Origin: Candidatus Latescibacterota bacterium
GTDB taxonomy: Bacteria > Latescibacterota > UBA2968 > GCA-2709665
Reading direction: 5' to 3'
Length of the DNA stretch: 64,000 nucleotides
NCBI GenBank assembly: GCA_965248435.1
Contig: OZ252100.1
Location: forward strand, 2,528,001 to 2,592,000
This document shows positions 1 to 64,000 of the stretch, piece after piece. The stretch's first letter is position 1. Every line of letters starts with the position of its first letter. The notes under the pieces are model-generated. The model was not told where the DNA came from, searched no databases, and worked only from the letters and a program-made list of their open reading frames with translations. Both the position numbers and the translations under genes were made by a program.

Positions 1-1244
1 CGGATGCCGTCTGTCCCTCGGGCGCGCGTGTGCCGGGTACCGCATACGTGTTGGATCCCGTAACGGCAGCCTTCAACATCGGCACCACGATCCGCTGGCT
101 GGACTTCAACGACACCTGGTTGGCCGCAGAGTGGGGACACCCCTCCGATAACCTGGGCGCCATCCTCGCGGTCTCAGACTGGCTCTCGCGCAGGCCCTCC
201 GGGACGAGGCCGAAGAAAATTTCCGACGTTCTCACCGCGATGATCAAGGCCCACGAAATCCAGGGTGTGATGGCCCTGGAAAACAGCTTCAATCAGCGCG
301 GCCTGGATCACGTCATCCTCGTCAAGCTCGCGAGCTGCGCCGTCGCTGCCGGATTGCTGGGATGCAGCGAGGAGCAGGTCGCGAACGCCATCTCTCAGGT
401 CTGGTGCGACCTCGGGCCGCTGCGTACTTATCGCCACGCGCCGAACACAGGCTCCAGAAAGAGCTGGGCCGCCGGTGACGCTACGAGCCGCGGCCTCTTT
501 TTGGCCCTGCAGAGCGAACGTGGAGAAATGGGTTATCCCACCGCCCTCACGGCCCCGGAGTGGGGATTCTATGACCGGATCTGGGGAGGTGAGCGCTTCC
601 GATTCCAGCGGTCGTACGGGTCCTACGTCATGGAGAACCTGCTCTTCAAGGTCTCCTACCCGGCGGAGTTTCACGCCCAGACGTCGGTCGAGGCGGCTAT
701 CCAGCTTCATCCCCAGGTGTCGGAGCGCCTGGATGACATCGACCGGATCGAGATCATCACGCACGAGGCCGCCGTTCGCATCATCGACAAGAAGGGCCCC
801 CTACACAACCCGGCAGACCGCGACCACTGTCTCCAGTACATGACTGCCGTCGCGCTCATCTTCGGCGACCTCACGGCGGAAGATTACGAAGCGGAAAGGG
901 CCGGAGATCCTCGAATCGATGCGCTGAGAGACAAAATGCGGGTCGTCGAAGACCCCGGCTACACGAAGGACTACCACGATCCCGAAAAACGGTCGATCGC
1001 CAACAGACTGCAGGTCTTCTTCAATGACGGGTCCTCCACCGAGCCAGTTACGGTCGAATATCCGATCGGCCACCGTCGACGCAGACAGGAGGCGATTCCC
1101 CTCCTGGAGCGCAAGTTTACCGAGAACATGAGGACCTGTTTCGCCGATGACTTCGTTAGTGAACTTCTGGATCTGCTCAGGGATTCCGAACGCCTAGAGC
1201 AAATGCCTGTCGATCAGTTTATGGGCCTGCTCCAGAAGTCTTAG
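1..1244 (+). CDS. prpD: 2-methylcitrate dehydratase (MmgE/PrpD family), 5' end outside the window
   Basis: Motifs [51 protein letters not shown] and [11 protein letters not shown] are characteristic of PrpD. Confidence 0.95.
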
Positions 1245-1328
1245 TACACTGTAAAACGGAATTTGACTCCCGCAGGGCTCGTGCTCTACGGGTCCGTTGA
1301 TCAATGAACTGTTCACGTATTGAATCTG

Positions 1329-1399
1329 GTAGGAGCCAGCTCCTGCTGGCGAAGGCGAGCATCGGGGTGAAGGGTTCGCCGCCTGGAGGCGGCCCCTAC
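1329..1399. repeat. GTAG-type REP-like palindromic element
   Basis: gtaggagccagctcctgctggcgaa ... ttcgccgcctggaggcggcccctac in the gap between convergent genes; a related gtaggagcc element occurs near 30089. Confidence 0.5.
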
Positions 1400-1497
1400 C
1401 GAACCAGGCGAGACACGGAGGTTGCAAACCCGCAAAAATGATATCCGCGACAACGCGTGTCGTCGCGGATATCATTTCCAGACAGTTCGGCATGCGC

Positions 1498-2229
1498 TTA
1501 CGAGAAACCGATCTTGAGACAGGATTCATCGCGCCATCTCGGGCTCGTCTTCTCCTGTTCTTTGGTCCATCGTGCGATGCAGGAACAGTTCTGCGCAATC
1601 ACTTCGAAGGTCCGGTTCGCGACGATCCGGTGTCCGAGATCGTTCGCGTGCACACCGTCGTAATGGATCATCCACTCCGTCTCCTGGTACGCGTCCAACA
1701 GGTCTACGTATAGACAATCCAGCTCACCGGCCAGTCTGCCGATACCTTGGTTGTATTCCTTGAAGACGCCCAGATCACCCAGTCCGAATCCAGACTCGTG
1801 GCCCAGATTGAAATCGGTCATAAAGTAGGGCCCGGGCAGAACGATCACCGGATCGATCGCTTCGCGCACGCGTTCGACCAGCTGCGTCATCTCCTCCAGA
1901 AACAGATCCAGCGGCGTACCGCCTCTGGCATCGTTCAGACCATAGGAAATTACGAGCAGATCCGGCCCTTCCTCGATGACCTGCTTGTCCAGTCTCTCAT
2001 TCGCCGCCGGCTTCCCACTCCCCTCATAACACGGGCTGCGCGTCGAGATCACGTTCGCCCCGATGCCCATGTTCACGACCTCTGCCGGCGCCTCCTGAAA
2101 ATCGTTGATCAGGTCGCCAAGCCGGCTGACCCAGCACCTTTCCCGGCGCGTCGACCACCCGCCCGCTGTCGTGCTCTCGCCCAGCGCAACAAACTTTTTG
2201 AACTCGTCAGACCTGTAGTCTTTTTTCAT
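1498..2229 (-). CDS. SGNH/GDSL hydrolase family protein
   Basis: Block I ALGESTTAG, block II NMGIGAN, block III YGLND, block V DGVHANDLGH. Confidence 0.88.
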   Translation of the reverse strand: MKKDYRSDEFKKFVALGESTTAGGWSTRRERCWVSRLGDLINDFQEAPAEVVNMGIGANVISTRSPCYEGSGKPAANERLDKQVIEEGPDLLVISYGLNDARGGTPLDLFLEEMTQLVERVREAIDPVIVLPGPYFMTDFNLGHESGFGLGDLGVFKEYNQGIGRLAGELDCLYVDLLDAYQETEWMIHYDGVHANDLGHRIVANRTFEVIAQNCSCIARWTKEQEKTSPRWRDESCLKIGFS

Positions 2230-2413
2230 GGTTCTTCCTATCGAATTTGATTTGATTTTCTCTGCAACCTCTTTGTCTCTGCGGTGAGTTATGTTTCAAT
2301 CCGCAATCTAAAATCCGCAATCCGCAATTGAAACCCCCCTGGATAAGAAACGCGCAAGATAATAAACGCGTCTACAAAGTCAACATTCCCAATCTGAATC
2401 CTTGGAGGCTCTT

Positions 2414-4051
2414 ATGCAGTCACCACACGGCGTGAACTTCACCGCATTTCGACCCTCTGTCATGGCCCGGAACGGGATGGTCACATCCGGACATCCCCTG
2501 GCGTCACAGGCCGGAATTCAGGCGCTGCAGTCCGGAGGAAACGCAGTCGATGCCGCCATCGCCGTCGCCGCCGCCCTCGGCGTTGTGGAGCCCAACATGT
2601 CCGGCGTCGGCGGTGATGGGTTTATCCTAATCTACTGGGCCGACGATCAATCCGTCTCTGCGGTCAATGCGACCGGACCGGCCCCACAGGCTGCAACACG
2701 TGAACGCTACGTAGAGCAGGGCGGCATCCCGATGACCGGAATCCTGAGCGTCTCCCTCCCAGGAATGGTCGACGGCTGGCTGCTCGCCCATCAACGATAC
2801 GGCGCGCTCAAAATGGAAACCCTGTTCGAGTCAGCAATCTCACTCTGTGAAGACGGTTTTCCGGTGAGTCATAGGCTGGTCAAGGATATCGATTCCGCTG
2901 GCCCCAACCTCTTTTCTGAACCCAGCACGCGTGCCGTGCTAAGCCATAACGGGTCACCTCTCAAGACAGGGGAGCTCCTCGTCCAAAAGGACCTCGGGGC
3001 GACCCTTCGCAAGATCGTGGCCCAGGGCCGCGAGGCGCTCTACGAAGGTGAAATCGCCAGGTCGATCGTCAAATTCTCGGAGGCCAACGGGGGGCTGCTC
3101 CGCGAAGCGGATTTCGCAGGCTATCACGCCCATTGGGATGACCCCATCCACACGAACTACCGGGGCTACGAAGTCTACGAGATGCCTCCCAATTCGAGCG
3201 GTCACATCCTGCTGCAGGAGTTGAATCTGGTCGAACGATACGACCTCCTGTCCACGGGCTGCAATACCGCAGAGAGCGTCCATATCATGGTGGAGGCGAA
3301 GAAGCTCGCCTTTGCTGACCGGGAAAAGTATGTCGCCGACCCCGAGTGGACCGACATCCCCCTCCAGGGCCTCCTATCCAAGGCCTATGCGGAGGAACGG
3401 GCTGCCCTCATAGATCCGGACAGGGCCGCGCCCTCGTTCTCGGCCGGACTGCCCGAGTCGACCGGAGACACGACCTGTTTTTGCACCGCCGACGGGCAGG
3501 GCAACCTCGTCTGCGTCCTGCAGTCTATCCAATCCTCCTTCGGCTCACAGGTCATCGCCGGGGATACGGGGATCCTGCTCAACAACCGGATGACCTACTG
3601 GCATCTCGAGCCCGACCATCCCAACTGCCTCCAGCCGGGCAAGCGCGTTCGCCATACCATGAATCCCGTCATCGTCACCTACGAAGGCAGGCCCTATCTC
3701 ACCTGCGGCACCCCCGGCGCGGATACCCAGGTCCAGACCAACCTCCAGCTGATCACCCACATTCTCGACTTCGGCATGATGCCGCAGGAGGCCGTGGAGG
3801 CCCCTCGGTGGAGGAGCTGGCAGGACCCGATGGAATCCACCGTTCCTCACACTTGTGAGAACGTTCTGGACGTAGAAGCCAGATTCTCCGAGGAAGCGAA
3901 GGAGGGTCTCCGTGGGAAGGGCCACTCGCTTCAGATCCTGGCCGATTGGGGCGGGCCCGGCAGTGCGCAGGCCATTCACGTCCACCCGCAATCGAACGCA
4001 CTTATCGGGGGGTCAGATCCACGGAGAGACGGCTATGCGGTTGGATGGTGA
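2414..4051 (+). CDS. ggt: gamma-glutamyltransferase family protein
   Basis: GGNAVDAAIA, EPNMSGVGGDGF, PPNSSG, nucleophile region GDTT, PGKRVRHTMNP, SDPRRDG; RBS ggagg before ATG 2414. Confidence 0.92.
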   Translation: MQSPHGVNFTAFRPSVMARNGMVTSGHPLASQAGIQALQSGGNAVDAAIAVAAALGVVEPNMSGVGGDGFILIYWADDQSVSAVNATGPAPQAATRERYVEQGGIPMTGILSVSLPGMVDGWLLAHQRYGALKMETLFESAISLCEDGFPVSHRLVKDIDSAGPNLFSEPSTRAVLSHNGSPLKTGELLVQKDLGATLRKIVAQGREALYEGEIARSIVKFSEANGGLLREADFAGYHAHWDDPIHTNYRGYEVYEMPPNSSGHILLQELNLVERYDLLSTGCNTAESVHIMVEAKKLAFADREKYVADPEWTDIPLQGLLSKAYAEERAALIDPDRAAPSFSAGLPESTGDTTCFCTADGQGNLVCVLQSIQSSFGSQVIAGDTGILLNNRMTYWHLEPDHPNCLQPGKRVRHTMNPVIVTYEGRPYLTCGTPGADTQVQTNLQLITHILDFGMMPQEAVEAPRWRSWQDPMESTVPHTCENVLDVEARFSEEAKEGLRGKGHSLQILADWGGPGSAQAIHVHPQSNALIGGSDPRRDGYAVGW

Positions 4052-4087
4052 GTGCTAGAGGAATTCTTGGCGGGAAGCATCGACCGT

Positions 4088-4816
4088 TCAGTCGGTCTGA
4101 CTCAGGATTCCCAGGTAGGCCTTCACCGTATTCGCCAGGCCCATCTCCAGGGCCTCCCCTGTGAGGGCGTGGCCGATCGACACCTCCAGGATGCCCGGGA
4201 TCGAGCAAAACTTGCCCACGTTCTCCAGGTTCAGATCGTGCCCTGCGTTCACGCCCAGGCCGGAACCCCGGGCCGCGCGTGCCGCTTCACCGTACTCCTT
4301 CCAAATCGGTTCGGGATCACCTTCCCGAAATGCGGTCGCATAAGGCTCCGTATAGAGCTCGATTCGATCCGCGCCGATCTCCTTCGCACCAGGAATCTCG
4401 TCCGAGTCGTAGTCCATGAAGAGGCTGACCCGGCTGCCCAGGTCCTTCATTTCAGCGATCAGTGGGCGAAGGCGCGCGCCGTCCTTCTGGAGTGTCCAGC
4501 CGTGATCGGAGGTGACGGCATCGGGCGAGTCAGGCACAAGCGTGCATTGCGTCGGCTTCACCTTTCGCACGATGTCCATGTAGCTCCCCTCGAACGGGTT
4601 TCCTTCGATGTTGAACTCCACTGAGGTCACTAGATCAGCGAGCTCATACACGTCCGAAAAACGGATGTGTCTCTCGTCCGGACGGGGATGCACGGTGATC
4701 CCGTAGGCGCCCGAATCGATGCAGATCCGCGCCGCCTTCGTCACGCTCGGGATCCCGATCGTCCGCTGATTTCTGAGCAGCGCGACTTTATTCAAGTTGA
4801 CGCTCAGGTGGGTCAT
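4088..4816 (-). CDS. pdxJ: pyridoxine 5'-phosphate synthase
   Basis: LSVNLNKVALLRN, ITVHPRPDERHIR, FNIEGNP, RIELYTEPYA, NAGHDLN, EVSIGHAL. Confidence 0.96.
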   Translation of the reverse strand: MTHLSVNLNKVALLRNQRTIGIPSVTKAARICIDSGAYGITVHPRPDERHIRFSDVYELADLVTSVEFNIEGNPFEGSYMDIVRKVKPTQCTLVPDSPDAVTSDHGWTLQKDGARLRPLIAEMKDLGSRVSLFMDYDSDEIPGAKEIGADRIELYTEPYATAFREGDPEPIWKEYGEAARAARGSGLGVNAGHDLNLENVGKFCSIPGILEVSIGHALTGEALEMGLANTVKAYLGILSQTD

Positions 4817-5000
4817 CTTTTGGGCCTTTCTCCGATCTTCGCAGTGCGGGAAATCGACTCGATTCCGTTAACAAAATGCTGTGAAGTTTGACCTTTGTCA
4901 AGATCACCGGCGTGATGCAAAGGCCTTGGATCTCTCTATAGGGCTGCATATATTCAAAATCGCTTTGTAACCTCCACTCCTCTTACCAGGAAATGCCTCC

Positions 5001-6452
5001 TTGAAACCGACCAACCTCCTCTTCATCATGTCGGATCAGCACAGCCGGGACAAAACCGGCTGCTACGGCCATCCCCTGGTCCAGACGCCGCACATCGACG
5101 GCCTCGCCTCGCGCGGCACCCGATTTTCGAACGCTTACACGAACTGCCCGATCTGTGTCCCTGCCCGTGGGGCTCTGGCGACGGGGCGATACGTTCATCA
5201 AACCGGTTTCTGGGACAACGGCATCCCCTACGACGGCAGCGTGCCGAGCTGGGGCCACCGCCTCAAGGAGCAGGGCACAACCGTCGATTCGATCGGCAAG
5301 CTCCACTTCCGCAGCGCAGATGACGACAACGGATTCTGCGAGGAAATCGGACCGTTGCACGTCGTAGATGGCCTTGGGGATCTCCTCGGCTGCATACGGT
5401 CGGAGGGCCTGTCCCGAGACAGACGGTCCAATGTACTGGGCGCAGGCCCGGGGGACTCCACATATCTTCAATACGACGGGCTGAACGCGGATCGCGCGTG
5501 CAGCTGGCTGGCCGATCACGCCACGGAAACCAGACCGTGGGTCCTCTTCTTGTCGTTCGTTTGTCCTCACCCTCCTTACATCTCCCCGAAGTCGCTTTTT
5601 GATCTCTATCCCGCGGAGGACATCCCGCTGCCTCCGCAGTGGCGCCCCGAGGACTGGCCCCATCATCCCGCGATCGAGGAATTCCGGAGATTCCTCCACT
5701 ATGCGGAACCCTTCGACGAGTCGGTCGTACGCAACGCCTCGGCGGCTTACTATGGAATGTGTACCTATCTCGACGGGCAGATCGGCGGGGTGTTGCGTGC
5801 GCTCGAAGAAAGCGAGCTGAGCGAGACAACCCGCATCATCTACACTTCAGACCACGGCGACAGTCTAGGGGCGCGTGGACTCTTCGGAAAGTTTACAATG
5901 TACGAAGAGTCCTCCGCCGTCCCGCTCATTCTCTGCGGCCCCGACGTGCCGGAAGATCGCGTGGTTAACACGCCCGTTTCTCTCGTCGACATTTTTCCCA
6001 GCGTTCTGGATGCCGTCGGCGCGGCGCGATCCCCAGAGGACAGCGACCTTCCAGGAGCATCGCTCTGGCCAATCGCGAGTGATTCAGACGCGGAGCGGAC
6101 CGTCTTCAGTGAGTACCACGCCCTCGCTTCGAAGAATGCCATCTACATGCTTCGAGACTTGCGCTATAAGTACATCTACCACGTCGATGGCCCTCCCTTA
6201 CTGTTCGATCTGGAGATGGATCCCGACGAAACGAGCGACCTCTCGGCGCTCCGAGAATCAGAGCCCGTCCTGAGTGCGTTTGAAGCCCAGCTTCGCGCCC
6301 TGCTGGATCCCGAAGCGACTGACGCCCGAGCAAAGGCAGACCAGAGGGCAAAAATCGAGGCCTTTGGCGGAGAGACAGAAGTCAGGAAGCGTGGTGCCTT
6401 TACGAATTCTCCAGTCCCCGGGGAAGCGGCCGCGTTCAAGCAATACAGTTAG
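5001..6452 (+). CDS. sulfatase (choline-sulfatase-like, formylglycine-dependent)
   Basis: FIMSDQH, CVPAR (CxPxR) followed by ATGRY, GKLH, YTSDHG, GKFTMYEES. Confidence 0.92.
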   Translation: MKPTNLLFIMSDQHSRDKTGCYGHPLVQTPHIDGLASRGTRFSNAYTNCPICVPARGALATGRYVHQTGFWDNGIPYDGSVPSWGHRLKEQGTTVDSIGKLHFRSADDDNGFCEEIGPLHVVDGLGDLLGCIRSEGLSRDRRSNVLGAGPGDSTYLQYDGLNADRACSWLADHATETRPWVLFLSFVCPHPPYISPKSLFDLYPAEDIPLPPQWRPEDWPHHPAIEEFRRFLHYAEPFDESVVRNASAAYYGMCTYLDGQIGGVLRALEESELSETTRIIYTSDHGDSLGARGLFGKFTMYEESSAVPLILCGPDVPEDRVVNTPVSLVDIFPSVLDAVGAARSPEDSDLPGASLWPIASDSDAERTVFSEYHALASKNAIYMLRDLRYKYIYHVDGPPLLFDLEMDPDETSDLSALRESEPVLSAFEAQLRALLDPEATDARAKADQRAKIEAFGGETEVRKRGAFTNSPVPGEAAAFKQYS

Positions 6453-6463
6453 GAGACGACGAC

Positions 6464-7228
6464 GTGACGGCCGAACAAAAGTTCATGTTCGACCTGGAAG
6501 GATATCTCCTTCTCAAGAGCATCCTTACCGCGGATGAAATTGCGGAGCTGAATGCCGTCGCCGACCGGGTCTGTACCGATGAATACCCCGAATCGGGAAC
6601 CAAACAAATCTTTAACATCTCAAAATGGGGTCGAGCCTACCAGGACCTGATCGATCATCCAAAAATTGTACCCTACCTGCTGGAGCTGGTCGGTCCCAAG
6701 TTTCGGATTGACCACGACTACTGCATCTTCATGAGGACAGGCGGTACGCGCGGGCGCCTGCACGGCGGCTCCATCGATCACATTACGAACCGTAATGCCG
6801 ACCACTGGTACAAGTGGCGGGACGGCGTCATCCGAAACGGTCTCACCGTCGTAACCTACTTCCTTGCGCCCGCCGGGCCGGGAGACGGTGGCTTCTGTTG
6901 CGTTCCCGGCAGCCACAAGAGCAACTGCGTGAGGAACGTGCCGGAGGACGTTCGCCATTTCAAACGTCCCGCTCATTATGTCGTGCCGCTCGAAGCGGAA
7001 GCGGGAGACGCGGTCGTTTTCACCGAGGCCCTCATCCACGGCACCATGCCCTGGACTGCAGAACACGAGCGGCGGACCCTCCTCTACAAATACACGCCCG
7101 GTCATTCATCCTGGTCCAGCGACTACTACCGCCTGGAGGACTATGAAGGCCTTACGGAACAGCAGAAGCGAATCATGGCCCCACCCTTCATTGATCGAAG
7201 ACCTTTCACGGTAGAAGACAGCGAATAG
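6464..7228 (+). CDS. phytanoyl-CoA dioxygenase (PhyH) family protein
   Basis: FDLEGYLLL, GGFCCVPGSHK, AGDAVVFTEALIHG, RRTL. Confidence 0.85.
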   Translation: MTAEQKFMFDLEGYLLLKSILTADEIAELNAVADRVCTDEYPESGTKQIFNISKWGRAYQDLIDHPKIVPYLLELVGPKFRIDHDYCIFMRTGGTRGRLHGGSIDHITNRNADHWYKWRDGVIRNGLTVVTYFLAPAGPGDGGFCCVPGSHKSNCVRNVPEDVRHFKRPAHYVVPLEAEAGDAVVFTEALIHGTMPWTAEHERRTLLYKYTPGHSSWSSDYYRLEDYEGLTEQQKRIMAPPFIDRRPFTVEDSE

Positions 7229-7229
7229 G

Positions 7230-7347
7230 AAAGTTTCTAGTTTCTGGGTTCGAGTTTCTAGTTCACATCAAATCAGCTGAGAATTCGCATACTGTTTTGT
7301 TTTTGAACTCGAAACCTTAAACTCGAAAACTTAAACTCGAAAACTTA
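7230..7347. repeat. inverted pair of degenerate heptamer-repeat arrays
   Basis: agtttct/agtttct/gggttcg/agtttct faces aactcgaa/accttaa/actcgaaa/acttaa/actcgaaa. Confidence 0.7.
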
Positions 7348-7369
7348 TTCAGCCGATCGGAGAACCAGA

Positions 7370-8854
7370 ATGCCTACCAAACTAGAACCCTGCCCCCTTT
7401 TCATCGGAGGAGAATGGGTCGCCTCCTCCGCGTCAGAGACCGAGCCGGTCTACAATCCCTCCGAGGGCATCCAGATCAGTGCGACGCCCCTGTGTGGAAA
7501 AGATGAGGTGGACAAAGCCGTCCAGGCTGCTGCGGATGCCTTTCCGGAATGGGCGAATACGCCGGTCGTGGACCGAGCCCGGATCCTGTTCCGCTATAAG
7601 CACCTGCTCGAAGAACAGTTCGAGGAGCTTTCCCAGACGCTCACCCGCGAGCACGGCAAGACCCTGGAGGAATCCAGGGGCTCCGTTCGGCGCGGCATCG
7701 AAGTCGTTGAGTTCGCGTGCGGCGCGCCCTCCCTCATGATGGGCGAGTCCCTCGAAAACATCGCCGCGGGGATCGACTGCGATACGGTCCGCACACCGCT
7801 GGGCGTCTGCGCGGCCATCACACCCTTCAATTTCCCCGTGATGGTCCCGCTCTGGACCCTTCCCGTCGCCATCGCCTGCGGAAACACCTTCATCCTGAAG
7901 CCTTCCGAGAAGGTTCCGCTCAGCGCCATCCGCCTCGTAGAGCTCCTGGAGGAGGCAGGACTCCCACCCGGTGTCTGCAATCTGGTCCACGGCGGGCGCG
8001 AAGCTGTAGACACGCTCTTGAACCATCATCAGGTCCGAGCCATCTCCTTTGTCGGCTCGACGCCCGTCGCGAAATACATCTATGAAACCGCAACCCGCAA
8101 CGGCAAGCGGGTCCAGTCATCAGGGGGGGCCAAAAATTTCATGGTCATCCTGCCCGACGCAGACCTCGACAGCACGATCACCGCCATTATGGGTTCTGCT
8201 TATGGATGCGCAGGGGAACGGTGTATGGCCGGAAGCGCGCTCGTCTGCGCGGAGGGCGCGGGAGACCGATTCATGCCGCCACTGAGCGACGCCGCAAGAC
8301 AGATCCGTGTGGGTCCCACCGATCGCGACGCCGATGCGCAGATGGGACCTCTTGTGACGGCCCAACACCGCGACCGGGTCATCGAACATATAGACCGGGG
8401 CGTGTCCGAAGGAGCAGATCTGGTCGTCGACGGGCGGGGCGTGAGGGTTGAAGACACACCCAACGGATTCTATGTGGGCCCCACAATCTTCGATCAAGTC
8501 ACATCGCAGATGAGCATCGTCAGAGACGAGATCTTCGGCCCCGTCCTCTCCGTGATGCGAACCGATGACCTGAACGCCGCGATCGAAGCCTGCAACAACA
8601 GCGGCTACGGTAATGCCGCGGTCCTCTTCACGTCCAACGGGAGCGCCGCCCGCGAGTTTCGTCACTCTGTCAGCGCGGGCATGGTCGGCATCAACATCGG
8701 CGTCCCCGCGCCTATGGCTTTCTTTCCCTTTGCAGGGTGGAACAATTCTTTTTATGGTGACCTCCACGTGCAGGGGCGCGAGAGCATCGCCTTCTTCACG
8801 CAGCAGAAGGTCACAATCAGCCGCTGGGCACCCAGCCAGAAAACGATTTTTTGA
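7370..8854 (+). CDS. mmsA: CoA-acylating methylmalonate-semialdehyde dehydrogenase
   Basis: ITPFNFP, LKPSEK, ISFVGST, GGAKNF, GCAGERCMA, EIFGPV, VGINIGVPAPMAFFPFAGW. Confidence 0.92.
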   Translation: MPTKLEPCPLFIGGEWVASSASETEPVYNPSEGIQISATPLCGKDEVDKAVQAAADAFPEWANTPVVDRARILFRYKHLLEEQFEELSQTLTREHGKTLEESRGSVRRGIEVVEFACGAPSLMMGESLENIAAGIDCDTVRTPLGVCAAITPFNFPVMVPLWTLPVAIACGNTFILKPSEKVPLSAIRLVELLEEAGLPPGVCNLVHGGREAVDTLLNHHQVRAISFVGSTPVAKYIYETATRNGKRVQSSGGAKNFMVILPDADLDSTITAIMGSAYGCAGERCMAGSALVCAEGAGDRFMPPLSDAARQIRVGPTDRDADAQMGPLVTAQHRDRVIEHIDRGVSEGADLVVDGRGVRVEDTPNGFYVGPTIFDQVTSQMSIVRDEIFGPVLSVMRTDDLNAAIEACNNSGYGNAAVLFTSNGSAAREFRHSVSAGMVGINIGVPAPMAFFPFAGWNNSFYGDLHVQGRESIAFFTQQKVTISRWAPSQKTIF

Positions 8855-8860
8855 ATCGAA

Positions 8861-8980
8861 GGCCCTCACCCCCGGCCCCTCTCCCACACGTGGGAGAGGG
8901 GAGAAATGCTAAATGTTTGTCTTTTCCCTCTCCCATTTACGGGAGAGGGATGCCGAGCGAAGCGAGACAAGGTGAGGGCC
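8861..8980. repeat. 120-bp composite palindromic intergenic element with terminal inverted repeats
   Basis: Perfect 10-bp terminal IR ggccctcacc/ggtgagggcc enclosing two hairpins cctctccc...gggagagg. Confidence 0.8.
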
Positions 8981-10051
8981 GTGAATAGTCGCCTCAAGAA
9001 GCTCACTAGAGATCTCCTATCGCTGCCCACCGCCCCTTTCCATGAAGAGGTGGTGCTCGCCTACATCCGAGAGTTTGCCAGAAAACGCGCGCTGGATCTA
9101 AAGTCGGATCGCTATGGAAACCTCGTTGTTCGATACCGGAACGGGGATCGTCCCAAACCGGTCGCCCTCTCTGCTCACACCGACCATCCCGGATTTGAAA
9201 TCCTGGATGTGTGCGGGCTTGACATCGGCGCCCGGTGGCTCGGCGGTTGCGATCCGAATCACTTTCCCGGTGGCGCCGTGACCATCATCTCAGGCGGGGA
9301 GGAGATCGCCGGCCGCGCCACATCGCCTCTCGCGAGGGACAAAACCTTCGCCGTCCGTTCCCGGAGGGCGCTGCCGAACGCAAACGGATTCGGCTATTGG
9401 CGTCTGAAATCAGTCGACTTCGACGGGGACCGGATCAAGACCAAAGCGGCAGACAATCTCGCCGGCTGTGTCGCCATCCTGGCCACGCTGGACCGCCTTC
9501 AACAGATGGGTGAGGTCGCGGACCTGCGCGCGGTGTTTACACGCGCCGAGGAGGTCGGGCTTCTGGGCGCCGGAGGAATCGTCCATGCGAAGACGCTGCC
9601 GAAACGCGTGCCGTTGATTGTGCTGGAGGCGAGCAAGGAACTTCCCGGCGCGAAAATCGGAGACGGTCCGGTTGTCCGCGTCGGGGACGCGATGACCGTC
9701 TTCGACCCGAAAATCGAATTCTCACTCCATACGAAGGCCGCGAATCTTCAAAGGACGAAACGCAATTTCCGATATCAGAGGCAGCTCATGAGCGGAGGCG
9801 TCTGTGAGGTCACCCTCTACGCCCTCCACGATCTGCCGGTCGGAGCGCTGGCCTTCCCCCTGGGGAACTACCACAACCAGGGCAAACGCTGGCCCGCTCA
9901 GGAAGTCATCTCCGCCTCAGACCTGGCGGGGATGATCGAGCTCTGCTTTGCGATCGCCGTGGATCCGCCTTCAGGCAAAGCCTGGCGCCCCATCGCAAAG
10001 CGGTTCTCTTCCGCCTTCAACAAACAGAAACGCCGCCTGATGCGAACCTGA
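8981..10051 (+). CDS. M42/M20/M28-like metallopeptidase
   Basis: DRYGNL, SAHTDHPG, AADNLAG, FTRAEEVG, GGVCE, NYHN; GTG 8981 preferred because the longer ORF start lies inside the palindrome. Confidence 0.8.
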   Translation: MNSRLKKLTRDLLSLPTAPFHEEVVLAYIREFARKRALDLKSDRYGNLVVRYRNGDRPKPVALSAHTDHPGFEILDVCGLDIGARWLGGCDPNHFPGGAVTIISGGEEIAGRATSPLARDKTFAVRSRRALPNANGFGYWRLKSVDFDGDRIKTKAADNLAGCVAILATLDRLQQMGEVADLRAVFTRAEEVGLLGAGGIVHAKTLPKRVPLIVLEASKELPGAKIGDGPVVRVGDAMTVFDPKIEFSLHTKAANLQRTKRNFRYQRQLMSGGVCEVTLYALHDLPVGALAFPLGNYHNQGKRWPAQEVISASDLAGMIELCFAIAVDPPSGKAWRPIAKRFSSAFNKQKRRLMRT

Positions 10052-10067
10052 ATCACATCAACTAGGG

Positions 10068-10114
10068 GCCCCACCTGTAGAGACGCCCCGGTGGGGCGTC
10101 TCTACAGGTGGGGC
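10068..10114. repeat. GTAG-type REP palindrome with perfect 22-bp arms
   Basis: gccccacctgtagagacgcccc-ggt-ggggcgtctctacaggtggggc. Confidence 0.85.
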
Positions 10115-10141
10115 TCTCTACCTTTCCAACGGGGGTTTATT

Positions 10142-10933
10142 ATGTCCGAATTCGAAAACAAAGTCGTCGTCGTAACCGGTGGGGCCAAGGGCATCGGCAG
10201 GGGAATCAGCCTGGCGTTCGCTCGAGAAGCTGCTCAGGTCGTGTGCGCGGATATAGACGAGGAGGCAGGCGAGAAGATCTGCGAGGAGGCTCAGCACCTG
10301 GCAGGCAGCATCCTCTTCAAAGCCGGAGATGTAGCCAAGAACAGCGAGTGCGAAGCCGTGACCGAAACCGCTGTGTCTGAGTTTGGAGGCGTCGACGTCC
10401 TTTGCAACAATGTCGGTATCCAGCCCCTGGACGCCTACTTACCGGCCCACGAATATCCCGAAGCGTTGTGGGATCGGATTATGGACGTCAATCTCAAGAG
10501 TTATTTCCTGATGGCCAAATGCTGCATCCCTCAAATGCTGAAGCGGGGTGGAGGAGCAATCATCAACACGGCGAGTGTGCAGGGGCTGCAATCGATGAAA
10601 GGCGTCTCTGCTTACGCAGCGAGCAAGGGCGGAATCCTGTCATTGACCCGTCAGCTCGCCCTGGAATATGCTGCAGACAACATCCGGGTACTTTCCGTGA
10701 ATCCCGGCGCCATCAAGACCCCCATGATGGTGGACAGCGTGGCCTTTATGAGCGACGATCCGGACGCGCTCAAGAAAATGGCCGAGAACGTCCCGGCCAA
10801 GCGACTCGGAACGCCCGAGGACATCGCCGAAGTCGTTCTCTTCCTCGCAAGTCCCAGGGCCTCCTACATGACGGGCGAATACGTCTGCGTCGACGGCGGA
10901 TACATGGCCTTCGGGCAATGGGGTGAGGTGTAA
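10142..10933 (+). CDS. short-chain dehydrogenase/reductase (SDR)
   Basis: TGGAKGIG, NNVG, catalytic YAASK, PGAIKT, TGEYVCVDGG. Confidence 0.93.
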   Translation: MSEFENKVVVVTGGAKGIGRGISLAFAREAAQVVCADIDEEAGEKICEEAQHLAGSILFKAGDVAKNSECEAVTETAVSEFGGVDVLCNNVGIQPLDAYLPAHEYPEALWDRIMDVNLKSYFLMAKCCIPQMLKRGGGAIINTASVQGLQSMKGVSAYAASKGGILSLTRQLALEYAADNIRVLSVNPGAIKTPMMVDSVAFMSDDPDALKKMAENVPAKRLGTPEDIAEVVLFLASPRASYMTGEYVCVDGGYMAFGQWGEV

Positions 10934-10948
10934 TTAATATTCAATATG

Positions 10949-10994
10949 GTAGAGACGCCCCCGGTGGAGTGTTTCCTCCGATGGGGCGTCTCTC
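10949..10994. repeat. second copy of the GTAG REP (gtagagacgcccc...ggggcgtctct)
   Basis: Same arm sequence as 10068-10114; the two copies flank the SDR gene. Confidence 0.75.
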
Positions 10995-11015
10995 AATTTC
11001 GAAAGGAGCATCATT

Positions 11016-11333
11016 ATGGTATACGAACAGCGCACCTACATCGTTCCCGAAGGGCGAATGCCGGACATTCTCGACCGATTTGAATCCACGACCTTCGGGC
11101 TCTTCGAAAGGCACGGTATCGAGGTCGTGGGCTTCTGGACCCGGACCGATGCCAACGAGCTCGTCTACCTTTGCAAATTCGAGAGTGAGGCGGCAAAGGA
11201 AACCGCCTGGGACGCCTTTCGGTCGGATCCGGAATGGGTCGCGACCCGGGAACGGACGGAAGCCAACGGCGCCATCGTTGGCGAAATCATCTCACACATC
11301 CTTGTCCCGACCTCTTTCTCTCCCATGCAGTAG
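11016..11333 (+). CDS. NIPSNAP family protein
   Basis: YEQRTY, FERHGIEVVGFW, AWDAFRSDPEW, PTSFSP; RBS aaggag. Confidence 0.9.
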   Translation: MVYEQRTYIVPEGRMPDILDRFESTTFGLFERHGIEVVGFWTRTDANELVYLCKFESEAAKETAWDAFRSDPEWVATRERTEANGAIVGEIISHILVPTSFSPMQ

Positions 11334-11399
11334 GTACCCGATCCTATCGTCTTCTCATCTGCGTGTAATTCGCTATTTCTTTGCGTCTGCGGTGAGACT

Positions 11400-12689
11400 T
11401 TAGTCCTTTAGGATGAGCTCGATTACGGGGACCGCCACATCCGGCCTCTGAACGGGCAGAGCCAGGGTCACGAGATCCTCTCCCAAATCTCTGGGCGTCG
11501 TGTTGCCGCCGCCTATTGGAGGCACGTATCTCTGGATCTCAGACCCATCATTGAGCAGCTGTGCGTAGGCCACTCGATCCCTCAGGCCCTCGAGATGCAC
11601 GTGCTTGAACGGCCATTCGAACAGGTGGAGATAGAGCCGGTTTCCTCGCTGCGTATACCGACAGCCCGTCGGCGCCAGGAATTCGCTCTGTGTCGCACCG
11701 GTAATCGATCGGTCGTGCAGGCGCATCCATTCTCCAATGTCCTCGAGCGTCTGAAGTGCTTTCGGATCGAACTCACCCCGGGCGGTCGGCCCGACGTTCA
11801 GGATGAGATTACCGCCCTTTGAGACCGTGTCGATCAGCATTTGGACCAGCATGTCCACAGGCTTCCAGTCCAGATTGTCCCGATCATATCCCCAGCTGCC
11901 GTTAAGCGTCTGGCATGCCTCCCAAACCACCGGCTTTCCGTCTACCTGAACCCACGCACGGGGTTGATGCTGTTCCGGGGTGGTGTAATCTCCGGGCAGT
12001 TCGGTTCGGTTATTGATCAAGATGCCGGGCATGAGCTCTCTGACCATGCCGACCAGCTTCTCCGACTGCCAGTCTTCCTTACCTTTCCCTTCTCCCCATT
12101 CCAGTGCTCGATCTGAATAGGAAAAATCCATGAACAGGACATCGATCTTCCCGAACCCGGTCATCAGTTCGCGGACCTGACCGTGCAGGTATTCGGCGTA
12201 CTTTCGAATGTCACGTCCCGCTTCCCGTTCTTTGAAGGCGATGTCGTTGCGCTGAGGGTGGAGGGCGTCCACCGGAAATTCCGGATGGTGCCAATCGATC
12301 AGGGAGTGGTAAAAGCCGATTTTGAGACCCTCCGCCCGGAAGGCCTCCACCATGGGCTTGAGAAGATCCCTCCCGGCAGGCGTATTTGGAGCTTTGTAGT
12401 CGGTCAGCTTGGAGTCCCAGAGACAGAATCCGTCATGGTGTTTCGTCGTCACCACAAAATATTTCATCCCGGCTTTCCTGGCGGACGCCGCCCACAATTC
12501 AGGATCGTATAGATCCGGATCGAACTGTTCAAAATAGTTTTGATACGCCTCATCCGCGATCTCCTCTCTGTTCTTGATCCACTCGTGGCGCCCCGGAAGG
12601 GAATAGATGCCCCAGTGGATAAACAGCCCGAATCGATCTTGGACGAACCAGTCTCTGTCAGCTGGCGTTGAATCTGGCTGTGGTATCAT
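11400..12689 (-). CDS. alpha-L-fucosidase (GH29)
   Basis: FGLFIHWGIYS, TTKHHDGFCLW, YHSLIDWHHP, WEACQTLNGSWGY, GNLILNVGP; RBS aaggag before ATG 12689. Confidence 0.93.
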   Translation of the reverse strand: MIPQPDSTPADRDWFVQDRFGLFIHWGIYSLPGRHEWIKNREEIADEAYQNYFEQFDPDLYDPELWAASARKAGMKYFVVTTKHHDGFCLWDSKLTDYKAPNTPAGRDLLKPMVEAFRAEGLKIGFYHSLIDWHHPEFPVDALHPQRNDIAFKEREAGRDIRKYAEYLHGQVRELMTGFGKIDVLFMDFSYSDRALEWGEGKGKEDWQSEKLVGMVRELMPGILINNRTELPGDYTTPEQHQPRAWVQVDGKPVVWEACQTLNGSWGYDRDNLDWKPVDMLVQMLIDTVSKGGNLILNVGPTARGEFDPKALQTLEDIGEWMRLHDRSITGATQSEFLAPTGCRYTQRGNRLYLHLFEWPFKHVHLEGLRDRVAYAQLLNDGSEIQRYVPPIGGGNTTPRDLGEDLVTLALPVQRPDVAVPVIELILKD

Positions 12690-12707
12690 CTCAGGACTCC
12701 TTCCAAA

Positions 12708-12830
12708 TTGTGGATTTGGGATTTCGGATTGCGCGTTATTCACTGCTCTTTTCTGCGCTCCATTCGATCTGCATATTCTTCACCGGTTCTGCCCTTCAAT
12801 TCGCAATCTCAAATCCGCGATCCGCAATCG
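12708..12830. repeat. inverted heptamer-repeat arrays (aatccgc type)
   Basis: ttgtggatttgggatttcggattgcg faces caattcgcaatctcaaatccgcgatccgcaatc; same motif at 2296-2330. Confidence 0.65.
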
Positions 12831-13014
12831 GAGGGTTATCAAATTAGCCGACAGGAAACGTTTTGTTACACGGATGGCTCGGTCTCGAGAAGCAGGGCTA
12901 TCTTTTGGCGGAGCCCAAACTGCCTTGTTTAGGCGAAGATAGGAGTCCCCCGCCAACGATCAACTCCCTGGCATTCCCTTTGCTGTCTGACGGACCCAAA
13001 GGGAAGCACCGGAA

Positions 13015-13203
13015 ATGGATAGCGAAAAAATGATGCGCCGGCAGATCCTCGATGGACTTGAAGCCCTGCACAGACTCATCCTGAAGTACGCGGAAGGAGA
13101 TCTGTCAGTCAAGCCGGAACGAGACCGGCTCGAAGGCGCCCTCCAGGTCAAGTTCGCCATTTGGCGTTCCCTGGCCAGGGATCGCTCAAACTCGTCACCC
13201 TGA
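13015..13203 (+). CDS. small hypothetical protein (62 aa)
   Basis: Plausible helical composition; 13 nt from the next ORF on the same strand. Confidence 0.4.
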   Translation: MDSEKMMRRQILDGLEALHRLILKYAEGDLSVKPERDRLEGALQVKFAIWRSLARDRSNSSP

Positions 13204-13216
13204 AGCAGGACGACGA

Positions 13217-13768
13217 ATGGTTAAGATCAGTCAGTCGATCTTGTCTGTCGCATTGGCCTTGTCACCCGGCGACAGCGCGATTGCACAGCGCCATCTTCCG
13301 AACCTGCAGGTCTTTACAGTGCAGGTACCGATCCTCGTCGATGCGCAAGTCGAACATCCCGCCGTCTACAGCGGATCACCCTCGTTGTCTCTACCCGGCA
13401 TAGGGAAAACTGTCAAGTTTCAACTGTTCTCACCTCTTGCCAGCGGCCAGGAAGTGTTCGAATACAGTGTTGAAATAGAAGATCCGGACTACGAGTTTTC
13501 AGACATCTTCCGTGTTGTCTCCGTGAAAGACTGGGACAAAAGAGAACTGAAGCCCCTCCCCGGATCAAGGAGCACACGGCACACTGCTACGCGCCTGGAT
13601 TTCGTGGTCCTGCCCCCCACAGGCCACGTGGTCACTGTCGAGGTGACCCGGGTAAAGGAAGTCGAGGAACGTCAACCCATCAGAGTAAAACTTTCGGTCA
13701 CGACGGTTTCAGATCCCCCTCGTCGCGTCTCGCGGATGCAGGGTCGGCAGGAACTCCCCTGGCTTTAG
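13217..13768 (+). CDS. hypothetical exported protein
   Basis: Signal-peptide-like N-terminus MVKISQSILSVALALSPGDSAIA; beta-rich body; no family recognised. Confidence 0.55.
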   Translation: MVKISQSILSVALALSPGDSAIAQRHLPNLQVFTVQVPILVDAQVEHPAVYSGSPSLSLPGIGKTVKFQLFSPLASGQEVFEYSVEIEDPDYEFSDIFRVVSVKDWDKRELKPLPGSRSTRHTATRLDFVVLPPTGHVVTVEVTRVKEVEERQPIRVKLSVTTVSDPPRRVSRMQGRQELPWL

Positions 13769-13893
13769 CTGGAAACAAAAAATCGGGCAGAACGTCTCGG
13801 AGAACAACTCCGTGTTCTGCCCATTCATTTCTCCAGTCAATCTTCTTTCAGAAGGGTTCCTGCTGTTCCCCCACCTTCATTCCATTCAGACCT

Positions 13894-14136
13894 TCACGGA
13901 ACGATCTGCTTTCCCTCTTCATCCAGAATGATCAGTGCGTTGGCCGGACAAACAGTACAGGCATCTATCAGACGCTCACGGTCTACCTGTTCCGGTTCCA
14001 GAAAGGTTACGATGTCATCCTCCCCAAGAGAAAAAGCTTCGGGGGCAATTCCGAGGCAGTCCTTAAACGCGGCGCAGGACGTTCTGTCTATACGAAGCGT
14101 TAACCCTCCAACCTTCCTCTCGCGCGCGTCGCTCAA
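13894..14136 (-). CDS. single-cluster ferredoxin (probably 3Fe-4S)
   Basis: IDRTSCAAFKDC...APEAF...CPANAL; the second Cys of CxxCxxC is replaced by Phe. Confidence 0.8.
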   Translation of the reverse strand: MSDARERKVGGLTLRIDRTSCAAFKDCLGIAPEAFSLGEDDIVTFLEPEQVDRERLIDACTVCPANALIILDEEGKQIVP

Positions 14137-14164
14137 GGGGAGTCCCCTCCTTCTTCTCTAAACT

Positions 14165-14545
14165 CTATTTACTCCCACTCAGTACTTCCTCAACGGCTTC
14201 CAGCATTTCTTTAGAACTAAACGGCTTCACGAATGTGCGTTTGGCCCCCAGGTTATCCGCGGCCGGAATCCGGCTAAAACTTCCCCTTACACCGGTTATC
14301 GCAATCACCTTGACATCAGGATAATCACGTTGAAGTTCCCTGATGGTTTCGACACCGTCTTTCTCGGGCATAAACAGATCCGTGATAACGAGGTCTGCAG
14401 GGTCCTCTTTGTAGGTCTGCACGCCTTCAACGCCGTCCGGGGCGTCCTCCACGTCATAACCCGCTCCCTCAAGCATCTTACGAAGGACCTCCCGCACTTG
14501 TTCGTCGTCTTCGATCACAAGGATACGTGCCAAAACTACCTCCAA
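14165..14545 (-). CDS. single-domain response regulator (CheY-like receiver)
   Basis: ILVIEDD, VITDLFMPEKDG, AITG, VKPF. Confidence 0.92.
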   Translation of the reverse strand: MEVVLARILVIEDDEQVREVLRKMLEGAGYDVEDAPDGVEGVQTYKEDPADLVITDLFMPEKDGVETIRELQRDYPDVKVIAITGVRGSFSRIPAADNLGAKRTFVKPFSSKEMLEAVEEVLSGSK

Positions 14546-14597
14546 CCCTGCCGACTCCGTTGGAAAACACCCAACAGGCCGTTTCAGAAACCTCGCT

Positions 14598-14894
14598 TCA
14601 TTCTAGGGGAACTGAAAGGGCCTGCTTGAGGATCTTCCCAGGCTTGAAGGCCACCCTTCGTCGGACCGGGATAGACACTCGCTCGCCTGTTTTTGGATTA
14701 CGAGCAAACGGCCGGGGGTTTGTTCGTTTCACGGTCCACGCCCCGAATCCCCTGATCTCGATCCTTTCCCCATGATTTATGGCGTCGACCAAGGCATCGA
14801 ACGCAGCGTCGACGGCCTGTCTGGCCAGAGCCTTGCTGCACCCAAGCACATCGGAAAGCATGTGAGCCAGGTCGGACCGCTTCACAGTGCTCAT
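14598..14894 (-). CDS. HU/IHF family DNA-binding protein
   Basis: IEIRGFG, ARNPKTGE, VAFKPGK; RBS ggagggg before ATG 14894. Confidence 0.92.
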   Translation of the reverse strand: MSTVKRSDLAHMLSDVLGCSKALARQAVDAAFDALVDAINHGERIEIRGFGAWTVKRTNPRPFARNPKTGERVSIPVRRRVAFKPGKILKQALSVPLE

Positions 14895-15129
14895 ATCCCC
14901 TCCAAGGACTTGCAGCTGGTCCTGACACGCGACCCGAAAACAGGCCAGATTATCTAAAAAAGAATCCAAAAAAATAGCACACCTATCTCGGTGCGCTGCC
15001 CCTATTCACCTCACGTCCCGCCGCCAAGCGATTTGTACGGCGTCCACTATAAACAGGATTCGAAAAGATGTCAATCAGAAACTTTCGATACCTCAGCGAC
15101 CTGAATCTTGACATCTATTTAGACAGCCG

Positions 15130-16188
15130 CTACCCCTGCCGCCTTTCGGTCGGTTCAGGGATGCTCCTGGCGCCGCGAGTTTCGCCCACGGCGAGGCGCG
15201 CTGCAAACGCGTGCTCTAGGGTGAGTTGCAGCACGTTGATGTCGCACGGTTTTGTCAGATACTCGTACGCGCCCAACTCGATCGTCTTTCCGGCGATCAC
15301 CTCGTCCTCAACCCCCGTCAGGATCAGAACCACCATCTGATCGTTCAGCCTCTTGGCCTGCCTAAGGACGCTTATGCCATCAGTCCCGGGCATCCGAAGA
15401 TCCACAAGCGCTGCGTCATACCGAGCTGTTCTCAGCATACGGGTCGCCTCTTCTCCACCCTCCGCCACCACAGCGAGATACCCGAGCGCTTCAAGAGCAA
15501 GGGCGATGCCCTCCGCCAGTGACCGGTCATCGTCCACGACAAGGATGCGTTCTGACTTCCGCTCTGATGTTCCTCCTGACGGCCCTTTCGAAATGATTCT
15601 TCTCATGTCGCATCCGAACATCTCCTCGAGGCACCACTGAACTATTCGGAGGGCGTCGGCCAGTCTAAATGGCTTTCTCAGATAGTAGGATGCCCCCAAT
15701 TCCAGTATGGCCTTTCGGGCCATTTCGTAGGTTGCAAACCCCGAAATCAAAATCACCTTGGCTCCCGGCGAGGCCTCCTTGATGGCCTCGATAACCTGTA
15801 GGCCCGAAACGTATTCACCTCTCACCGCTACAGGATTGATCAGTTTGATGTCAACCAGGGCGATCCCTATCGGCCTCTCCCTCGCGAAAACAATGGCCTC
15901 CTCTCCCGATGCGAATACATGAATGGCCTCGGTAGGATAGTCAAGCGTCTCGAACTGATTGGTGAGAAAATCAGTAATCAACAATTCGTCATCGACGATC
16001 AGCAGGTTCGGTGCACGGCTGACGAAAGTAAACCGGCCCGGAGCCACGTCATCCGTGGTGTTCTCTTCTGACAGGAAAAGTGAGACGAGGTGTCTCAGAT
16101 CGGCGTAGCGCGTAGGAGGAATGGACGGATCCTTTTCTGCGTCCGCAAAGCATTGCCGGCTAACCTGGTGGGATTCGGCAAAGTCCAT
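15130..16188 (-). CDS. response regulator with two receiver domains and no output domain
   Basis: REC1 LLIVDDE/ALVDIKL/ISG/RKPF; REC2 ILVVDDD/ALVDLRMP/LTG/TKPC; start taken at ATG 16188 after ggag. Confidence 0.85.
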   Translation of the reverse strand: MDFAESHQVSRQCFADAEKDPSIPPTRYADLRHLVSLFLSEENTTDDVAPGRFTFVSRAPNLLIVDDELLITDFLTNQFETLDYPTEAIHVFASGEEAIVFARERPIGIALVDIKLINPVAVRGEYVSGLQVIEAIKEASPGAKVILISGFATYEMARKAILELGASYYLRKPFRLADALRIVQWCLEEMFGCDMRRIISKGPSGGTSERKSERILVVDDDRSLAEGIALALEALGYLAVVAEGGEEATRMLRTARYDAALVDLRMPGTDGISVLRQAKRLNDQMVVLILTGVEDEVIAGKTIELGAYEYLTKPCDINVLQLTLEHAFAARLAVGETRGARSIPEPTERRQG

Positions 16189-16500
16189 TCGGATCTCCGT
16201 AAAAAAAAAATGGGCGTACCCTGTCCGAGTGTACACCACAGGAGATGGATCAATAATCAACCCACGAGAACGACAATCTGCTCCTAAGTCCCAGTATACC
16301 AACAAGTTGATCGAGTTGTCAACCCATTTTCCGTCGGCATTTACTTTGGCGAATCTCAGCCCAAAACTGCAAGAAATCTACCAGGCGCGGTTCCGCTGTC
16401 CTTGTGCCGCCTTTCCCGGTCCCTCCGGAGAATACACATTAGATAAAGATTAACAAACGGTTATGCCTGTGACCACGAACGCTGTCCGGATCCCCGTCAG

Positions 16501-16516
16501 TGGCACGGAGCATGCT
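16501..16516 (+). promoter_or_regulatory. putative sigma54 (-24/-12) promoter
   Basis: tggcacggagcatgct: GG-N10-GC spacing and TGGCACG match, 44 nt upstream of an RBS-led small ORF. Confidence 0.55.
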
Positions 16517-16559
16517 GTTTAGTATATTGTAAAGAACAACATTCAAAGGAGGGAAGAAG

Positions 16560-16676
16560 ATGACCTTATTCATATTTCTCCTCGTAATCAGCTTGCCGAT
16601 CTTCCACATTTTCCTGGGCAGACGACTCGTGGAAGCCCGGAAAACTCTGGACGAGATAAAATCGAGACGTCACTAA
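16560..16676 (+). CDS. 38-aa single-pass membrane peptide (not in the ORF track)
   Basis: RBS aaaggaggg; MTLFIFLLVISLPIFHIFLGRRLVEARKTLDEIKSRRH, a hydrophobic stretch followed by a basic tail. Confidence 0.55.
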   Translation: MTLFIFLLVISLPIFHIFLGRRLVEARKTLDEIKSRRH

Positions 16677-16837
16677 CCTCTGTTGGCGCACTTCTACGCG
16701 TCCCGCAAGGGCTTTGGCACTCGAACATCGCTTGACACGGACCCATCCCCTGCCTTTCATGGTGATGCAGTAATCAGATCCGTCTCTAGAATCGATTAGA
16801 TAAAGCCCCCGAGGGCATCAGGATTGCGGAGACTGAG

Positions 16838-17194
16838 ATGGCTCAGCTGCTCGTCATCGAAGACGACGACACCGTGCGAGGGCTGATACGGGTGATGCTG
16901 GAGAATGCGGGTCACGAGGTTCTTGAGGCCTCGGATGGTGAGGAAGGGGTGAGGCTCTACCGTCAAAAAAACCCCGACCTCGTCATTACCGATGTTCCAC
17001 TTCCCAAAAAAGACGGCCTGGAGGTGATGCAGGAGCTTCGAAATGACTTTCCCGACATAAAATTCATCGTCATCACGACCCACGTACTGCCAATCCTCGC
17101 CAAAGCCCTTCAGCTGGGCGCTCGCTACGCCTTTACCAAACCTTTCCGGATGCAGAAATTCCTCTCAGCCGTCGAGGAAATCCTGGCAGAATAG
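16838..17194 (+). CDS. single-domain response regulator
   Basis: LLVIEDD, VITDVPLP, VITT, TKPF. Confidence 0.9.
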   Translation: MAQLLVIEDDDTVRGLIRVMLENAGHEVLEASDGEEGVRLYRQKNPDLVITDVPLPKKDGLEVMQELRNDFPDIKFIVITTHVLPILAKALQLGARYAFTKPFRMQKFLSAVEEILAE

Positions 17195-17219
17195 TCCTCG
17201 AGCGTCCCTGTCTACCCTA

Positions 17220-17684
17220 CTACAACCGTGACTGCTTAGCGTAGTTCTCCACCTGGATGTTCGCTCCCATCAGGCGTTCGCAGAGAATCTCAACCATATT
17301 TTCGTAAATCTTGAGGCGCAGCACCTGGTCCCGAAGCAGGGTCTCCAGATCGCCGCGGCGGATTACGAAACCGGCAGACTTCTCCAGCGCGACGATGTTT
17401 GCAGATCGGGCCTGCCCGGTGAACACCCCCATCTCGCCTGTCGTCGATCCGGGAAATACCTCGCCCAGCGTTGCCCCCGACTCATTCGTGGCCCTCAGTC
17501 TCCCCTGGACCAGAATCAACATTTCGTCGCCCGGTTCTCCGATCCGGTAAATGAGCTCACTTTGACCGTAAGCTCTGTATTCACAAAATTTTAAAACACG
17601 TTGGGCCTCGCTCATCGTCAGCCGCTTAAACACCCTGACCTTCTGTATAATCGACTTAACCCGTTGAATATGCTCTCGATTCAT
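17220..17684 (-). CDS. stand-alone cyclic nucleotide-binding domain protein
   Basis: IYRIGEPGDEMLILVQG, GEMGVFTGQARSANIVA (phosphate-binding cassette); no HTH. Confidence 0.88.
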   Translation of the reverse strand: MNREHIQRVKSIIQKVRVFKRLTMSEAQRVLKFCEYRAYGQSELIYRIGEPGDEMLILVQGRLRATNESGATLGEVFPGSTTGEMGVFTGQARSANIVALEKSAGFVIRRGDLETLLRDQVLRLKIYENMVEILCERLMGANIQVENYAKQSRL

Positions 17685-17800
17685 GTCCCATCTCTTCCAG
17701 GCGAAGGCTTTAGAAACCGCCCTGAGGAACCGATACTAAATAATGAATATAAGGGGAACCCATCGTCCTGTCTACGATACAATTCTGTAGACATTTCCGG

Positions 17801-17830
17801 TTGACACATACCAGTGTAAATGTTTAAGTT
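17801..17830 (+). promoter_or_regulatory. putative sigma70 promoter upstream of fliG copy 1
   Basis: TTGACA-N18-TAAGTT. Confidence 0.4.
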
Positions 17831-17897
17831 TAATCAGGTTAATCAATCACTTAGCAGGTCTTATCCCCGTCCCGATCCGAAAGGTGGTGGTTGAGCC

Positions 17898-18914
17898 TTG
17901 GCTGAAGAAGAGGCTTCTGAAGAAGTATCTGCACGATCGAAAGTCGCGATCTTGATGATCGCCCTGGGCCAGGACACGACCGCCGAAGTCATGAAGTACC
18001 TGAGCGAATTCGAGATCGAGGGGATCGCACAGGCCATCGCCGAAATGGACGTGGTTACCACCGAACAGGAAGACGATGTCCTCGAGGAGTTTGAACAGCT
18101 CCTCATCGCCGGAAAATACGTCTCTCAGGGCGGGATGGATTTTGCGAGGGGTGCCCTGGAAAAGGCATTGGGTCCACGCAGAGCACAGGGCCTCCTGGAT
18201 CGCGTGACCAGCACTACCTCCAGTGGTTTTTACATGCTCCGCAATGTCGATCCGAACCAGATCATCCCCTTCATCGCCAAGGAGCACCCACAGACCATCT
18301 CGCTCATCCTCTCACAGCTGGATTCGTCTCAGGCTGCCGGCGTGCTCAACGGACTGCCCGAGGAACTTCAGGCCGACGTCTCCTACCGCATCGCGATGAT
18401 GGAGAACATCTCTCCCGAGGTGCTGCGTGAGCTCGAAGAGAGCCTCGCGCAGGACCTCCAAACGATTCTGGGCGGTCAGATCACAGAAATCGGCGGCCCA
18501 AAGGCCGTCGCCGAGATCCTCAACCGCACCGGGCGGTCCACCGAAAAGGCGGTGCTGGAGCGACTGGATGCACAGGACCCTGAGCTGGCCGAGGAAGTAC
18601 GCAACCAGATGTTCGTTTTCGACGACATCGCCAAGCTGACCGACCGCGAGATCCAGATGATCCTAAGAGAGGTGGATACAAAAGACCTGGCCGTCGCCTT
18701 GAAAGGCGGCAGCGAGGAACTGCAGGACCGAATCTTCGGCAACGTATCAGAGCGCGTCGGCACGATGATCAAGGAAGAGATGGAATTTTCGGGGCCGGTG
18801 CGGATGAGCGACGTGGAAGACGTGCAGCTCCGGGTCGTCCAGACGGTAAGGCAGTTGGAGGAAGCAGGCCAGGTCACCATCGTAAGAGGCGACTCAACAG
18901 ACTCCTTTGTCTAA
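17898..18914 (+). CDS. fliG: flagellar motor switch protein FliG, copy 1
   Basis: KVAILMIALG, GGMDFARGALEKALG, EHPQ, GG hinge (EIGGPKAVA), MFVF, charged torque helix SERVGTMIKEEMEFSGPVR; 338 aa. Confidence 0.95.
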   Translation: MAEEEASEEVSARSKVAILMIALGQDTTAEVMKYLSEFEIEGIAQAIAEMDVVTTEQEDDVLEEFEQLLIAGKYVSQGGMDFARGALEKALGPRRAQGLLDRVTSTTSSGFYMLRNVDPNQIIPFIAKEHPQTISLILSQLDSSQAAGVLNGLPEELQADVSYRIAMMENISPEVLRELEESLAQDLQTILGGQITEIGGPKAVAEILNRTGRSTEKAVLERLDAQDPELAEEVRNQMFVFDDIAKLTDREIQMILREVDTKDLAVALKGGSEELQDRIFGNVSERVGTMIKEEMEFSGPVRMSDVEDVQLRVVQTVRQLEEAGQVTIVRGDSTDSFV

Positions 18915-18944
18915 ATCAGGAATACAACTCTAGCATACGGAATC

Positions 18945-18977
18945 AGGCCCCACCCTGCGGATGGGGCCGTGTTATTT
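18945..18977 (+). terminator. possible intrinsic terminator after fliG copy 1
   Basis: ggccccaccctgcggatggggcc hairpin followed by gtgttattt. Confidence 0.4.
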
Positions 18978-18988
18978 GGGAGGACACA

Positions 18989-19339
18989 TTGGCCAGAATT
19001 CTTGTGATCGATGACGACGAGTCGATCCGGATCGGGATCCGCACGGCCCTCACGGTCGACGGTCACATCGTCGACGAGGCCGAAGACGGAGAGACTGGGC
19101 TCGATCATTACCACGAGAACTCGGCTGATATCGTGATCGTCGACCTCATGCTCCCCGATAAACAGGGCCTCGACATCATACAGGAAATCAGAACAGATCA
19201 TCCGGAGGCAAAAATCCTTGCCCTTTCCGGACGCCCGGAGATTCTCAAAAAGGCAGTTGGGCTGGGTGCAGACCAGGCATTCGAGAAACCCATAAGGATG
19301 CTCGACCTGCTCGAAACGATAAAGGGAATGCTAAGGTAG
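18989..19339 (+). CDS. single-domain response regulator between the fliG copies
   Basis: ILVIDDD, VIVDLMLP, ALSG, EKPI; RBS gggagg. Confidence 0.9.
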   Translation: MARILVIDDDESIRIGIRTALTVDGHIVDEAEDGETGLDHYHENSADIVIVDLMLPDKQGLDIIQEIRTDHPEAKILALSGRPEILKKAVGLGADQAFEKPIRMLDLLETIKGMLR

Positions 19340-19388
19340 ACCTTGATGTCGTGCGGCTATCCAGTGCACACCAGGAAGGAGGTAAGGT

Positions 19389-20405
19389 TTGGCTGAAGAA
19401 GAGGTTGCTGATGAAATGTCTGCGAAGATAAAAGTTGCGATCTTGATGATCGCCCTGGGCCAGGACACGACCGCCGAAGTCATGAAGTACCTGACCGAAC
19501 TTGAGGTCGAGGGGATCGCACAGGCCATCGCCGAAATGGACGTGGTTACCACCGAAATGGAAGACGATGTCCTCGAGGAGTTCGAACAGCTCCTCATCGC
19601 AGGGAAATATGTCTCCCAGGGCGGGATGGATTTTGCGAGGGGCGCCCTGGAAAAGGCCCTGGGTCCGCGCAGAGCGCAGGGCCTCCTGGATCGCGTGACC
19701 AGCACCACCTCCAGCGGTTTTTACATGCTCCGCAATGTCGACCCGAACCAGATCATCCCCTTCATCGCCAAGGAGCACCCACAGACCATCTCGCTCATCC
19801 TCTCACAGCTGGATTCGGCTCAGGCTGCCGGCGTGCTCAACGGACTGCCCGAGGAACTTCAGTCCGACGTCTCCTACCGCATCGCGATGATGGAGAACAT
19901 CTCTCCCGAGGTGCTGCGTGAGCTCGAAGAGAGCCTCGCGCAGGACCTCCAAACGATTCTGGGCGGTCAGATCACGGAAATCGGCGGCCCCAAGGCCGTC
20001 GCCGAGATCCTCAACCGCACCGGGCGGTCCACTGAAAAGGCGGTACTGGAGCGCCTGGATGCACAGGACCCCGAACTGGCCGAGGAAGTACGCAACCAGA
20101 TGTTCGTCTTCGACGACATCGCCAAGCTGACCGACCGCGAGATCCAGATGATCCTCAGAGAAGTGGATACAAAAGACCTGGCCGTCGCCTTGAAAGGTGG
20201 CAGCGAGGAACTGCAGGACCGAATCTTCGGCAACGTATCAGAGCGCGTCGGCACGATGATCAAGGAAGAGATGGAGTTCTCGGGGCCGGTGCGGATGAGC
20301 GACGTGGAAGACGTGCAGCTCCGCGTCGTCCAGACGGTAAGGCAGCTGGAGGAAGCAGGCCAGGTCACCATCGTCAGAGGCGACTCAACAGACTCCTTTG
20401 TCTAA
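19389..20405 (+). CDS. fliG: flagellar motor switch protein FliG, copy 2
   Basis: Same motifs and length as copy 1; RBS aaggaggt before TTG. Confidence 0.95.
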   Translation: MAEEEVADEMSAKIKVAILMIALGQDTTAEVMKYLTELEVEGIAQAIAEMDVVTTEMEDDVLEEFEQLLIAGKYVSQGGMDFARGALEKALGPRRAQGLLDRVTSTTSSGFYMLRNVDPNQIIPFIAKEHPQTISLILSQLDSAQAAGVLNGLPEELQSDVSYRIAMMENISPEVLRELEESLAQDLQTILGGQITEIGGPKAVAEILNRTGRSTEKAVLERLDAQDPELAEEVRNQMFVFDDIAKLTDREIQMILREVDTKDLAVALKGGSEELQDRIFGNVSERVGTMIKEEMEFSGPVRMSDVEDVQLRVVQTVRQLEEAGQVTIVRGDSTDSFV

Positions 20406-20464
20406 TTCCCCACTTCAGAACAGCTTTGTAATCCCCCACCTTGATGATCCTATCCGGAGGCCGA

Positions 20465-21583
20465 GTGTCAAAACTCGAACGGCGTGACTTTCTGAAAAAA
20501 GCATCCGCGGCCACGCTGGCCGGCGGTGTGTCGGTTGTTGCCGGCTGCGCCGCTCCGGGAGAAGAGCAGGCACCCACAATCAGGTCTGACAAGAAGTTCG
20601 AGTGGAAGATGGTCACGACCTGGCCCCCTCACTTTCCAATTCTGGGCGAGAGCGCCGACTTGATCGCGAAGTGGGTGGAGGAAATGTCGGATGGTCGGCT
20701 CAAGATCCACGTCTACGGCGGAGGAGAACTGATCCCCCCGTTCGAAGGATTCGACGCCGTCAGCCAGGGCGTTGTGGAAATGTGCCACGGCGCATCTTAC
20801 TACTGGGCCGGGAAGGCACCCGCCGCGCAGTTCTTTTCCGCTGTGCCGTTTGGGATGAATGCCCAACAGATGAACGCCTGGCTCTACAGTGGTGGAGGTT
20901 TGCAGCTTTGGGAAGAGCTATACGAGCCATTCGACCTCGTGCCCATGCCGGTCGGGAACACCGGGTTTCAGATGGGAGGATGGTTCAACCTGGAAATTCG
21001 CTCCGTAGCCGATCTGAAAGGCCTGAAGATGAGAATCCCTGGCCTTGGTGGCAAAGTAATCGCAAAGGCCGGAGGCTCGGCGGTGCTTTCCGCGGGCGGA
21101 GAGGTCTACACCAACCTGGAGCGAGGGGTAATCGACGCGACCGAATGGATCGGTCCCTACCACGACTACCTGATGGGCTTCTACAAGGCCGCAAAATACT
21201 ACTATTACCCGGGCTGGCACGAACCCGGGACGGCCATCGAACTCGTAGTCAATAAGACCGCCTTTGACCAACTGCCCAAGGATCTCCAGTCCATCGTGAG
21301 ATCGGCTGCAGCGCGCTCGAACCTCTGGTCCCTTTCCGAGTTTGAATCAAAAAACAACACCTACATGCGGACCTTGATCGACAAACACGATGTCCAGCTC
21401 AGGAAGTTTCCGGATGAAGTGCTCCGTGCCTTTCGGGCCTTCTCGGAGGAGGTCGTCGATGAACTCGTGTCCACCGATCCGATGAGCAGAAAGGTCTTCG
21501 AGTCGTTCGATACGTTCCGACGCGACGTCTCGGGATGGGCAGAGGTCTCTGAGAAAGTGTATTACTCTAGCATCGGCGGTTAG
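20465..21583 (+). CDS. dctP: TRAP transporter substrate-binding protein (DctP/TakP-like), Tat lipoprotein
   Basis: Tat motif ERRDFLK, lipobox VAGC, WKMVTTWP, GNTGFQMGGWF, KMRIPGLGG, YYPGWHEP. Confidence 0.9.
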   Translation: MSKLERRDFLKKASAATLAGGVSVVAGCAAPGEEQAPTIRSDKKFEWKMVTTWPPHFPILGESADLIAKWVEEMSDGRLKIHVYGGGELIPPFEGFDAVSQGVVEMCHGASYYWAGKAPAAQFFSAVPFGMNAQQMNAWLYSGGGLQLWEELYEPFDLVPMPVGNTGFQMGGWFNLEIRSVADLKGLKMRIPGLGGKVIAKAGGSAVLSAGGEVYTNLERGVIDATEWIGPYHDYLMGFYKAAKYYYYPGWHEPGTAIELVVNKTAFDQLPKDLQSIVRSAAARSNLWSLSEFESKNNTYMRTLIDKHDVQLRKFPDEVLRAFRAFSEEVVDELVSTDPMSRKVFESFDTFRRDVSGWAEVSEKVYYSSIGG

Positions 21584-21606
21584 CTGGCAGCACGCAATCT
21601 ACAAGT

Positions 21607-21642
21607 AAAAGAAAACCCGGAATTCGTTTCCGGGCTTTTTTT
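21607..21642. terminator. bidirectional intrinsic terminator
   Basis: A-run, cccggaa-ttcgt-ttccggg stem-loop, T7 run, between convergent genes. Confidence 0.75.
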
Positions 21643-21688
21643 ATGCCGATCTTCCGATCCACGATCCACGCCACCAAGGTCCTGATCT

Positions 21689-23008
21689 CTATTTAGACAG
21701 GAACTCGGGCAGCCAGGTAGCCATCTCCGGGAAGAGCACAACCAGACCCAATCCGACAAGCTGGATCACGACAAAAGGTACGATGCCCCTGTAGATCTGC
21801 CCGGTTCGAATCTCGGGTGGGGCCACACCCTTCAGATAGAAGAGTGAAAATCCGAAAGGGGGTGTGAGGAACGACGTCTGCAGGTTCATCGCGATGAGTA
21901 CGCCGATCCAAAGCAGGTTCATGTCGAGCGCAGTGAAGATAGGGGCGACAACCGGGACAATGATAAACGTGATCTCGATGAAATCGATGAAAAACCCTGC
22001 AACGAAGATCATCACCATCACTAGCGCCAGGAACGTGTGAGGACCCATCTCCGCATCCAGAATGAGGCGCGTCAAATAAGCATCTCCGCGCATTCCCCTG
22101 AACACGAGTCCGAACGCCGTCGCGCCGACGAGGATGATGAATACCATGCAGGTAAGATGGGTCGTGGATGCCATAACCGATCTCAGCGTCTCATACGTGA
22201 GCTTCCTTTGCGCCACCGTCAGTAGCGTCGCGCCCAGGGCGCCGACCGCAGCCGCCTCAGTCGGGGAGGCCACGCCGGCGAAAATCGATCCAAGAACCGC
22301 CGTAATGAGGAGGAAGGGGAGAAAAAAGGCCCGCATCACCCGAACGACCATCGCCCGCCCTTTAAACTGATCAAGCACCTCTTTCGGCATCGCGGGCGCA
22401 GACTTCGGGCGGAAGATGCTCACGCAAACGATCCAGAGCAGATAGAGAGAGACCAGCGAAAAGCCAGGCACGACGGCACCTAGAAACATGTCGCCGACCG
22501 AGACGTTCAGGACGCTGCCAAGCAGGACGAGCACGATGCTGGGCGGAATGATCTGGCCGAGCGTTCCCGACGCCGAGATGGTCCCTGTCGCCAGGCGAGG
22601 ATCGTAGCCCCGCTTCAACATCGTGGGCAGACTCAAAAGGCCCATCGTAACCACTGTCGCTCCCACGATCCCCGTCGATGCCCCCAGAAGCGCACCCACC
22701 GCCACGACGGAAATGGCGAGCCCACCCCGAAGGCGGCCGAACAGCAACGCCATCGTCTCCAGGAGATCCTCGGCCAGCCCTGACTTTTCCAACATGACCC
22801 CCATGTAGACGAACAACGGAACCGCGATCAGAACGTAATTCGTCATCACGCCCCAGATCCTGAGTGGGAGCAGGTTGAAGAAGTGCATCCCGAATGTCAA
22901 GTAACCGAGGATAAAAGAGACCCCCCCCAGCGTGAACGCCACAGGGTACCCAAACAACAGCGCGACGAAAAGCACCAGGAAGAGGATCAGGGGCATGCTC
23001 TCCATCAT
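21689..23008 (-). CDS. dctM: TRAP transporter large permease
   Basis: [44 protein letters not shown]. Confidence 0.93.
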
Positions 23009-23541
23009 AGCACCGGCCGCCTTTCATCACCTCCGCCTTCCACAATCTTCAGCAAAGATTTCAGTGCCAGGGAGATGCCCTGCAGGGCCAGCAAAAGGAA
23101 TCCCGTGGGGATCGCAGCCTTCAGGACGAACCTCGCCGGAAGCCCGCCAGGATCGGGCGACGTCTCTCCGATGATGAACGCACTCGTGACAAACGTCTTC
23201 GAACTCCATATCGCGACGAGGCAGAACGGGATCAGGAAGAGCACGCTCCCGAAAAAGTCGACCCAGGCCTTCGACTTTTTTGAAAGTCTCCCGTAAACCA
23301 CATCCACGCGGACGTGACCGTCGTGCTTCAGGGTGTAGGCCGCACCGAACAGAAAAATCACGGCGAACAGGTGCCATTCCAACTCCTGCACGGCAACGAT
23401 ACTGCTCTTCAGCAGGTAGCGCGTGAACACGTCATAGCAGACCACGAGCACCAGCAGCGTGGTCAGCCACGACACCCCGGAACCGACCTTTTCGTTCAGA
23501 CCATCTATGAACCGAACATACGCACGTGCAAATCTCACCAT
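23005..23541 (-). CDS. dctQ: TRAP transporter small permease
   Basis: [26 protein letters not shown]; four hydrophobic segments; overlaps dctM start. Confidence 0.92.
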
Positions 23542-23555
23542 GACCTCACTCGTCC

Positions 23556-24929
23556 TCAGTAAGCCCGTCGGATGCCTTCCAGCTTCTGGTTTTCCTTCGC
23601 GCTCGCATCCACCGCTTCTGGATCAACAATGCTGCAAAGTGCCTCGTGCAGCTCGGACTGAACGTGTCGAAACACCGGATCCTGAGAGAGGTCCCTGAAT
23701 TCACCCGGGTCCTCCTTCACGTTGAACAGCTGGGGACCGTGCCCGACATAATAGTTGTACTTGAAGTCACCTGTCTTGATCATAAAACCTGCGTTCAACA
23801 TGCCCTGGGCGTGGTACTCGCTCAAAACGATCTGGTCCGAATTGTCCATGCCGTCCAGATATCCCGTCAGGCCCTTCCCTGGAAGACCCCCGGGGACTTC
23901 GAGCCCCGCCAGTTCCAGGATTGTCGGCACGCAGTCCACGAGACTCACATTTTTGTCGACCCGTCTCCCCCCGGGGAGGTCGGGCGTTCTAACGAGCATC
24001 GGGACCCGGACAGATGGCTCGTAAAAGCACTGTTTCTGCCAGATTCCGTGCTGCCCTCCCATCTCTCCGTGGTCGCTCACGTAAATGACCACCGTGTTCT
24101 CCCTCAGACGGGAGCTGTCGATCGCCTCCAGCATTCTACCGATGTTATGATCGGTCATTGTAATCAGGGCATAATAGCTCGCTAGGGCCCGGCGGGTCAG
24201 TTCCTCGGGAAGTTCATCCTCGTGGTGATGGTAGCGCCTGAGGTGTCGGATGACCGGATGCTGGCTTTCCAGCGTTTCCTCGTTCAAATCCGGCAAATCG
24301 ATCCGATCCGGGTCGTAAATCTCGAAATAGGCTTCGGGGGCGATCAGCGGAAAGTGCGGGCACATAAGCCCGCTCACCAGCAGCCACGGGTCATCGTCCG
24401 GAGCTTCAGCCCGGCTTTTGAGAAACCTCACGGTGAGATCGGTCACCGTATCATCGTAGGTCTGGTAAACGCTTCCTCCCGGCCCGCATTCCGCCACGTG
24501 CGAGTTGCTGCCGCGCCTGGCCCCCTTTGTTCGTTTCGGTGTCTGGCTGTAGGACTGCCACCTCGTGATGTCATCGTAGAGTCGCCTTCCAAATCCGTGA
24601 AGACGGTCTTCTCCGATCATATGCATCCGGCCACAAAGCACCGTACCGTATCCTGCCGCTTCAGAATAGTGGGCGAAGGTCGGAATTTCGGACTTCAGCG
24701 GCGAGCCGTTGTCCCAGACGCCGATCTGATGGCAGTATCTGCCGGTCAGAAAAGACATCCGCGAAGGGACGCATAACGGTGAATTGCAGTAGGCATGGTC
24801 AAAAACGACACCCTCGCGCGCCATCCTATCGAGATGAGGGGTTTGCACGACCGGGTGACCGTAGCAGCCGGTCACGGAAGGATCGTGCTCGTCCGACAAG
24901 ATCAAAAGAATGTTGGGTCGTTCGATCAC
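23556..24929 (-). CDS. sulfatase (choline-sulfatase-like)
   Basis: [34 protein letters not shown]. Confidence 0.92.
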
Positions 24930-25077
24930 AATCCGTGCCTGTAAGTCGTGTCGACGCGTTGAACGGTTCGGGTGGCGATTCAGTGAACCAATGATATGTC
25001 CTGATCCTGCTTTGTAAAAGCGAGTTTTTTCTGTTTATTCCGTTTCAGAGACACCTGTCCCAAGAACCCCCTACGGA

Positions 25078-25686
25078 TTGATCAATACGATGCCCAGAGG
25101 AAAGCCGTTCCAAATCGTCGGTGTAGACCTGGCGGGTTCTCCAAACCGCCCGACGGGTCTGTGCATCCTGTCTGGCAGGACGGCGCGCACACAGGTGTTA
25201 TTCGAGGATGCGGAAATACTCGAGGCCGTTTTTCGGACCAGGCCGAATGTCGTCCCAATCGATGCGCCGCTGAGTCTTCCGGAGGGAAGAAAATCGATTC
25301 ACGACCGCAACGGCACCCATCTCAGAAAATGTGACCGTGAGCTGCAGCGCCTGGGCATCAGGTTCTTTCCGATTACCCTCGGTCCGATGCGCATGTTGAC
25401 GGAGCGCGGACTTGAAATCAAGAAAAAAATAGAAGCCATGGGATACCGTGCTGTAGAGTGTTACCCCGGCGGGGCTCAGGATGTGTGGAATATCCCCCGC
25501 AAGCAGCACGATATGGCCGGGCTCCGTTCCGGGCTTACCAGATTAGGAGTAAAGGGGATTACAGCGGAGATGGACGACCACGAACTCGATGCCGTAACGG
25601 CCGCACTCGTCGGCCGTTACGAGGTAATGGGAAAAGCGGAAATGTTGGGAGGAAGCAACGGCATCCTGATGCCGAGGTCAAGTTGA
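25078..25686 (+). CDS. DUF429 family predicted nuclease (RNase H fold)
   Basis: GVDLAG, IDAPLSLP, RKCDREL, ECYP, HELDAVTAA. Confidence 0.8.
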   Translation: MINTMPRGKPFQIVGVDLAGSPNRPTGLCILSGRTARTQVLFEDAEILEAVFRTRPNVVPIDAPLSLPEGRKSIHDRNGTHLRKCDRELQRLGIRFFPITLGPMRMLTERGLEIKKKIEAMGYRAVECYPGGAQDVWNIPRKQHDMAGLRSGLTRLGVKGITAEMDDHELDAVTAALVGRYEVMGKAEMLGGSNGILMPRSS

Positions 25687-25712
25687 GCATCGGAGCACCC
25701 GGCAAGTTGTGT

Positions 25713-25741
25713 TTGACAATGATGCCCCGTATGACCATAAT
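25713..25741 (+). promoter_or_regulatory. putative sigma70 promoter
   Basis: TTGACA-N17-CATAAT upstream of the receiver and cNMP-binding gene pair. Confidence 0.55.
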
Positions 25742-25792
25742 TCTGGAGTAGGGGTGACAGAACCGGATGAATCGGAATCACGGAGGCACAGA

Positions 25793-26158
25793 ATGGCCCG
25801 AATCTTGATCATTGAAGACGACGAGATGATGTCTAAAATGGTCGCCCAGGCGATTCAAAATCAAGGCCACGAGACCATTCAGGCCGCCGACGGTGATGAA
25901 GGCCTGCGACTCTTTCGCGAAAACCCGACCGATGTCGTCATCACGGACATCCTCATGCCGGAAAAGGAAGGCATCGCCACGATCCACGAACTGAAGCGTG
26001 AGTTTCCCGATGCAAAAATTATCGCGGTCTCGGGCGGAGGATTCACGGGCAAAGATTACCTTCCCATGGCCAAGGACCTGGGCGCCGACTATACCTTCCC
26101 GAAGCCCTTCCGGATCGAAGAGCTCATTCAGGCCTTGAATGAACTGCTTGCGAAATGA
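25793..26158 (+). CDS. single-domain response regulator
   Basis: ILIIEDD, VITDILMPEKEG, AVSGGG, PKPF; RBS ggagg. Confidence 0.92.
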   Translation: MARILIIEDDEMMSKMVAQAIQNQGHETIQAADGDEGLRLFRENPTDVVITDILMPEKEGIATIHELKREFPDAKIIAVSGGGFTGKDYLPMAKDLGADYTFPKPFRIEELIQALNELLAK

Positions 26159-26174
26159 TCCGGAGAGATGAGGA

Positions 26175-26699
26175 GTGCCGAAAATGAATGATGGACAAAA
26201 ACTTACTGAGGACACACTCCAAAGTGTTGAGGTCTTCAATGGCCTCAACCCGGACGAAATTCAACGTCTTCTCTCGATCTGTATCTTTCAGTCATTCGAA
26301 GAGAGTCATACGATCTACAGTGTGGATGCCCCGAGTGATGACATGTTTATCCTGCTTACGGGACGTCTCCTTGTCAGGAGTAAGACTAGAGAAATCCTCG
26401 GAATGGTCCTTCCTGGAATGCCTACCGGCGAGATGGGGCTCTTCACCGGAAGGCCGAGGTCTGCAGATGTGATCACCGACGAAGCGTCGACAGGTCTGTT
26501 GATTCGCAAGTCGGATCTGATCCCCATCCTTCAAAGAGATCTCCAACTGCACAACAGGCTGTTGCAGAACATCGTCGAGCTTCTGTGCAAGCGAATCATG
26601 GACGCGAACTGGTACATCGACACCTACGCCCTGGTCGTACACGAAATCCAGGATGAGATAGAAACGACGCTGGGCAGAAAGAAGAAGGACGCTGAATAA
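26175..26699 (+). CDS. stand-alone cyclic nucleotide-binding domain protein (paralog of 17220-17684)
   Basis: DDMFILLTG, GEMGLFTGRPRSADVI, shared C-helix NIVELLCKRIMDAN. Confidence 0.85.
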   Translation: MPKMNDGQKLTEDTLQSVEVFNGLNPDEIQRLLSICIFQSFEESHTIYSVDAPSDDMFILLTGRLLVRSKTREILGMVLPGMPTGEMGLFTGRPRSADVITDEASTGLLIRKSDLIPILQRDLQLHNRLLQNIVELLCKRIMDANWYIDTYALVVHEIQDEIETTLGRKKKDAE

Positions 26700-26877
26700 G
26701 GGTCTGCAGCGGCTCCCGCTCCACCTACAAGATTTCAGCAAAGAACTCTCCCTGGATTCAATCTTTTTTACCTCATGGAAAGCCTGATTGGCTTTCCATT
26801 TTTGTTTCTCTATATTGGGGCCTGCGTTTAGGAGGGCCCGGCGCGATTGGTTCACGCCGACAAGAAGACGAAAGCGC

Positions 26878-28206
26878 ATGGCAAAGATCGTATTCATTGG
26901 AGCGGGAAGTCACGTATTCACGCGCAATCTGGTCAGGGACATCCTCACCTTCCCCCTGCTGGAAAATGCGGAAATCGCCCTCGTCGACACCAGCAAAGAG
27001 CGCCTCGATTTTTCCCGCAGGGTCTGTGAGAAGATTCTACGGATGGGCGGATACCCGGCCACCGTCACCGCCACGACGGAGCGCCGGGAGGTCCTGGAGG
27101 GGGCCGATGCCGTAGTCGTAACCATCCTTTGCGGCTCTTCGAGGGTGTGGCAGCACGACATCTTGATTCCTGAGAAATACGGAATCGACATCAACGTAGG
27201 TGACACGAGGAGCCCCAGCGGCGTCTTCAGGGCATTGCGCACCATCCCGACGATGCTGGAGATCTGCCGGGACATGGAGCGGCTTTGTCCCGACGCCCTC
27301 ATGCTCAACTACACCAACCCGATGGCGATGCTGTGCCACGCGATGCACCTCCAGAGTTCGATCAGAGTGACGGGGCTGTGTCACAGCGTGCAGGGAACAG
27401 CCAGAATGCTCGCGGGGTGGCTCGGTGTGCCGAACGACGAGCTCGATTACGTCTGCGCCGGCATCAATCATATGGCGTGGTACTTGAAGCTGGAACACAA
27501 AGGACGTGACCTGTATCCCGGGCTGCATCGCATCGTCTCCAGGAACAAGAAGGTCTACAACGAAGAACAGGTGCGAAACGAGATGTTCCTGGCCCTGGGA
27601 TTCTACGTCACCGAATCCTCGGGACACAATTCGGAATACAACTGGTGGTTTCGAAAACGTCCGGACCTCATCCAGAAGTACTGCACTAACGGGACGAACT
27701 GGAACCCCGGCCATCACGCTTACATCCTGAATAGGTATCGAACACGTGAGAAATCGTGGAAGAATGAAATTCGTGAATGGCTTGGGAGCGACGAGCCGAT
27801 TCCCCTTGAACGGGGTGATGAATACGCAGCATCGATCATCAACGCCTTCGCAGGGGGTGAGCCCTTCGAATTCAACGGCAACGTGTCGAATGATGGGGTC
27901 GTTTCGAATCTCCCGGAAGGCGCTTGTGTCGAAGTGCCTGTTTTGGCGTCCAGGAAGGGCCTTTCTCAGATCCACGTGGGACGCCTTCCCGACGCCTGCG
28001 CGCCGCTCACGAGTCTGAGCGCCCAAGTCGAGATGATGGCCGTCCAGGGCTGCCTCGCAGGGGATGCCCGGCTCGTCTATCAGGCCGTCGCACACGATCC
28101 GCTGACCGCGACGAAGCTTTCCCTCGCCGAGATCAAGAAGATGGTCAAAGAAATGTTTCGGAAGAACATGCGGTATCTTCCTCACTTCAAGCTGATCGAT
28201 CTTTGA
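26878..28206 (+). CDS. melA: NAD-dependent alpha-galactosidase/glucosidase (GH4)
   Basis: [43 protein letters not shown]. Confidence 0.88.
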
Positions 28207-28220
28207 GGGTGTAAAACGAT

Positions 28221-30066
28221 ATGTCGACTGACTATGACAAGATCTATACACGCTCGATGGAGGACCCTGAAGGCTTCTGGGCCGACGCCGCCGAGGATCT
28301 CCACTGGTACAAGAAATGGGACCGTGTTCTCGATGATTCACAACAGCCCTTCTACCAGTGGTACAAGGGTGGCCTGATCAACACCTGTTACAACACCCTC
28401 GATCTCCACGTAGAAAACGGCCGGGCTGAACAGCTGGCCCTCATCTACGACAGCCCCGTCACAGACACGATCAAAACGTTCACCTATCGGGAGCTGCTGG
28501 ATCAGGTCGCCCGATTCGCCGGCGTGCTGGCCTCCCAGGGCGTAGAGAAAGGTGACCGCGTCATCATCTACATGCCGATGGTCCCCGAAACCGCCATCGC
28601 GATGCTCGCCTGCGCGCGGATCGGTGCCGTCCACTCGGTGGTGTTCGGGGGTTTCGCGGCCAACGAGCTGGCCACCCGCATCGACGATGCAAGTCCGAAA
28701 CTGATCCTTTCCGCCTCCTGCGGCATCGAAGCCAACCGCGTGATCCATTACAAGCCGCTGCTCGATGAAGCGATCGAACGAGCGTCTACCAAGCCACAGC
28801 GCACCATCATCCTTCAGCGCCCACAGGCCGAGGCGTCGATGGTTCCCAGGCGGGATCTGGACTGGACTGAACAGATTTCTCAAGCCGAGCCGGTCGGCTG
28901 CGTCGCGGTCGCGGCAACAGACCCCCTCTACATCCTCTATACGTCAGGGACGACCGGTGTCCCGAAGGGTGTCGTTCGCGACAACGGGGGTCACCTCGTC
29001 GCCCTCAAATGGAGCATGAAGAATATCTACGGGGTCGATGCCGGGGAGACCTATTGGGCTGCCTCGGACATGGGATGGGCCGTAGGCCATTCCTACATCG
29101 TCTATGGTCCGCTGTCCAAGGGATGTACGACGATACTCTATGAGGGCAAACCGGTCGGCACGCCGGACGCTGGCGCGTTCTGGCGCGTCATCTCCCAGCA
29201 CGGTGCATCCGTCCTGTTCACCGCGCCTACGGTTTTCCGTGCCGTGAAGCGGGAGGATCCAAACGGCGACCACATTCGAAAATATGACCTCAGCAATCTG
29301 CGCACCCTCTTCCTGGCTGGCGAGCGATGTGATCCAGACACGTTACTATGGGCACAGGAAAAGCTCGACGTCCCGGTGATCGACCACTGGTGGCAGACGG
29401 AGACCGGCTGGCCTGTCGGTGCGAACTGCGTCGGTCTGGGGATGTTCCCGGTCAAGCCGGGCTCCTGTACAAAGAGCGTACCCGGCTACGACGTTCGCGT
29501 GTTGGACGACGCCGCCAAGGAAGTGCCGGCCGATCAGATCGGGAGCATCGTCATCAAACTGCCCATGCCTCCGGGATGCCTGCCGACACTCTGGAACAAC
29601 GACGCCGGCTACAGGGAAACCTATCTCACCGAATTTGAAGGCTACTACACGACAGCGGACGCCGGGTTCAAGGACGCGGACGACTACCTCTGGATCATGA
29701 GCCGGACGGTTGTCTGCCCACCCAGATGTGGCCGAGTGCGCGGTTCTGGGCGTCGAAGACGAAATCAAGGGCGAGGTCCCGGTTGGAACGATCGTCCTCA
29801 AGGCGGGCGTGGAACGCCCCCATACTGAAATCGTTCAGGAGGTGATTCACATGGTCCGGGAGAAGATCGGCCCCGTTGCATCGTTCAAAGTAGCGACCGT
29901 CGTCAAGCGCCTCCCGAAGACCCGGTCAGGCAAAGTACTCCGAGGGACCATGAAAAAGATCGCCGACGGCGCGGAGTATCGCGTGCCGGCCACGATCGAC
30001 GACCCTGCGATCCTGGACGAGATTACAGAGTCATTTGTCGAACTCGGGTATCCACGCAATCAGTGA
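28221..30066 (+). pseudogene. prpE: propionyl-CoA synthetase with an internal deletion and frameshift near 29709
   Basis: YTSGTTGVPKG, DHWWQTETG; the frame breaks after LWIMSRT and resumes in another frame as LSAHPDVAEC...LPKTRSGK; the conserved DDxINVAGHRLS segment is absent. Confidence 0.85.
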
Positions 30067-30211
30067 ATTCAAGACGCCCCCATATCCGGTAGGAGCCGTC
30101 CCCTCGACTCGCTGGCGCTCGCTCGGGACAGGCTCCAGACGGCGAACAATTCGATCACGATTTTGTCTCCATCAACAGAAAACCGTCTCCAGACAGCGAA
30201 CAATCACCAAG

Positions 30212-30955
30212 ATGCCCACCGTCCAGTACACCGCGCAGAACGAAATCAAGGTCATTCCTGACCTGGAATATCAGGGTGAAAAAACGGTTCAGAACCTGGA
30301 CCTCTATCTCCCGCTCGCTCCAAAACCCGAGAGAAAATTCCCTGCCGTCATCGTGATGCACGGCAGTGGCTTTACGGGCGGCCATAGGGCGGGGCCTCGG
30401 GTACAGCAGATCGCCCGGACGCTCTCTGAGTCAGGTTATGTCAGCATCAGTACCAATCGTACGGTGGCCTCGTCGGACGAGGAGGTGGAAGAAACGATCC
30501 CCACGATCATCCGCGACTGCAAGCGGGCGGTATTGTGGCTGCGCAGCGAGGGACTGAAGCACGGCGTCAATCCCGAGAAGATCGGCGCGATCGGCGCATC
30601 CGCCGGCGGGTGGCTCGCCCTCTGCCTGGGGCTGACGGCGGGTGACAGGGAGTACGACCCCGAAGGTGAAGGAAGGACCGATGTCCAGGCGGTGGTTAAC
30701 ATGTACAGTCCAACAGAGCCGTGGACCCCTCTGATTTCTCCCGACACACCACCCATCCTGACCCTTCACGGCAGCGAAGACGATATTGTTTCTCCACGGC
30801 ATGCATACGCACTCGACAAAGTTGCGACGAGCGTCGGCGCAAATCACCAGCTCATCGTGGTGGATGGAGCCGGCCATAGCCTTAGGTTGTTCTCGGAAAA
30901 GTGGGACTATCGTCCCCAGGTGATTCAGTTCTTCGACACGTACCTGAGAGCGTAA
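30212..30955 (+). CDS. alpha/beta hydrolase (esterase)
   Basis: LDLYLP, HGSGF, nucleophile GASAGG, HGSEDDIV, GAGH. Confidence 0.85.
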   Translation: MPTVQYTAQNEIKVIPDLEYQGEKTVQNLDLYLPLAPKPERKFPAVIVMHGSGFTGGHRAGPRVQQIARTLSESGYVSISTNRTVASSDEEVEETIPTIIRDCKRAVLWLRSEGLKHGVNPEKIGAIGASAGGWLALCLGLTAGDREYDPEGEGRTDVQAVVNMYSPTEPWTPLISPDTPPILTLHGSEDDIVSPRHAYALDKVATSVGANHQLIVVDGAGHSLRLFSEKWDYRPQVIQFFDTYLRA

Positions 30956-31004
30956 GTCTGATGACATTCGGGCGCAAAGGCGAACACATACAAAGGAGCG
31001 AGAC

Positions 31005-31952
31005 TTGGCTCGCACACCACAGAAACTGAAAGATGAAATCGTCGGGGTCGTCGCCGGACTCCCCACCCTGTTTAACCCGGATTATTCGATCAACCACGAA
31101 GGGATGCGGACGCACGTGGACTTCCTCGTGGAGAACGATATCGACGTACTGATGTTGAGTCGTGAGATCTCCGAGTTTCACTACCTGACTTACGAGGAGA
31201 TCAAGGCCGCCACCAAAAACGTCGCGGAGGCCGTTGGAGGCCGCGTCCCTTTTGTCGCGAGCGTCTTCGAGTGGTGGACCGGGCAGGCCGTCGAGTTTGT
31301 GAAGTATGCTCAGGACGTGGGCGCCGATGGCTGTCTCGTCATGCCGCCCTATCTCTACAGACCCTACGACCCTGCCGTACACGACGACACGTTCTACAAG
31401 CACTTTGAGACGGTCGCGGAAGCCACCGACATCGGACTGCTGATCCACGAACGGAACGTGCTGTCGCGCCTCGGTCCAGGTAAGCCCCTGTCAACCTCAC
31501 TCGTCGACCGCCTGGCGAGCATCGACAGCGTCGTAGGGATGAAGATGGAGGGCGGAGACCTGCTCTACGCGCAACAGGTCGTGAGGAAGACGAAAGACCG
31601 GCTGGCCATCATCGGCGACTGGGGGGACGAGGCCTGGTTCTTCACACACGAATACGGCGTGCCCTCCTGTATCACGGGCATCGGTCAGTTCGCGCCCAGG
31701 GCATCGGTCGAGTTCTGGAATGCCTTGAGAGATGGACGCCTGGAAGAGGCACGAAAGATGGTTAACGACGTTCTGACGCCATACTACTTACCGGTAGCCG
31801 AGATGGACTGGGTAGCCGCGATAAAGGTCTCCATGGAATTCGTCGGACTGCCGCCCAGTCCCATGCGTGCCCCCAACGCACAGCTGACGGAGGCTGAGAG
31901 GGAAAGCCTCAGACAGGCCATGCTCGAAACTGGCCTCTTGTCCAATCAGTAA
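31005..31952 (+). CDS. dihydrodipicolinate synthase family aldolase/lyase
   Basis: LPTLF, SEFHYLTYEE, GADG..VMPPY, Schiff-base Lys in VVGMKMEGG; RBS aaggag. Confidence 0.85.
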   Translation: MARTPQKLKDEIVGVVAGLPTLFNPDYSINHEGMRTHVDFLVENDIDVLMLSREISEFHYLTYEEIKAATKNVAEAVGGRVPFVASVFEWWTGQAVEFVKYAQDVGADGCLVMPPYLYRPYDPAVHDDTFYKHFETVAEATDIGLLIHERNVLSRLGPGKPLSTSLVDRLASIDSVVGMKMEGGDLLYAQQVVRKTKDRLAIIGDWGDEAWFFTHEYGVPSCITGIGQFAPRASVEFWNALRDGRLEEARKMVNDVLTPYYLPVAEMDWVAAIKVSMEFVGLPPSPMRAPNAQLTEAERESLRQAMLETGLLSNQ

Positions 31953-32003
31953 TAAGGTCTCTGTCCGTCTGAAATTGTTCAGCAGTCATTATTTGTGAGT
32001 CTT

Positions 32004-33752
32004 ATGATGCCGGAACCGGTCCAGGTCGATCCGATCAAGTTTGAAGTCATCCGAAACGCGCTCGTGGAAGCCACGGAGGAGATGGCGATCGCCCTCCGTC
32101 GCAGCGCCTATTCCACGAACATCAAGACGCGGGCCGACTTCTCCTGCGCCCTGTTCGACAGCCAGTTGAGGACGATCGCCCAGGCCTTCACCCAGCCCGT
32201 ACACCTTGGTTCTTTCGCCGTACACGTGCCCAGGGCGATCCAGGCCTACGGGCCCGAGAATCTAGGGCCCGGAGACGCCATCCTCTCCAACGACCCCTAT
32301 CTGGGGGGTGTCCACCTCAACGACATCACCCTCATCTCGCCCGTTTATCACGAGGACCAGCTGTTTGGATACCTGGCCAACCTGGCTCACCACGTAGATG
32401 TGGGCGGCGGTGCCCCGGCCAGCATCGGTGCCTTCCGGGAAGTCTTTCAGGAAGGCATCACCATCCCCCCCGTCAAGCTCGTTGAAGCGGGCAGGATGGT
32501 TCAGGATGTCTTCGACCTGGTCCTCGCCCAGATTCGTTCCAAACACGAGACCGCCGGAGACTTTCGCGCCCAGATCGCGGCCAACAACACCGGAGCCCGA
32601 CGACTGAAGGCCCTGCTGGACCGAATAGGATCTGAGACGGTCGCCTCCTATACGGAGGAGCTGATCGCCTATACGAGACGTCGTGCACAAGCAGAAGTCA
32701 GCAAGCTTCCGAAGGGCGTCTTCACGGCGGAAAGCCTTCTGGACAATGACGGCTTCACAGACGAACCCGTGCACCTGGCCGTGAAAGTCGTCATCGACAG
32801 CGACGGTGTCTGTTTCGACCTGACAGGGTGTGACCACCAGCGACCCGCCCCGGTGAACGCCACATACTCGCAGACGTTTGCCGCCTGTGCCTACGTGCTC
32901 AAGTGCCTGATCGACCCCGATGTGCCCGTGAATGCCGGCTTCTACGACCTCGTGCGCTTAGTCGCGCCGGAGGGCACGGTCGTCAACTGCGAGCCCCCGG
33001 CCCCGGTGGTCGGCGGTTGGGAGACGAACCAGAGGATATCCGAAATGATTCTCAAAGCGCTTTCAACAGCCATTCCCGATGCCGTCCCGGCCGGCACCAA
33101 GGGGATGATGTGCCAGGTGGGGTTCGGTGGCACCGACCCGCGAACCGGCGAGCTCTATGCCTTCTACGAAACGGTCGCAGGCGGTTACGGAGGTCGGGTG
33201 GCCAGCGACGGTCCCGATGCGGTCCAGAGCCACGGGCAGAATACCGAAAATGCCCCGATCGAGGAGATCGAGATCAACTACCCGCTGAGGATCACACGTT
33301 ACGAACTCGTCGAGCAATCCGAAGGCGCCGGAAGGCATCGCGGAGGACTCGGGCTGCGCCGTGACTACCTGTTCACGAACCACGAAGTCTCCTTCACGAT
33401 CCTCGCCGACCGCGACCGCTGGGGTCCCTGGGGCCTCTTCGGCGGCCAGTCCGGAAGCAAGGCCAGCTATCTCCTGAATCCGGACGGCGATGCCGTCGAA
33501 TTGGGATCCAAAGTGACCGTTCAGCTTCGGCCGGGGGATGTCGTGAGCTATCGCACCTGCGGCGGGGGCGGGTATGGCCCGCCCCGGGAACGCCACCCCG
33601 ATCGCGTACTTCGCGACGTGCGAGACGGTAAGGTGAGCCGAGAACGCGCGTTGGAGGTCTACGGCGTAGTGATCGAAGCGGAACGCTGGACGGTAGACGA
33701 ACCAGAAACGGCGCTTCTACGAGAGCAATCCGCAGGACGGACAAACGCTTGA
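32004..33752 (+). CDS. hydantoinase B / 5-oxoprolinase family protein, copy 1
   Basis: AYSTNIK..DFSCA, PVHLG, NDPYLGGVHLNDI, AHHVDVGG, GAGRHRGGLG, GGGGYG. Confidence 0.93.
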   Translation: MMPEPVQVDPIKFEVIRNALVEATEEMAIALRRSAYSTNIKTRADFSCALFDSQLRTIAQAFTQPVHLGSFAVHVPRAIQAYGPENLGPGDAILSNDPYLGGVHLNDITLISPVYHEDQLFGYLANLAHHVDVGGGAPASIGAFREVFQEGITIPPVKLVEAGRMVQDVFDLVLAQIRSKHETAGDFRAQIAANNTGARRLKALLDRIGSETVASYTEELIAYTRRRAQAEVSKLPKGVFTAESLLDNDGFTDEPVHLAVKVVIDSDGVCFDLTGCDHQRPAPVNATYSQTFAACAYVLKCLIDPDVPVNAGFYDLVRLVAPEGTVVNCEPPAPVVGGWETNQRISEMILKALSTAIPDAVPAGTKGMMCQVGFGGTDPRTGELYAFYETVAGGYGGRVASDGPDAVQSHGQNTENAPIEEIEINYPLRITRYELVEQSEGAGRHRGGLGLRRDYLFTNHEVSFTILADRDRWGPWGLFGGQSGSKASYLLNPDGDAVELGSKVTVQLRPGDVVSYRTCGGGGYGPPRERHPDRVLRDVRDGKVSRERALEVYGVVIEAERWTVDEPETALLREQSAGRTNA

Positions 33753-33795
33753 TGAAACGGGAAGATTCATATCATGTGGCACCGGCAGACGAGCC

Positions 33796-33943
33796 GCCCG
33801 TGTAACACAATGAAGAACTGATCAAACGGCCGGCTGAGCTGCCCGTGTAACACAATGAAGAACTGATCAAACGGCCGGCTGAGCTGCCCGTGTAACACAA
33901 TGAAGAACTGATCAAACAGCCGGCTGAGTTGCCCGTGGCACAC
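33796..33943. repeat. 45-bp tandem repeat, three full copies plus a partial copy
   Basis: Unit gcccgtgtaacacaatgaagaactgatcaaacggccggctgagct at 33796, 33841, 33886 (two substitutions); partial at 33931. Confidence 0.92.
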
Positions 33944-34116
33944 GTGATTAGATCCGGTCTTACGATCCACGAACAACGAACAACGATTCACGGGTTTGCG
34001 GTACCCGGTACCCGTGTTTTGATTTCTCGGGGCGACGCAGGCGTCGCCCCCAAACCGTCAGGTCTCTGTAACCTATCTACCTATCCCGGTACCCGGTCTT
34101 ATAGGAGGTGTAATCG

Positions 34117-36216
34117 ATGGCGGTGAAGCACCGTTTGGGCGTAGACATCGGGGGAACATTTACGGACTCTACGCTCATCAACGAAGAGACCGGAGAGATC
34201 CGCGTCGGCAAAGTCTCTTCCACGCCCGGTGATCCCTCTCTCGGCTTTATGGAGGCCACCCACCGCATCCTGCGTGAAGCAAACGTTGCGCCCGAGGACG
34301 TCAGCTACGTCGTTCACGGCACCACGGTGGCCACGAATTCGATTATCGAGGGCAAGACGGCCCGGACAGGCTTCATCACCACGGACGGCTTCCGCGACAT
34401 GCTTGAGATCGCCCGGCAGATTCGGCCGAAGCTCTACGACTTGCAGTTCGAGAAGCCCCGACCGCTGGTGCCTCGATACCTCTGTATCGGCGTGCCCGAG
34501 CGGCTGGATGCCAAGGGAAACGTGCTCACGCCGCTGGACGAGCAGGCCGTCAAAGCGGCAGCGCATCAGCTCCGCCAGGAAGGCGTGGAATCGATCGCCG
34601 TCTGTCTCCTCCACGCCTATGCGAACCCCGCTCACGAAAAGCGCATCGGTGAAATCCTTCGGGAGGAATTCCCGGAAGCGGTAATCTCCCTTTCTGCGGA
34701 GGTCGCCCCGGAATTCCGTGAATACTTCCGGGCGAGCACCGTGGTCATCAATGCGTGCATACGGCCGGTCGTCGAGCGATACCTCAAGAGCATCGAAGCC
34801 CGGCTGCGCGAAGAAGGGCTGACGGCGGAACTGCTGGTCATGCAGAGCAGCGGGGGCGTCCTGACCTTTTCGGCGGCCAGTGAGAAGCCGGTCTTCATGG
34901 TCGAATCCGGCCCTGCGGCGGGCGTGATCGCAGCCACACACCTGGGGACGACGCTGGGATATCCGGACGTCATCTCATTCGACATGGGAGGGACCACGGC
35001 CAAAGTCGGGCTGGTCCAGGACGGCACGCCGCAGATCACGAAGGACTACGAAGTCGGGGCGACGGCACAGAGCGGTGCGGGGGCCTCACGGAGCGGAGGC
35101 TATCCCATCCGTACCCCGGTGATCGATCTCGTCGAGATCGGGGCGGGCGGAGGGTCCATCGCCTGGGTCGATTCCGGCGGCGTGTTGCGTGTCGGGCCGC
35201 AAAGTGCCGGCGCCGACCCCGGCCCGGCCTGTTATGGCAAGGGAGGCAAGGAGCCGACGATCACCGATGCCAACCTCGTCCTTGGGCGCCTGAACCCCGC
35301 CTATTTCCTGGGGGGTGAAATCGAACTGGATCTGGCGGCAGCGCACGAGGCCATAAAGGAGAAATGCGCCGATCCGCTCGGGCTGGAGCTCGTAGAAACG
35401 GCCCACGGCATCGTGGAAATCGCCAATTCCGCGATGGTGAACGCCGTGCGCCTGGTCTCAGTCCAGCGGGGTTACGACCCGCGGGACTTTGTCCTCGTGG
35501 GCTTCGGCGGTGCCGGGCCGCTGCACGCCAACCGCCTCGCAGCGGAGATGGAGATCACGACCACGCTCCTCCCGATGAGCCCCGGGACCCACTCGGCGAT
35601 GGGGCTGCTGGTGACCGATCTCAAGCACGACTACGCCACGACGCTCATCGAGCGGATCGACCGGCTCGACCTGGCCGCCGTGGAGAAGGCCTTCCAGGAT
35701 ATGGAGCGGCAGGGACGGACCATCCTTGAACAGGAAAACGTGCGCGGGGAGGAGATGCGCTTTCTGCGGCAGGTGGAGATGCGCTACGTGGGGCAAAGCT
35801 ACGAACTCACCGTGCCGCTGCCCGATGGCAGACTCCAACCCGCCGAGGTCGCTTCCGTCCTGGAGCGGTTTCACCAGGAGCACGACCGCGCTTACGGCTA
35901 CAACGCCCCCGATGAGCCGGCCGAATTCGTAAATCTCCGGGTTTCGGCCATCGGAGAAATACTCAAACCCAGGCTGCGCGAATTGGGGAATGGGAAAAGC
36001 GGGCCTTCAGGCCCGAAAGACACGCGTTCCGTCTACTTCGCCGAAAACAGAGGTTTCATCGAAACGCCGATCTACGACCGCTATGCCCTCGGTCACGACG
36101 ACGTCATCCAGGGCCCCGCGGTCATCGAAGAAATCGATTCGACCTCGGTAATACATCCAGGCTACCGGGTTCGGGTCGACAAATTCGGAAACCTGGTCCT
36201 GACGCGGGGTGCCTAG
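34117..36216 (+). CDS. hydantoinase A / 5-oxoprolinase family protein (ATP-binding subunit)
   Basis: GVDIGGTFTD, HGTTVATN, ESGPAAG, DMGGTT, GAGGGSIA, FGGAGPLH; RBS aggaggt. Confidence 0.94.
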   Translation: MAVKHRLGVDIGGTFTDSTLINEETGEIRVGKVSSTPGDPSLGFMEATHRILREANVAPEDVSYVVHGTTVATNSIIEGKTARTGFITTDGFRDMLEIARQIRPKLYDLQFEKPRPLVPRYLCIGVPERLDAKGNVLTPLDEQAVKAAAHQLRQEGVESIAVCLLHAYANPAHEKRIGEILREEFPEAVISLSAEVAPEFREYFRASTVVINACIRPVVERYLKSIEARLREEGLTAELLVMQSSGGVLTFSAASEKPVFMVESGPAAGVIAATHLGTTLGYPDVISFDMGGTTAKVGLVQDGTPQITKDYEVGATAQSGAGASRSGGYPIRTPVIDLVEIGAGGGSIAWVDSGGVLRVGPQSAGADPGPACYGKGGKEPTITDANLVLGRLNPAYFLGGEIELDLAAAHEAIKEKCADPLGLELVETAHGIVEIANSAMVNAVRLVSVQRGYDPRDFVLVGFGGAGPLHANRLAAEMEITTTLLPMSPGTHSAMGLLVTDLKHDYATTLIERIDRLDLAAVEKAFQDMERQGRTILEQENVRGEEMRFLRQVEMRYVGQSYELTVPLPDGRLQPAEVASVLERFHQEHDRAYGYNAPDEPAEFVNLRVSAIGEILKPRLRELGNGKSGPSGPKDTRSVYFAENRGFIETPIYDRYALGHDDVIQGPAVIEEIDSTSVIHPGYRVRVDKFGNLVLTRGA

Positions 36217-38009
36217 TGTCCAAAGCCAGATCTACAGGTAATTACCCCGACGCCTACCGAAGGATCGAGAGCAAGATTGCGGATGGCCACTGCGTCGTTC
36301 TGGACGGTGGAGTCTCCACCGAACTGGAACGCGTTCTAAAGCAGGACCACCACATCAGCGATAAGGGCCTTTGGGGCACCTGGGCACTCTATCATGCCCC
36401 TTACGCCGTGCTCGAGGTCCATCGTCGCTACGTCGCGGCGGAGTGTGACCTGATCTCGACCAACACCTGGGCGATTATGAGTGCTCCGGAGATGGAAACG
36501 CACAGTATGGTCGAGTACACCGATCTCAGGCACTGGTTGGATATGGCGAGACTCGGCATAGGACTGGCGCGTCAGGCCGTTGAAGAGGAAGGAAAGACGG
36601 GCCAATGCGCGGTGGCGTTCAGCGTCGATGGGGACGTGGATGGGAAGCAGGACCTCGACAGACTCCAGCTGCTCACCAGAGTATTCGAGGAGGACCCGCC
36701 CGATCTGATCGCCATGGAGACGATGACACTGATTCGGGACGGACTGACGCTTCCGGCAGTAGAGATCATGCTCGGGACAGGGCTCCCGGTCTGGCTCAGC
36801 TTCCGACGCTGCCGACACGGCGTTTGTGGCGTCTTCGGCCAGCATTGGGGAGGGCCGGAAGGGGATCTGTTCGGACGGGCGGCCGGCAAGTTCGAAGAGA
36901 TGGGCGTGGGCGCCCTGTCGGTAAACTGTCTGCCCGAAGACCACGTGCCGGGGATGATATCGTGGCTGCGAGACTTCACCGATATGCCCCTGGGGGCCTA
37001 CCCCAACCTGGGGCGCTATCTGGATCCGGGGTGGAAGTTCGACGACAAGATCGGGCCTGAAGAGTACGCGCAGCTTGCCCTCGGGTGGCGCAAGGAGGGG
37101 GCTCAGATCGTGGGCGGATGCTGCGGGGTCACACCAGACCACATGAAGGCAGTGCGTGCGAAGCTTGAGGACACCAAGCCTGGAAGACAGCGGCCCGATT
37201 TCGCCGATCGCCGAGCCTCACGCGCTGTCGATTCCTCAGAGCATCAGCATCGGCCCTCCAGGAGACATAGACCCTGGGTCGATGAAAGAGATCGCGTCCT
37301 GTTTCCCGTTCCCTTTCCAGAAATCGTCTGCGATCCGGAAGTCTTCCGTCCGACCCAGGGTAGTTTCCTCATCTGGAAACATCTGTTTCATTCTGGATTA
37401 GGAAAAGGCAAGCGGTGCCTGGACGTGGGGTGTGGGAGTGGGATTCTGTCCGTTCAGCTGGCCTTGAATGGAGCCGAGCACGTCGATGCATTCGACATCC
37501 AGCGCGAAGCCGTCGCGAACACGATGGCGAATGCGTTTCGCAACGGGGTTTCGGATCAGGTCAGTGGGAAAGTAGTAGACCTTTATACCTACCTTCCGGA
37601 GGCGCGCTACGACCTCATCGTTGCGAGTCTCTACCAGATGCCGGTGGATCCCACGGGTGAGACGAAGAGCCATCGCCCCGCCGATTTCTGGGGCCGAAAC
37701 CTCCTCGACCATCTGATATCCCTCCTGGCGGAATTTCTGGAAGACGACGGTGTGGCCCTTTTCATGCAGATTTCCGTCCTGGGCCAGCTGCGGACCGCGG
37801 AACTCCTGGAAGATGCGGGTCTCGAAGCCAGGGTGGTCGATTTCAACTTTTTTCATTTCAGTCCGGTGTTCTATGAAAACATCGATCAGATTCGGCGAGT
37901 GGAAGAGATCTCCGATGCGTTCCATTTGAATTTCGCCGAAGATGAAGTGATGGTGATCTACTTGCTCGAGGTAAAAAAACGCTCTGGGACGGAGACACAA
38001 AATGCTTAA
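36216..38009 (+). CDS. fusion: homocysteine S-methyltransferase domain plus class I SAM-dependent methyltransferase
   Basis: N-terminal LDGGVSTEL, VHRRY, Zn ligands VNC and GGCC, AYPN; C-terminal LDVGCGSG, AFDI, YDLIVAS. Confidence 0.85.
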   Translation: MSKARSTGNYPDAYRRIESKIADGHCVVLDGGVSTELERVLKQDHHISDKGLWGTWALYHAPYAVLEVHRRYVAAECDLISTNTWAIMSAPEMETHSMVEYTDLRHWLDMARLGIGLARQAVEEEGKTGQCAVAFSVDGDVDGKQDLDRLQLLTRVFEEDPPDLIAMETMTLIRDGLTLPAVEIMLGTGLPVWLSFRRCRHGVCGVFGQHWGGPEGDLFGRAAGKFEEMGVGALSVNCLPEDHVPGMISWLRDFTDMPLGAYPNLGRYLDPGWKFDDKIGPEEYAQLALGWRKEGAQIVGGCCGVTPDHMKAVRAKLEDTKPGRQRPDFADRRASRAVDSSEHQHRPSRRHRPWVDERDRVLFPVPFPEIVCDPEVFRPTQGSFLIWKHLFHSGLGKGKRCLDVGCGSGILSVQLALNGAEHVDAFDIQREAVANTMANAFRNGVSDQVSGKVVDLYTYLPEARYDLIVASLYQMPVDPTGETKSHRPADFWGRNLLDHLISLLAEFLEDDGVALFMQISVLGQLRTAELLEDAGLEARVVDFNFFHFSPVFYENIDQIRRVEEISDAFHLNFAEDEVMVIYLLEVKKRSGTETQNA

Positions 38010-38426
38010 GACAGCGGATGCGCGAGATCCTCGCCGGATTGACCCCGCATAAGGAGGTGGAGCCGGTCGATATCGACGACTATGACCCCGCCCCGGATGA
38101 AAAGACCCGCAAGCGCATCGAGCGTGGTCTCTTGTCAGCGGATGCCCGCGCTGACAGCGGCCGAATACGTCAAGGGCTGGGGCTCGATATACACGATCAC
38201 GGACGATTGGCATCCCCTGGTCGGTCCGGAGCCGGGACTCGAAGGCTATTATGCCTGCTTCGGGGGCAGCGGACACGGGTTCAAGCTCGGGCCGCCGATC
38301 GGCGAGGCCTTGAGCGACGTCATCGCGGGAAAAAAGCCGGACATCGACATCCACGCCCTGCGCCCGAACCGCTTCATCGACGGCGAGATCTTCACCTCCG
38401 CGTGGGGCGGAGGCAACAGGGCGTAG
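38002..38426 (+). pseudogene. remnant of an FAD-dependent oxidoreductase (DAO/sarcosine oxidase beta-like)
   Basis: Start MLKTADA overlaps the upstream stop, then jumps to the C-terminal third over two further frames (WGSIYTITDDWHPLVG, GGSGHGFKLGP, LRPNRF); the GxGxxG FAD motif is missing. Confidence 0.8.
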
Positions 38427-38501
38427 CGAAACTCGATGCGAAGTTGCGATCCTGAGATCGAATGACGCGATCTTGATCTGCAAACTGGAGTCCGAATTGA
38501 T

Positions 38502-40253
38502 ATGACGAGATACGAGATACGAGATACGAGACACGATCCTGTCGATCCCATCAAATTCGAAGTCATCCGCAACGCTCTGCTGGAAGCGACGGAGGAGATG
38601 GCGATCGCGCTCCGCCGTTCCGCCTACTCGACGAACATCAAGACCCGGGCCGATTTTTCCTGTGCGATCTTCGACGGCCGGCTCAGATCCGTCGCCCAGT
38701 CGTTTGCCCAGCCCAATCATCTGGGCTCACTCGTCGTCCTTGCGGCCCGGGCGGTCGAGGTCTATGGTCCCGAAAACCTGGAAGAGGGGGATGCCCTCCT
38801 CATCAACAATCCCTACATGGGTGGCGTGCACCTGAATGACATCGCACTCATCTCTCCCGTCTATGACAAAGGCGAACCCTTCGCCTACGTCGCCAACATG
38901 GCCCACCACATCGACGTCGGCGGCGGAGCCCCGGCGAGTATCGGTGCCTTCCGCGAGGTCTACCAGGAGGGCGTCATCATCCCGCCGGTAAAGCTGGTGA
39001 AAAGAGGACAGATAGATGACGATATCTTTCGGCTCGTCCTCGCGCAGATTCGTTCCAAACGTGAGACGTCCGGTGATTTCCGGGCTCAGGTGGCGGCCAA
39101 CAACACAGGCATACGCCGACTGAACGCCCTGATGGATCGACTGGGAACCGACACCGTCACACGCTACATCGACGAGCTGATCGACTACACGGAACGCCGA
39201 ACAAGGGCCGAGGTCAGCAAACTTCCCAAAGGTGTGTTTACGGCCGACGGATGCGTCGACAACGACGGCTACACAGACAAGCCGGTCCACCTGCAGGTCA
39301 AGATCTTGATCGACGAAGATGGGGTTTTCTTCGATATGTCGGGCTGCGATCCACAGCGCCCGGCGCCTGTGAATTCCACCCACGCGATGACCTTTTCCGC
39401 CTGCGCCTACGTCCTGAAGTGTCTAATGGACCCCGATGTGCCGGTAAATGCGGGGTTCTACAGCCAGGTACGCATGGTGGCACCGGAGGGCACGGTCGTC
39501 AACTGCACGCCGCCCTACCCGGTCGTGGGAGGTTGGGAGACACAGGTTCGTATGACGGACGTCATGTTGAAGGCCCTTGCGGATGCCGTTCCTGACCAGA
39601 TTTGTGCCGGCGGCAAGGCCATGCAGTGTCACGTCGGGTTCGGCGGCAAGGATCCCCGCACGGGCGAATACTACTGCTATCTTGAAACCCTGGCCGGCGG
39701 CTACGGCGCCAGGGCGACGACGGATGGGCCGGACGCCGTTCAGGCCCACGGGCAGAACACCGAGAATGCACCGATCGAGGAAGTCGAAGCCAGCTATCCG
39801 GTCCGCATCATCCGCTACGAGCTCGTGAATGATTCGGAAGGAGCCGGCAGGTCCAGAGGCGGGCTCGGCCTGCGACGCGACTACCTGTTCTTCGACCACG
39901 GGCCCTCCTTTACGGTCCTGGCCGATCGCGATCGGTGGGGGCCGTGGGGGCTCTTCGGCGGACAGCCCGGTCTGAAGGCCAGCTATATCATGAACCCGGA
40001 GGGTGAGACAGAAGTCCTGAGCTCGAAGGTGACGCTGCAGCTCAGTCCGGGAGATGTAATCAGTTACCGGACGTGCGGCGGCGGAGGTTACGGCCCTCCG
40101 GTAGAACGCGACCCGGAAAGGGTACTTCGCGACGTGCGGGATGGAAAAGTCAGTCCGTCACGCGCCCGAGACGTCTACCGCGTCGCGATCGACGCGGTGT
40201 CCTGGAGGGTCGACGAAGCGGAGACGGCAAAGCTGAGAGGTCAAGGGGCGTAA
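38502..40253 (+). CDS. hydantoinase B / 5-oxoprolinase family protein, copy 2
   Basis: Clear paralog of 32004-33752 (VDPIKFEVIRNAL, AHHIDVGG); a 7-bp acgagat repeat lies within its first codons. Confidence 0.93.
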   Translation: MTRYEIRDTRHDPVDPIKFEVIRNALLEATEEMAIALRRSAYSTNIKTRADFSCAIFDGRLRSVAQSFAQPNHLGSLVVLAARAVEVYGPENLEEGDALLINNPYMGGVHLNDIALISPVYDKGEPFAYVANMAHHIDVGGGAPASIGAFREVYQEGVIIPPVKLVKRGQIDDDIFRLVLAQIRSKRETSGDFRAQVAANNTGIRRLNALMDRLGTDTVTRYIDELIDYTERRTRAEVSKLPKGVFTADGCVDNDGYTDKPVHLQVKILIDEDGVFFDMSGCDPQRPAPVNSTHAMTFSACAYVLKCLMDPDVPVNAGFYSQVRMVAPEGTVVNCTPPYPVVGGWETQVRMTDVMLKALADAVPDQICAGGKAMQCHVGFGGKDPRTGEYYCYLETLAGGYGARATTDGPDAVQAHGQNTENAPIEEVEASYPVRIIRYELVNDSEGAGRSRGGLGLRRDYLFFDHGPSFTVLADRDRWGPWGLFGGQPGLKASYIMNPEGETEVLSSKVTLQLSPGDVISYRTCGGGGYGPPVERDPERVLRDVRDGKVSPSRARDVYRVAIDAVSWRVDEAETAKLRGQGA

Positions 40254-40254
40254 G

Positions 40255-40734
40255 ATGTCATTATCACGCGAACAGATGGAAAGGTCTATCTGCGGCTATT
40301 TCGACGGCTGCAACGAGGCAGATGCCGAAAAGATCATGAGCTACATGACGGCGGACGCCGTTCACTATTTTCCGGAGGGCGGCCCTTTTGGCGCGCTGCG
40401 GGGAGCGCGGGCGATCGCCGACTGCTGGGTCACCTGCGTGAAGCAGCTCGGCTCGTGCTGGACCGTCGACCACCTGATTGTTGACCCCGAGGCCGGAGAA
40501 GCTGTGATCGAATGGACCCATTTCAAGCCCAGGGCCGGTCAGATCCTGCGTGGCGACGAGTGGTACCGGTTCAATGATGAGGGACGGATTACCGAGATCA
40601 AGGCCTACTACGCATGCCCGACACACGAAGGCATCGACGTGCATCAGATCGGCGGATATCACTATGCGGAAAAGGGTTACGCTGTGGAGCCGCCGCCCGA
40701 GGTGATCGCTGCACGCCTGCAATTAGGCAGATGA
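40255..40734 (+). CDS. SnoaL/NTF2-like protein
   Basis: YFDGCN..D, DAVHYFP, RGARAI, EAVIEW, RITEIKAYY. Confidence 0.82.
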   Translation: MSLSREQMERSICGYFDGCNEADAEKIMSYMTADAVHYFPEGGPFGALRGARAIADCWVTCVKQLGSCWTVDHLIVDPEAGEAVIEWTHFKPRAGQILRGDEWYRFNDEGRITEIKAYYACPTHEGIDVHQIGGYHYAEKGYAVEPPPEVIAARLQLGR

Positions 40735-40876
40735 ATAAAAGTTCATCCGACAGATCAATCTTCTTATATTATGTAATATGCTTTCGCTGGCTACTATTCA
40801 AGTTTCGGAGTTTCCTTCCAGGTGACCTCCTGGTCCAGCGTGCAAAGGACCTCCGAATTTAACCAACAGGACTTCA

Positions 40877-41776
40877 ATGACAACTGTGACCGATTCTATT
40901 GAACCTGAATCACCTGCACGTCCACCCTACGATCTCGCCAAGCTCGCGTTCGTCTGGTCCATTCACACGTTGGCTTTGGCCGCAATCGTGCTCTGGGTTT
41001 TGGGTGCTTTTACTGTTTCGATGGCGACCCTTGGCCTCGCCGCTGTGTGGTTTACGCTCAGTTCTACGTCGATCACAGCTGGCTACCATCGCCTGTTTTC
41101 GCACAAGACTTATAAAGCGACTTGGCCGGTCGAGCTCTTCTACCTCCTCGCCGGCAGCGCCGCGATGCAGGGTTCTGCGCTTCAGTGGTCTGCCCAGCAT
41201 AGGGACCACCATACGTTTACGGATCAACCAAAAGATCCCTACAATATCAAACTGGGATTCTGGTATGCTCACATGGGGTGGGTAGTGAGGAAAACCAGCC
41301 CGGACTATGCGCGCGTCTCCGATCTGGACAAGAGTGCGCTTCTGCGTTTTCAGCACAATCTATTTGTCCCCGTTTCAATGCTTACGTGCTTCGTCCTGCC
41401 CTTAGCAATCGGCGCGTTGTGGCACGAGGGAATCGCCGCACTCATGGTGGCCGGATTCCTGCGGCTCACGATCCAGTGGCATATGACATTCTGCGTCAAC
41501 TCCGTCGCCCACTACTGGGGAAGCCAGAAGTATTCGGTCAAACAGTCAGCCCGAGGAAGCTGGTGGTTCTCGTTCCTGGTGTGGGGAGAAATGGACCACA
41601 ACTTTCACCATCGGTTCCCGAACGACTTTCGTACCGGCGTCCACTGGTGGGATTTCGACCCGGCCAAGTGGTGGATCTTCCTTTGTTCGAAAGTAAAGCT
41701 GGCCTCAAATCTCAGATCCACCCATGCCGCCAAAATACAGGAGGCAGTCGGCGACGTAACGATGGGGCAGGCGTAA
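40877..41776 (+). CDS. acyl-CoA (delta-9-like) fatty acid desaturase
   Basis: His boxes HRLFSH, HRDHH, HNFHH; VNSVAH. Confidence 0.92.
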   Translation: MTTVTDSIEPESPARPPYDLAKLAFVWSIHTLALAAIVLWVLGAFTVSMATLGLAAVWFTLSSTSITAGYHRLFSHKTYKATWPVELFYLLAGSAAMQGSALQWSAQHRDHHTFTDQPKDPYNIKLGFWYAHMGWVVRKTSPDYARVSDLDKSALLRFQHNLFVPVSMLTCFVLPLAIGALWHEGIAALMVAGFLRLTIQWHMTFCVNSVAHYWGSQKYSVKQSARGSWWFSFLVWGEMDHNFHHRFPNDFRTGVHWWDFDPAKWWIFLCSKVKLASNLRSTHAAKIQEAVGDVTMGQA

Positions 41777-41805
41777 CCCTTCGAATCGGGTCGAGCATAT
41801 ACAAA

Positions 41806-41836
41806 GAGGGCTTACACGGACAACGTGTAAGCCCTC
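41806..41836. terminator. hairpin between convergent genes
   Basis: gagggcttacacg-gacaa-cgtgtaagccctc perfect 13-bp stem. Confidence 0.6.
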
Positions 41837-41859
41837 GATCTTGTTTGATCGGCGATGCG

Positions 41860-43383
41860 TCATTTGTATTCGATAACGATCTCTACGTTTTCCAGGTCCA
41901 GTTCTTCCGTCACCTCTTCATTCTTCTTCTTGAGGATCACCTCAACCTCGTTCTCCCCCGTCCGCACCTCGGGGCCCTCCGTCACGTCATACTCGATCCA
42001 TTTGGCGCTTCTCCATCCGCTTGTCGAGTGCCCTCTCGCGTAGCCCCCAGCAGCGTGGGCGATGTGTCCCCAAAAATCGAATTCAGTTTGACCCTGTGAC
42101 AGACTTTCGCCATTCAGCTTCACCTCCAGCTCGTCAGGAGGTGAAACGTTATTGATCCTCAATCGAAGCGTGATCCCCGCCAGGCTCCCGTCCTTCCGAG
42201 CGGCGGCGATGTCGTCGTCCACCAGGCTGAGGATCGTTGCACCCTGTGACAGCTTCAACGGGCAGGGAAGCTGCTTGGGATAAGTGAACTGCGGCAGTTC
42301 TCTGCCCGACCACTCCATACGGCGCGTCACTTGGTATTTCTTGTCTCTGCGCGCCATCATCTCCGGATCGGCCATCTCCTTCAGATGCGGCATCTCGATG
42401 CCTTCCAGATAGTAATAATTGCCCGCGTTGAAGATATGAAGGCCGTCCACGCCGGCCTTCCAATAGTGAGTGGCCACGGCTCGCCACATGTCGACCTCCA
42501 GGAGCGACGGGGAGCGGGGCTCGAAGCCAGCGAACACGAGCGTTTCCGTTCCTTCCGCTGCCTGGACGCACTCCTCGATCGGCATCTCGAACTCGGCGTA
42601 TCGAATGCCCGAAAAGACCGCGATATCCACCCGTCCTTCGCGGATCCAATTCAGGATGTCGATACCGATGCCGTGACAGACCTCTGCGACGGAGGGCACG
42701 CGGACCTCCAGCACAATCGGATGGCCCCGGCGTTCTCCCGCCTCACGGACCAGGTCCTGAATTTCACCGATCCACGCCATCATCAGATCCCGGTTCGCTT
42801 CCACCTCCGCCGCCTTGAACAGCGTGGGCATGCGGTTGAAATCCAGCTCCAGACCGTCCACATCCCAGCGATCCAGCGTCTCGCGAATGATCTCCTTCCG
42901 GTACTCCCGGACCTCAGCGTGGGCGAAGTTCAGGGCGCCCTTCCACCTCGCATCGATCGGGCAGTCTTCGCCGATGTGGAACTCCGGGTGGTCTACCCAG
43001 AACTTCGGATGCCGGTTGCGTGAGCAGTGGTGCACATCGTTCACGCGAATGCCCGCGAAGAAAGCCATCCCCGCTTTACGTGTCGCCGCGACCGTCTCGG
43101 CCGTCGAGTCCACGCCCTGCGCCTCGAAGTTCTCCTTGTGCTTCTTGTGCCGCCACCACGAGAGGTCGGTGTAAGGCGGCTGAGCGCCCTCCCCCACCTC
43201 GTCCTTACTCTCGTTCATGTGATAGACCATGGCGTTCACGTGGGTATTAGCACACCAGCCGACGGACACCTCTAGGAACTGCTCCATGGTCGCGGGAACC
43301 TCGAGGGTCACGAACGGAAACGCCTCATCCACGTGAAACATGAAGTGATGGTGGTCTCTCCCTCCCATGTTAATCTTGTTCAT
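41860..43383 (-). CDS. glycoside hydrolase-like TIM-barrel protein (GHL10-like) of unknown function
   Basis: RVNDVH, FWVDHPE, LNFAHAEVR, DVDGLELDFNR, DGLHIFN. Confidence 0.65.
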   Translation of the reverse strand: MNKINMGGRDHHHFMFHVDEAFPFVTLEVPATMEQFLEVSVGWCANTHVNAMVYHMNESKDEVGEGAQPPYTDLSWWRHKKHKENFEAQGVDSTAETVAATRKAGMAFFAGIRVNDVHHCSRNRHPKFWVDHPEFHIGEDCPIDARWKGALNFAHAEVREYRKEIIRETLDRWDVDGLELDFNRMPTLFKAAEVEANRDLMMAWIGEIQDLVREAGERRGHPIVLEVRVPSVAEVCHGIGIDILNWIREGRVDIAVFSGIRYAEFEMPIEECVQAAEGTETLVFAGFEPRSPSLLEVDMWRAVATHYWKAGVDGLHIFNAGNYYYLEGIEMPHLKEMADPEMMARRDKKYQVTRRMEWSGRELPQFTYPKQLPCPLKLSQGATILSLVDDDIAAARKDGSLAGITLRLRINNVSPPDELEVKLNGESLSQGQTEFDFWGHIAHAAGGYARGHSTSGWRSAKWIEYDVTEGPEVRTGENEVEVILKKKNEEVTEELDLENVEIVIEYK

Positions 43384-44080
43384 TGCCCTGACCTCCTCTC
43401 GTGGTCTGAATATGGGCCTTTTGTTGTCCGGAAAGAACGTGAAGGATCAAGCTGGTGTGTCCCGGAAGATCGGTCATTTGGACGAAAACGGTGAATCCAT
43501 TCTGGGTGAGTTCGTATGCCTCGTCCAGATCCGAGAAAGTCCTCGACAGTGCTTGCCCGAGAAGGGGAAAATCTGTTGAGCAGCAGATAAGAATGTGGAT
43601 CTCTCTGCTCGGATTCGGGTGGGAAAAAGCCTTCAGTCCATCTCTCGAGTGGATGACTGTTTCGGGATCCTCGCCGTGAAACTCCTCATAATAGATCCGT
43701 TCCGCGTACAGATGGAAATGCACCTGCCGTACATCCTGATAGGGTCCGCCGTTCACACCCAGCGAATACTCGCGCCAGCACCTATCGCGGACCATCTGCT
43801 CGGCAACCGCCAGTGTATCCGAAAAGTAGTGAGTCCTATCGTCGGTGAGCAGTTCGGCGAAATTCGAAATCGCTTTTTTGGGAACGATCAGGATATGTTC
43901 TTCGAAGACCGGGCAAGGATGAGAAAAAACGACAACGCGATCGTTTTCAGCGAGTCGGCGAATTGGAAGTAATCCACAGGCGTGCTCAAACGCCAGTCCG
44001 ATCAATCTTCCAAGGAGGGCTTGTCTGGATGTCCATCTCGCGCATCGGAAAAGAAATCTACCAACCATCAAACAAACCAA
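43370..44080 (-). CDS. HIT-domain protein, apparently two tandem HIT-like domains
   Basis: HP.P...HILIVPKK, NGGPYQDVRQVHFHL; second degenerate repeat HPNPSREIHILI...LHVLSG. Confidence 0.65.
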   Translation of the reverse strand: MVCLMVGRFLFRCARWTSRQALLGRLIGLAFEHACGLLPIRRLAENDRVVVFSHPCPVFEEHILIVPKKAISNFAELLTDDRTHYFSDTLAVAEQMVRDRCWREYSLGVNGGPYQDVRQVHFHLYAERIYYEEFHGEDPETVIHSRDGLKAFSHPNPSREIHILICCSTDFPLLGQALSRTFSDLDEAYELTQNGFTVFVQMTDLPGHTSLILHVLSGQQKAHIQTTRGGQGNEQD

Positions 44081-44179
44081 CGGGGCAGTGACAAATGGAT
44101 CGTTAGAGGATGTATCACGGGGCTAGAGCGATGCTGTCATGCCTGCGCAAGCAGGCATCCAGGCACTTGAGCAGCTGAA

Positions 44180-44689
44180 TCATTCAATCTTCTTCCATTT
44201 CTGTTCCTTAGCCGATACGCCCCCCTTCCCGTAGATGTAGAATTCCATCCCCTTCCTTCTCAGAACGATCGCCGTATTCTCATCAACGAGTCTGAAGGAA
44301 AGGCTCGCCCTCAGCCCGTGCAGGGGATCACCCTTCTTCTGGCCGTGCCGCCTGGGATGGTGCGGGGCCAGGCCCAGCCTCTCAATCTCGATGTCTCCAC
44401 TGACCACGACGCCCGTGATTCTGATTGGATTCTTTGTGATGTTCCTGGCCTGGATCCTGACTTCGAGCTCCGTGATCTCTTTCCGCCAGAATCTCGGATC
44501 CGCGCTGCTGCCGATCTCTTCAGCGGTCGTGTAGGTGAAACGTGAGCTATTCCTATCTCCGAACACGAGGTAGCGCTCGTGCAGTCCCTCTTCATCCTCC
44601 CACGAGGTTCTCCACCTCGTATGCTGGACGAGGCTGAATGGGTCCGGTTCTTCCTTAGAGTCGTTTTTTATGTTTTCTTCGGCAGCCAA
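44180..44689 (-). CDS. hypothetical protein
   Basis: 169-aa ORF with natural composition and RBS aaggac; no family recognised. Confidence 0.5.
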   Translation of the reverse strand: MAAEENIKNDSKEEPDPFSLVQHTRWRTSWEDEEGLHERYLVFGDRNSSRFTYTTAEEIGSSADPRFWRKEITELEVRIQARNITKNPIRITGVVVSGDIEIERLGLAPHHPRRHGQKKGDPLHGLRASLSFRLVDENTAIVLRRKGMEFYIYGKGGVSAKEQKWKKIE

Positions 44690-44727
44690 GGGTCTGTCCT
44701 TCGTACGAGTAACAACAGTAAGCTAAT

Positions 44728-44907
44728 ATGAGACTTGTAGCGGAACAACCAAAAGTCTGGCGGGCCCTCAGCACACGGTTGCCTGGGCGGTTTCGAGAGG
44801 ACCCCGCAGACCGGATGATCGTCGCCACTGCTATGGCCGGCGACATTCCGCTTGTCACGAAAGACCAGCACATCCGGCGCTACCGCTACGTTCAGACGAT
44901 ATGGTGA
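44728..44907 (+). pseudogene. C-terminal remnant of a PIN-domain (VapC-like) toxin
   Basis: Manual translation: ...RLPGRFREDPADRMIVATAMAGDIPLVTKDQHIRRYRYVQTIW; no N-terminal LLDT motif or antitoxin. Confidence 0.7.
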
Positions 44908-45006
44908 GCACTCGGCGTATATCAACTGGAAAAGGGTTACTGAAATCTCTCAGTAACCCCTCTCCGTGCGATCCCGTCTGTGAACCCCTATTCCCACTCT
45001 CTATTG

Positions 45007-47091
45007 CTATGCGCGTCCCACTTCCACCAGGGCATCGTGAAAGTCTCCTCCACCGCCCATATCACTCAACCCATCTGGCGTCAGCGCGTTAGCCGATGAC
45101 CCTCCGGGACTGAGCGACGCCCACCAGCCCGACGGCATCGAGACCACGCCGGGCCTGATCCGACTCGCCACTCTCGCCTTGATCTGAACTTTACCCCGAT
45201 CGTTGTATACGCTCACCTCATCCCCATCACGGATCCCTCGTGGCGCCGCGTCCTCGGGATGCATATCGAGCAGCGGCTCCTGTTCGGCTCTCAGGTAACG
45301 CGGCAGGTTGGCATACGTAGAATTCAGAAAGTGGAGTGCCGATTTGGCCGTAATCAGCATTAGCGGATACCGGGCCGCCAGCGCTGGACTGCCTGCTGGA
45401 CTCTCCGGCGGCGGGATGTAGGCCGGAAGCGGATCCACTCCCTGCGCGGTCAGACTCTCATTGTAGAACTCGCACTTTTCCGAGGGGGTGTGAAATCCCC
45501 CGCTGGCGAACGGGAGCCACGGTCTGGGCAGTTCCAGTTTAGCCCATCCCTCCTCCACCAGTCGATCGAACGTAATTCCTTCAAGGTAAGGATGATCACT
45601 GTCGAGAGCGGCACGGATCATATCCTCATCCGAATTCCTGAAATACGGCTCGTCGAATCCCATACGGCGGGCAAGCTCTCGGAAGAATTCCGTATTCGGC
45701 TTCGATTCACCCAATGGAGCGATCGCCGGACGATTCAGCGTCAAATAGGTGTGACCCCACGACCAGAGCATGTCCCAGTGTTCGATCTGAGTCGTCGCCG
45801 GAAAAACGTAGTCCGCGTACCGAGCCGTATCTGTCATAAAATGCTCGACGACCACCGTGAAGAGATTCTCCCGGGCAAACCCTTCCAGAACCCGGTTCTG
45901 GTTCGGCGTGATCGCCGCCGGGTTGCTGTTGTAAACGATCAGACTCCGGATCGGGGGATCCAGTTCGGGATCGGTCAACGCCTGGCCCAGCTGCGCCATG
46001 TTCACGATTCGAATCGTCTGATCTTCGAGCTCCGGCATGCGCAGTCGATCCAGATTCAGCGCTTCATAGAAATACGCGGACGTCGCCCGAAACAGTCCCC
46101 CGCCCAGGTCCCGCCAGGCCCCTACCAGGGCCGGCAAACAGGCGATGCTCCGGAAGATCATTGCCCCGTTGCCGTGGTGCTCCATGCCCAGAAGGGGGCG
46201 GATCAGTGAAGGGCGGGTCGTTGCGTAGGCCCTGGCGAGCTCGACCACCTCGTCTGCATCCAGACCGGTCAATTCGTCTGCTCGTTCGGGTGGATACTCG
46301 TCGAGACGCTTTCGAAGTCGATCGAACCCGAGCGTATGCTGGTCTACATACGCCTGATCGTGCAGACCCTCCTTGACAATCACGTGCATCATCCCGAGCG
46401 CCAGTGCGGTATCCGTTCCGGGCAGCGGCCGGACGTGCCAGTCCGCCTCTCTCGCCGTGCGCGTCTCCATCGGGTCGATCACCACGATCCTGGCACCCGC
46501 CTCACGGGCCTGAGTGATGAACGGCCACAGGTGGAGATTCGTCACGATCGTGTTCGTGCCCCAGAGCACGATAAACCGGCTGTGAACGATGTCTTCAGGC
46601 AGCACACCGGTCCCCGATCCCAGGGTCGCTTCAAGCCCCGAGGCACCGGCCCTGCCGCAGATCGCGCGTTCCAGCCGGGTCGCGCCGAGCCGCGCGAAAA
46701 ACCGGCGGTCCATCGAATCGCCCTGGACCATCCCCTGCGTGCCCAGGTAGCTGTAAGGCAGGATGGCCGTCGGCCCATCCTCGTCGATAATCTGCTGCAG
46801 GCGAACGGAAACATCGCGCAGCGCTTCATCCCAACCCACGCGCTCGAACCGGTTCTCTCCCTTGGGTCCAACGCGGCGCATCGGATAGAGCAATCGGTCG
46901 GGACTGTAGGTGCGTTCCAGGTAATGATTGACCTTCGCACAGAGCCCGCCCCGCGTGAACGGATGCGTGGCATCCCCAACCATCTCGATCGCCCGCCCGT
47001 CCTCGACCGTGACTTCCCACGCGCACGTGTCTGGACAATCGTGCGGGCACGCGCCGCGTATGATCTTTGGTGAAGAATCCGGCTGAGTCAT
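45007..47091 (-). CDS. molybdopterin (bis-MGD) oxidoreductase family protein
   Basis: CPHDCPDTC...GGLCAK Fe-S motif, PGTDTALALG, TDTARYADYVFPAT, HFLNST, MHPEDA; RBS ggag before ATG 47091. Confidence 0.92.
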   Translation of the reverse strand: MTQPDSSPKIIRGACPHDCPDTCAWEVTVEDGRAIEMVGDATHPFTRGGLCAKVNHYLERTYSPDRLLYPMRRVGPKGENRFERVGWDEALRDVSVRLQQIIDEDGPTAILPYSYLGTQGMVQGDSMDRRFFARLGATRLERAICGRAGASGLEATLGSGTGVLPEDIVHSRFIVLWGTNTIVTNLHLWPFITQAREAGARIVVIDPMETRTAREADWHVRPLPGTDTALALGMMHVIVKEGLHDQAYVDQHTLGFDRLRKRLDEYPPERADELTGLDADEVVELARAYATTRPSLIRPLLGMEHHGNGAMIFRSIACLPALVGAWRDLGGGLFRATSAYFYEALNLDRLRMPELEDQTIRIVNMAQLGQALTDPELDPPIRSLIVYNSNPAAITPNQNRVLEGFARENLFTVVVEHFMTDTARYADYVFPATTQIEHWDMLWSWGHTYLTLNRPAIAPLGESKPNTEFFRELARRMGFDEPYFRNSDEDMIRAALDSDHPYLEGITFDRLVEEGWAKLELPRPWLPFASGGFHTPSEKCEFYNESLTAQGVDPLPAYIPPPESPAGSPALAARYPLMLITAKSALHFLNSTYANLPRYLRAEQEPLLDMHPEDAAPRGIRDGDEVSVYNDRGKVQIKARVASRIRPGVVSMPSGWWASLSPGGSSANALTPDGLSDMGGGGDFHDALVEVGRA

Positions 47092-47205
47092 GAAATCTCC
47101 TGGAGCTGAGTCCTGCCGCAGACTTGCCCGAATCCCGGTCAATATACAAAGCTTCGCGGGCTTCGTCTACACGGACGGCCCGAAGTCCAATAGCTCAAAG
47201 GCATC

Positions 47206-47530
47206 GGGGCCGCGGTGTGCGAGTTCCTTGCAGCCAGCGCCTTTCTCCTCCCAATGGGTTGGGGCCCTCTGTGGGACCGGGTGAAGTGCGGGGGCGGTGG
47301 CGCGGGCGAATGGAAATTCGCGGGGCGGGGGCGGGTCCCACAGCGGGCATCAGGCGGGGGGAGGAGTCCAACCTTTTGCTGAGCCCGCCCCTTCCACCGA
47401 GGGTGAGGTGCCGCGGCCCAAGCCCCCGCGGCGTCTGAGCGGCGCCCTTCTTTTGTCCTCGGGCGCGGCACGCCGCGCCCCTGCTGCGAAATCTTGGAGT
47501 GTAGGGGCACAGCCGCGCTGAGCCCAAGGG
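47206..47530 (+). other. highly structured G-rich intergenic element (nested stems plus REP-like doublet)
   Basis: gggccgcgg/ccgcggccc, ctcctccc/gggaggag, ctgtgggacc/ggtcccacag, gcgaat-ggaa-attcgc nested; gggcgcggc-ac-gccgcgccc hairpin at 47461. Confidence 0.55.
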
Positions 47531-47563
47531 TGGCGGTTGCGGTAGGCCTTTTCTTGTGGCGAG

Positions 47564-47601
47564 ACAAGAAAAGGGGGCTGCGAGATTCCCACGCAACCCC
47601 C
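47564..47601 (-). terminator. intrinsic terminator of the YccA-family gene
   Basis: Minus strand gggggttgcg...cgcagccccc followed by ttttcttgt. Confidence 0.65.
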
Positions 47602-47632
47602 GATGGCTCACCTGACGATCAGATCTTGTCGA

Positions 47633-48334
47633 TCAGTCTCTTGAGCTCACAATTCTGAGCACGAACCAGAACATCAACGCCACCGAAGCGAACAGTTCCA
47701 GCGCGGCGCCCACGTGACAGTCCTCGGGAAAGTCGTAAATGATCCGCTGCGTATCATACAGGATGGCCGCGCCCGCGAGCCCCACCATCGCGACAGAGAA
47801 CCACGTGCCTAGAGACAACCCGAACATCACGCCGCCCACGATGGCCAGGAGCGCGAGGATCCCGCCCCAGCGGAGCAGTCCGCCCAGAAACGAGAAGTCC
47901 TTCTTGGTCCAGAACGCGATGCCGGTCAGCGCGCCGAATCCCAGCAGGGTGATCGTGCCCGCGCTCTGAATGGCCCCCGGGGCGTAATGACTCGCCATGA
48001 AGAGCATCGGCACGAAAATAATCGCTTGGGCCAACACGAATCCGGCAAGCGCCAGGTACTGGCTGGCCACCGAAGTCGCGGAATAGGCCACCTTCCTTGC
48101 CATCCAGCTCACCAGGATGAAGCCACCCAGAACGAACAGCCAGTTCACGCCCAGCATGCTCTCCGCCAGGGTCTGAGCGATTCCGCTGTTGAACAGAAAC
48201 CACTCGATCAGAATGAAAAGGAGAATGGAGCCAAACAGATGGTTGTAGGTGCGAACGAGAAACCCCTCTCGAGACACATCCCGCGTGGTCTCTCGGGCGA
48301 TCGTCTGTGAGCCGGCTGCATAACGCTCATCCAT
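47633..48334 (-). CDS. Bax inhibitor-1/YccA family membrane protein
   Basis: FLVRTYNHL, KKDFSFLG, ILYDTQRI, ALELFASV; about seven hydrophobic segments; RBS aaggaggt. Confidence 0.9.
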   Translation of the reverse strand: MDERYAAGSQTIARETTRDVSREGFLVRTYNHLFGSILLFILIEWFLFNSGIAQTLAESMLGVNWLFVLGGFILVSWMARKVAYSATSVASQYLALAGFVLAQAIIFVPMLFMASHYAPGAIQSAGTITLLGFGALTGIAFWTKKDFSFLGGLLRWGGILALLAIVGGVMFGLSLGTWFSVAMVGLAGAAILYDTQRIIYDFPEDCHVGAALELFASVALMFWFVLRIVSSRD

Positions 48335-48491
48335 AAAAGACCTCCTTCAGAAGCCAGTAACGAACTGTCTGGAATACAGTTAACATAAGGGATAGTGGCA
48401 ATTCAATCAAGGGAAGTTGGAAGATCTGTCGCGCACCTTCGTGTCATTTCGTGATCCAGCTTTACGATCCGACGATTCACGATCCACGGCC

Positions 48492-49664
48492 TCACTCCAC
48501 CGTCGCCACCGTCGGTGCACGAGTCAGCCGCTCCGGCCGATCAACCGTGATGATATAATCGTCCTCGAGATGCATGCCTCCCAAACCTGGAACGGTAAAC
48601 ATAACCTCAATCGCGACGGTCATCCCCTCAGCGAACTGCAGATCCAGCGTCCCCTGAGGGAGGGTCCCCCGCTTCGCGATCGGTGCGAGAAAGACCGGAT
48701 AAAAGGAAGGGAACAGACCGATCATATGTCCGGCCCCAACGCAGAACGGCTCATACCGGGAGCCTTTTACCACGCCTGCAGCGGCATCCATCACCTCTCG
48801 TACGGTGACACCGTTCCCAAGGGTTGAGACAGCGGCCGCCAGCGTTTCCTCCGCCAGCTTGAAGACATCCAGCTGCGCCTGACTTGCCTTTCCGTAAACG
48901 AACGACCTTGCGATGTCCGTAGCATAGCCCCGGTAAACCGGCGTCAAATCCATCCACAGGAGATCCCCGCTGCGGATTTCCCTGTCTGCGGGTGAATTCG
49001 GCCATTGCTCCGCCTCCGGACCGCTTGAAATGACGCTCGGATGCCAGACGCAGTCCGCGCCCTGCATTCTCATCTCGCTCTCGGCAAGGATCGACAACTC
49101 CCGCTCTGTGATGCCTTCGCAAACCGCGTCCATCACCTTTTCCACACCGCTGTCCACGATCTCTCCGGCCTTCCTCATGAGGTCCAGTTCCCGGTTGTCC
49201 AGGACCTTCCTCGACATCTCGAGGTCCAGGGAGACATCTTCAACCTGACAGCCCAACCCCGCAAGCGCACTCACGACAGAGGAGGACAGGTGACCGCAAT
49301 CGACGCCGACCTTGACCGCATCGAGCCCCGTCAGCGATCTGATCCCTTCGACCGCAAAATAAGCAAACTCCTCCGGCGCGTGCAGAAACGGCCCCCTGCG
49401 AGACCGCATCGGCTCGACCCTGTCGATCCAGGTCTTCGCCTTCGCTCGCTCGGCATCCTCAGCGCTCACCCAGACGCCGCATTCATCCTCGGTGAAGACG
49501 AGGAAGCACCAGGGAAAGAGTCCCAGAAGATCCGAAACATAGGTGAAATTGTAATTGTGCCGGACTGGAAGGAACGCCCCGAAATTCGCGAGAAGAATCG
49601 CATCCACATTTCTGGAGGAGAGAACGCTCCGGAAGTTTGCAAGATGTTTCTCAAAGTAGTTCAT
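48492..49664 (-). CDS. M24 family (Xaa-Pro) peptidase
   Basis: GITEREL, metal ligands WMDL, YATDIAR, GHMIG, IE, LEDD. Confidence 0.85.
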   Translation of the reverse strand: MNYFEKHLANFRSVLSSRNVDAILLANFGAFLPVRHNYNFTYVSDLLGLFPWCFLVFTEDECGVWVSAEDAERAKAKTWIDRVEPMRSRRGPFLHAPEEFAYFAVEGIRSLTGLDAVKVGVDCGHLSSSVVSALAGLGCQVEDVSLDLEMSRKVLDNRELDLMRKAGEIVDSGVEKVMDAVCEGITERELSILAESEMRMQGADCVWHPSVISSGPEAEQWPNSPADREIRSGDLLWMDLTPVYRGYATDIARSFVYGKASQAQLDVFKLAEETLAAAVSTLGNGVTVREVMDAAAGVVKGSRYEPFCVGAGHMIGLFPSFYPVFLAPIAKRGTLPQGTLDLQFAEGMTVAIEVMFTVPGLGGMHLEDDYIITVDRPERLTRAPTVATVE

Positions 49665-49711
49665 CTCAAGTTCCTTTCTCTTCAGTCTGTTTACGTCAAG
49701 CGCCGATGGCC

Positions 49712-50575
49712 TTAAACCTCCCGCTGTGCCTCCTGAGATGGCGCGGTAAAGCCATCGCTGTACTCCCCTCGCTCCTTCATCCGCAGATATTCCCGTTCCC
49801 AGGGCGACTCCCTCAGGCGGTTGCGGCCGTTGCGGACATCGAACGGCATGTCGAAGGACTCCGGATAATGGCTGTAGATCATGATCCGACGAGGTCTGCC
49901 CGAAATGTTCGGCCTGGAGTTGTGCACCACCAGCACATGAAAAATGGCGATCGAACCGGCCGGCGCGATCATGTCCATCCCACCTTCGAAGTCGATCAGG
50001 CCCTCCTTGACCTGCAAACCGTTCTCCATCCGTTCGTGCTCCAGGTGCTGCTTGTGACTCCCGGGCCAGATGCGCAGGGGACCGCTCTCCTCGGTCACGT
50101 CGTCCAGGAAAAACGCTGAAGACAGAATGCTCTGGGGATAGTTCTGGGACTTGTAGTATGCCCAGTCGTTGTGAACAGGGAAGTAGTCATCCATCTCTTT
50201 GATCGGCAGGCCTTCGATCTTCTCAGCCAACGGCTGCTTGTAGTTCAGTTTTTCCTCCATCGAAATCGGCTCATCACCCATAATCTCGCGCATCGGTCCG
50301 ATCAGGCGTTCGTCTTCAGCAATTCGAGTGAAGGCGAGGGACAGGTCGTTGATCGGCTGAATCTTTCGAACGATCTGCTCCCCGCGCGAGTTGATCCGCC
50401 AATCCATCCTGCCGCTCTTGCGTCCGTGCGCCAGCGAAGAATTCATGATATGCTCGAGGATATAATCCGCCTCCCGCTGCATGCGGATGACCTCCTGCCT
50501 GTCAAATACACGCTCGAGGAGCAGATAGCCGTGTTCCTCGAAAAAGTCCAGTTGTTCCTGATCCAAAATGTTCAT
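49712..50575 (-). CDS. phytanoyl-CoA dioxygenase (PhyH/EctD-like) family protein
   Basis: FFEEHGYL, HND (HxD), GPLRIWPGSH, VHNS..N. Confidence 0.88.
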   Translation of the reverse strand: MNILDQEQLDFFEEHGYLLLERVFDRQEVIRMQREADYILEHIMNSSLAHGRKSGRMDWRINSRGEQIVRKIQPINDLSLAFTRIAEDERLIGPMREIMGDEPISMEEKLNYKQPLAEKIEGLPIKEMDDYFPVHNDWAYYKSQNYPQSILSSAFFLDDVTEESGPLRIWPGSHKQHLEHERMENGLQVKEGLIDFEGGMDMIAPAGSIAIFHVLVVHNSRPNISGRPRRIMIYSHYPESFDMPFDVRNGRNRLRESPWEREYLRMKERGEYSDGFTAPSQEAQREV

Positions 50576-50600
50576 ACAACCCTCCATGCATCACCAGAAT

Positions 50601-50694
50601 CCCCTCCCGGGAGGGGTGCCCCGCTTCGCATCTCTGCGGCGTGTCCTAAGCAGGGCGTACGAATTAAGCCGGGGCGGGGTGGGTCAAGAAGCCC
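50601..50694. repeat. palindromic intergenic element (cccctcccgggagggg ... ggggcggggtgggt)
   Basis: Perfect 16-nt palindrome followed by an imperfect gccccgc...gcggg-type hairpin. Confidence 0.5.
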
Positions 50695-50912
50695 CTCAGG
50701 ACCTGACCGCTTCATCGCCCGAAATATCCAATATTCAGGGAAAGGCGGCTACAGCTCGCGCTGATCCATCCCTTGATTATTGGATATTATTGATTATTGC
50801 CTTCTCTCTGGTGAACAAGTCCCCTCCAAGGAAGGGACTGGCCAACAACTGAGCCTGTGCGCCCTCCCCGACCATGCACACGTTCATGGGCTTTCCTCCT
50901 AAGTCTCTCCAT

Positions 50913-52505
50913 CTACCTAAATCGAAAACCGTAGAGGTCCGCGTCCTGTACCGAGATGTAGAGGCGCACCGTCTTGCCTCGCAGCGACTCGAATTCGGAA
51001 TCCTTGAACTTCACATCGTACTCGATGCTGTTCGCGTGCACCGGCTCGCAATCGTCGAAATGGAATCCCTCTTCCAGGTGCGTCTGGCCCCACCGGTCCT
51101 CGACCATCCAGTGCGGGAGCTTTGCTTTGAACTTCCACGCGCCATCCCTGTGCTCGATCACCTTGTCGATCCCGACGGCCACCTTCACCTCGCCGCGGCT
51201 GGCATCCACGTTCAGTTGCAGCGTCTTCCCCGTCACTTCGATCGGTTGCGTGATGAGGATCTGATGCCGGTTGCCTGCCGTGAGGCTGGCGTAGCGATTG
51301 TGCTTCTGCACGTACAACGCCCCTTGTATCACTGTGATACGATCGCGATAGTAGCGCCTCGCCGACAGGTGGTCTCCGTTGTAGGCGGAGCAGTAGAACC
51401 AGTCCTCATCTCCCATACGCAGCGGCGGACAGTCCAGCCTGACGTAGCGATCGTAGCTATCCTCCTCTGTGCCGTGGGGGATCCAGGCCTCGCGGCTGAC
51501 GGTCCGGTCCCACGTGCGGCCCCCGTCCCAACTCGTGACGATCCGGACGTCCTGCGGGCCCTTGCCCGTGTTCGTACCGATGAGCCCGCAATCTTGATTG
51601 CTCGGGTGCGTGTCATCGCCGTGGAACCAGAGGGCGAAGCCCACGACGAATCCTTCGATGTGGATGGCCATGAGCCCGTAGACTTCGTCGAATGACCGTG
51701 GGTCTGTGGAATCGTGTGCGTCCGGATACAGGAAATGCTCCAGCGTCCAGTTCTGAAGATCCGGGGACGCGTAGCGTCCGGCGCAGCGAACGGGCGGATG
51801 GTTTGGGGCCTGGCGCATCGCCACCCACTCCTCGTGAAGGTCGTCCCAGAATTCCAGGGTGTTGTAGTGGCTGGGTTGGAAGCCGCCGGAGTCCACCAGT
51901 TTCTCCCGCCAGTCCGGATCGTTCATGAAATCCGGCGGCTCGCTGGCAAAACAGACCGGCGCGGGGTTCCCACGGTAGTGGAGCGTAAAGCGCTTGGCCG
52001 GGTCGCGAACATTGCCGTAGAGCCTCAGATCCCGCGGCTGGTTGCATGGCACGAGGTTGTTCAGGTTCGACTTGCCCCTACCGAATCGATAAGGAGGGCA
52101 CGTGTCACCGTCGATCTCCGACGGGCCCTCGACGAGTTTCAAAACAGGTTTCTCCCAGTGGACGCCATCCTCGCTCACAGCGTACGCGGTATGGTTCCTG
52201 AAGTCCGGGTGCTCGTACCTCGGGGGACCCTGCGCTGCCGGCTCTGTAATCCACCAGTGCGCCCGGTAATAACACTCCAGCATGCCATCCTTGCGCCGGC
52301 CGACGTAGACCGGCGTGTTCCCCTCAGTCTCCCACGGCTTGTCGGCCCGCAACACCACGCCGCGGGGCTGGGGGGGATGGACCACCCGTCGAAAGCCCGT
52401 GCTGCGGGTGATGCTGTGATCATCCAGGAACAAATGCCAGTAAGGTTCCCGCGGCTCGGTCTGGTTTGGCACCGGCGAAATCGGCGCCCCATCGGTCACT
52501 TTCAT
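50913..52505 (-). CDS. hypothetical protein, probable beta-propeller glycoside hydrolase-like fold
   Basis: HLFLDD, KPWE, Asp-box-like SEDGVHW, SPDLQNW, SWDGGRTW; C-terminal LQLNVDA...GKTVRL..DADLYGF module. Confidence 0.65.
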   Translation of the reverse strand: MKVTDGAPISPVPNQTEPREPYWHLFLDDHSITRSTGFRRVVHPPQPRGVVLRADKPWETEGNTPVYVGRRKDGMLECYYRAHWWITEPAAQGPPRYEHPDFRNHTAYAVSEDGVHWEKPVLKLVEGPSEIDGDTCPPYRFGRGKSNLNNLVPCNQPRDLRLYGNVRDPAKRFTLHYRGNPAPVCFASEPPDFMNDPDWREKLVDSGGFQPSHYNTLEFWDDLHEEWVAMRQAPNHPPVRCAGRYASPDLQNWTLEHFLYPDAHDSTDPRSFDEVYGLMAIHIEGFVVGFALWFHGDDTHPSNQDCGLIGTNTGKGPQDVRIVTSWDGGRTWDRTVSREAWIPHGTEEDSYDRYVRLDCPPLRMGDEDWFYCSAYNGDHLSARRYYRDRITVIQGALYVQKHNRYASLTAGNRHQILITQPIEVTGKTLQLNVDASRGEVKVAVGIDKVIEHRDGAWKFKAKLPHWMVEDRWGQTHLEEGFHFDDCEPVHANSIEYDVKFKDSEFESLRGKTVRLYISVQDADLYGFRFR

Positions 52506-52746
52506 GATTCCTCCTCATACCGGATGATAATCTTCCCCGATTCGGCCAGATTCCCGAACGCGCCTCCGTTCACCGCCGCTGCCAGCGCGGCGCCATAGCG
52601 AGCTCTCGCTCAGCCCGTGGGGTCACCTCGCAGTCGTTCGGAGCGGAATGAGAGGCCACGACTTCGCCCGTCGACACATCCACTACAACGGCGGTGGTCG
52701 TCGTTCTACCTACGTCGAGTCCCAGGAACTTTGGCGTTGGACTCAA
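52502..52746 (-). pseudogene. FGGY-family sugar kinase remnant with most of the interior deleted
   Basis: N-terminus FLGLDVGRTTTTAVVVD..GEVVA joined near 52600, out of frame, to C-terminus YGAALAAAVNGGAFGNL...EEES*, whose stop overlaps the next ATG. Confidence 0.72.
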
Positions 52747-52887
52747 TATAGCAAGCAATCCAGGCACAGAAAAAGGCTTACGCGATCGCCAGCGCAAGCC
52801 CTTTGATTTGGTCTATCGAGGCGGCGTAATTAGAACCACGCTGCCCCTGCACTCCAATCCAGAGGTGCCGACCTACACCCTACTCCT

Positions 52888-53478
52888 CTAATCTATCTGA
52901 CCTGACGCAAACGCATACGAAGCCTGCACGATCCTCCAGATAACCCCCAATTCGGTCGCGTCCCTGGGTCCAAAAACCAGAACATAGGTCGAGCCGGGGC
53001 CTGCGATCTGCTGGGTGTTTGCGTGAGGCTCGCCCCAGCGTTTCCCGATTACGACGTCTGCATAGGCAGCCGGGAGAAACAGGTGCAGGCTTCCGTCTTC
53101 CGGCCGATGCGAATGTCCAAATTCTCCGATCTGGTTTATCGCCCGGGGCGGCCCCGTTCTCGCCACGTCGGGGTCGATAAACCATCCTTCGGAGCCAGCC
53201 AGCGACGTACCTGTAGACGCAATCGTAATTCCGGGCAGTCCACGGATAGAGTCCTTGAGCGCGTTCTGCAGCGAAACCGGCGCGTTCTGATCGAGCTGCT
53301 GGTGAGGAACGGGCCTCGAGGTCGTCGGCAGGAGTCCCTGCCTGATGGACAGGGCAAGAAAAGCTTCGTCTACTTCCGTTGCCTGGATGTCGGCCGTCGT
53401 CGCTGTGGGTGAATCATCGCCTGAACAGGCAGTCAGGACGATAAATCCGGCCAGAAGTCGTAGCATTCCGCGATTCAC
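52888..53478 (-). CDS. lipoprotein with DUF5519/luciferase-like domain
   Basis: Lipobox LTAC; EFGHSH..DGSLHLFLP, WGEPH, LVFGPRD..E. Confidence 0.7.
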   Translation of the reverse strand: MNRGMLRLLAGFIVLTACSGDDSPTATTADIQATEVDEAFLALSIRQGLLPTTSRPVPHQQLDQNAPVSLQNALKDSIRGLPGITIASTGTSLAGSEGWFIDPDVARTGPPRAINQIGEFGHSHRPEDGSLHLFLPAAYADVVIGKRWGEPHANTQQIAGPGSTYVLVFGPRDATELGVIWRIVQASYAFASGQID

Positions 53479-53620
53479 GTCATTCTCCCCCTTAGTAGGT
53501 CTGTAGGTATGAGCCCGCCGAAGCGATATCCGACAGAAAAATAGCAAATTCGAGGATCGAAGGGAAGAGATCGGTCTGAACTTTCAGCGAAGGCCATCAG
53601 GGCCGCGGTGTGCGACTCCC

Positions 53621-53893
53621 TTGCAACTTGCCGCTTTCCTCCTCCCAGGGGTGGGGGCAACCTTCAAGGAAGCAGATCTCTCCGAGGCAAGTCTGTCAGA
53701 AGCGGAGATGACTCGCGCCTATCTTTTGGACGCCGTCACGAAGGACGTGGATCTATCCGGCGCGGATCTCGAACGCGTCGAAGCTCTTGTCCTTCAGCAA
53801 CTGTTTGAAGCGCGGTCACTCAAAGGCGCTTCAGGACTGGATCCCAGGCTTATGGACGAGATTCGACAACGCCGCCCCGATCTGCTCAGGTAA
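53621..53893 (+). pseudogene. pentapeptide-repeat protein C-terminal fragment
   Basis: ATFKEADLSEASLSEAEMTRAYL...DLSGADL; no convincing start. Confidence 0.5.
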
Positions 53894-53942
53894 GCCAGCC
53901 GCCGTGGTTTCAAGACTGGGTCTCTAACCAGGGAGAAGCCAA

Positions 53943-53982
53943 CATTAAAGAATATTAATGTTGGCTTAACGTTGTTTTAATC
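53943..53982 (+). promoter_or_regulatory. four TTAA half-sites at 10-11 bp period (OmpR/PhoB-type operator candidate)
   Basis: TTAA at 53945, 53955, 53966 and 53977 in an AT-rich patch upstream of the PepSY gene. Confidence 0.5.
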
Positions 53983-54043
53983 TTCCACTGTGATATTTAA
54001 GAGCAATCTTCTATCCTTAGCTACCTCATTCCTGGAGGTTGAT

Positions 54044-54373
54044 ATGTTCCGGAAAGTCAAGGACGGTGCAGCTATAGCAACGGTGATTGCTCTTGCCGGA
54101 CTGTTTACTGCGTGCGGTCAATCGCCAACCAGTTCATTGGTTGCGGGAAAACAGGCGGGGGGCATCACTGCGGATGAGGCCAAAGCGATCGCGGCTGAAC
54201 ACGCGGGAGGAACGGCACTCGCGGTTAATCAGGAGGATGAAGACGGGACGCCGGTGTTCGAGGTTAAGGTTCTCGTTCACATTCCCAACGTGATCCACGT
54301 CCTCAAGGAAGTAGAGGTCAGAATTTCGGACGGCGTCGTCCTGGAAATGGAGGATGCCGACCACGACGACTAG
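54044..54373 (+). CDS. PepSY domain lipoprotein
   Basis: Lipobox FTAC; ITADEAKAIA...EDEDGTPVFEV...EVRISDGVVL; RBS ggagg. Confidence 0.8.
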   Translation: MFRKVKDGAAIATVIALAGLFTACGQSPTSSLVAGKQAGGITADEAKAIAAEHAGGTALAVNQEDEDGTPVFEVKVLVHIPNVIHVLKEVEVRISDGVVLEMEDADHDD

Positions 54374-54399
54374 TCCGTAAGGCCGTGGCTGAATACCTG

Positions 54400-54430
54400 A
54401 GCGCCAGACTCGCGAGTCTGGCGCTTTTTT
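54400..54430 (+). terminator. intrinsic terminator
   Basis: agcgccagact-cgcg-agtctggcgct followed by a T-run. Confidence 0.85.
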
Positions 54431-54467
54431 GTGTAACGATTTTGTTTTGTCGGGACGGCGAATTTGG

Positions 54468-55073
54468 TCAGCGTAGGCGAAGCACCAGCACCCAGGCAAT
54501 GAAATCGGTCTTATCAGTTTCTCCGAAGCGTGTCCGGCTTACGGAATGGACCTCGAAGCGTGGCTCGCACGCGCCCACAAGCTCGGCGAAAGTGAGCCGA
54601 GGATAACCCCGGGGGTCTGGGCCGCCGTCCGGGTCGCGATTGTCTGCGCTCGCTGTGATGTCCAGCCACCAGCCCCTTGGCGAGAGCGAGGATGCAACGC
54701 GCTCCGCGAACTTGGTGCGCTCCGATTCGTCTTTGGCGTTGGCGAGCACGCTTCGGTCCAGCGCGAGATCGTAAGGGCCCCCCGGATCGTCGCGAAGGAA
54801 GTCCTCGACTGAGAACTCCGCATCCAGGCCGCGGCGGGCCGCTTCAGCACGCGCGGTTTCAACCGCTGTCTCCACGATATCGATCCCTCGAACATTGAAG
54901 CCGGCCTCCGCGAGATAAAGCGCCTGCGTACCCACGCCGCAGCCCACGTCCAGGACGCGCCCACCGTTGGGCAGCAGGTCCCTCACGATTCCCTCGAGCG
55001 GCGCCCACGGCTTTCCCTCCTCCCACGGTGTGTCGCCCTGTCGGTACAACTCGTGCCAGTCGCGCGAACTCAT
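54468..55073 (-). CDS. class I SAM-dependent methyltransferase (TPMT-like)
   Basis: WHELY..GDTPW, VLDVGCGVG, GIDI, YDLALDR. Confidence 0.88.
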   Translation of the reverse strand: MSSRDWHELYRQGDTPWEEGKPWAPLEGIVRDLLPNGGRVLDVGCGVGTQALYLAEAGFNVRGIDIVETAVETARAEAARRGLDAEFSVEDFLRDDPGGPYDLALDRSVLANAKDESERTKFAERVASSLSPRGWWLDITASADNRDPDGGPDPRGYPRLTFAELVGACEPRFEVHSVSRTRFGETDKTDFIAWVLVLRLR

Positions 55074-55085
55074 AGAGATACCTGC

Positions 55086-55409
55086 CTACGACCCGAGAAT
55101 AGACACATTCTGTGCGCCTTTGGCGTAGATAAGGACCGCGGAAGACCCCCTTATGGCCTCAGCAAGGTGGGGCACGTCGTCGTAGTCGGTCCTGTCGGTG
55201 CTGCCCCACAGCGTGGCGCCGGCTTCCAGCTGCAGCGTAACGTGGTCTTTGAGGCGAATCGTCCCCGTGAGATAATCTCCCGAAGGCACCACGACCGTAC
55301 CCCCGCCCGCCTGATGGCAGTCGTCGACGGCCTGTTGGATGGCGCTCTTATCGTTGGCCTGCTTGTCCCCTTTCGCACCGTAACTTCGAACGCTCCAACC
55401 AGTCTCCAA
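55086..55409 (-). pseudogene. N-terminal fragment of a GH28/pectate-lyase-like beta-helix protein
   Basis: VRSYGAKGD, AIQQAVD, GGGTVVVPSGDYLTGTIRLK, NVSILGS then stop at 107 aa; full members are much longer. Confidence 0.75.
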
Positions 55410-55459
55410 TGCTCGCTCCTTTTCTTATGCATTCATTCGCAGCATCTTCCAAAAATCAT

Positions 55460-56521
55460 TCATCTGCCAAGTTGCTCGAGCATCCACGGAATAGACTTCC
55501 TGCCATTGAACATGTGTCCCCCCTTGTAGCGATGAAGTCGCAAACGTTTTTCGACACCCAGAAAGCCATATGCCTTTTTCGTCAATGAATAGGCCGGCTC
55601 GTGTGGGTAGCGCGCATCGCTCACTCCGGATTCCACGAACTGAGGGCGGGGCGCAATGAGTGCGGAAAGATCGGGAAGATCACAGACGAGGCCGATACCA
55701 AAGGGATGATGACAAATACAATGGCCGTGCCACGCAGTCTGAAGGAAAGTCGTGAAGAAGCCGCTGAGGATAACCGCCTTGATTCGCCTGTCGAGAGCCG
55801 TGAGAACCTGAGACAGCCAGCACCCGCCAGATAACCCCGCACAACCGATGCGCCCTGCATCGACTTCGGGACGTTGGGCCAGAAGATTGATGCCTGCCAT
55901 CAGCTCAAACACGCGGAAACCGGTCAAGTCAAGTCCCATCTGATTCAACCTCGCCCACGTCAGGAAACACCCTGAGACGGGTAGATGTCCTTTCTGATTC
56001 TTTCCGAGACCGCGTTCACCCATCCCCGCATTGTCCGGTGCGAGAGCAACCAGACCGCGCCTGGCGAATTCATGCGCATAGGCCACACCCTTCGGGCGGG
56101 CTATGCCCACCACATTCTCTTTGGCGCCTTCAACGTGGCCGTGAGGACAGATCACAGCAGGTCCTTGCTCCCTGCCATCGGGGATCAGCAGATATGCGCT
56201 CACCCAATCGCCCGGCAAGACCTCGTAGGCCAGCTTCTCGCGCCGATAGCCTTCGCATTGCACGGTTTCCAGCACAAGCGATGTTGGCGTTGGTACGGTG
56301 CCGAGGCGATCCAGGCATAGCGTCCTGCGCAAGGCGCGACGCAGCTTCCTGCGCCAGCGTTGCCATTGACCCGCATCTGAAGTCTCCGGATAGGCGAGTT
56401 TCCGATCAAACCTGAAGAATCTCTGGTTCAGATATGATGGTGTACTGGGATCTTCCGGACCCGTTGACCGTTCGGGATCGACCAGTCTCGAACCTGTTTG
56501 CGTTACTCTCCGAATAATCAC
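55460..56521 (-). CDS. alpha/beta hydrolase (dienelactone hydrolase-like); true start probably downstream of 56521
   Basis: PAVICPHGH, PDNAGMGER, nucleophile GLSGG, LIAPRP, GGHMF. Confidence 0.85.
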   Translation of the reverse strand: MIIRRVTQTGSRLVDPERSTGPEDPSTPSYLNQRFFRFDRKLAYPETSDAGQWQRWRRKLRRALRRTLCLDRLGTVPTPTSLVLETVQCEGYRREKLAYEVLPGDWVSAYLLIPDGREQGPAVICPHGHVEGAKENVVGIARPKGVAYAHEFARRGLVALAPDNAGMGERGLGKNQKGHLPVSGCFLTWARLNQMGLDLTGFRVFELMAGINLLAQRPEVDAGRIGCAGLSGGCWLSQVLTALDRRIKAVILSGFFTTFLQTAWHGHCICHHPFGIGLVCDLPDLSALIAPRPQFVESGVSDARYPHEPAYSLTKKAYGFLGVEKRLRLHRYKGGHMFNGRKSIPWMLEQLGR

Positions 56522-56522
56522 C

Positions 56523-56623
56523 CCTATAGCCCGGTGAACTGTGTGGGCGGAACCTATTGTACTGCCGTCGCCACACCTCGGTCAACACCTTTGCCTCCGC
56601 AGCGTCGTGAAGAATTCACCGTC
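56523..56623 (-). mobile_element. IS3-family transposase C-terminal remnant
   Basis: GEFFTTL / EAKVLTEVWRRQYNRFRPHSSPGYR with a frameshift; matches the YNxxRPHSSLGY integrase-core tail. Confidence 0.75.
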
Positions 56624-56678
56624 ACTGATAAATAGGCAGAAAGTAGGTTCTTGTTAGCACGCGGCTAGCAATCACGAA

Positions 56679-56713
56679 ACAACGGGTTACAGCAATTGCC
56701 TGTAACCCGTTGT
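56679..56713 (-). terminator. hairpin just downstream of the tRNA 3' fragment
   Basis: acaacgggttacag-caattgc-ctgtaacccgttgt perfect 14-bp stem. Confidence 0.65.
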
Positions 56714-56719
56714 CATTTT

Positions 56720-56760
56720 TGGTCGGGGCGGCGGGATTTGAACCCACGACCCCCTGCTCC
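56720..56760 (-). tRNA. 3' half of a tRNA-Pro gene (att-like fragment, not a full tRNA)
   Basis: Minus strand GGAGCAGGGGGTCGTGGGTTCAAATCCCGCCGCCCCGACCA: anticodon 3' stem, T-arm GTTCAAATC, acceptor 3' strand ending GACCA; upstream sequence gives no D-arm or 5' acceptor strand. Confidence 0.85.
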
Positions 56761-56771
56761 TAAATAGGAGG

Positions 56772-57431
56772 TCAGTTTGCCAAAAGGCTCCTAAACTCAG
56801 ATGGGCTGGCAGACTGCCTCACCCTGAGCCACTCAAGACTTGGCAGGGACAGATCGATATGACATAGCCTACTTCGCCGCAAGGGGCGAAACCAGAACGC
56901 GATTGTAGGCTGCACTGGTGGCAATAGAACGCCATCCCCTTGGGTCAAACTTCGCACGAGCATGCCCATCGGATAACGAAACCGGCCTACCATCCACCGG
57001 CAAATCGGGTTGGCAGCTTTCAGATGCGCCACTTCGTATCGCACCAGATCCACGACCCACGGCGGCTCAATACCCTCTCCAAGAACGACGTGTTTAACAA
57101 AGGCACAGAAAGCAAAAGCATCCTCTTGGTGTTTCTTCATCCCCTTCGGAACATAGGTAACGGCATATCGCCAGAAAAGCTTTACAAACCCCTCACCCAA
57201 CACGCGATGCGTGAGCGGCAGCAGTTTACAGACTTCGTTCAGCCGTTTCCGCCGCAGGGAATTAGCGAAGAAATTGACCTGCGGCGCGGCCAGTTGAGCA
57301 AGCTGCTGTTCCTCATCAGAACTCAGTTCTAAAGCGCGGCCTACCGCTTGAGGATCGGCAAAGAAACGATCTCGAAAGGAAGCATCCGTATAAAGCTTGG
57401 TCATGACTCGCTGTATCTGCGCTAACCCCAT
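56772..57431 (-). CDS. putative MNIO partner protein
   Basis: LYTDASFRDRFFADP, LRRKRLNEV..LLPLT..LG, WVVDLVRYE resemble DUF692-adjacent partner proteins; ATG overlaps the corrected DUF692 stop. Confidence 0.65.
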   Translation of the reverse strand: MGLAQIQRVMTKLYTDASFRDRFFADPQAVGRALELSSDEEQQLAQLAAPQVNFFANSLRRKRLNEVCKLLPLTHRVLGEGFVKLFWRYAVTYVPKGMKKHQEDAFAFCAFVKHVVLGEGIEPPWVVDLVRYEVAHLKAANPICRWMVGRFRYPMGMLVRSLTQGDGVLLPPVQPTIAFWFRPLRRSRLCHIDLSLPSLEWLRVRQSASPSEFRSLLAN

Positions 57432-58263
57432 CGTTCGTGCGCCTTCCCTATGCAGCGCGCCATTTCCAATTCCTTCAGCAATTCTTCAAACGGCGGCAGG
57501 TTCTCATCCCGCTCCAGCACGACCCCTTTCACAGGCGTGGTGGCAACGACCGCATCCATCAGTGTCCACGCCTCGGACGGTGCCGCTGCGAATGGCTATC
57601 AACGAGCACACCTTCATGCCAATGCCCTCCTGCGAAATGAAGCTGCACGATGCGCTCCAATGGCAATTGCTCCAGAAAGATAGAAGGGTCATAGCCGTGG
57701 TTGACAGCGTTGGTGTGCAGGTTCGTGACGTCTAACAACAGGCCGCAATCTGTCTGCTGCAGCACTTCATTCAAAAACTGCGATTCGCTCATCTCTCCGC
57801 CAGGCATGTTCACCACGTAGGTGATATTCTCTAAAATCAGTGGTTTCTCAATCCGATTTCGCACTTGTGCGATGTTGCGACAGAGTACCTTAACCGCCTC
57901 GCGCGTAAAAGGAAGCTGAGAGAGATGCCCGATGTCGATCCCGCCTGCCCTGGTAAAGGCGATGTGTTCGCTCCACCAAGGGGGGTTTAGACGCCGAACA
58001 AGCCCCGCCAGCTTGTCCAGGTATTCGTTATCTACTCCCTCGGCGCTTCCCAGGGATAGATTAATGGAGTGTGGAATGAGAGTGAAATGCTCTGCGAGCA
58101 AATCCAGCTCTTGCTCTTTCTCAGGCGGTGCGTCGATGTAGTGATCAGCCGTAATTTCGAGAAAATCAACCTCCGGCCGGTGTAAAAAAAGGTCGCTTCG
58201 GAACGGTTCCCTAAATCCCAGCCCTACACCTAGTGTCGGCAGATGTGAAAGTAGATCTTTCAT
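57422..58263 (-). CDS. DUF692 multinuclear non-heme iron oxidative enzyme (MNIO), 1-nt frameshift near 57585
   Basis: GVGLGFR, FLEI, PHSINLSLGS, SEHIAF, LENI, LLLDVTNL, LHFAGG, DSHS; the shifted frame continues PSEAWTL...VVLERDENLPP...RWG*. Confidence 0.9.
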
Positions 58264-58267
58264 GTTC

Positions 58268-59152
58268 TCACCCTCCTCCACAGCCGCCACAGCCGCCTCC
58301 ACACGATCCTTCACTCCCTGTGGACTTGTGAAACATTCTTTGGTAGTACTCGTAGGGAGTTCCAGCAAGCACTCCGACGCCGAAGAGCCCTAGAGTCAGC
58401 AACAGGGTCGGACCCGCTGCAGTTTTGGTGGCCGCAAGAGCCCTCTCTTTCAGCCCTTCGAACGCCAACTGGAGCTTTTGCAAATAAGCCCGTCCTCTAC
58501 TGCTGAGACGGGGCGTCTCGCAGATACTGAACAGAATTCCAAGCGAAAAAAGACCCAAAAGGACGAGGCCTAATTTGGACTGACCCTTCATTAAAGCGAA
58601 TAACAGCTTGTATCCCCCCAGGCCCACGATGACGATCGCGCCTTTAAGCCTTATCTGCTGAGCCGCTTCCTGCACTTCGGCAGGCATCAGCAGTTGCTCC
58701 TCTTCAAGTCTCTGGTCGAAGGACGCGTAGTGATACTTGATTTCGGATGGCAGCTCTGATTGGAAAATCTCCTCCGAAGCAAGACGGTTGTGGAACCAAT
58801 CGAAAACTTCGCGCTCCATTTGAGACAGATGGCGAGTGTGAGGATGGTCTGGGACCTGTTCTATTCGCTCATTCGACTCCTCCGTCACACGTAGGTAGCC
58901 TCGTTGAAGCAGGTTGAAGATAGCGACTCGTGCCACCTCACTCTCTTCGCCACGCAAATAGGCAGTTTCGTAGGGATTCGGGGTCCTAGTGGGAACTTTC
59001 AGCGGAGGCAGCGACGCCGTTGGGTCAGACTGGCGTAACCTCCACCAACAGGCCGCCAGCGTGAAAACGATGACGATCGCGTAAAAGAAGAAAAAGTGAG
59101 GCCCATACATATCGGCAATAGGGTTTTGCATAAGCCAATCCACTATCATCAC
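58268..59152 (-). CDS. TIGR04222-like membrane protein with Gly/Cys-rich C-terminal tail
   Basis: MYGPHFFFFY, PYETAYLRG, GGYKL, LSSRGRAYL, three to four hydrophobic segments, tail STGSEGSCGGGCGGCGGG. Confidence 0.85.
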   Translation of the reverse strand: MMIVDWLMQNPIADMYGPHFFFFYAIVIVFTLAACWWRLRQSDPTASLPPLKVPTRTPNPYETAYLRGEESEVARVAIFNLLQRGYLRVTEESNERIEQVPDHPHTRHLSQMEREVFDWFHNRLASEEIFQSELPSEIKYHYASFDQRLEEEQLLMPAEVQEAAQQIRLKGAIVIVGLGGYKLLFALMKGQSKLGLVLLGLFSLGILFSICETPRLSSRGRAYLQKLQLAFEGLKERALAATKTAAGPTLLLTLGLFGVGVLAGTPYEYYQRMFHKSTGSEGSCGGGCGGCGGG

Positions 59153-59262
59153 CTCCTAGAGCCGGTCAAAAATGCTGGCCGCTTGTCCAACTGTTGACAT
59201 TAAAGCATTGTAGTGAGCTCTGCAGCGTCAGGCGTGTGATCTCCTGACTTCAGGGTCTTGGA

Positions 59263-59781
59263 TTAACCCAGGGGCCATGGTAGTAGTATGATTCCTGCGG
59301 GCCAATCGAGTGAGAGAATGACCGAGATAAGAAGGATGAAGTTAAACCCCATCAGACCCGCGGCGGCGGCTAGTATCCAATCGGTTTTGACGACATAGCG
59401 GTAAAAAAGGGCAATGAAGATCGCTATGCTCAGGGGATAACCAACGAGCCATATTCCTAAGTAGAGGAGAGAACCATAAATACCCACCTCTCTCATGCGT
59501 ATGTTCCTTGTGTGTCCATCCTCCTCCGTCTTTCCTACATCGGAAACCTTTAATTCCGAATCTCCTCTGTCATCTACATTGGCCTCTTGTTTCACCCTAC
59601 TGAAAGACACTACCTCCAACCCAAGATGAACGCACGCTAGAAGGAGAAACGTAAGGCTTACAAACAAAGGGAAGATCTTTGCCAGATATGAATAGGAAAC
59701 GGCCTCCCCTGCCCCGTATCCAAACCCCAGCGCAACCAGCCCTGCAAAAAGGACCTTCATATTGAATATTTTAGTCTGCAA
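59263..59781 (-). CDS. tctB: tripartite tricarboxylate transporter TctB-like subunit
   Basis: Small multi-pass membrane protein (IFPL, LDWPAG) directly after tctA. Confidence 0.7.
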   Translation of the reverse strand: MQTKIFNMKVLFAGLVALGFGYGAGEAVSYSYLAKIFPLFVSLTFLLLACVHLGLEVVSFSRVKQEANVDDRGDSELKVSDVGKTEEDGHTRNIRMREVGIYGSLLYLGIWLVGYPLSIAIFIALFYRYVVKTDWILAAAAGLMGFNFILLISVILSLDWPAGIILLPWPLG

Positions 59782-61255
59782 AGTCGTCTCCAGGACTCAG
59801 AGGTTTTGCTCGATAACGAATGCTCATGACCAGGGATACAAGAATAATGAGGAACAGAACTAATACACCGGGACGAGCAAACCAGCTCAAACCGTACCGT
59901 TGTACTGAGATGAAGAGATACGTTTCCAGGTTGCCCGCCAGCACGAAGCCGATGAGAGCAGCGGGCCGAGGCCATGCCAGATGTTTCATCACCCACCCCA
60001 GCGTTCCAATCAGTAAGAGCGCTACCAAATCGCCCCAGCTTCTCGTCGCCTGATATGAGACCAATGTTACGACGAGTACCATAAAAGGCGCTACATAGTG
60101 GAAAGGGATGATCGTAATCTGGGAGATGGGTCGGGACAAGAGAATGCAAAGCCCTGCTCCAACGACATTGGCCAGCGCTAGACTCCAAATTGCTGTGTAG
60201 AGCAGGTCCGCTTTTTCGGTCACCATGGAAGGCCCTGGTTGAATTCCAAGAATAAGAAGACCCCCCAAAAAAACGGCCATAGAGCCAGAGCCGGGGATAC
60301 CGAAAAGGAGTGTCGGAATGAGCCCCCCTCCTTCCTTCGCATTGTTGGCGCTCTCAGGCGCCAAAACGCCTCGAATATCCCCTCTTCCGAAATTCTTCGG
60401 GGGCCTGGCTGTTGTTATGATATGCCCGTAGGCGAGCCAATCTACCACCGAACCACCGAGACCTGGCAGGAACCCCACAACGACACCGATCAGGCTGCAC
60501 CGCAAGACGATGAATTTGTAGCGAATGACATCTTTTACGCCGTCCAACCAGCCTTTTTCAATCTTGCCGGCTTGAGCAATGGGCCGCCCTTGCCTGATGA
60601 GGTCTATCAGCTCGGGAACTGCGAACAGCCCGAGCCCTACAACGACAAGAGAGATGCCGTCCAGCAGATACGCTGTGCCAAAGGTGTAGCGGTATTCGGG
60701 GACCGCCGGGGCCGATCCCATCGATCCGATCATGAGTCCGATGCCAGCAGCCAGCAGGCCTTTGAGGATGTGTTTGCCGGAGAGAATTCCGACCATCGAT
60801 ATCCCGAGGAGCGCCAGCATGAAAAGCTCCGGAGAGCCGAAAGCGAGTATGAGTGGCCGGGCGATGGGTACTATGACGGAGAGCGCCAACGCCCCAATAA
60901 GTCCACCGATAAGTGACGCCGAAAAGGCGGCGGAAAGGGCCCGCGCCGCCTGACCTTTTTGGGCCAAAGGATACCCGTCCATGACGGTGGCCTGAGATCC
61001 TGCTGAGCCCGGAATGCCCATCAACACCGAGGGGAACGTGTCCGAAGTGGGAATGACCGCGATCATCCCGATTAGAAGGGCAAACGCGCTATGGGGAGCC
61101 ATGCCGTATATCACAGGTAGGAGCATGGTCATACCTACGATGCCACCAAGCCCTGGAATGATCCCGACCAAGAGTCCTACCAGAACGCCTGTGATCAACA
61201 TCAATAAGTGCGTCATGCTAAAAACAGTGTGTAAGGACTCCAGGAATGCATCCAC
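59771..61255 (-). CDS. tctA: tripartite tricarboxylate transporter permease TctA
   Basis: GIIPGLGG, GIPGS, DGYPLA, APESANNA, LLFGIPGS, GIQPGP. Confidence 0.93.
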   Translation of the reverse strand: MDAFLESLHTVFSMTHLLMLITGVLVGLLVGIIPGLGGIVGMTMLLPVIYGMAPHSAFALLIGMIAVIPTSDTFPSVLMGIPGSAGSQATVMDGYPLAQKGQAARALSAAFSASLIGGLIGALALSVIVPIARPLILAFGSPELFMLALLGISMVGILSGKHILKGLLAAGIGLMIGSMGSAPAVPEYRYTFGTAYLLDGISLVVVGLGLFAVPELIDLIRQGRPIAQAGKIEKGWLDGVKDVIRYKFIVLRCSLIGVVVGFLPGLGGSVVDWLAYGHIITTARPPKNFGRGDIRGVLAPESANNAKEGGGLIPTLLFGIPGSGSMAVFLGGLLILGIQPGPSMVTEKADLLYTAIWSLALANVVGAGLCILLSRPISQITIIPFHYVAPFMVLVVTLVSYQATRSWGDLVALLLIGTLGWVMKHLAWPRPAALIGFVLAGNLETYLFISVQRYGLSWFARPGVLVLFLIILVSLVMSIRYRAKPLSPGDDFAD

Positions 61256-61267
61256 GACTCTTCCTCC

Positions 61268-62359
61268 CTATTCCGCAGTAATCCCATACTTGCTCGTGAT
61301 CCAATCGCGCATCCAGGATTTGCTCTCATCTGGAACGTCTATGACTTGCTTGAACGATTCATGTGCCAACTTCCCGACGAGTTGCGGATAGCCTCCCAGG
61401 CTCTTCTCAACCTCTCCTTGAAACTGGGAATCCGCGATGATTTTGGCGGCCGCTGCCCGATAATCCTGTACGATTTCATCTGGCGTATTTTCAGGCAGCC
61501 ACATGGCCTTTTGCAGGCCGAAGCCCGCAATTAAAAACGCCTTCCAGGCTTGCCACTCCGGCCCGGAAGGCTTTTCCCCGTGCACCATCTCGTACACTTC
61601 GGGAAAACACGGCAGGTCCGGCTCGATTGGATCTCTGACAATAGTCCCGTCCCGATCCAACACACCCCATGTCATTAAAGGTACGGCGAGTTTCTGTTTT
61701 ACTAGAGGACGGACGTTTTTGATGTAAGCGGTAGTAGTCTGATAGTCGATGTTGGCTTCCCCCTGCTCGAACGCGACTCGTCCGGCGCCTCTGCCCTTGT
61801 AGCCGAAGATTGCGCTGACTTCAAGTTTGAGCATATGGAAAGCCAATAATGGAACAATATCGAGGGATGTTGGCCCTTGAGAGGCATAAGAGAGTTTCAG
61901 GTTGAATCCCTTGAGGTCCCGGGCGGACGTAACCCCCATGCCGGGTTTGGTATAGACCACCCCACCGGAAGGGGAAGCGAATACGATTTGATACTTTGCG
62001 AAGTCGTACTGGACTTTGCGGTTTTCCAGTAGATAGGGGAACGTTGTAGACCCTGAAGAGCCAAAGACCGTCAAGCCATCAGCACTGACCCCCGTGTGAA
62101 AGTAGTTCCCTCCATTGATACTCCCGCCGCCCGGCATATTCTTTACAACAACCACAGGATGGCCTGGAAGATACTTCTGAAAATAGGGTGCGTAGATTCT
62201 TGCCCATATATCGGAGCCCCCACCCACTTTAAAAGGGATGATCCACTTAATGGTGCTGCGAGAACCTTTCGTCTGGTAAGCGACATATACGTTCAGCAAG
62301 GTGAGAAGAATAACGCTTACAAGGAAAATTATCCTTTTCTTCTGAAGCCGTGTGGTCAT
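61268..62359 (-). CDS. tctC: tripartite tricarboxylate transporter substrate-binding protein
   Basis: WIIPFKVGGGSDIWAR, NMPGGGS, DGLT, GYKGRG, GEANID. Confidence 0.85.
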   Translation of the reverse strand: MTTRLQKKRIIFLVSVILLTLLNVYVAYQTKGSRSTIKWIIPFKVGGGSDIWARIYAPYFQKYLPGHPVVVVKNMPGGGSINGGNYFHTGVSADGLTVFGSSGSTTFPYLLENRKVQYDFAKYQIVFASPSGGVVYTKPGMGVTSARDLKGFNLKLSYASQGPTSLDIVPLLAFHMLKLEVSAIFGYKGRGAGRVAFEQGEANIDYQTTTAYIKNVRPLVKQKLAVPLMTWGVLDRDGTIVRDPIEPDLPCFPEVYEMVHGEKPSGPEWQAWKAFLIAGFGLQKAMWLPENTPDEIVQDYRAAAAKIIADSQFQGEVEKSLGGYPQLVGKLAHESFKQVIDVPDESKSWMRDWITSKYGITAE

Positions 62360-62563
62360 AATTCCTTCACCGTTTCAAATCCCAATTTCTCGGTCTTTCA
62401 ACTCCGTGACGCGCCCTCTTTTCAGAGATCCATTCGATCGTCTTGCCAGAGAAATCAACATCACCGGGTAGCAGACCTTGAACTTCCTATCGCTTATCGA
62501 TTCCGTCGTTCTCCCGGCGCAGGCACCGACGCTGAACGTCCCGGGCCGGTGGGTTCGTCAAGT

Positions 62564-64000
62564 CTACGGAGGGACCATCCGATCAGCCTCGCGCACCTGG
62601 ACAATCACACAAAAGCGCGTCCCAGGGACCTTTGCGAAGCCGGCCAGCCAGCGGCCGGCGTGCGCGGAATTCTCTTGTCCAACCGGATCGCGGTAGTCTT
62701 CAAACGCGCCGCCCGAAAGCATATGGGCCTGATCCTTCGGGAAGGGAACGGGACAAGCACGAGGCTCGAATGTCGGGTGGAGCACGATCAGATACTCCGC
62801 GGGTTGTTTGGGCTCGCCTCTTGCGGGATTGGGATCCCAGAGACCCACCACGGCGACCTTATACCTCGAATCCTTGATCTGCTCCAAGCCCATGGTTCGG
62901 CCGGTGGTGATTGACGCATGGATCACCCCAATGATTTCCCCCTCTTCGGACTGCACAACGCGGTCAATACCAAACTTGTAGATCTTCTGCGCCTTGGAAA
63001 AATAGAGCCTCGAGACGTACACGGCCTGGACCCCGGGTTCACTCGCCCGGGCAAGCGCCCCCTGTATGTAATCGCGAAAGAGGAAGTTCTTCCCGAGCAA
63101 AGGCTCCTCCCGATCTTCTTGGTCCATCGACTGTTCAAGCATCTTCCCCTTGGCATCATAGATCGCGGAGGTCTCGAAGGGGCGGTAACCTTCTAGGCCG
63201 AGGCGGCTCTTCGCCAGATTCTTTAGGAAGGCATGAAGGCCGTCCACGTCGTCCGACCGCAGCATCACTCTCAACTTGTCGCTCCCCGCCGCCTCGTTCA
63301 CGACCGCCTTCAGCTTTTCGAGCCGGTTGTGCAGGATCGAGGCTACCAATCCGGCGACATATTCGCAGCTCTCCAGCGTTGCCCTTTTTTGGGCTGAGAC
63401 CGTGATCTCAGCGTTACGCTTGTCCAACCAGGTCTTTCCGCCAACACCAGAAAGCGACAGGGCCACAACCGTGAAGACGGCCGCAGCGGGATTGCGCCGG
63501 CTCCACCGCCACACGTGTTTCCAGACAGGCCAGCGTGGAACCGCTCTTGGTTTCTTTAGATCCAGCCATCGTTGCAGGTCGCGGGCTACAGCCTCCGCGG
63601 ATCCATAGCGTTCCTCTGGGTTCTTCTCCAAGCATTTGAGACAGGTCCTTTCCAGATCGGGGTCGCAGCGACCGTGCAGTGCCTTCGGGAACTCCGGGAT
63701 GCGGTTCCTGACCAGGGTCTGGGGGTCCGCCCACGACTCGTCGGGACTTTCGACTCGATAGGGCGCCTTTCCGGTAAGGATGGCAAAGAGAACGGCGCCC
63801 AGCCCGTGCACGTCGCTCGTCGTGGTCAGGTCTAAATTCGGCTCTGTCTGTTCGGGAGACATGAAACCAATCGTGCCTTCGACGTTTCCCGTAGCCGGGA
63901 TTTTCTCATCCTTCTCAAAAGGCTTGGCCAGGCCAAAGTCTGTAACATATGGCCGCTGTTCGTCGTCCAGCAGGATGTTATCTGGTTTCAGGTCACCATG
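62564..64000 (-). CDS. membrane Ser/Thr protein kinase with C-terminal Cache-like sensor domain, 5' end outside the window
   Basis: Window end reads HGDLKPDNILL...TDFGLAK...GTIGFMSPEQ, SDVHGLG, CLEKNPEERY; TM after RRNP; Cache-like FRDYIQGA, YVSRLY. Confidence 0.88.
   Translation of the reverse strand, partial: HGDLKPDNILLDDEQRPYVTDFGLAKPFEKDEKIPATGNVEGTIGFMSPEQTEPNLDLTTTSDVHGLGAVLFAILTGKAPYRVESPDESWADPQTLVRNRIPEFPKALHGRCDPDLERTCLKCLEKNPEERYGSAEAVARDLQRWLDLKKPRAVPRWPVWKHVWRWSRRNPAAAVFTVVALSLSGVGGKTWLDKRNAEITVSAQKRATLESCEYVAGLVASILHNRLEKLKAVVNEAAGSDKLRVMLRSDDVDGLHAFLKNLAKSRLGLEGYRPFETSAIYDAKGKMLEQSMDQEDREEPLLGKNFLFRDYIQGALARASEPGVQAVYVSRLYFSKAQKIYKFGIDRVVQSEEGEIIGVIHASITTGRTMGLEQIKDSRYKVAVVGLWDPNPARGEPKQPAEYLIVLHPTFEPRACPVPFPKDQAHMLSGGAFEDYRDPVGQENSAHAGRWLAGFAKVPGTRFCVIVQVREADRMVPP

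Follow-up and report, generated by a model that had tools for sequence, protein, structure and literature searches.

A decayed copy of a TIGR04222 membrane protein-MNIO-partner operon in a Latescibacterota genome

Background

MNIOs (DUF692 proteins) are iron enzymes. A 2025 survey in Microbial Genomics proposed Cys-tailed TIGR04222 membrane proteins, with the tail in the periplasm, as MNIO substrates and named DUF2063-like "PME-type 2" proteins as the partners in TIGR04222/MNIO clusters (PMC12452194). PME-type 2 partners are encoded after the MNIO gene, lack the DUF2063 signature and are structural kin of NGO1945 (PDB 3dee) and of TglI (PDB 8hi7), which partners the MNIO TglH; PME-type 1 partners are defined by Pfam DUF2063 plus an RRE (PMC12452194). 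The association is loose, as 490 of 1372 complete genomes with TIGR04222, i.e., about a third, are without an MNIO (PMC12452194). The idea of the tail as MNIO substrate, including the partner class and the periplasmic tail, is already in print as a hypothesis in that survey; in the literature we found no published demonstration of modification of any TIGR04222 protein.

Three described systems are closest in their enzyme or partner, i.e., the bufferins (BufA, BufB and the DUF2063 protein BufC), the HvfB/oxazolin-type systems and TglHI of the Pseudomonas syringae 3-thiaglutamate pathway. Bufferin precursors are Sec-exported, yet are substrates of cytoplasmic MNIOs, and Buf1 is reported to chelate copper through Cys-derived thiooxazoles (PMC12452194). 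In the HvfB/oxazolin-type systems, the Buf_EGKCG precursors are equipped with Sec signal peptides, and the partners belong to PME-type 1 (PMC12452194). Here we describe a locus in a Candidatus Latescibacterota genome, located in the window (the whole stretch of 64,000 nucleotides analyzed), which is a decayed new copy of the known but uncharacterised TIGR04222/MNIO operon type.

Results

On the minus strand, the TIGR04222 membrane protein gene (58268..59152; 294 aa from GTG 59152 in the list of open reading frames, 291 aa from GTG 59143 in the database gene call) is followed by the MNIO/DUF692 gene and the partner gene in tight coupling. The original prediction of three co-oriented, tightly coupled genes agrees with the sequence, as does its statement that the final Gly codons of the membrane protein form the ribosome binding site of the DUF692 gene 4 nt downstream: GGAGGAGGG (58271..58279, minus strand), read directly from the sequence, comprises the final three Gly codons and the Shine-Dalgarno sequence of the MNIO gene, with GGAGG located 8 nt 5' of the MNIO ATG (58261-58263), and 4 nt (58264-58267) separate this ATG from the membrane-protein stop (TGA, 58268-58270). 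Its claim that the corrected DUF692 stop overlaps the partner ATG stood in part; the genes do overlap within one 10-nt string, ATGGGGTTAG (57422..57431, minus strand), which holds both the partner ATG (57429-57431) and the corrected MNIO stop (TAG, 57422-57424), but the stop begins 4 nt past the ATG. The arrangement of this junction suggests translational coupling. The junction ATGGGNTTAG was found in 43 of 56 related three-gene loci, with an identical string in 22. As had been claimed, no small precursor, protease or exporter was found near the operon, the neighboring genes being a TctB-like gene, TctA, a TctC-sized gene without a Pfam match, a Ser/Thr kinase, an ECF sigma factor and Iso_dh.

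The HMM search called for by the original prediction matched the membrane protein to NCBIfam TIGR04222 over the full profile (112.1 bits, E = 3.1e-32, positions 1-229 of 229; curated cut-off 43 bits), which places it in the family. Hydropathy analysis identified four hydrophobic segments, with a soluble domain of about 135 aa between segments 1 and 2. The AlphaFold2 model of the protein has a pLDDT of 89.6, with the tail disordered (pLDDT under 50), and a Foldseek comparison of the model against the PDB yielded nothing significant (top match Vps74, E = 0.35). The C-terminus reads ...SEGSCGGGCGGCGGG; the tail SCGGGCGGCGGG, encoded at 58271..58306 (minus strand), represents the putative modification site. 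With 3 Cys, each directly preceding a Gly, this tail is one of the shorter ones in the family, as homologues mostly have 4-8 Cys in their last 40 residues. In both a 34-row and a 12-row alignment of homologues, the only invariant stretch of the membrane protein was the Cys motif at its extreme end, CGG(G)CGGCG, i.e., C-G-G-(G)-C-G-G-C-G, with G283, G284, C285, G286, G287, C288 and G289 invariant across the 34 sequences.

The original prediction took a cytoplasmic tail to be required for modification. Among 108 homologues, the mean number of Lys plus Arg residues is 0.39 for the N-terminus, 6.86 for the loop before the last segment and 1.76 for the tail; by the positive-inside rule, taken by itself, the tail falls in the periplasm and not in the cytoplasm, with the caveat that, at about 17 residues, the last hydrophobic segment is a short one. 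An outside tail does not refute modification, since cytoplasmic MNIOs also act on bufferin precursors, which are exported by Sec. The same charge distribution puts the domain of about 135 aa in the cytoplasm in this subfamily of roughly 300-aa proteins.

The MNIO gene begins in frame A (57559..58263, minus strand), which runs for 234 codons (57562-58263) to a TGA and ends ...VDSHSQRHRPRRGH, its last 8 residues (RHRPRRGH) being out of frame. In the second HMM search called for, PF05114 (MbnB_TglH_ChrH) matched frame A with 249.5 bits (profile positions 1-216 of 263; gathering threshold 25 bits), which makes it a member of the family, and matched the frame-B piece with a further 22.8 bits (profile positions 227-260). 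This piece (57422..57582, minus strand), recognized from the translations and the alignment of relatives, is the C-terminal remainder of the MNIO and reads ...APSEAWTLMDAVV...LERDENLPPF...ERWG up to the TAG mentioned above. The frameshift implied by the original prediction is therefore real in these letters, as frame A ends early and the family C-terminus goes on in another frame. Alignment to relatives places a 1-nt deletion directly after ...VDSHSQ (57583..57585, minus strand); at this point twelve relatives show Q, four residues and E-[VIAG]-W, and the window shows Q-[CG]-APS-EAW spread over two frames. The deletion cuts the MNIO off before the invariant W and before the ERD motif, whose residues E251, R252 and D253 lie downstream of the break and do not vary among 24 intact MNIOs. 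The MNIO is at least 265 aa long in 55 of 59 relatives, and the single unbroken frame through the C-terminal ERD that we took to define a functional enzyme is absent here. As the invariant W and the ERD residues come after the break, this genome probably has an inactive system and the tail is probably unmodified.

Two ways around the break were considered. Programmed -1 frameshifting was rejected, as a slippery heptamer is absent at the site. The ATG of the frame-B piece (MDAVV) overlaps the frame-A TGA (TGATG), and re-initiation there might yield a split enzyme; this is unlikely, as the invariant Trp between the two pieces would still be missing.

The MNIO resembles, but does not reach, the characterized families. 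Its best NCBIfam match was BufB (NF050167; 198.7 bits, equivalog cut-off 310), followed by HvfB (NF003818; 175.8 bits, cut-off 360), and the MNIOs of three intact relatives also stayed under both cut-offs (237-254 bits for BufB, 215-223 bits for HvfB). As with bufferins, the target residue would be Cys, the enzyme cytoplasmic and the product bound for the periplasm; unlike in bufferins, the putative substrate is a membrane protein with four segments and without a cleavable Sec signal, and its product would stay tethered. The Cys-Gly order of the EGKCG motif in HvfB/oxazolin-type precursors recurs at every tail Cys here, whereas those precursors are Sec-signalled and have PME-type 1 partners (PMC12452194). 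The MNIO also matches the Pfam family that covers TglH, but no TglH model was among its NCBIfam matches. TglH excises the Cys beta-carbon on a small peptide, which would be another chemistry on another kind of substrate.

The partner gene (56772..57431, minus strand; 219 aa) follows the MNIO gene. We found no Pfam family in its product at E up to 0.01; the DUF2063 signature that BufC carries is absent, so the partner does not qualify as PME-type 1. A profile search against PDB sequences gave weak N-terminal matches only (nitrile hydratase alpha and LigA/SonA, E = 0.018-1). On the other hand, its AlphaFold2 model (pLDDT 91.8) matched TglI best in Foldseek (8hi7_A; E = 7.1e-6, probability 1.00, TMq 0.64, 226 aligned columns) at 13% identity, and also matched NGO1945 (3dee; probability 0.98). 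As modelled, the partner is a TglI/NGO1945-fold protein, DUF2063-like by fold; encoded after the MNIO gene and lacking the DUF2063 signature, it falls under the PME-type 2 definition.

The locus thus shares with the published TIGR04222/MNIO/PME-type 2 clusters the three components and their order, a multi-pass membrane protein without a signal peptide and with a Cys-rich, low-complexity C-terminus predicted to be periplasmic, an MNIO near the bufferin and oxazolin enzymes, and a partner that is kin to NGO1945 and TglI by structure only (PMC12452194). It differs in that the MNIO is frameshifted; moreover, the published account of these clusters, in its sections on TIGR04222, mentions large periplasmic domains and describes neither the terminal CGG(G)CGGCG motif nor the 10-nt MNIO/partner junction, both of which occur in the subfamily studied here (PMC12452194).

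To follow the operon type beyond this genome, 79 related loci were gathered with search patterns from the 12-row alignment, the 34-row alignment being too diverse for patterns. Of these 79 loci, 59 have an MNIO gene downstream in the same orientation, and 56 also have the partner, so that the co-occurrence check proposed with the original prediction recovered the order membrane protein-MNIO-partner on one strand in 56 of 79. A contig end cuts 7 loci, and the other 13 have no MNIO despite at least 3.6 kb of downstream sequence; the Cys motif is kept in 10 of these 13, and the remaining 3 have either a split reading frame or a tail end that was not recovered. A genome search for MNIO in 5 genomes with such MNIO-less loci gave no match at all in 3, for which completeness is not given; in another genome (locus L085), an MNIO-partner pair sits elsewhere and not at the membrane-protein locus. 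Across nine phyla, no core other than the three genes of the operon is conserved, and only their families recur beyond Nostocales. A separate conserved precursor, named in the original prediction as a finding that would speak against it, was looked for in 56 loci, and no small-ORF family or cluster recurs outside Nostocales. Tandem full-size copies of the membrane-protein gene occur in 9 loci. Precursor genes often occur as such tandem copies.

With blastn and ARAGORN, the 3' end of tRNA-Pro(TGG) was found repeated in the genome, perfectly and in direct orientation, over 43 bp at 56718..56760, the intact tRNA-Pro(TGG) gene being located about 10.1 kb away, just past the window end. The repeat pattern is unique in the window (0 expected by chance). 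These repeats bound a 10.1-kb interval, which has 56718..56760 as its distal boundary and holds the operon at its far end; contigs of 10,116 bases start at 56731. We defined a tRNA-integrated genomic island by two features, i.e., boundaries formed by direct repetition of a tRNA 3' end and the presence of an integrase gene; no integrase-like ORF of at least 90 aa was found in about positions 7,100-11,800 of locus L005, and the rest of the interval consists of the operon and the Tct genes. The membrane protein was found in none of 40 relatives. In a phylum sample of 168 genomes, 3 scored above the TIGR04222 cut-off, and MNIO matches with E under 1e-70 occurred only in two (G000 and G054). A comparison of left-flank DNA with 5 relatives gave only one 215-bp match at 78% in one genome, so that the relatives are too distant for an empty-site test. 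As the interval is repeat-bounded and the operon was not found in the 40 relatives, the operon looks like acquired accessory DNA in early decay.

Discussion

For the operon type, the MNIO probably modifies the membrane-protein tail, as judged from gene order and conservation. The substrate claim of the original prediction holds up in that the tail is the only conserved Cys-rich candidate, carries an invariant motif, is accompanied by no small-ORF family that recurs outside Nostocales and is encoded in tandem copies in 9 loci; it probably fails for the present copy, in which the MNIO is broken. We propose that, in the family, a cytoplasmic MNIO-partner pair would oxidize tail Cys, yielding heterocycles derived from Cys; by extrapolation from the nearest characterized families, these would most likely be 5-thiooxazoles, the kind found in bufferins. 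Oxidation would precede membrane insertion of the last hydrophobic segment, which, behind its K/R-rich loop, may act as an uncleaved signal anchor that carries the tail to the periplasmic face, where it would stay tethered as a metal-binding (probably copper-binding) site. We lean, if not strongly, towards the explanation as a whole, i.e., a published operon type in which tail Cys are modified and then tethered in the periplasm, represented here by an inactive accessory copy. The finer version for intact relatives is held more tentatively, and we regard it as somewhat doubtful: the K/R-rich loop and last segment would serve as both recognition element and uncleaved export signal, and the tail, modified before insertion, would become a tethered, periplasm-facing array of Cys heterocycles that binds copper or another metal; a RiPP-type modification would thereby serve to make a protein cofactor, not a released product.

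An alternative is a Cys/Gly tail that functions without modification, for example as a thiolate metal-binding or redox-active tail, with the MNIO-partner pair facultative or acting on something else and the membrane protein here still functional. The intact membrane-protein and partner genes beside a broken MNIO fit this, and loci that retain the motif without an adjacent MNIO (10 of the 13 with room for one) and genomes that gave no MNIO match at all (3 of the 5 searched), together with the published third of genomes without an MNIO (490 of 1372; PMC12452194), indicate that a Cys tail can persist without the enzyme. However, the three genomes that gave no match are possibly incomplete, the L085 genome has its MNIO-partner pair elsewhere, and the 4-nt gap, the Shine-Dalgarno sequence within the tail codons and an MNIO directly downstream in 59 of 79 loci argue for a functional link; we therefore consider an unmodified tail unlikely. 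It is more improbable still that the membrane protein is an accessory (a scaffold, an exporter-like part or a sensor with a winged-helix-like cytoplasmic domain) and that the true precursor is a small peptide encoded elsewhere or missed. The protein is indeed large and, at a pLDDT of 89.6, folded, unlike classical RiPP precursors, and complex prediction with MNIO, partner and membrane-protein residues 212-305 of an intact trio (locus L020) scored 0.01, which speaks neither for nor against binding of the tail. Against an accessory role stand the lack of a small-ORF cluster common beyond Nostocales in 56 loci, intergenic gaps of 4 nt and an overlap, tandem paralogues in 9 loci, and a sole invariant stretch that is the Cys motif at the very end.

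The deletion itself might be an artefact of the assembly or of the reads, or else a minority allele that the assembly has fixed, with the MNIO intact in the living organism. The 2-contig assembly and an otherwise undamaged operon would allow for this. Separate assemblies of four runs (word depth 15-44) nevertheless gave identical letters, with 0 differences and 0 gaps over 56731-59200 including the deletion site; as the four runs share one sample and may be the very data of the assembly, and as rare variants are lost from contigs, the deletion is reproduced and not independently confirmed. The site is not a long homopolymer, and decay is also seen in relatives, as the MNIO is fragmentary in L026 and L055 and the membrane-protein gene is split in L054, L061 and L072. 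An artefact thus appears very unlikely, and we retain the reading of an inactive accessory copy.

Should the tail prove to be modified in intact relatives, the range of MNIO chemistry would grow from small secreted peptides to integral membrane proteins, and bacteria would thereby gain a metal-binding site tethered at the membrane surface, in an operon type that is widespread (nine phyla among the loci fetched). Beyond the published hypothesis, the present data add the three-gene core across nine phyla, the invariant tail motif, the partner fold, the topology, the MNIO break and the repeat-bounded interval. With its enzyme gene broken, this copy is a poor starting point; its value is as an indication that this operon travels as accessory DNA and is subject to decay, and that loss of the enzyme need not entail loss of the membrane protein. 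As a separate observation on the collection of related loci, many of those fetched come from cultured Nostoc and Calothrix strains.

Organization and conservation of the operon

Three genes on the minus strand, all in one orientation, occupy positions 56772-59152. The first (58268-59152) encodes a TIGR04222 membrane protein of 294 aa when read from the GTG at 59152 (291 aa from GTG 59143 in a public gene call); this protein scores 112 bits against NCBIfam TIGR04222 (cut-off 43) and ends in ...SEGSCGGGCGGCGGG. Its TGA stop (58268-58270) is separated by 4 nt from the ATG (58261-58263) of the MNIO gene, which encodes a DUF692 iron enzyme, and its last three Gly codons, GGAGGAGGG, place GGAGG 8 nt upstream of this start codon. 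The third gene (56772-57431) encodes a partner protein of 219 aa; its ATG and the TAG stop of the MNIO remainder both lie within the 10-nt string ATGGGGTTAG. When gene layout, junctions and the split MNIO frame were re-read in the sequence, the original prediction's description of these genes proved accurate, and the frame correction that it had applied to the MNIO was indeed needed, as the domain is split over two frames.

A protein search yielded 132 homologues of the membrane protein (best non-self match 58% identity). Nearly all of the 120 listed homologues end in ...CGG(G)(G)CGGCG(G) and most carry 4-8 Cys in their last 40 residues; the tail in the window, with 3 Cys, is among the shortest of these 120. 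The sole invariant run in an alignment of 34 of the 120 is G-G-C-G-G-C-G, at the extreme C-terminus. We also scanned species-representative genomes with a 12-row alignment and annotated the resulting 79 loci by searching their stop-to-stop ORFs with the proteins of the window. An MNIO gene is located downstream on the same strand in 59 of these loci, and the order membrane protein, MNIO, partner is kept in 56, bearing out the conserved synteny that had been proposed as a check. Among the other loci, 7 end at a contig edge within about 2 kb, and in 13 the downstream sequence, 3.6 kb or more, contains no MNIO. All three genes together are present in Cyanobacteriota (mostly Nostocales), Acidobacteriota, Armatimonadota, Latescibacterota, Planctomycetota, Actinomycetota, Chloroflexota, Bacteroidota and Pseudomonadota. 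At most 25 nt separate the membrane-protein and MNIO genes in 32 of 59 loci, and the ATGGGNTTAG junction is present in 43 of 56. Nine loci contain two full-size, tandem TIGR04222 genes (L008, L009, L016, L019, L035, L036, L040, L048 and L065); in the eight cyanobacterial ones both copies lie upstream of one MNIO-partner pair, and L065 has no MNIO nearby. Clustering of all ORFs of at least 100 aa found only the trio recurring beyond Nostocales, and clustering of 1,946 ORFs of 20-99 aa around the 56 operons found no cluster outside Nostocales. A conserved separate precursor was not found, in line with the earlier failure to find a small one nearby.

Disruption of the MNIO gene

Pfam PF05114 matches the MNIO with 249.5 bits over profile positions 1-216 of 263 only. 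Frame A ends in ...VDSHSQRHRPRRGH followed by a stop, and the remainder of the domain (...APSEAWTLMDAVV...LERDENLPPF...) is in a different frame that terminates at TAG 57422-57424. We mapped the break by aligning both frames to 12 intact relatives, all of which read DSH[SA]-x, four residues, E-[VIAG]-W at this point; the corresponding stretch of the window is DSHSQ-[CG]-APS-EAW, in which two bases take the place of one codon. As judged from this alignment, the break is a single-base deletion at approx. 57583-57585. Contigs of four public runs cover 56731-59200 (word depth 15-44) with no gaps and no differing letters, and the deletion is therefore present in the reads and is no consensus slip; as all four runs come from a single sample, which may be that of the assembly itself, and contigs mask rare variants, this is a reproduction of the deletion and not independent proof.

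W233 and E251-R252-D253, invariant in an alignment of 24 intact relatives, all lie downstream of the break, and 55 of the 59 relatives having an MNIO encode at least 265 aa. In the string TGATG (57557-57561, minus strand), the premature TGA of frame A shares bases with an ATG in frame with the C-terminal piece (frame B), so that this 45-aa piece could in principle be re-initiated; even then, the invariant Trp is lost. This re-initiation-like arrangement is a chance product of a conserved Leu-Met. Overall, the MNIO of this genome is quite likely inactive, and since the gene is broken the tail is probably bare, i.e., unmodified, in this organism. Decay was also observed in the related loci L026, L055, L054, L061 and L072, in the form of MNIO fragments of 74-76 aa or frame-split membrane-protein genes.

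Predicted topology, partner protein and proposed modification

The AlphaFold2 model of the membrane protein (pLDDT 89.6; <50 for residues 279-291) has no significant match among solved structures (Foldseek, PDB). Hydropathy indicates four hydrophobic segments. Charge was compared over 108 homologues (P0001-P0111 minus the short P0041, P0096 and P0105, leaving out the distant P0112-P0120); the N-terminus has a mean K+R count of 0.39 and the approx. 50-residue tail one of 1.76, as against 6.86 for the 35-residue loop that precedes the last segment. By the positive-inside rule of thumb, this distribution predicts that the N-terminus and tail are outside and that the domain of approx. 135 aa and the K/R-rich loop are cytoplasmic; the cytoplasmic tail that the original prediction required was not borne out. 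Compared with the TIGR04222 proteins described in an MNIO survey (PMC12452194), the predicted side of the tail agrees, whereas that of the large domain differs for this subfamily.

No Pfam family matches the partner. It was modelled with AlphaFold2 from an alignment of 27 of the 56 sequences (pLDDT 91.8); Foldseek ranked TglI first (8hi7_A, E 7.1e-6, probability 1.00, TMq 0.64) and NGO1945 fourth (probability 0.98), and the partner therefore fits the published definition of PME-type 2. Residues 5-58 (57259-57419) match NCBIfam NF038399 (Os1348/NHLP) with 40.8 bits (cut-off 40), and the N-terminal approx. 60 residues also match the Os1348 structure 6lk7 (Foldseek probability 0.99), which hints that MNIO partner proteins may have at their N-terminus a fold shared with NHLP-type leaders. 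In a Chthonomonadaceae locus (L017:7947-9893) a 649-aa ORF begins with the partner homologue, which is possibly fused to another domain.

The same survey (preprint and published version) reports that TIGR04222 proteins represent 40% of >1,000 signal-peptide-less Cys proteins encoded ahead of MNIO genes, and describes them as multi-pass membrane proteins whose C-termini, rich in Ser/Gly and interspersed with Cys, are predicted to lie on the periplasmic side. According to its authors, the associated MNIOs are near those of bufferins and oxazolins, and subsets of TIGR04222 proteins probably serve as MNIO substrates, with modification and role left for future study; one third of the complete genomes carrying TIGR04222 have it without any MNIO. 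The original prediction that the tail is an MNIO substrate agrees with this hypothesis and was thus already published, with two corrections made here: the tail is predicted to be periplasmic, and the enzyme is broken in this genome. Titles and abstract openings in the literature yielded no experimental work on TIGR04222 proteins, and a 2016 Pseudonocardia genome paper contains a single mention. With this locus, a decayed new member is added to an operon type that is known but experimentally open.

The MNIO lies near the maturases BufB (of bufferins) and HvfB, with the MNIOs of three intact relatives scoring 237-254 bits on BufB, under its cut-off of 310; recent titles support the view that bufferin-type MNIOs and the Haemophilus enzyme form 5-thiooxazole. 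In intact operons, a cytoplasmic MNIO-partner pair would convert tail Cys into Cys-derived heterocycles, after which the last segment, behind the positive loop, would insert and take the tail outward, where the tethered product would bind copper or another metal. This order would parallel that described for bufferin precursors, which are modified ahead of Sec export (PMC12452194). The main rival explanation is that the tail works unmodified. It draws on the existence of Cys-tailed homologues without a neighboring MNIO: when the genomes of 5 of the 13 MNIO-less loci were searched, 3 had no MNIO anywhere and the other 2 encode one elsewhere. In one of these two, L085, the distant MNIO is accompanied by its partner, with no membrane-protein gene within 1.4 kb.

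Genomic setting

The genome contains a single MNIO locus and a single TIGR04222 gene; across 40 relatives from the same genus, family or order, the membrane protein has no homologue. In a sample of 168 genomes of the phylum, three were above the TIGR04222 cut-off and only G000 and G054 gave a strong MNIO match (E <1e-70); G054 and L020, the closest relative, are apparently one and the same contig.

The 3' end of tRNA-Pro(TGG) is present as a 43-bp perfect direct repeat at 56718-56760 and at 2594817-2594859 in contig coordinates, about 2.8 kb past the end of the window; the intact tRNA-Pro(TGG) gene is approx. 10.1 kb from the first copy. The 10.1-kb interval between the repeats contains the operon and TctB-like, TctA and TctC-sized genes, together with genes for a Ser/Thr kinase, an ECF sigma factor and Iso_dh. 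An integrase was not seen in the interval. Its G+C content is 0.515-0.555, as compared to mostly 0.54-0.64 elsewhere in the window, and run contigs of 10,116 bases start at 56731, inside the repeat. The interval looks like an old site-specific insertion, at most a putative mobile element. A hairpin with a 14-bp stem (56679-56713) adjoins the tRNA fragment and may be the original terminator of the displaced tRNA gene. Just outside the repeat, a 60-aa ORF (56409-56588, minus strand) resembles a C-terminal remnant of a transposase/integrase core (Pfam rve_3, E 4.5e-5, below cut-off). A second fragment similar to the tRNA-Pro 3' end (contig positions 784738-784776; 97% identity over 39 nt), at which ARAGORN finds no tRNA, may be a further relic attachment site.
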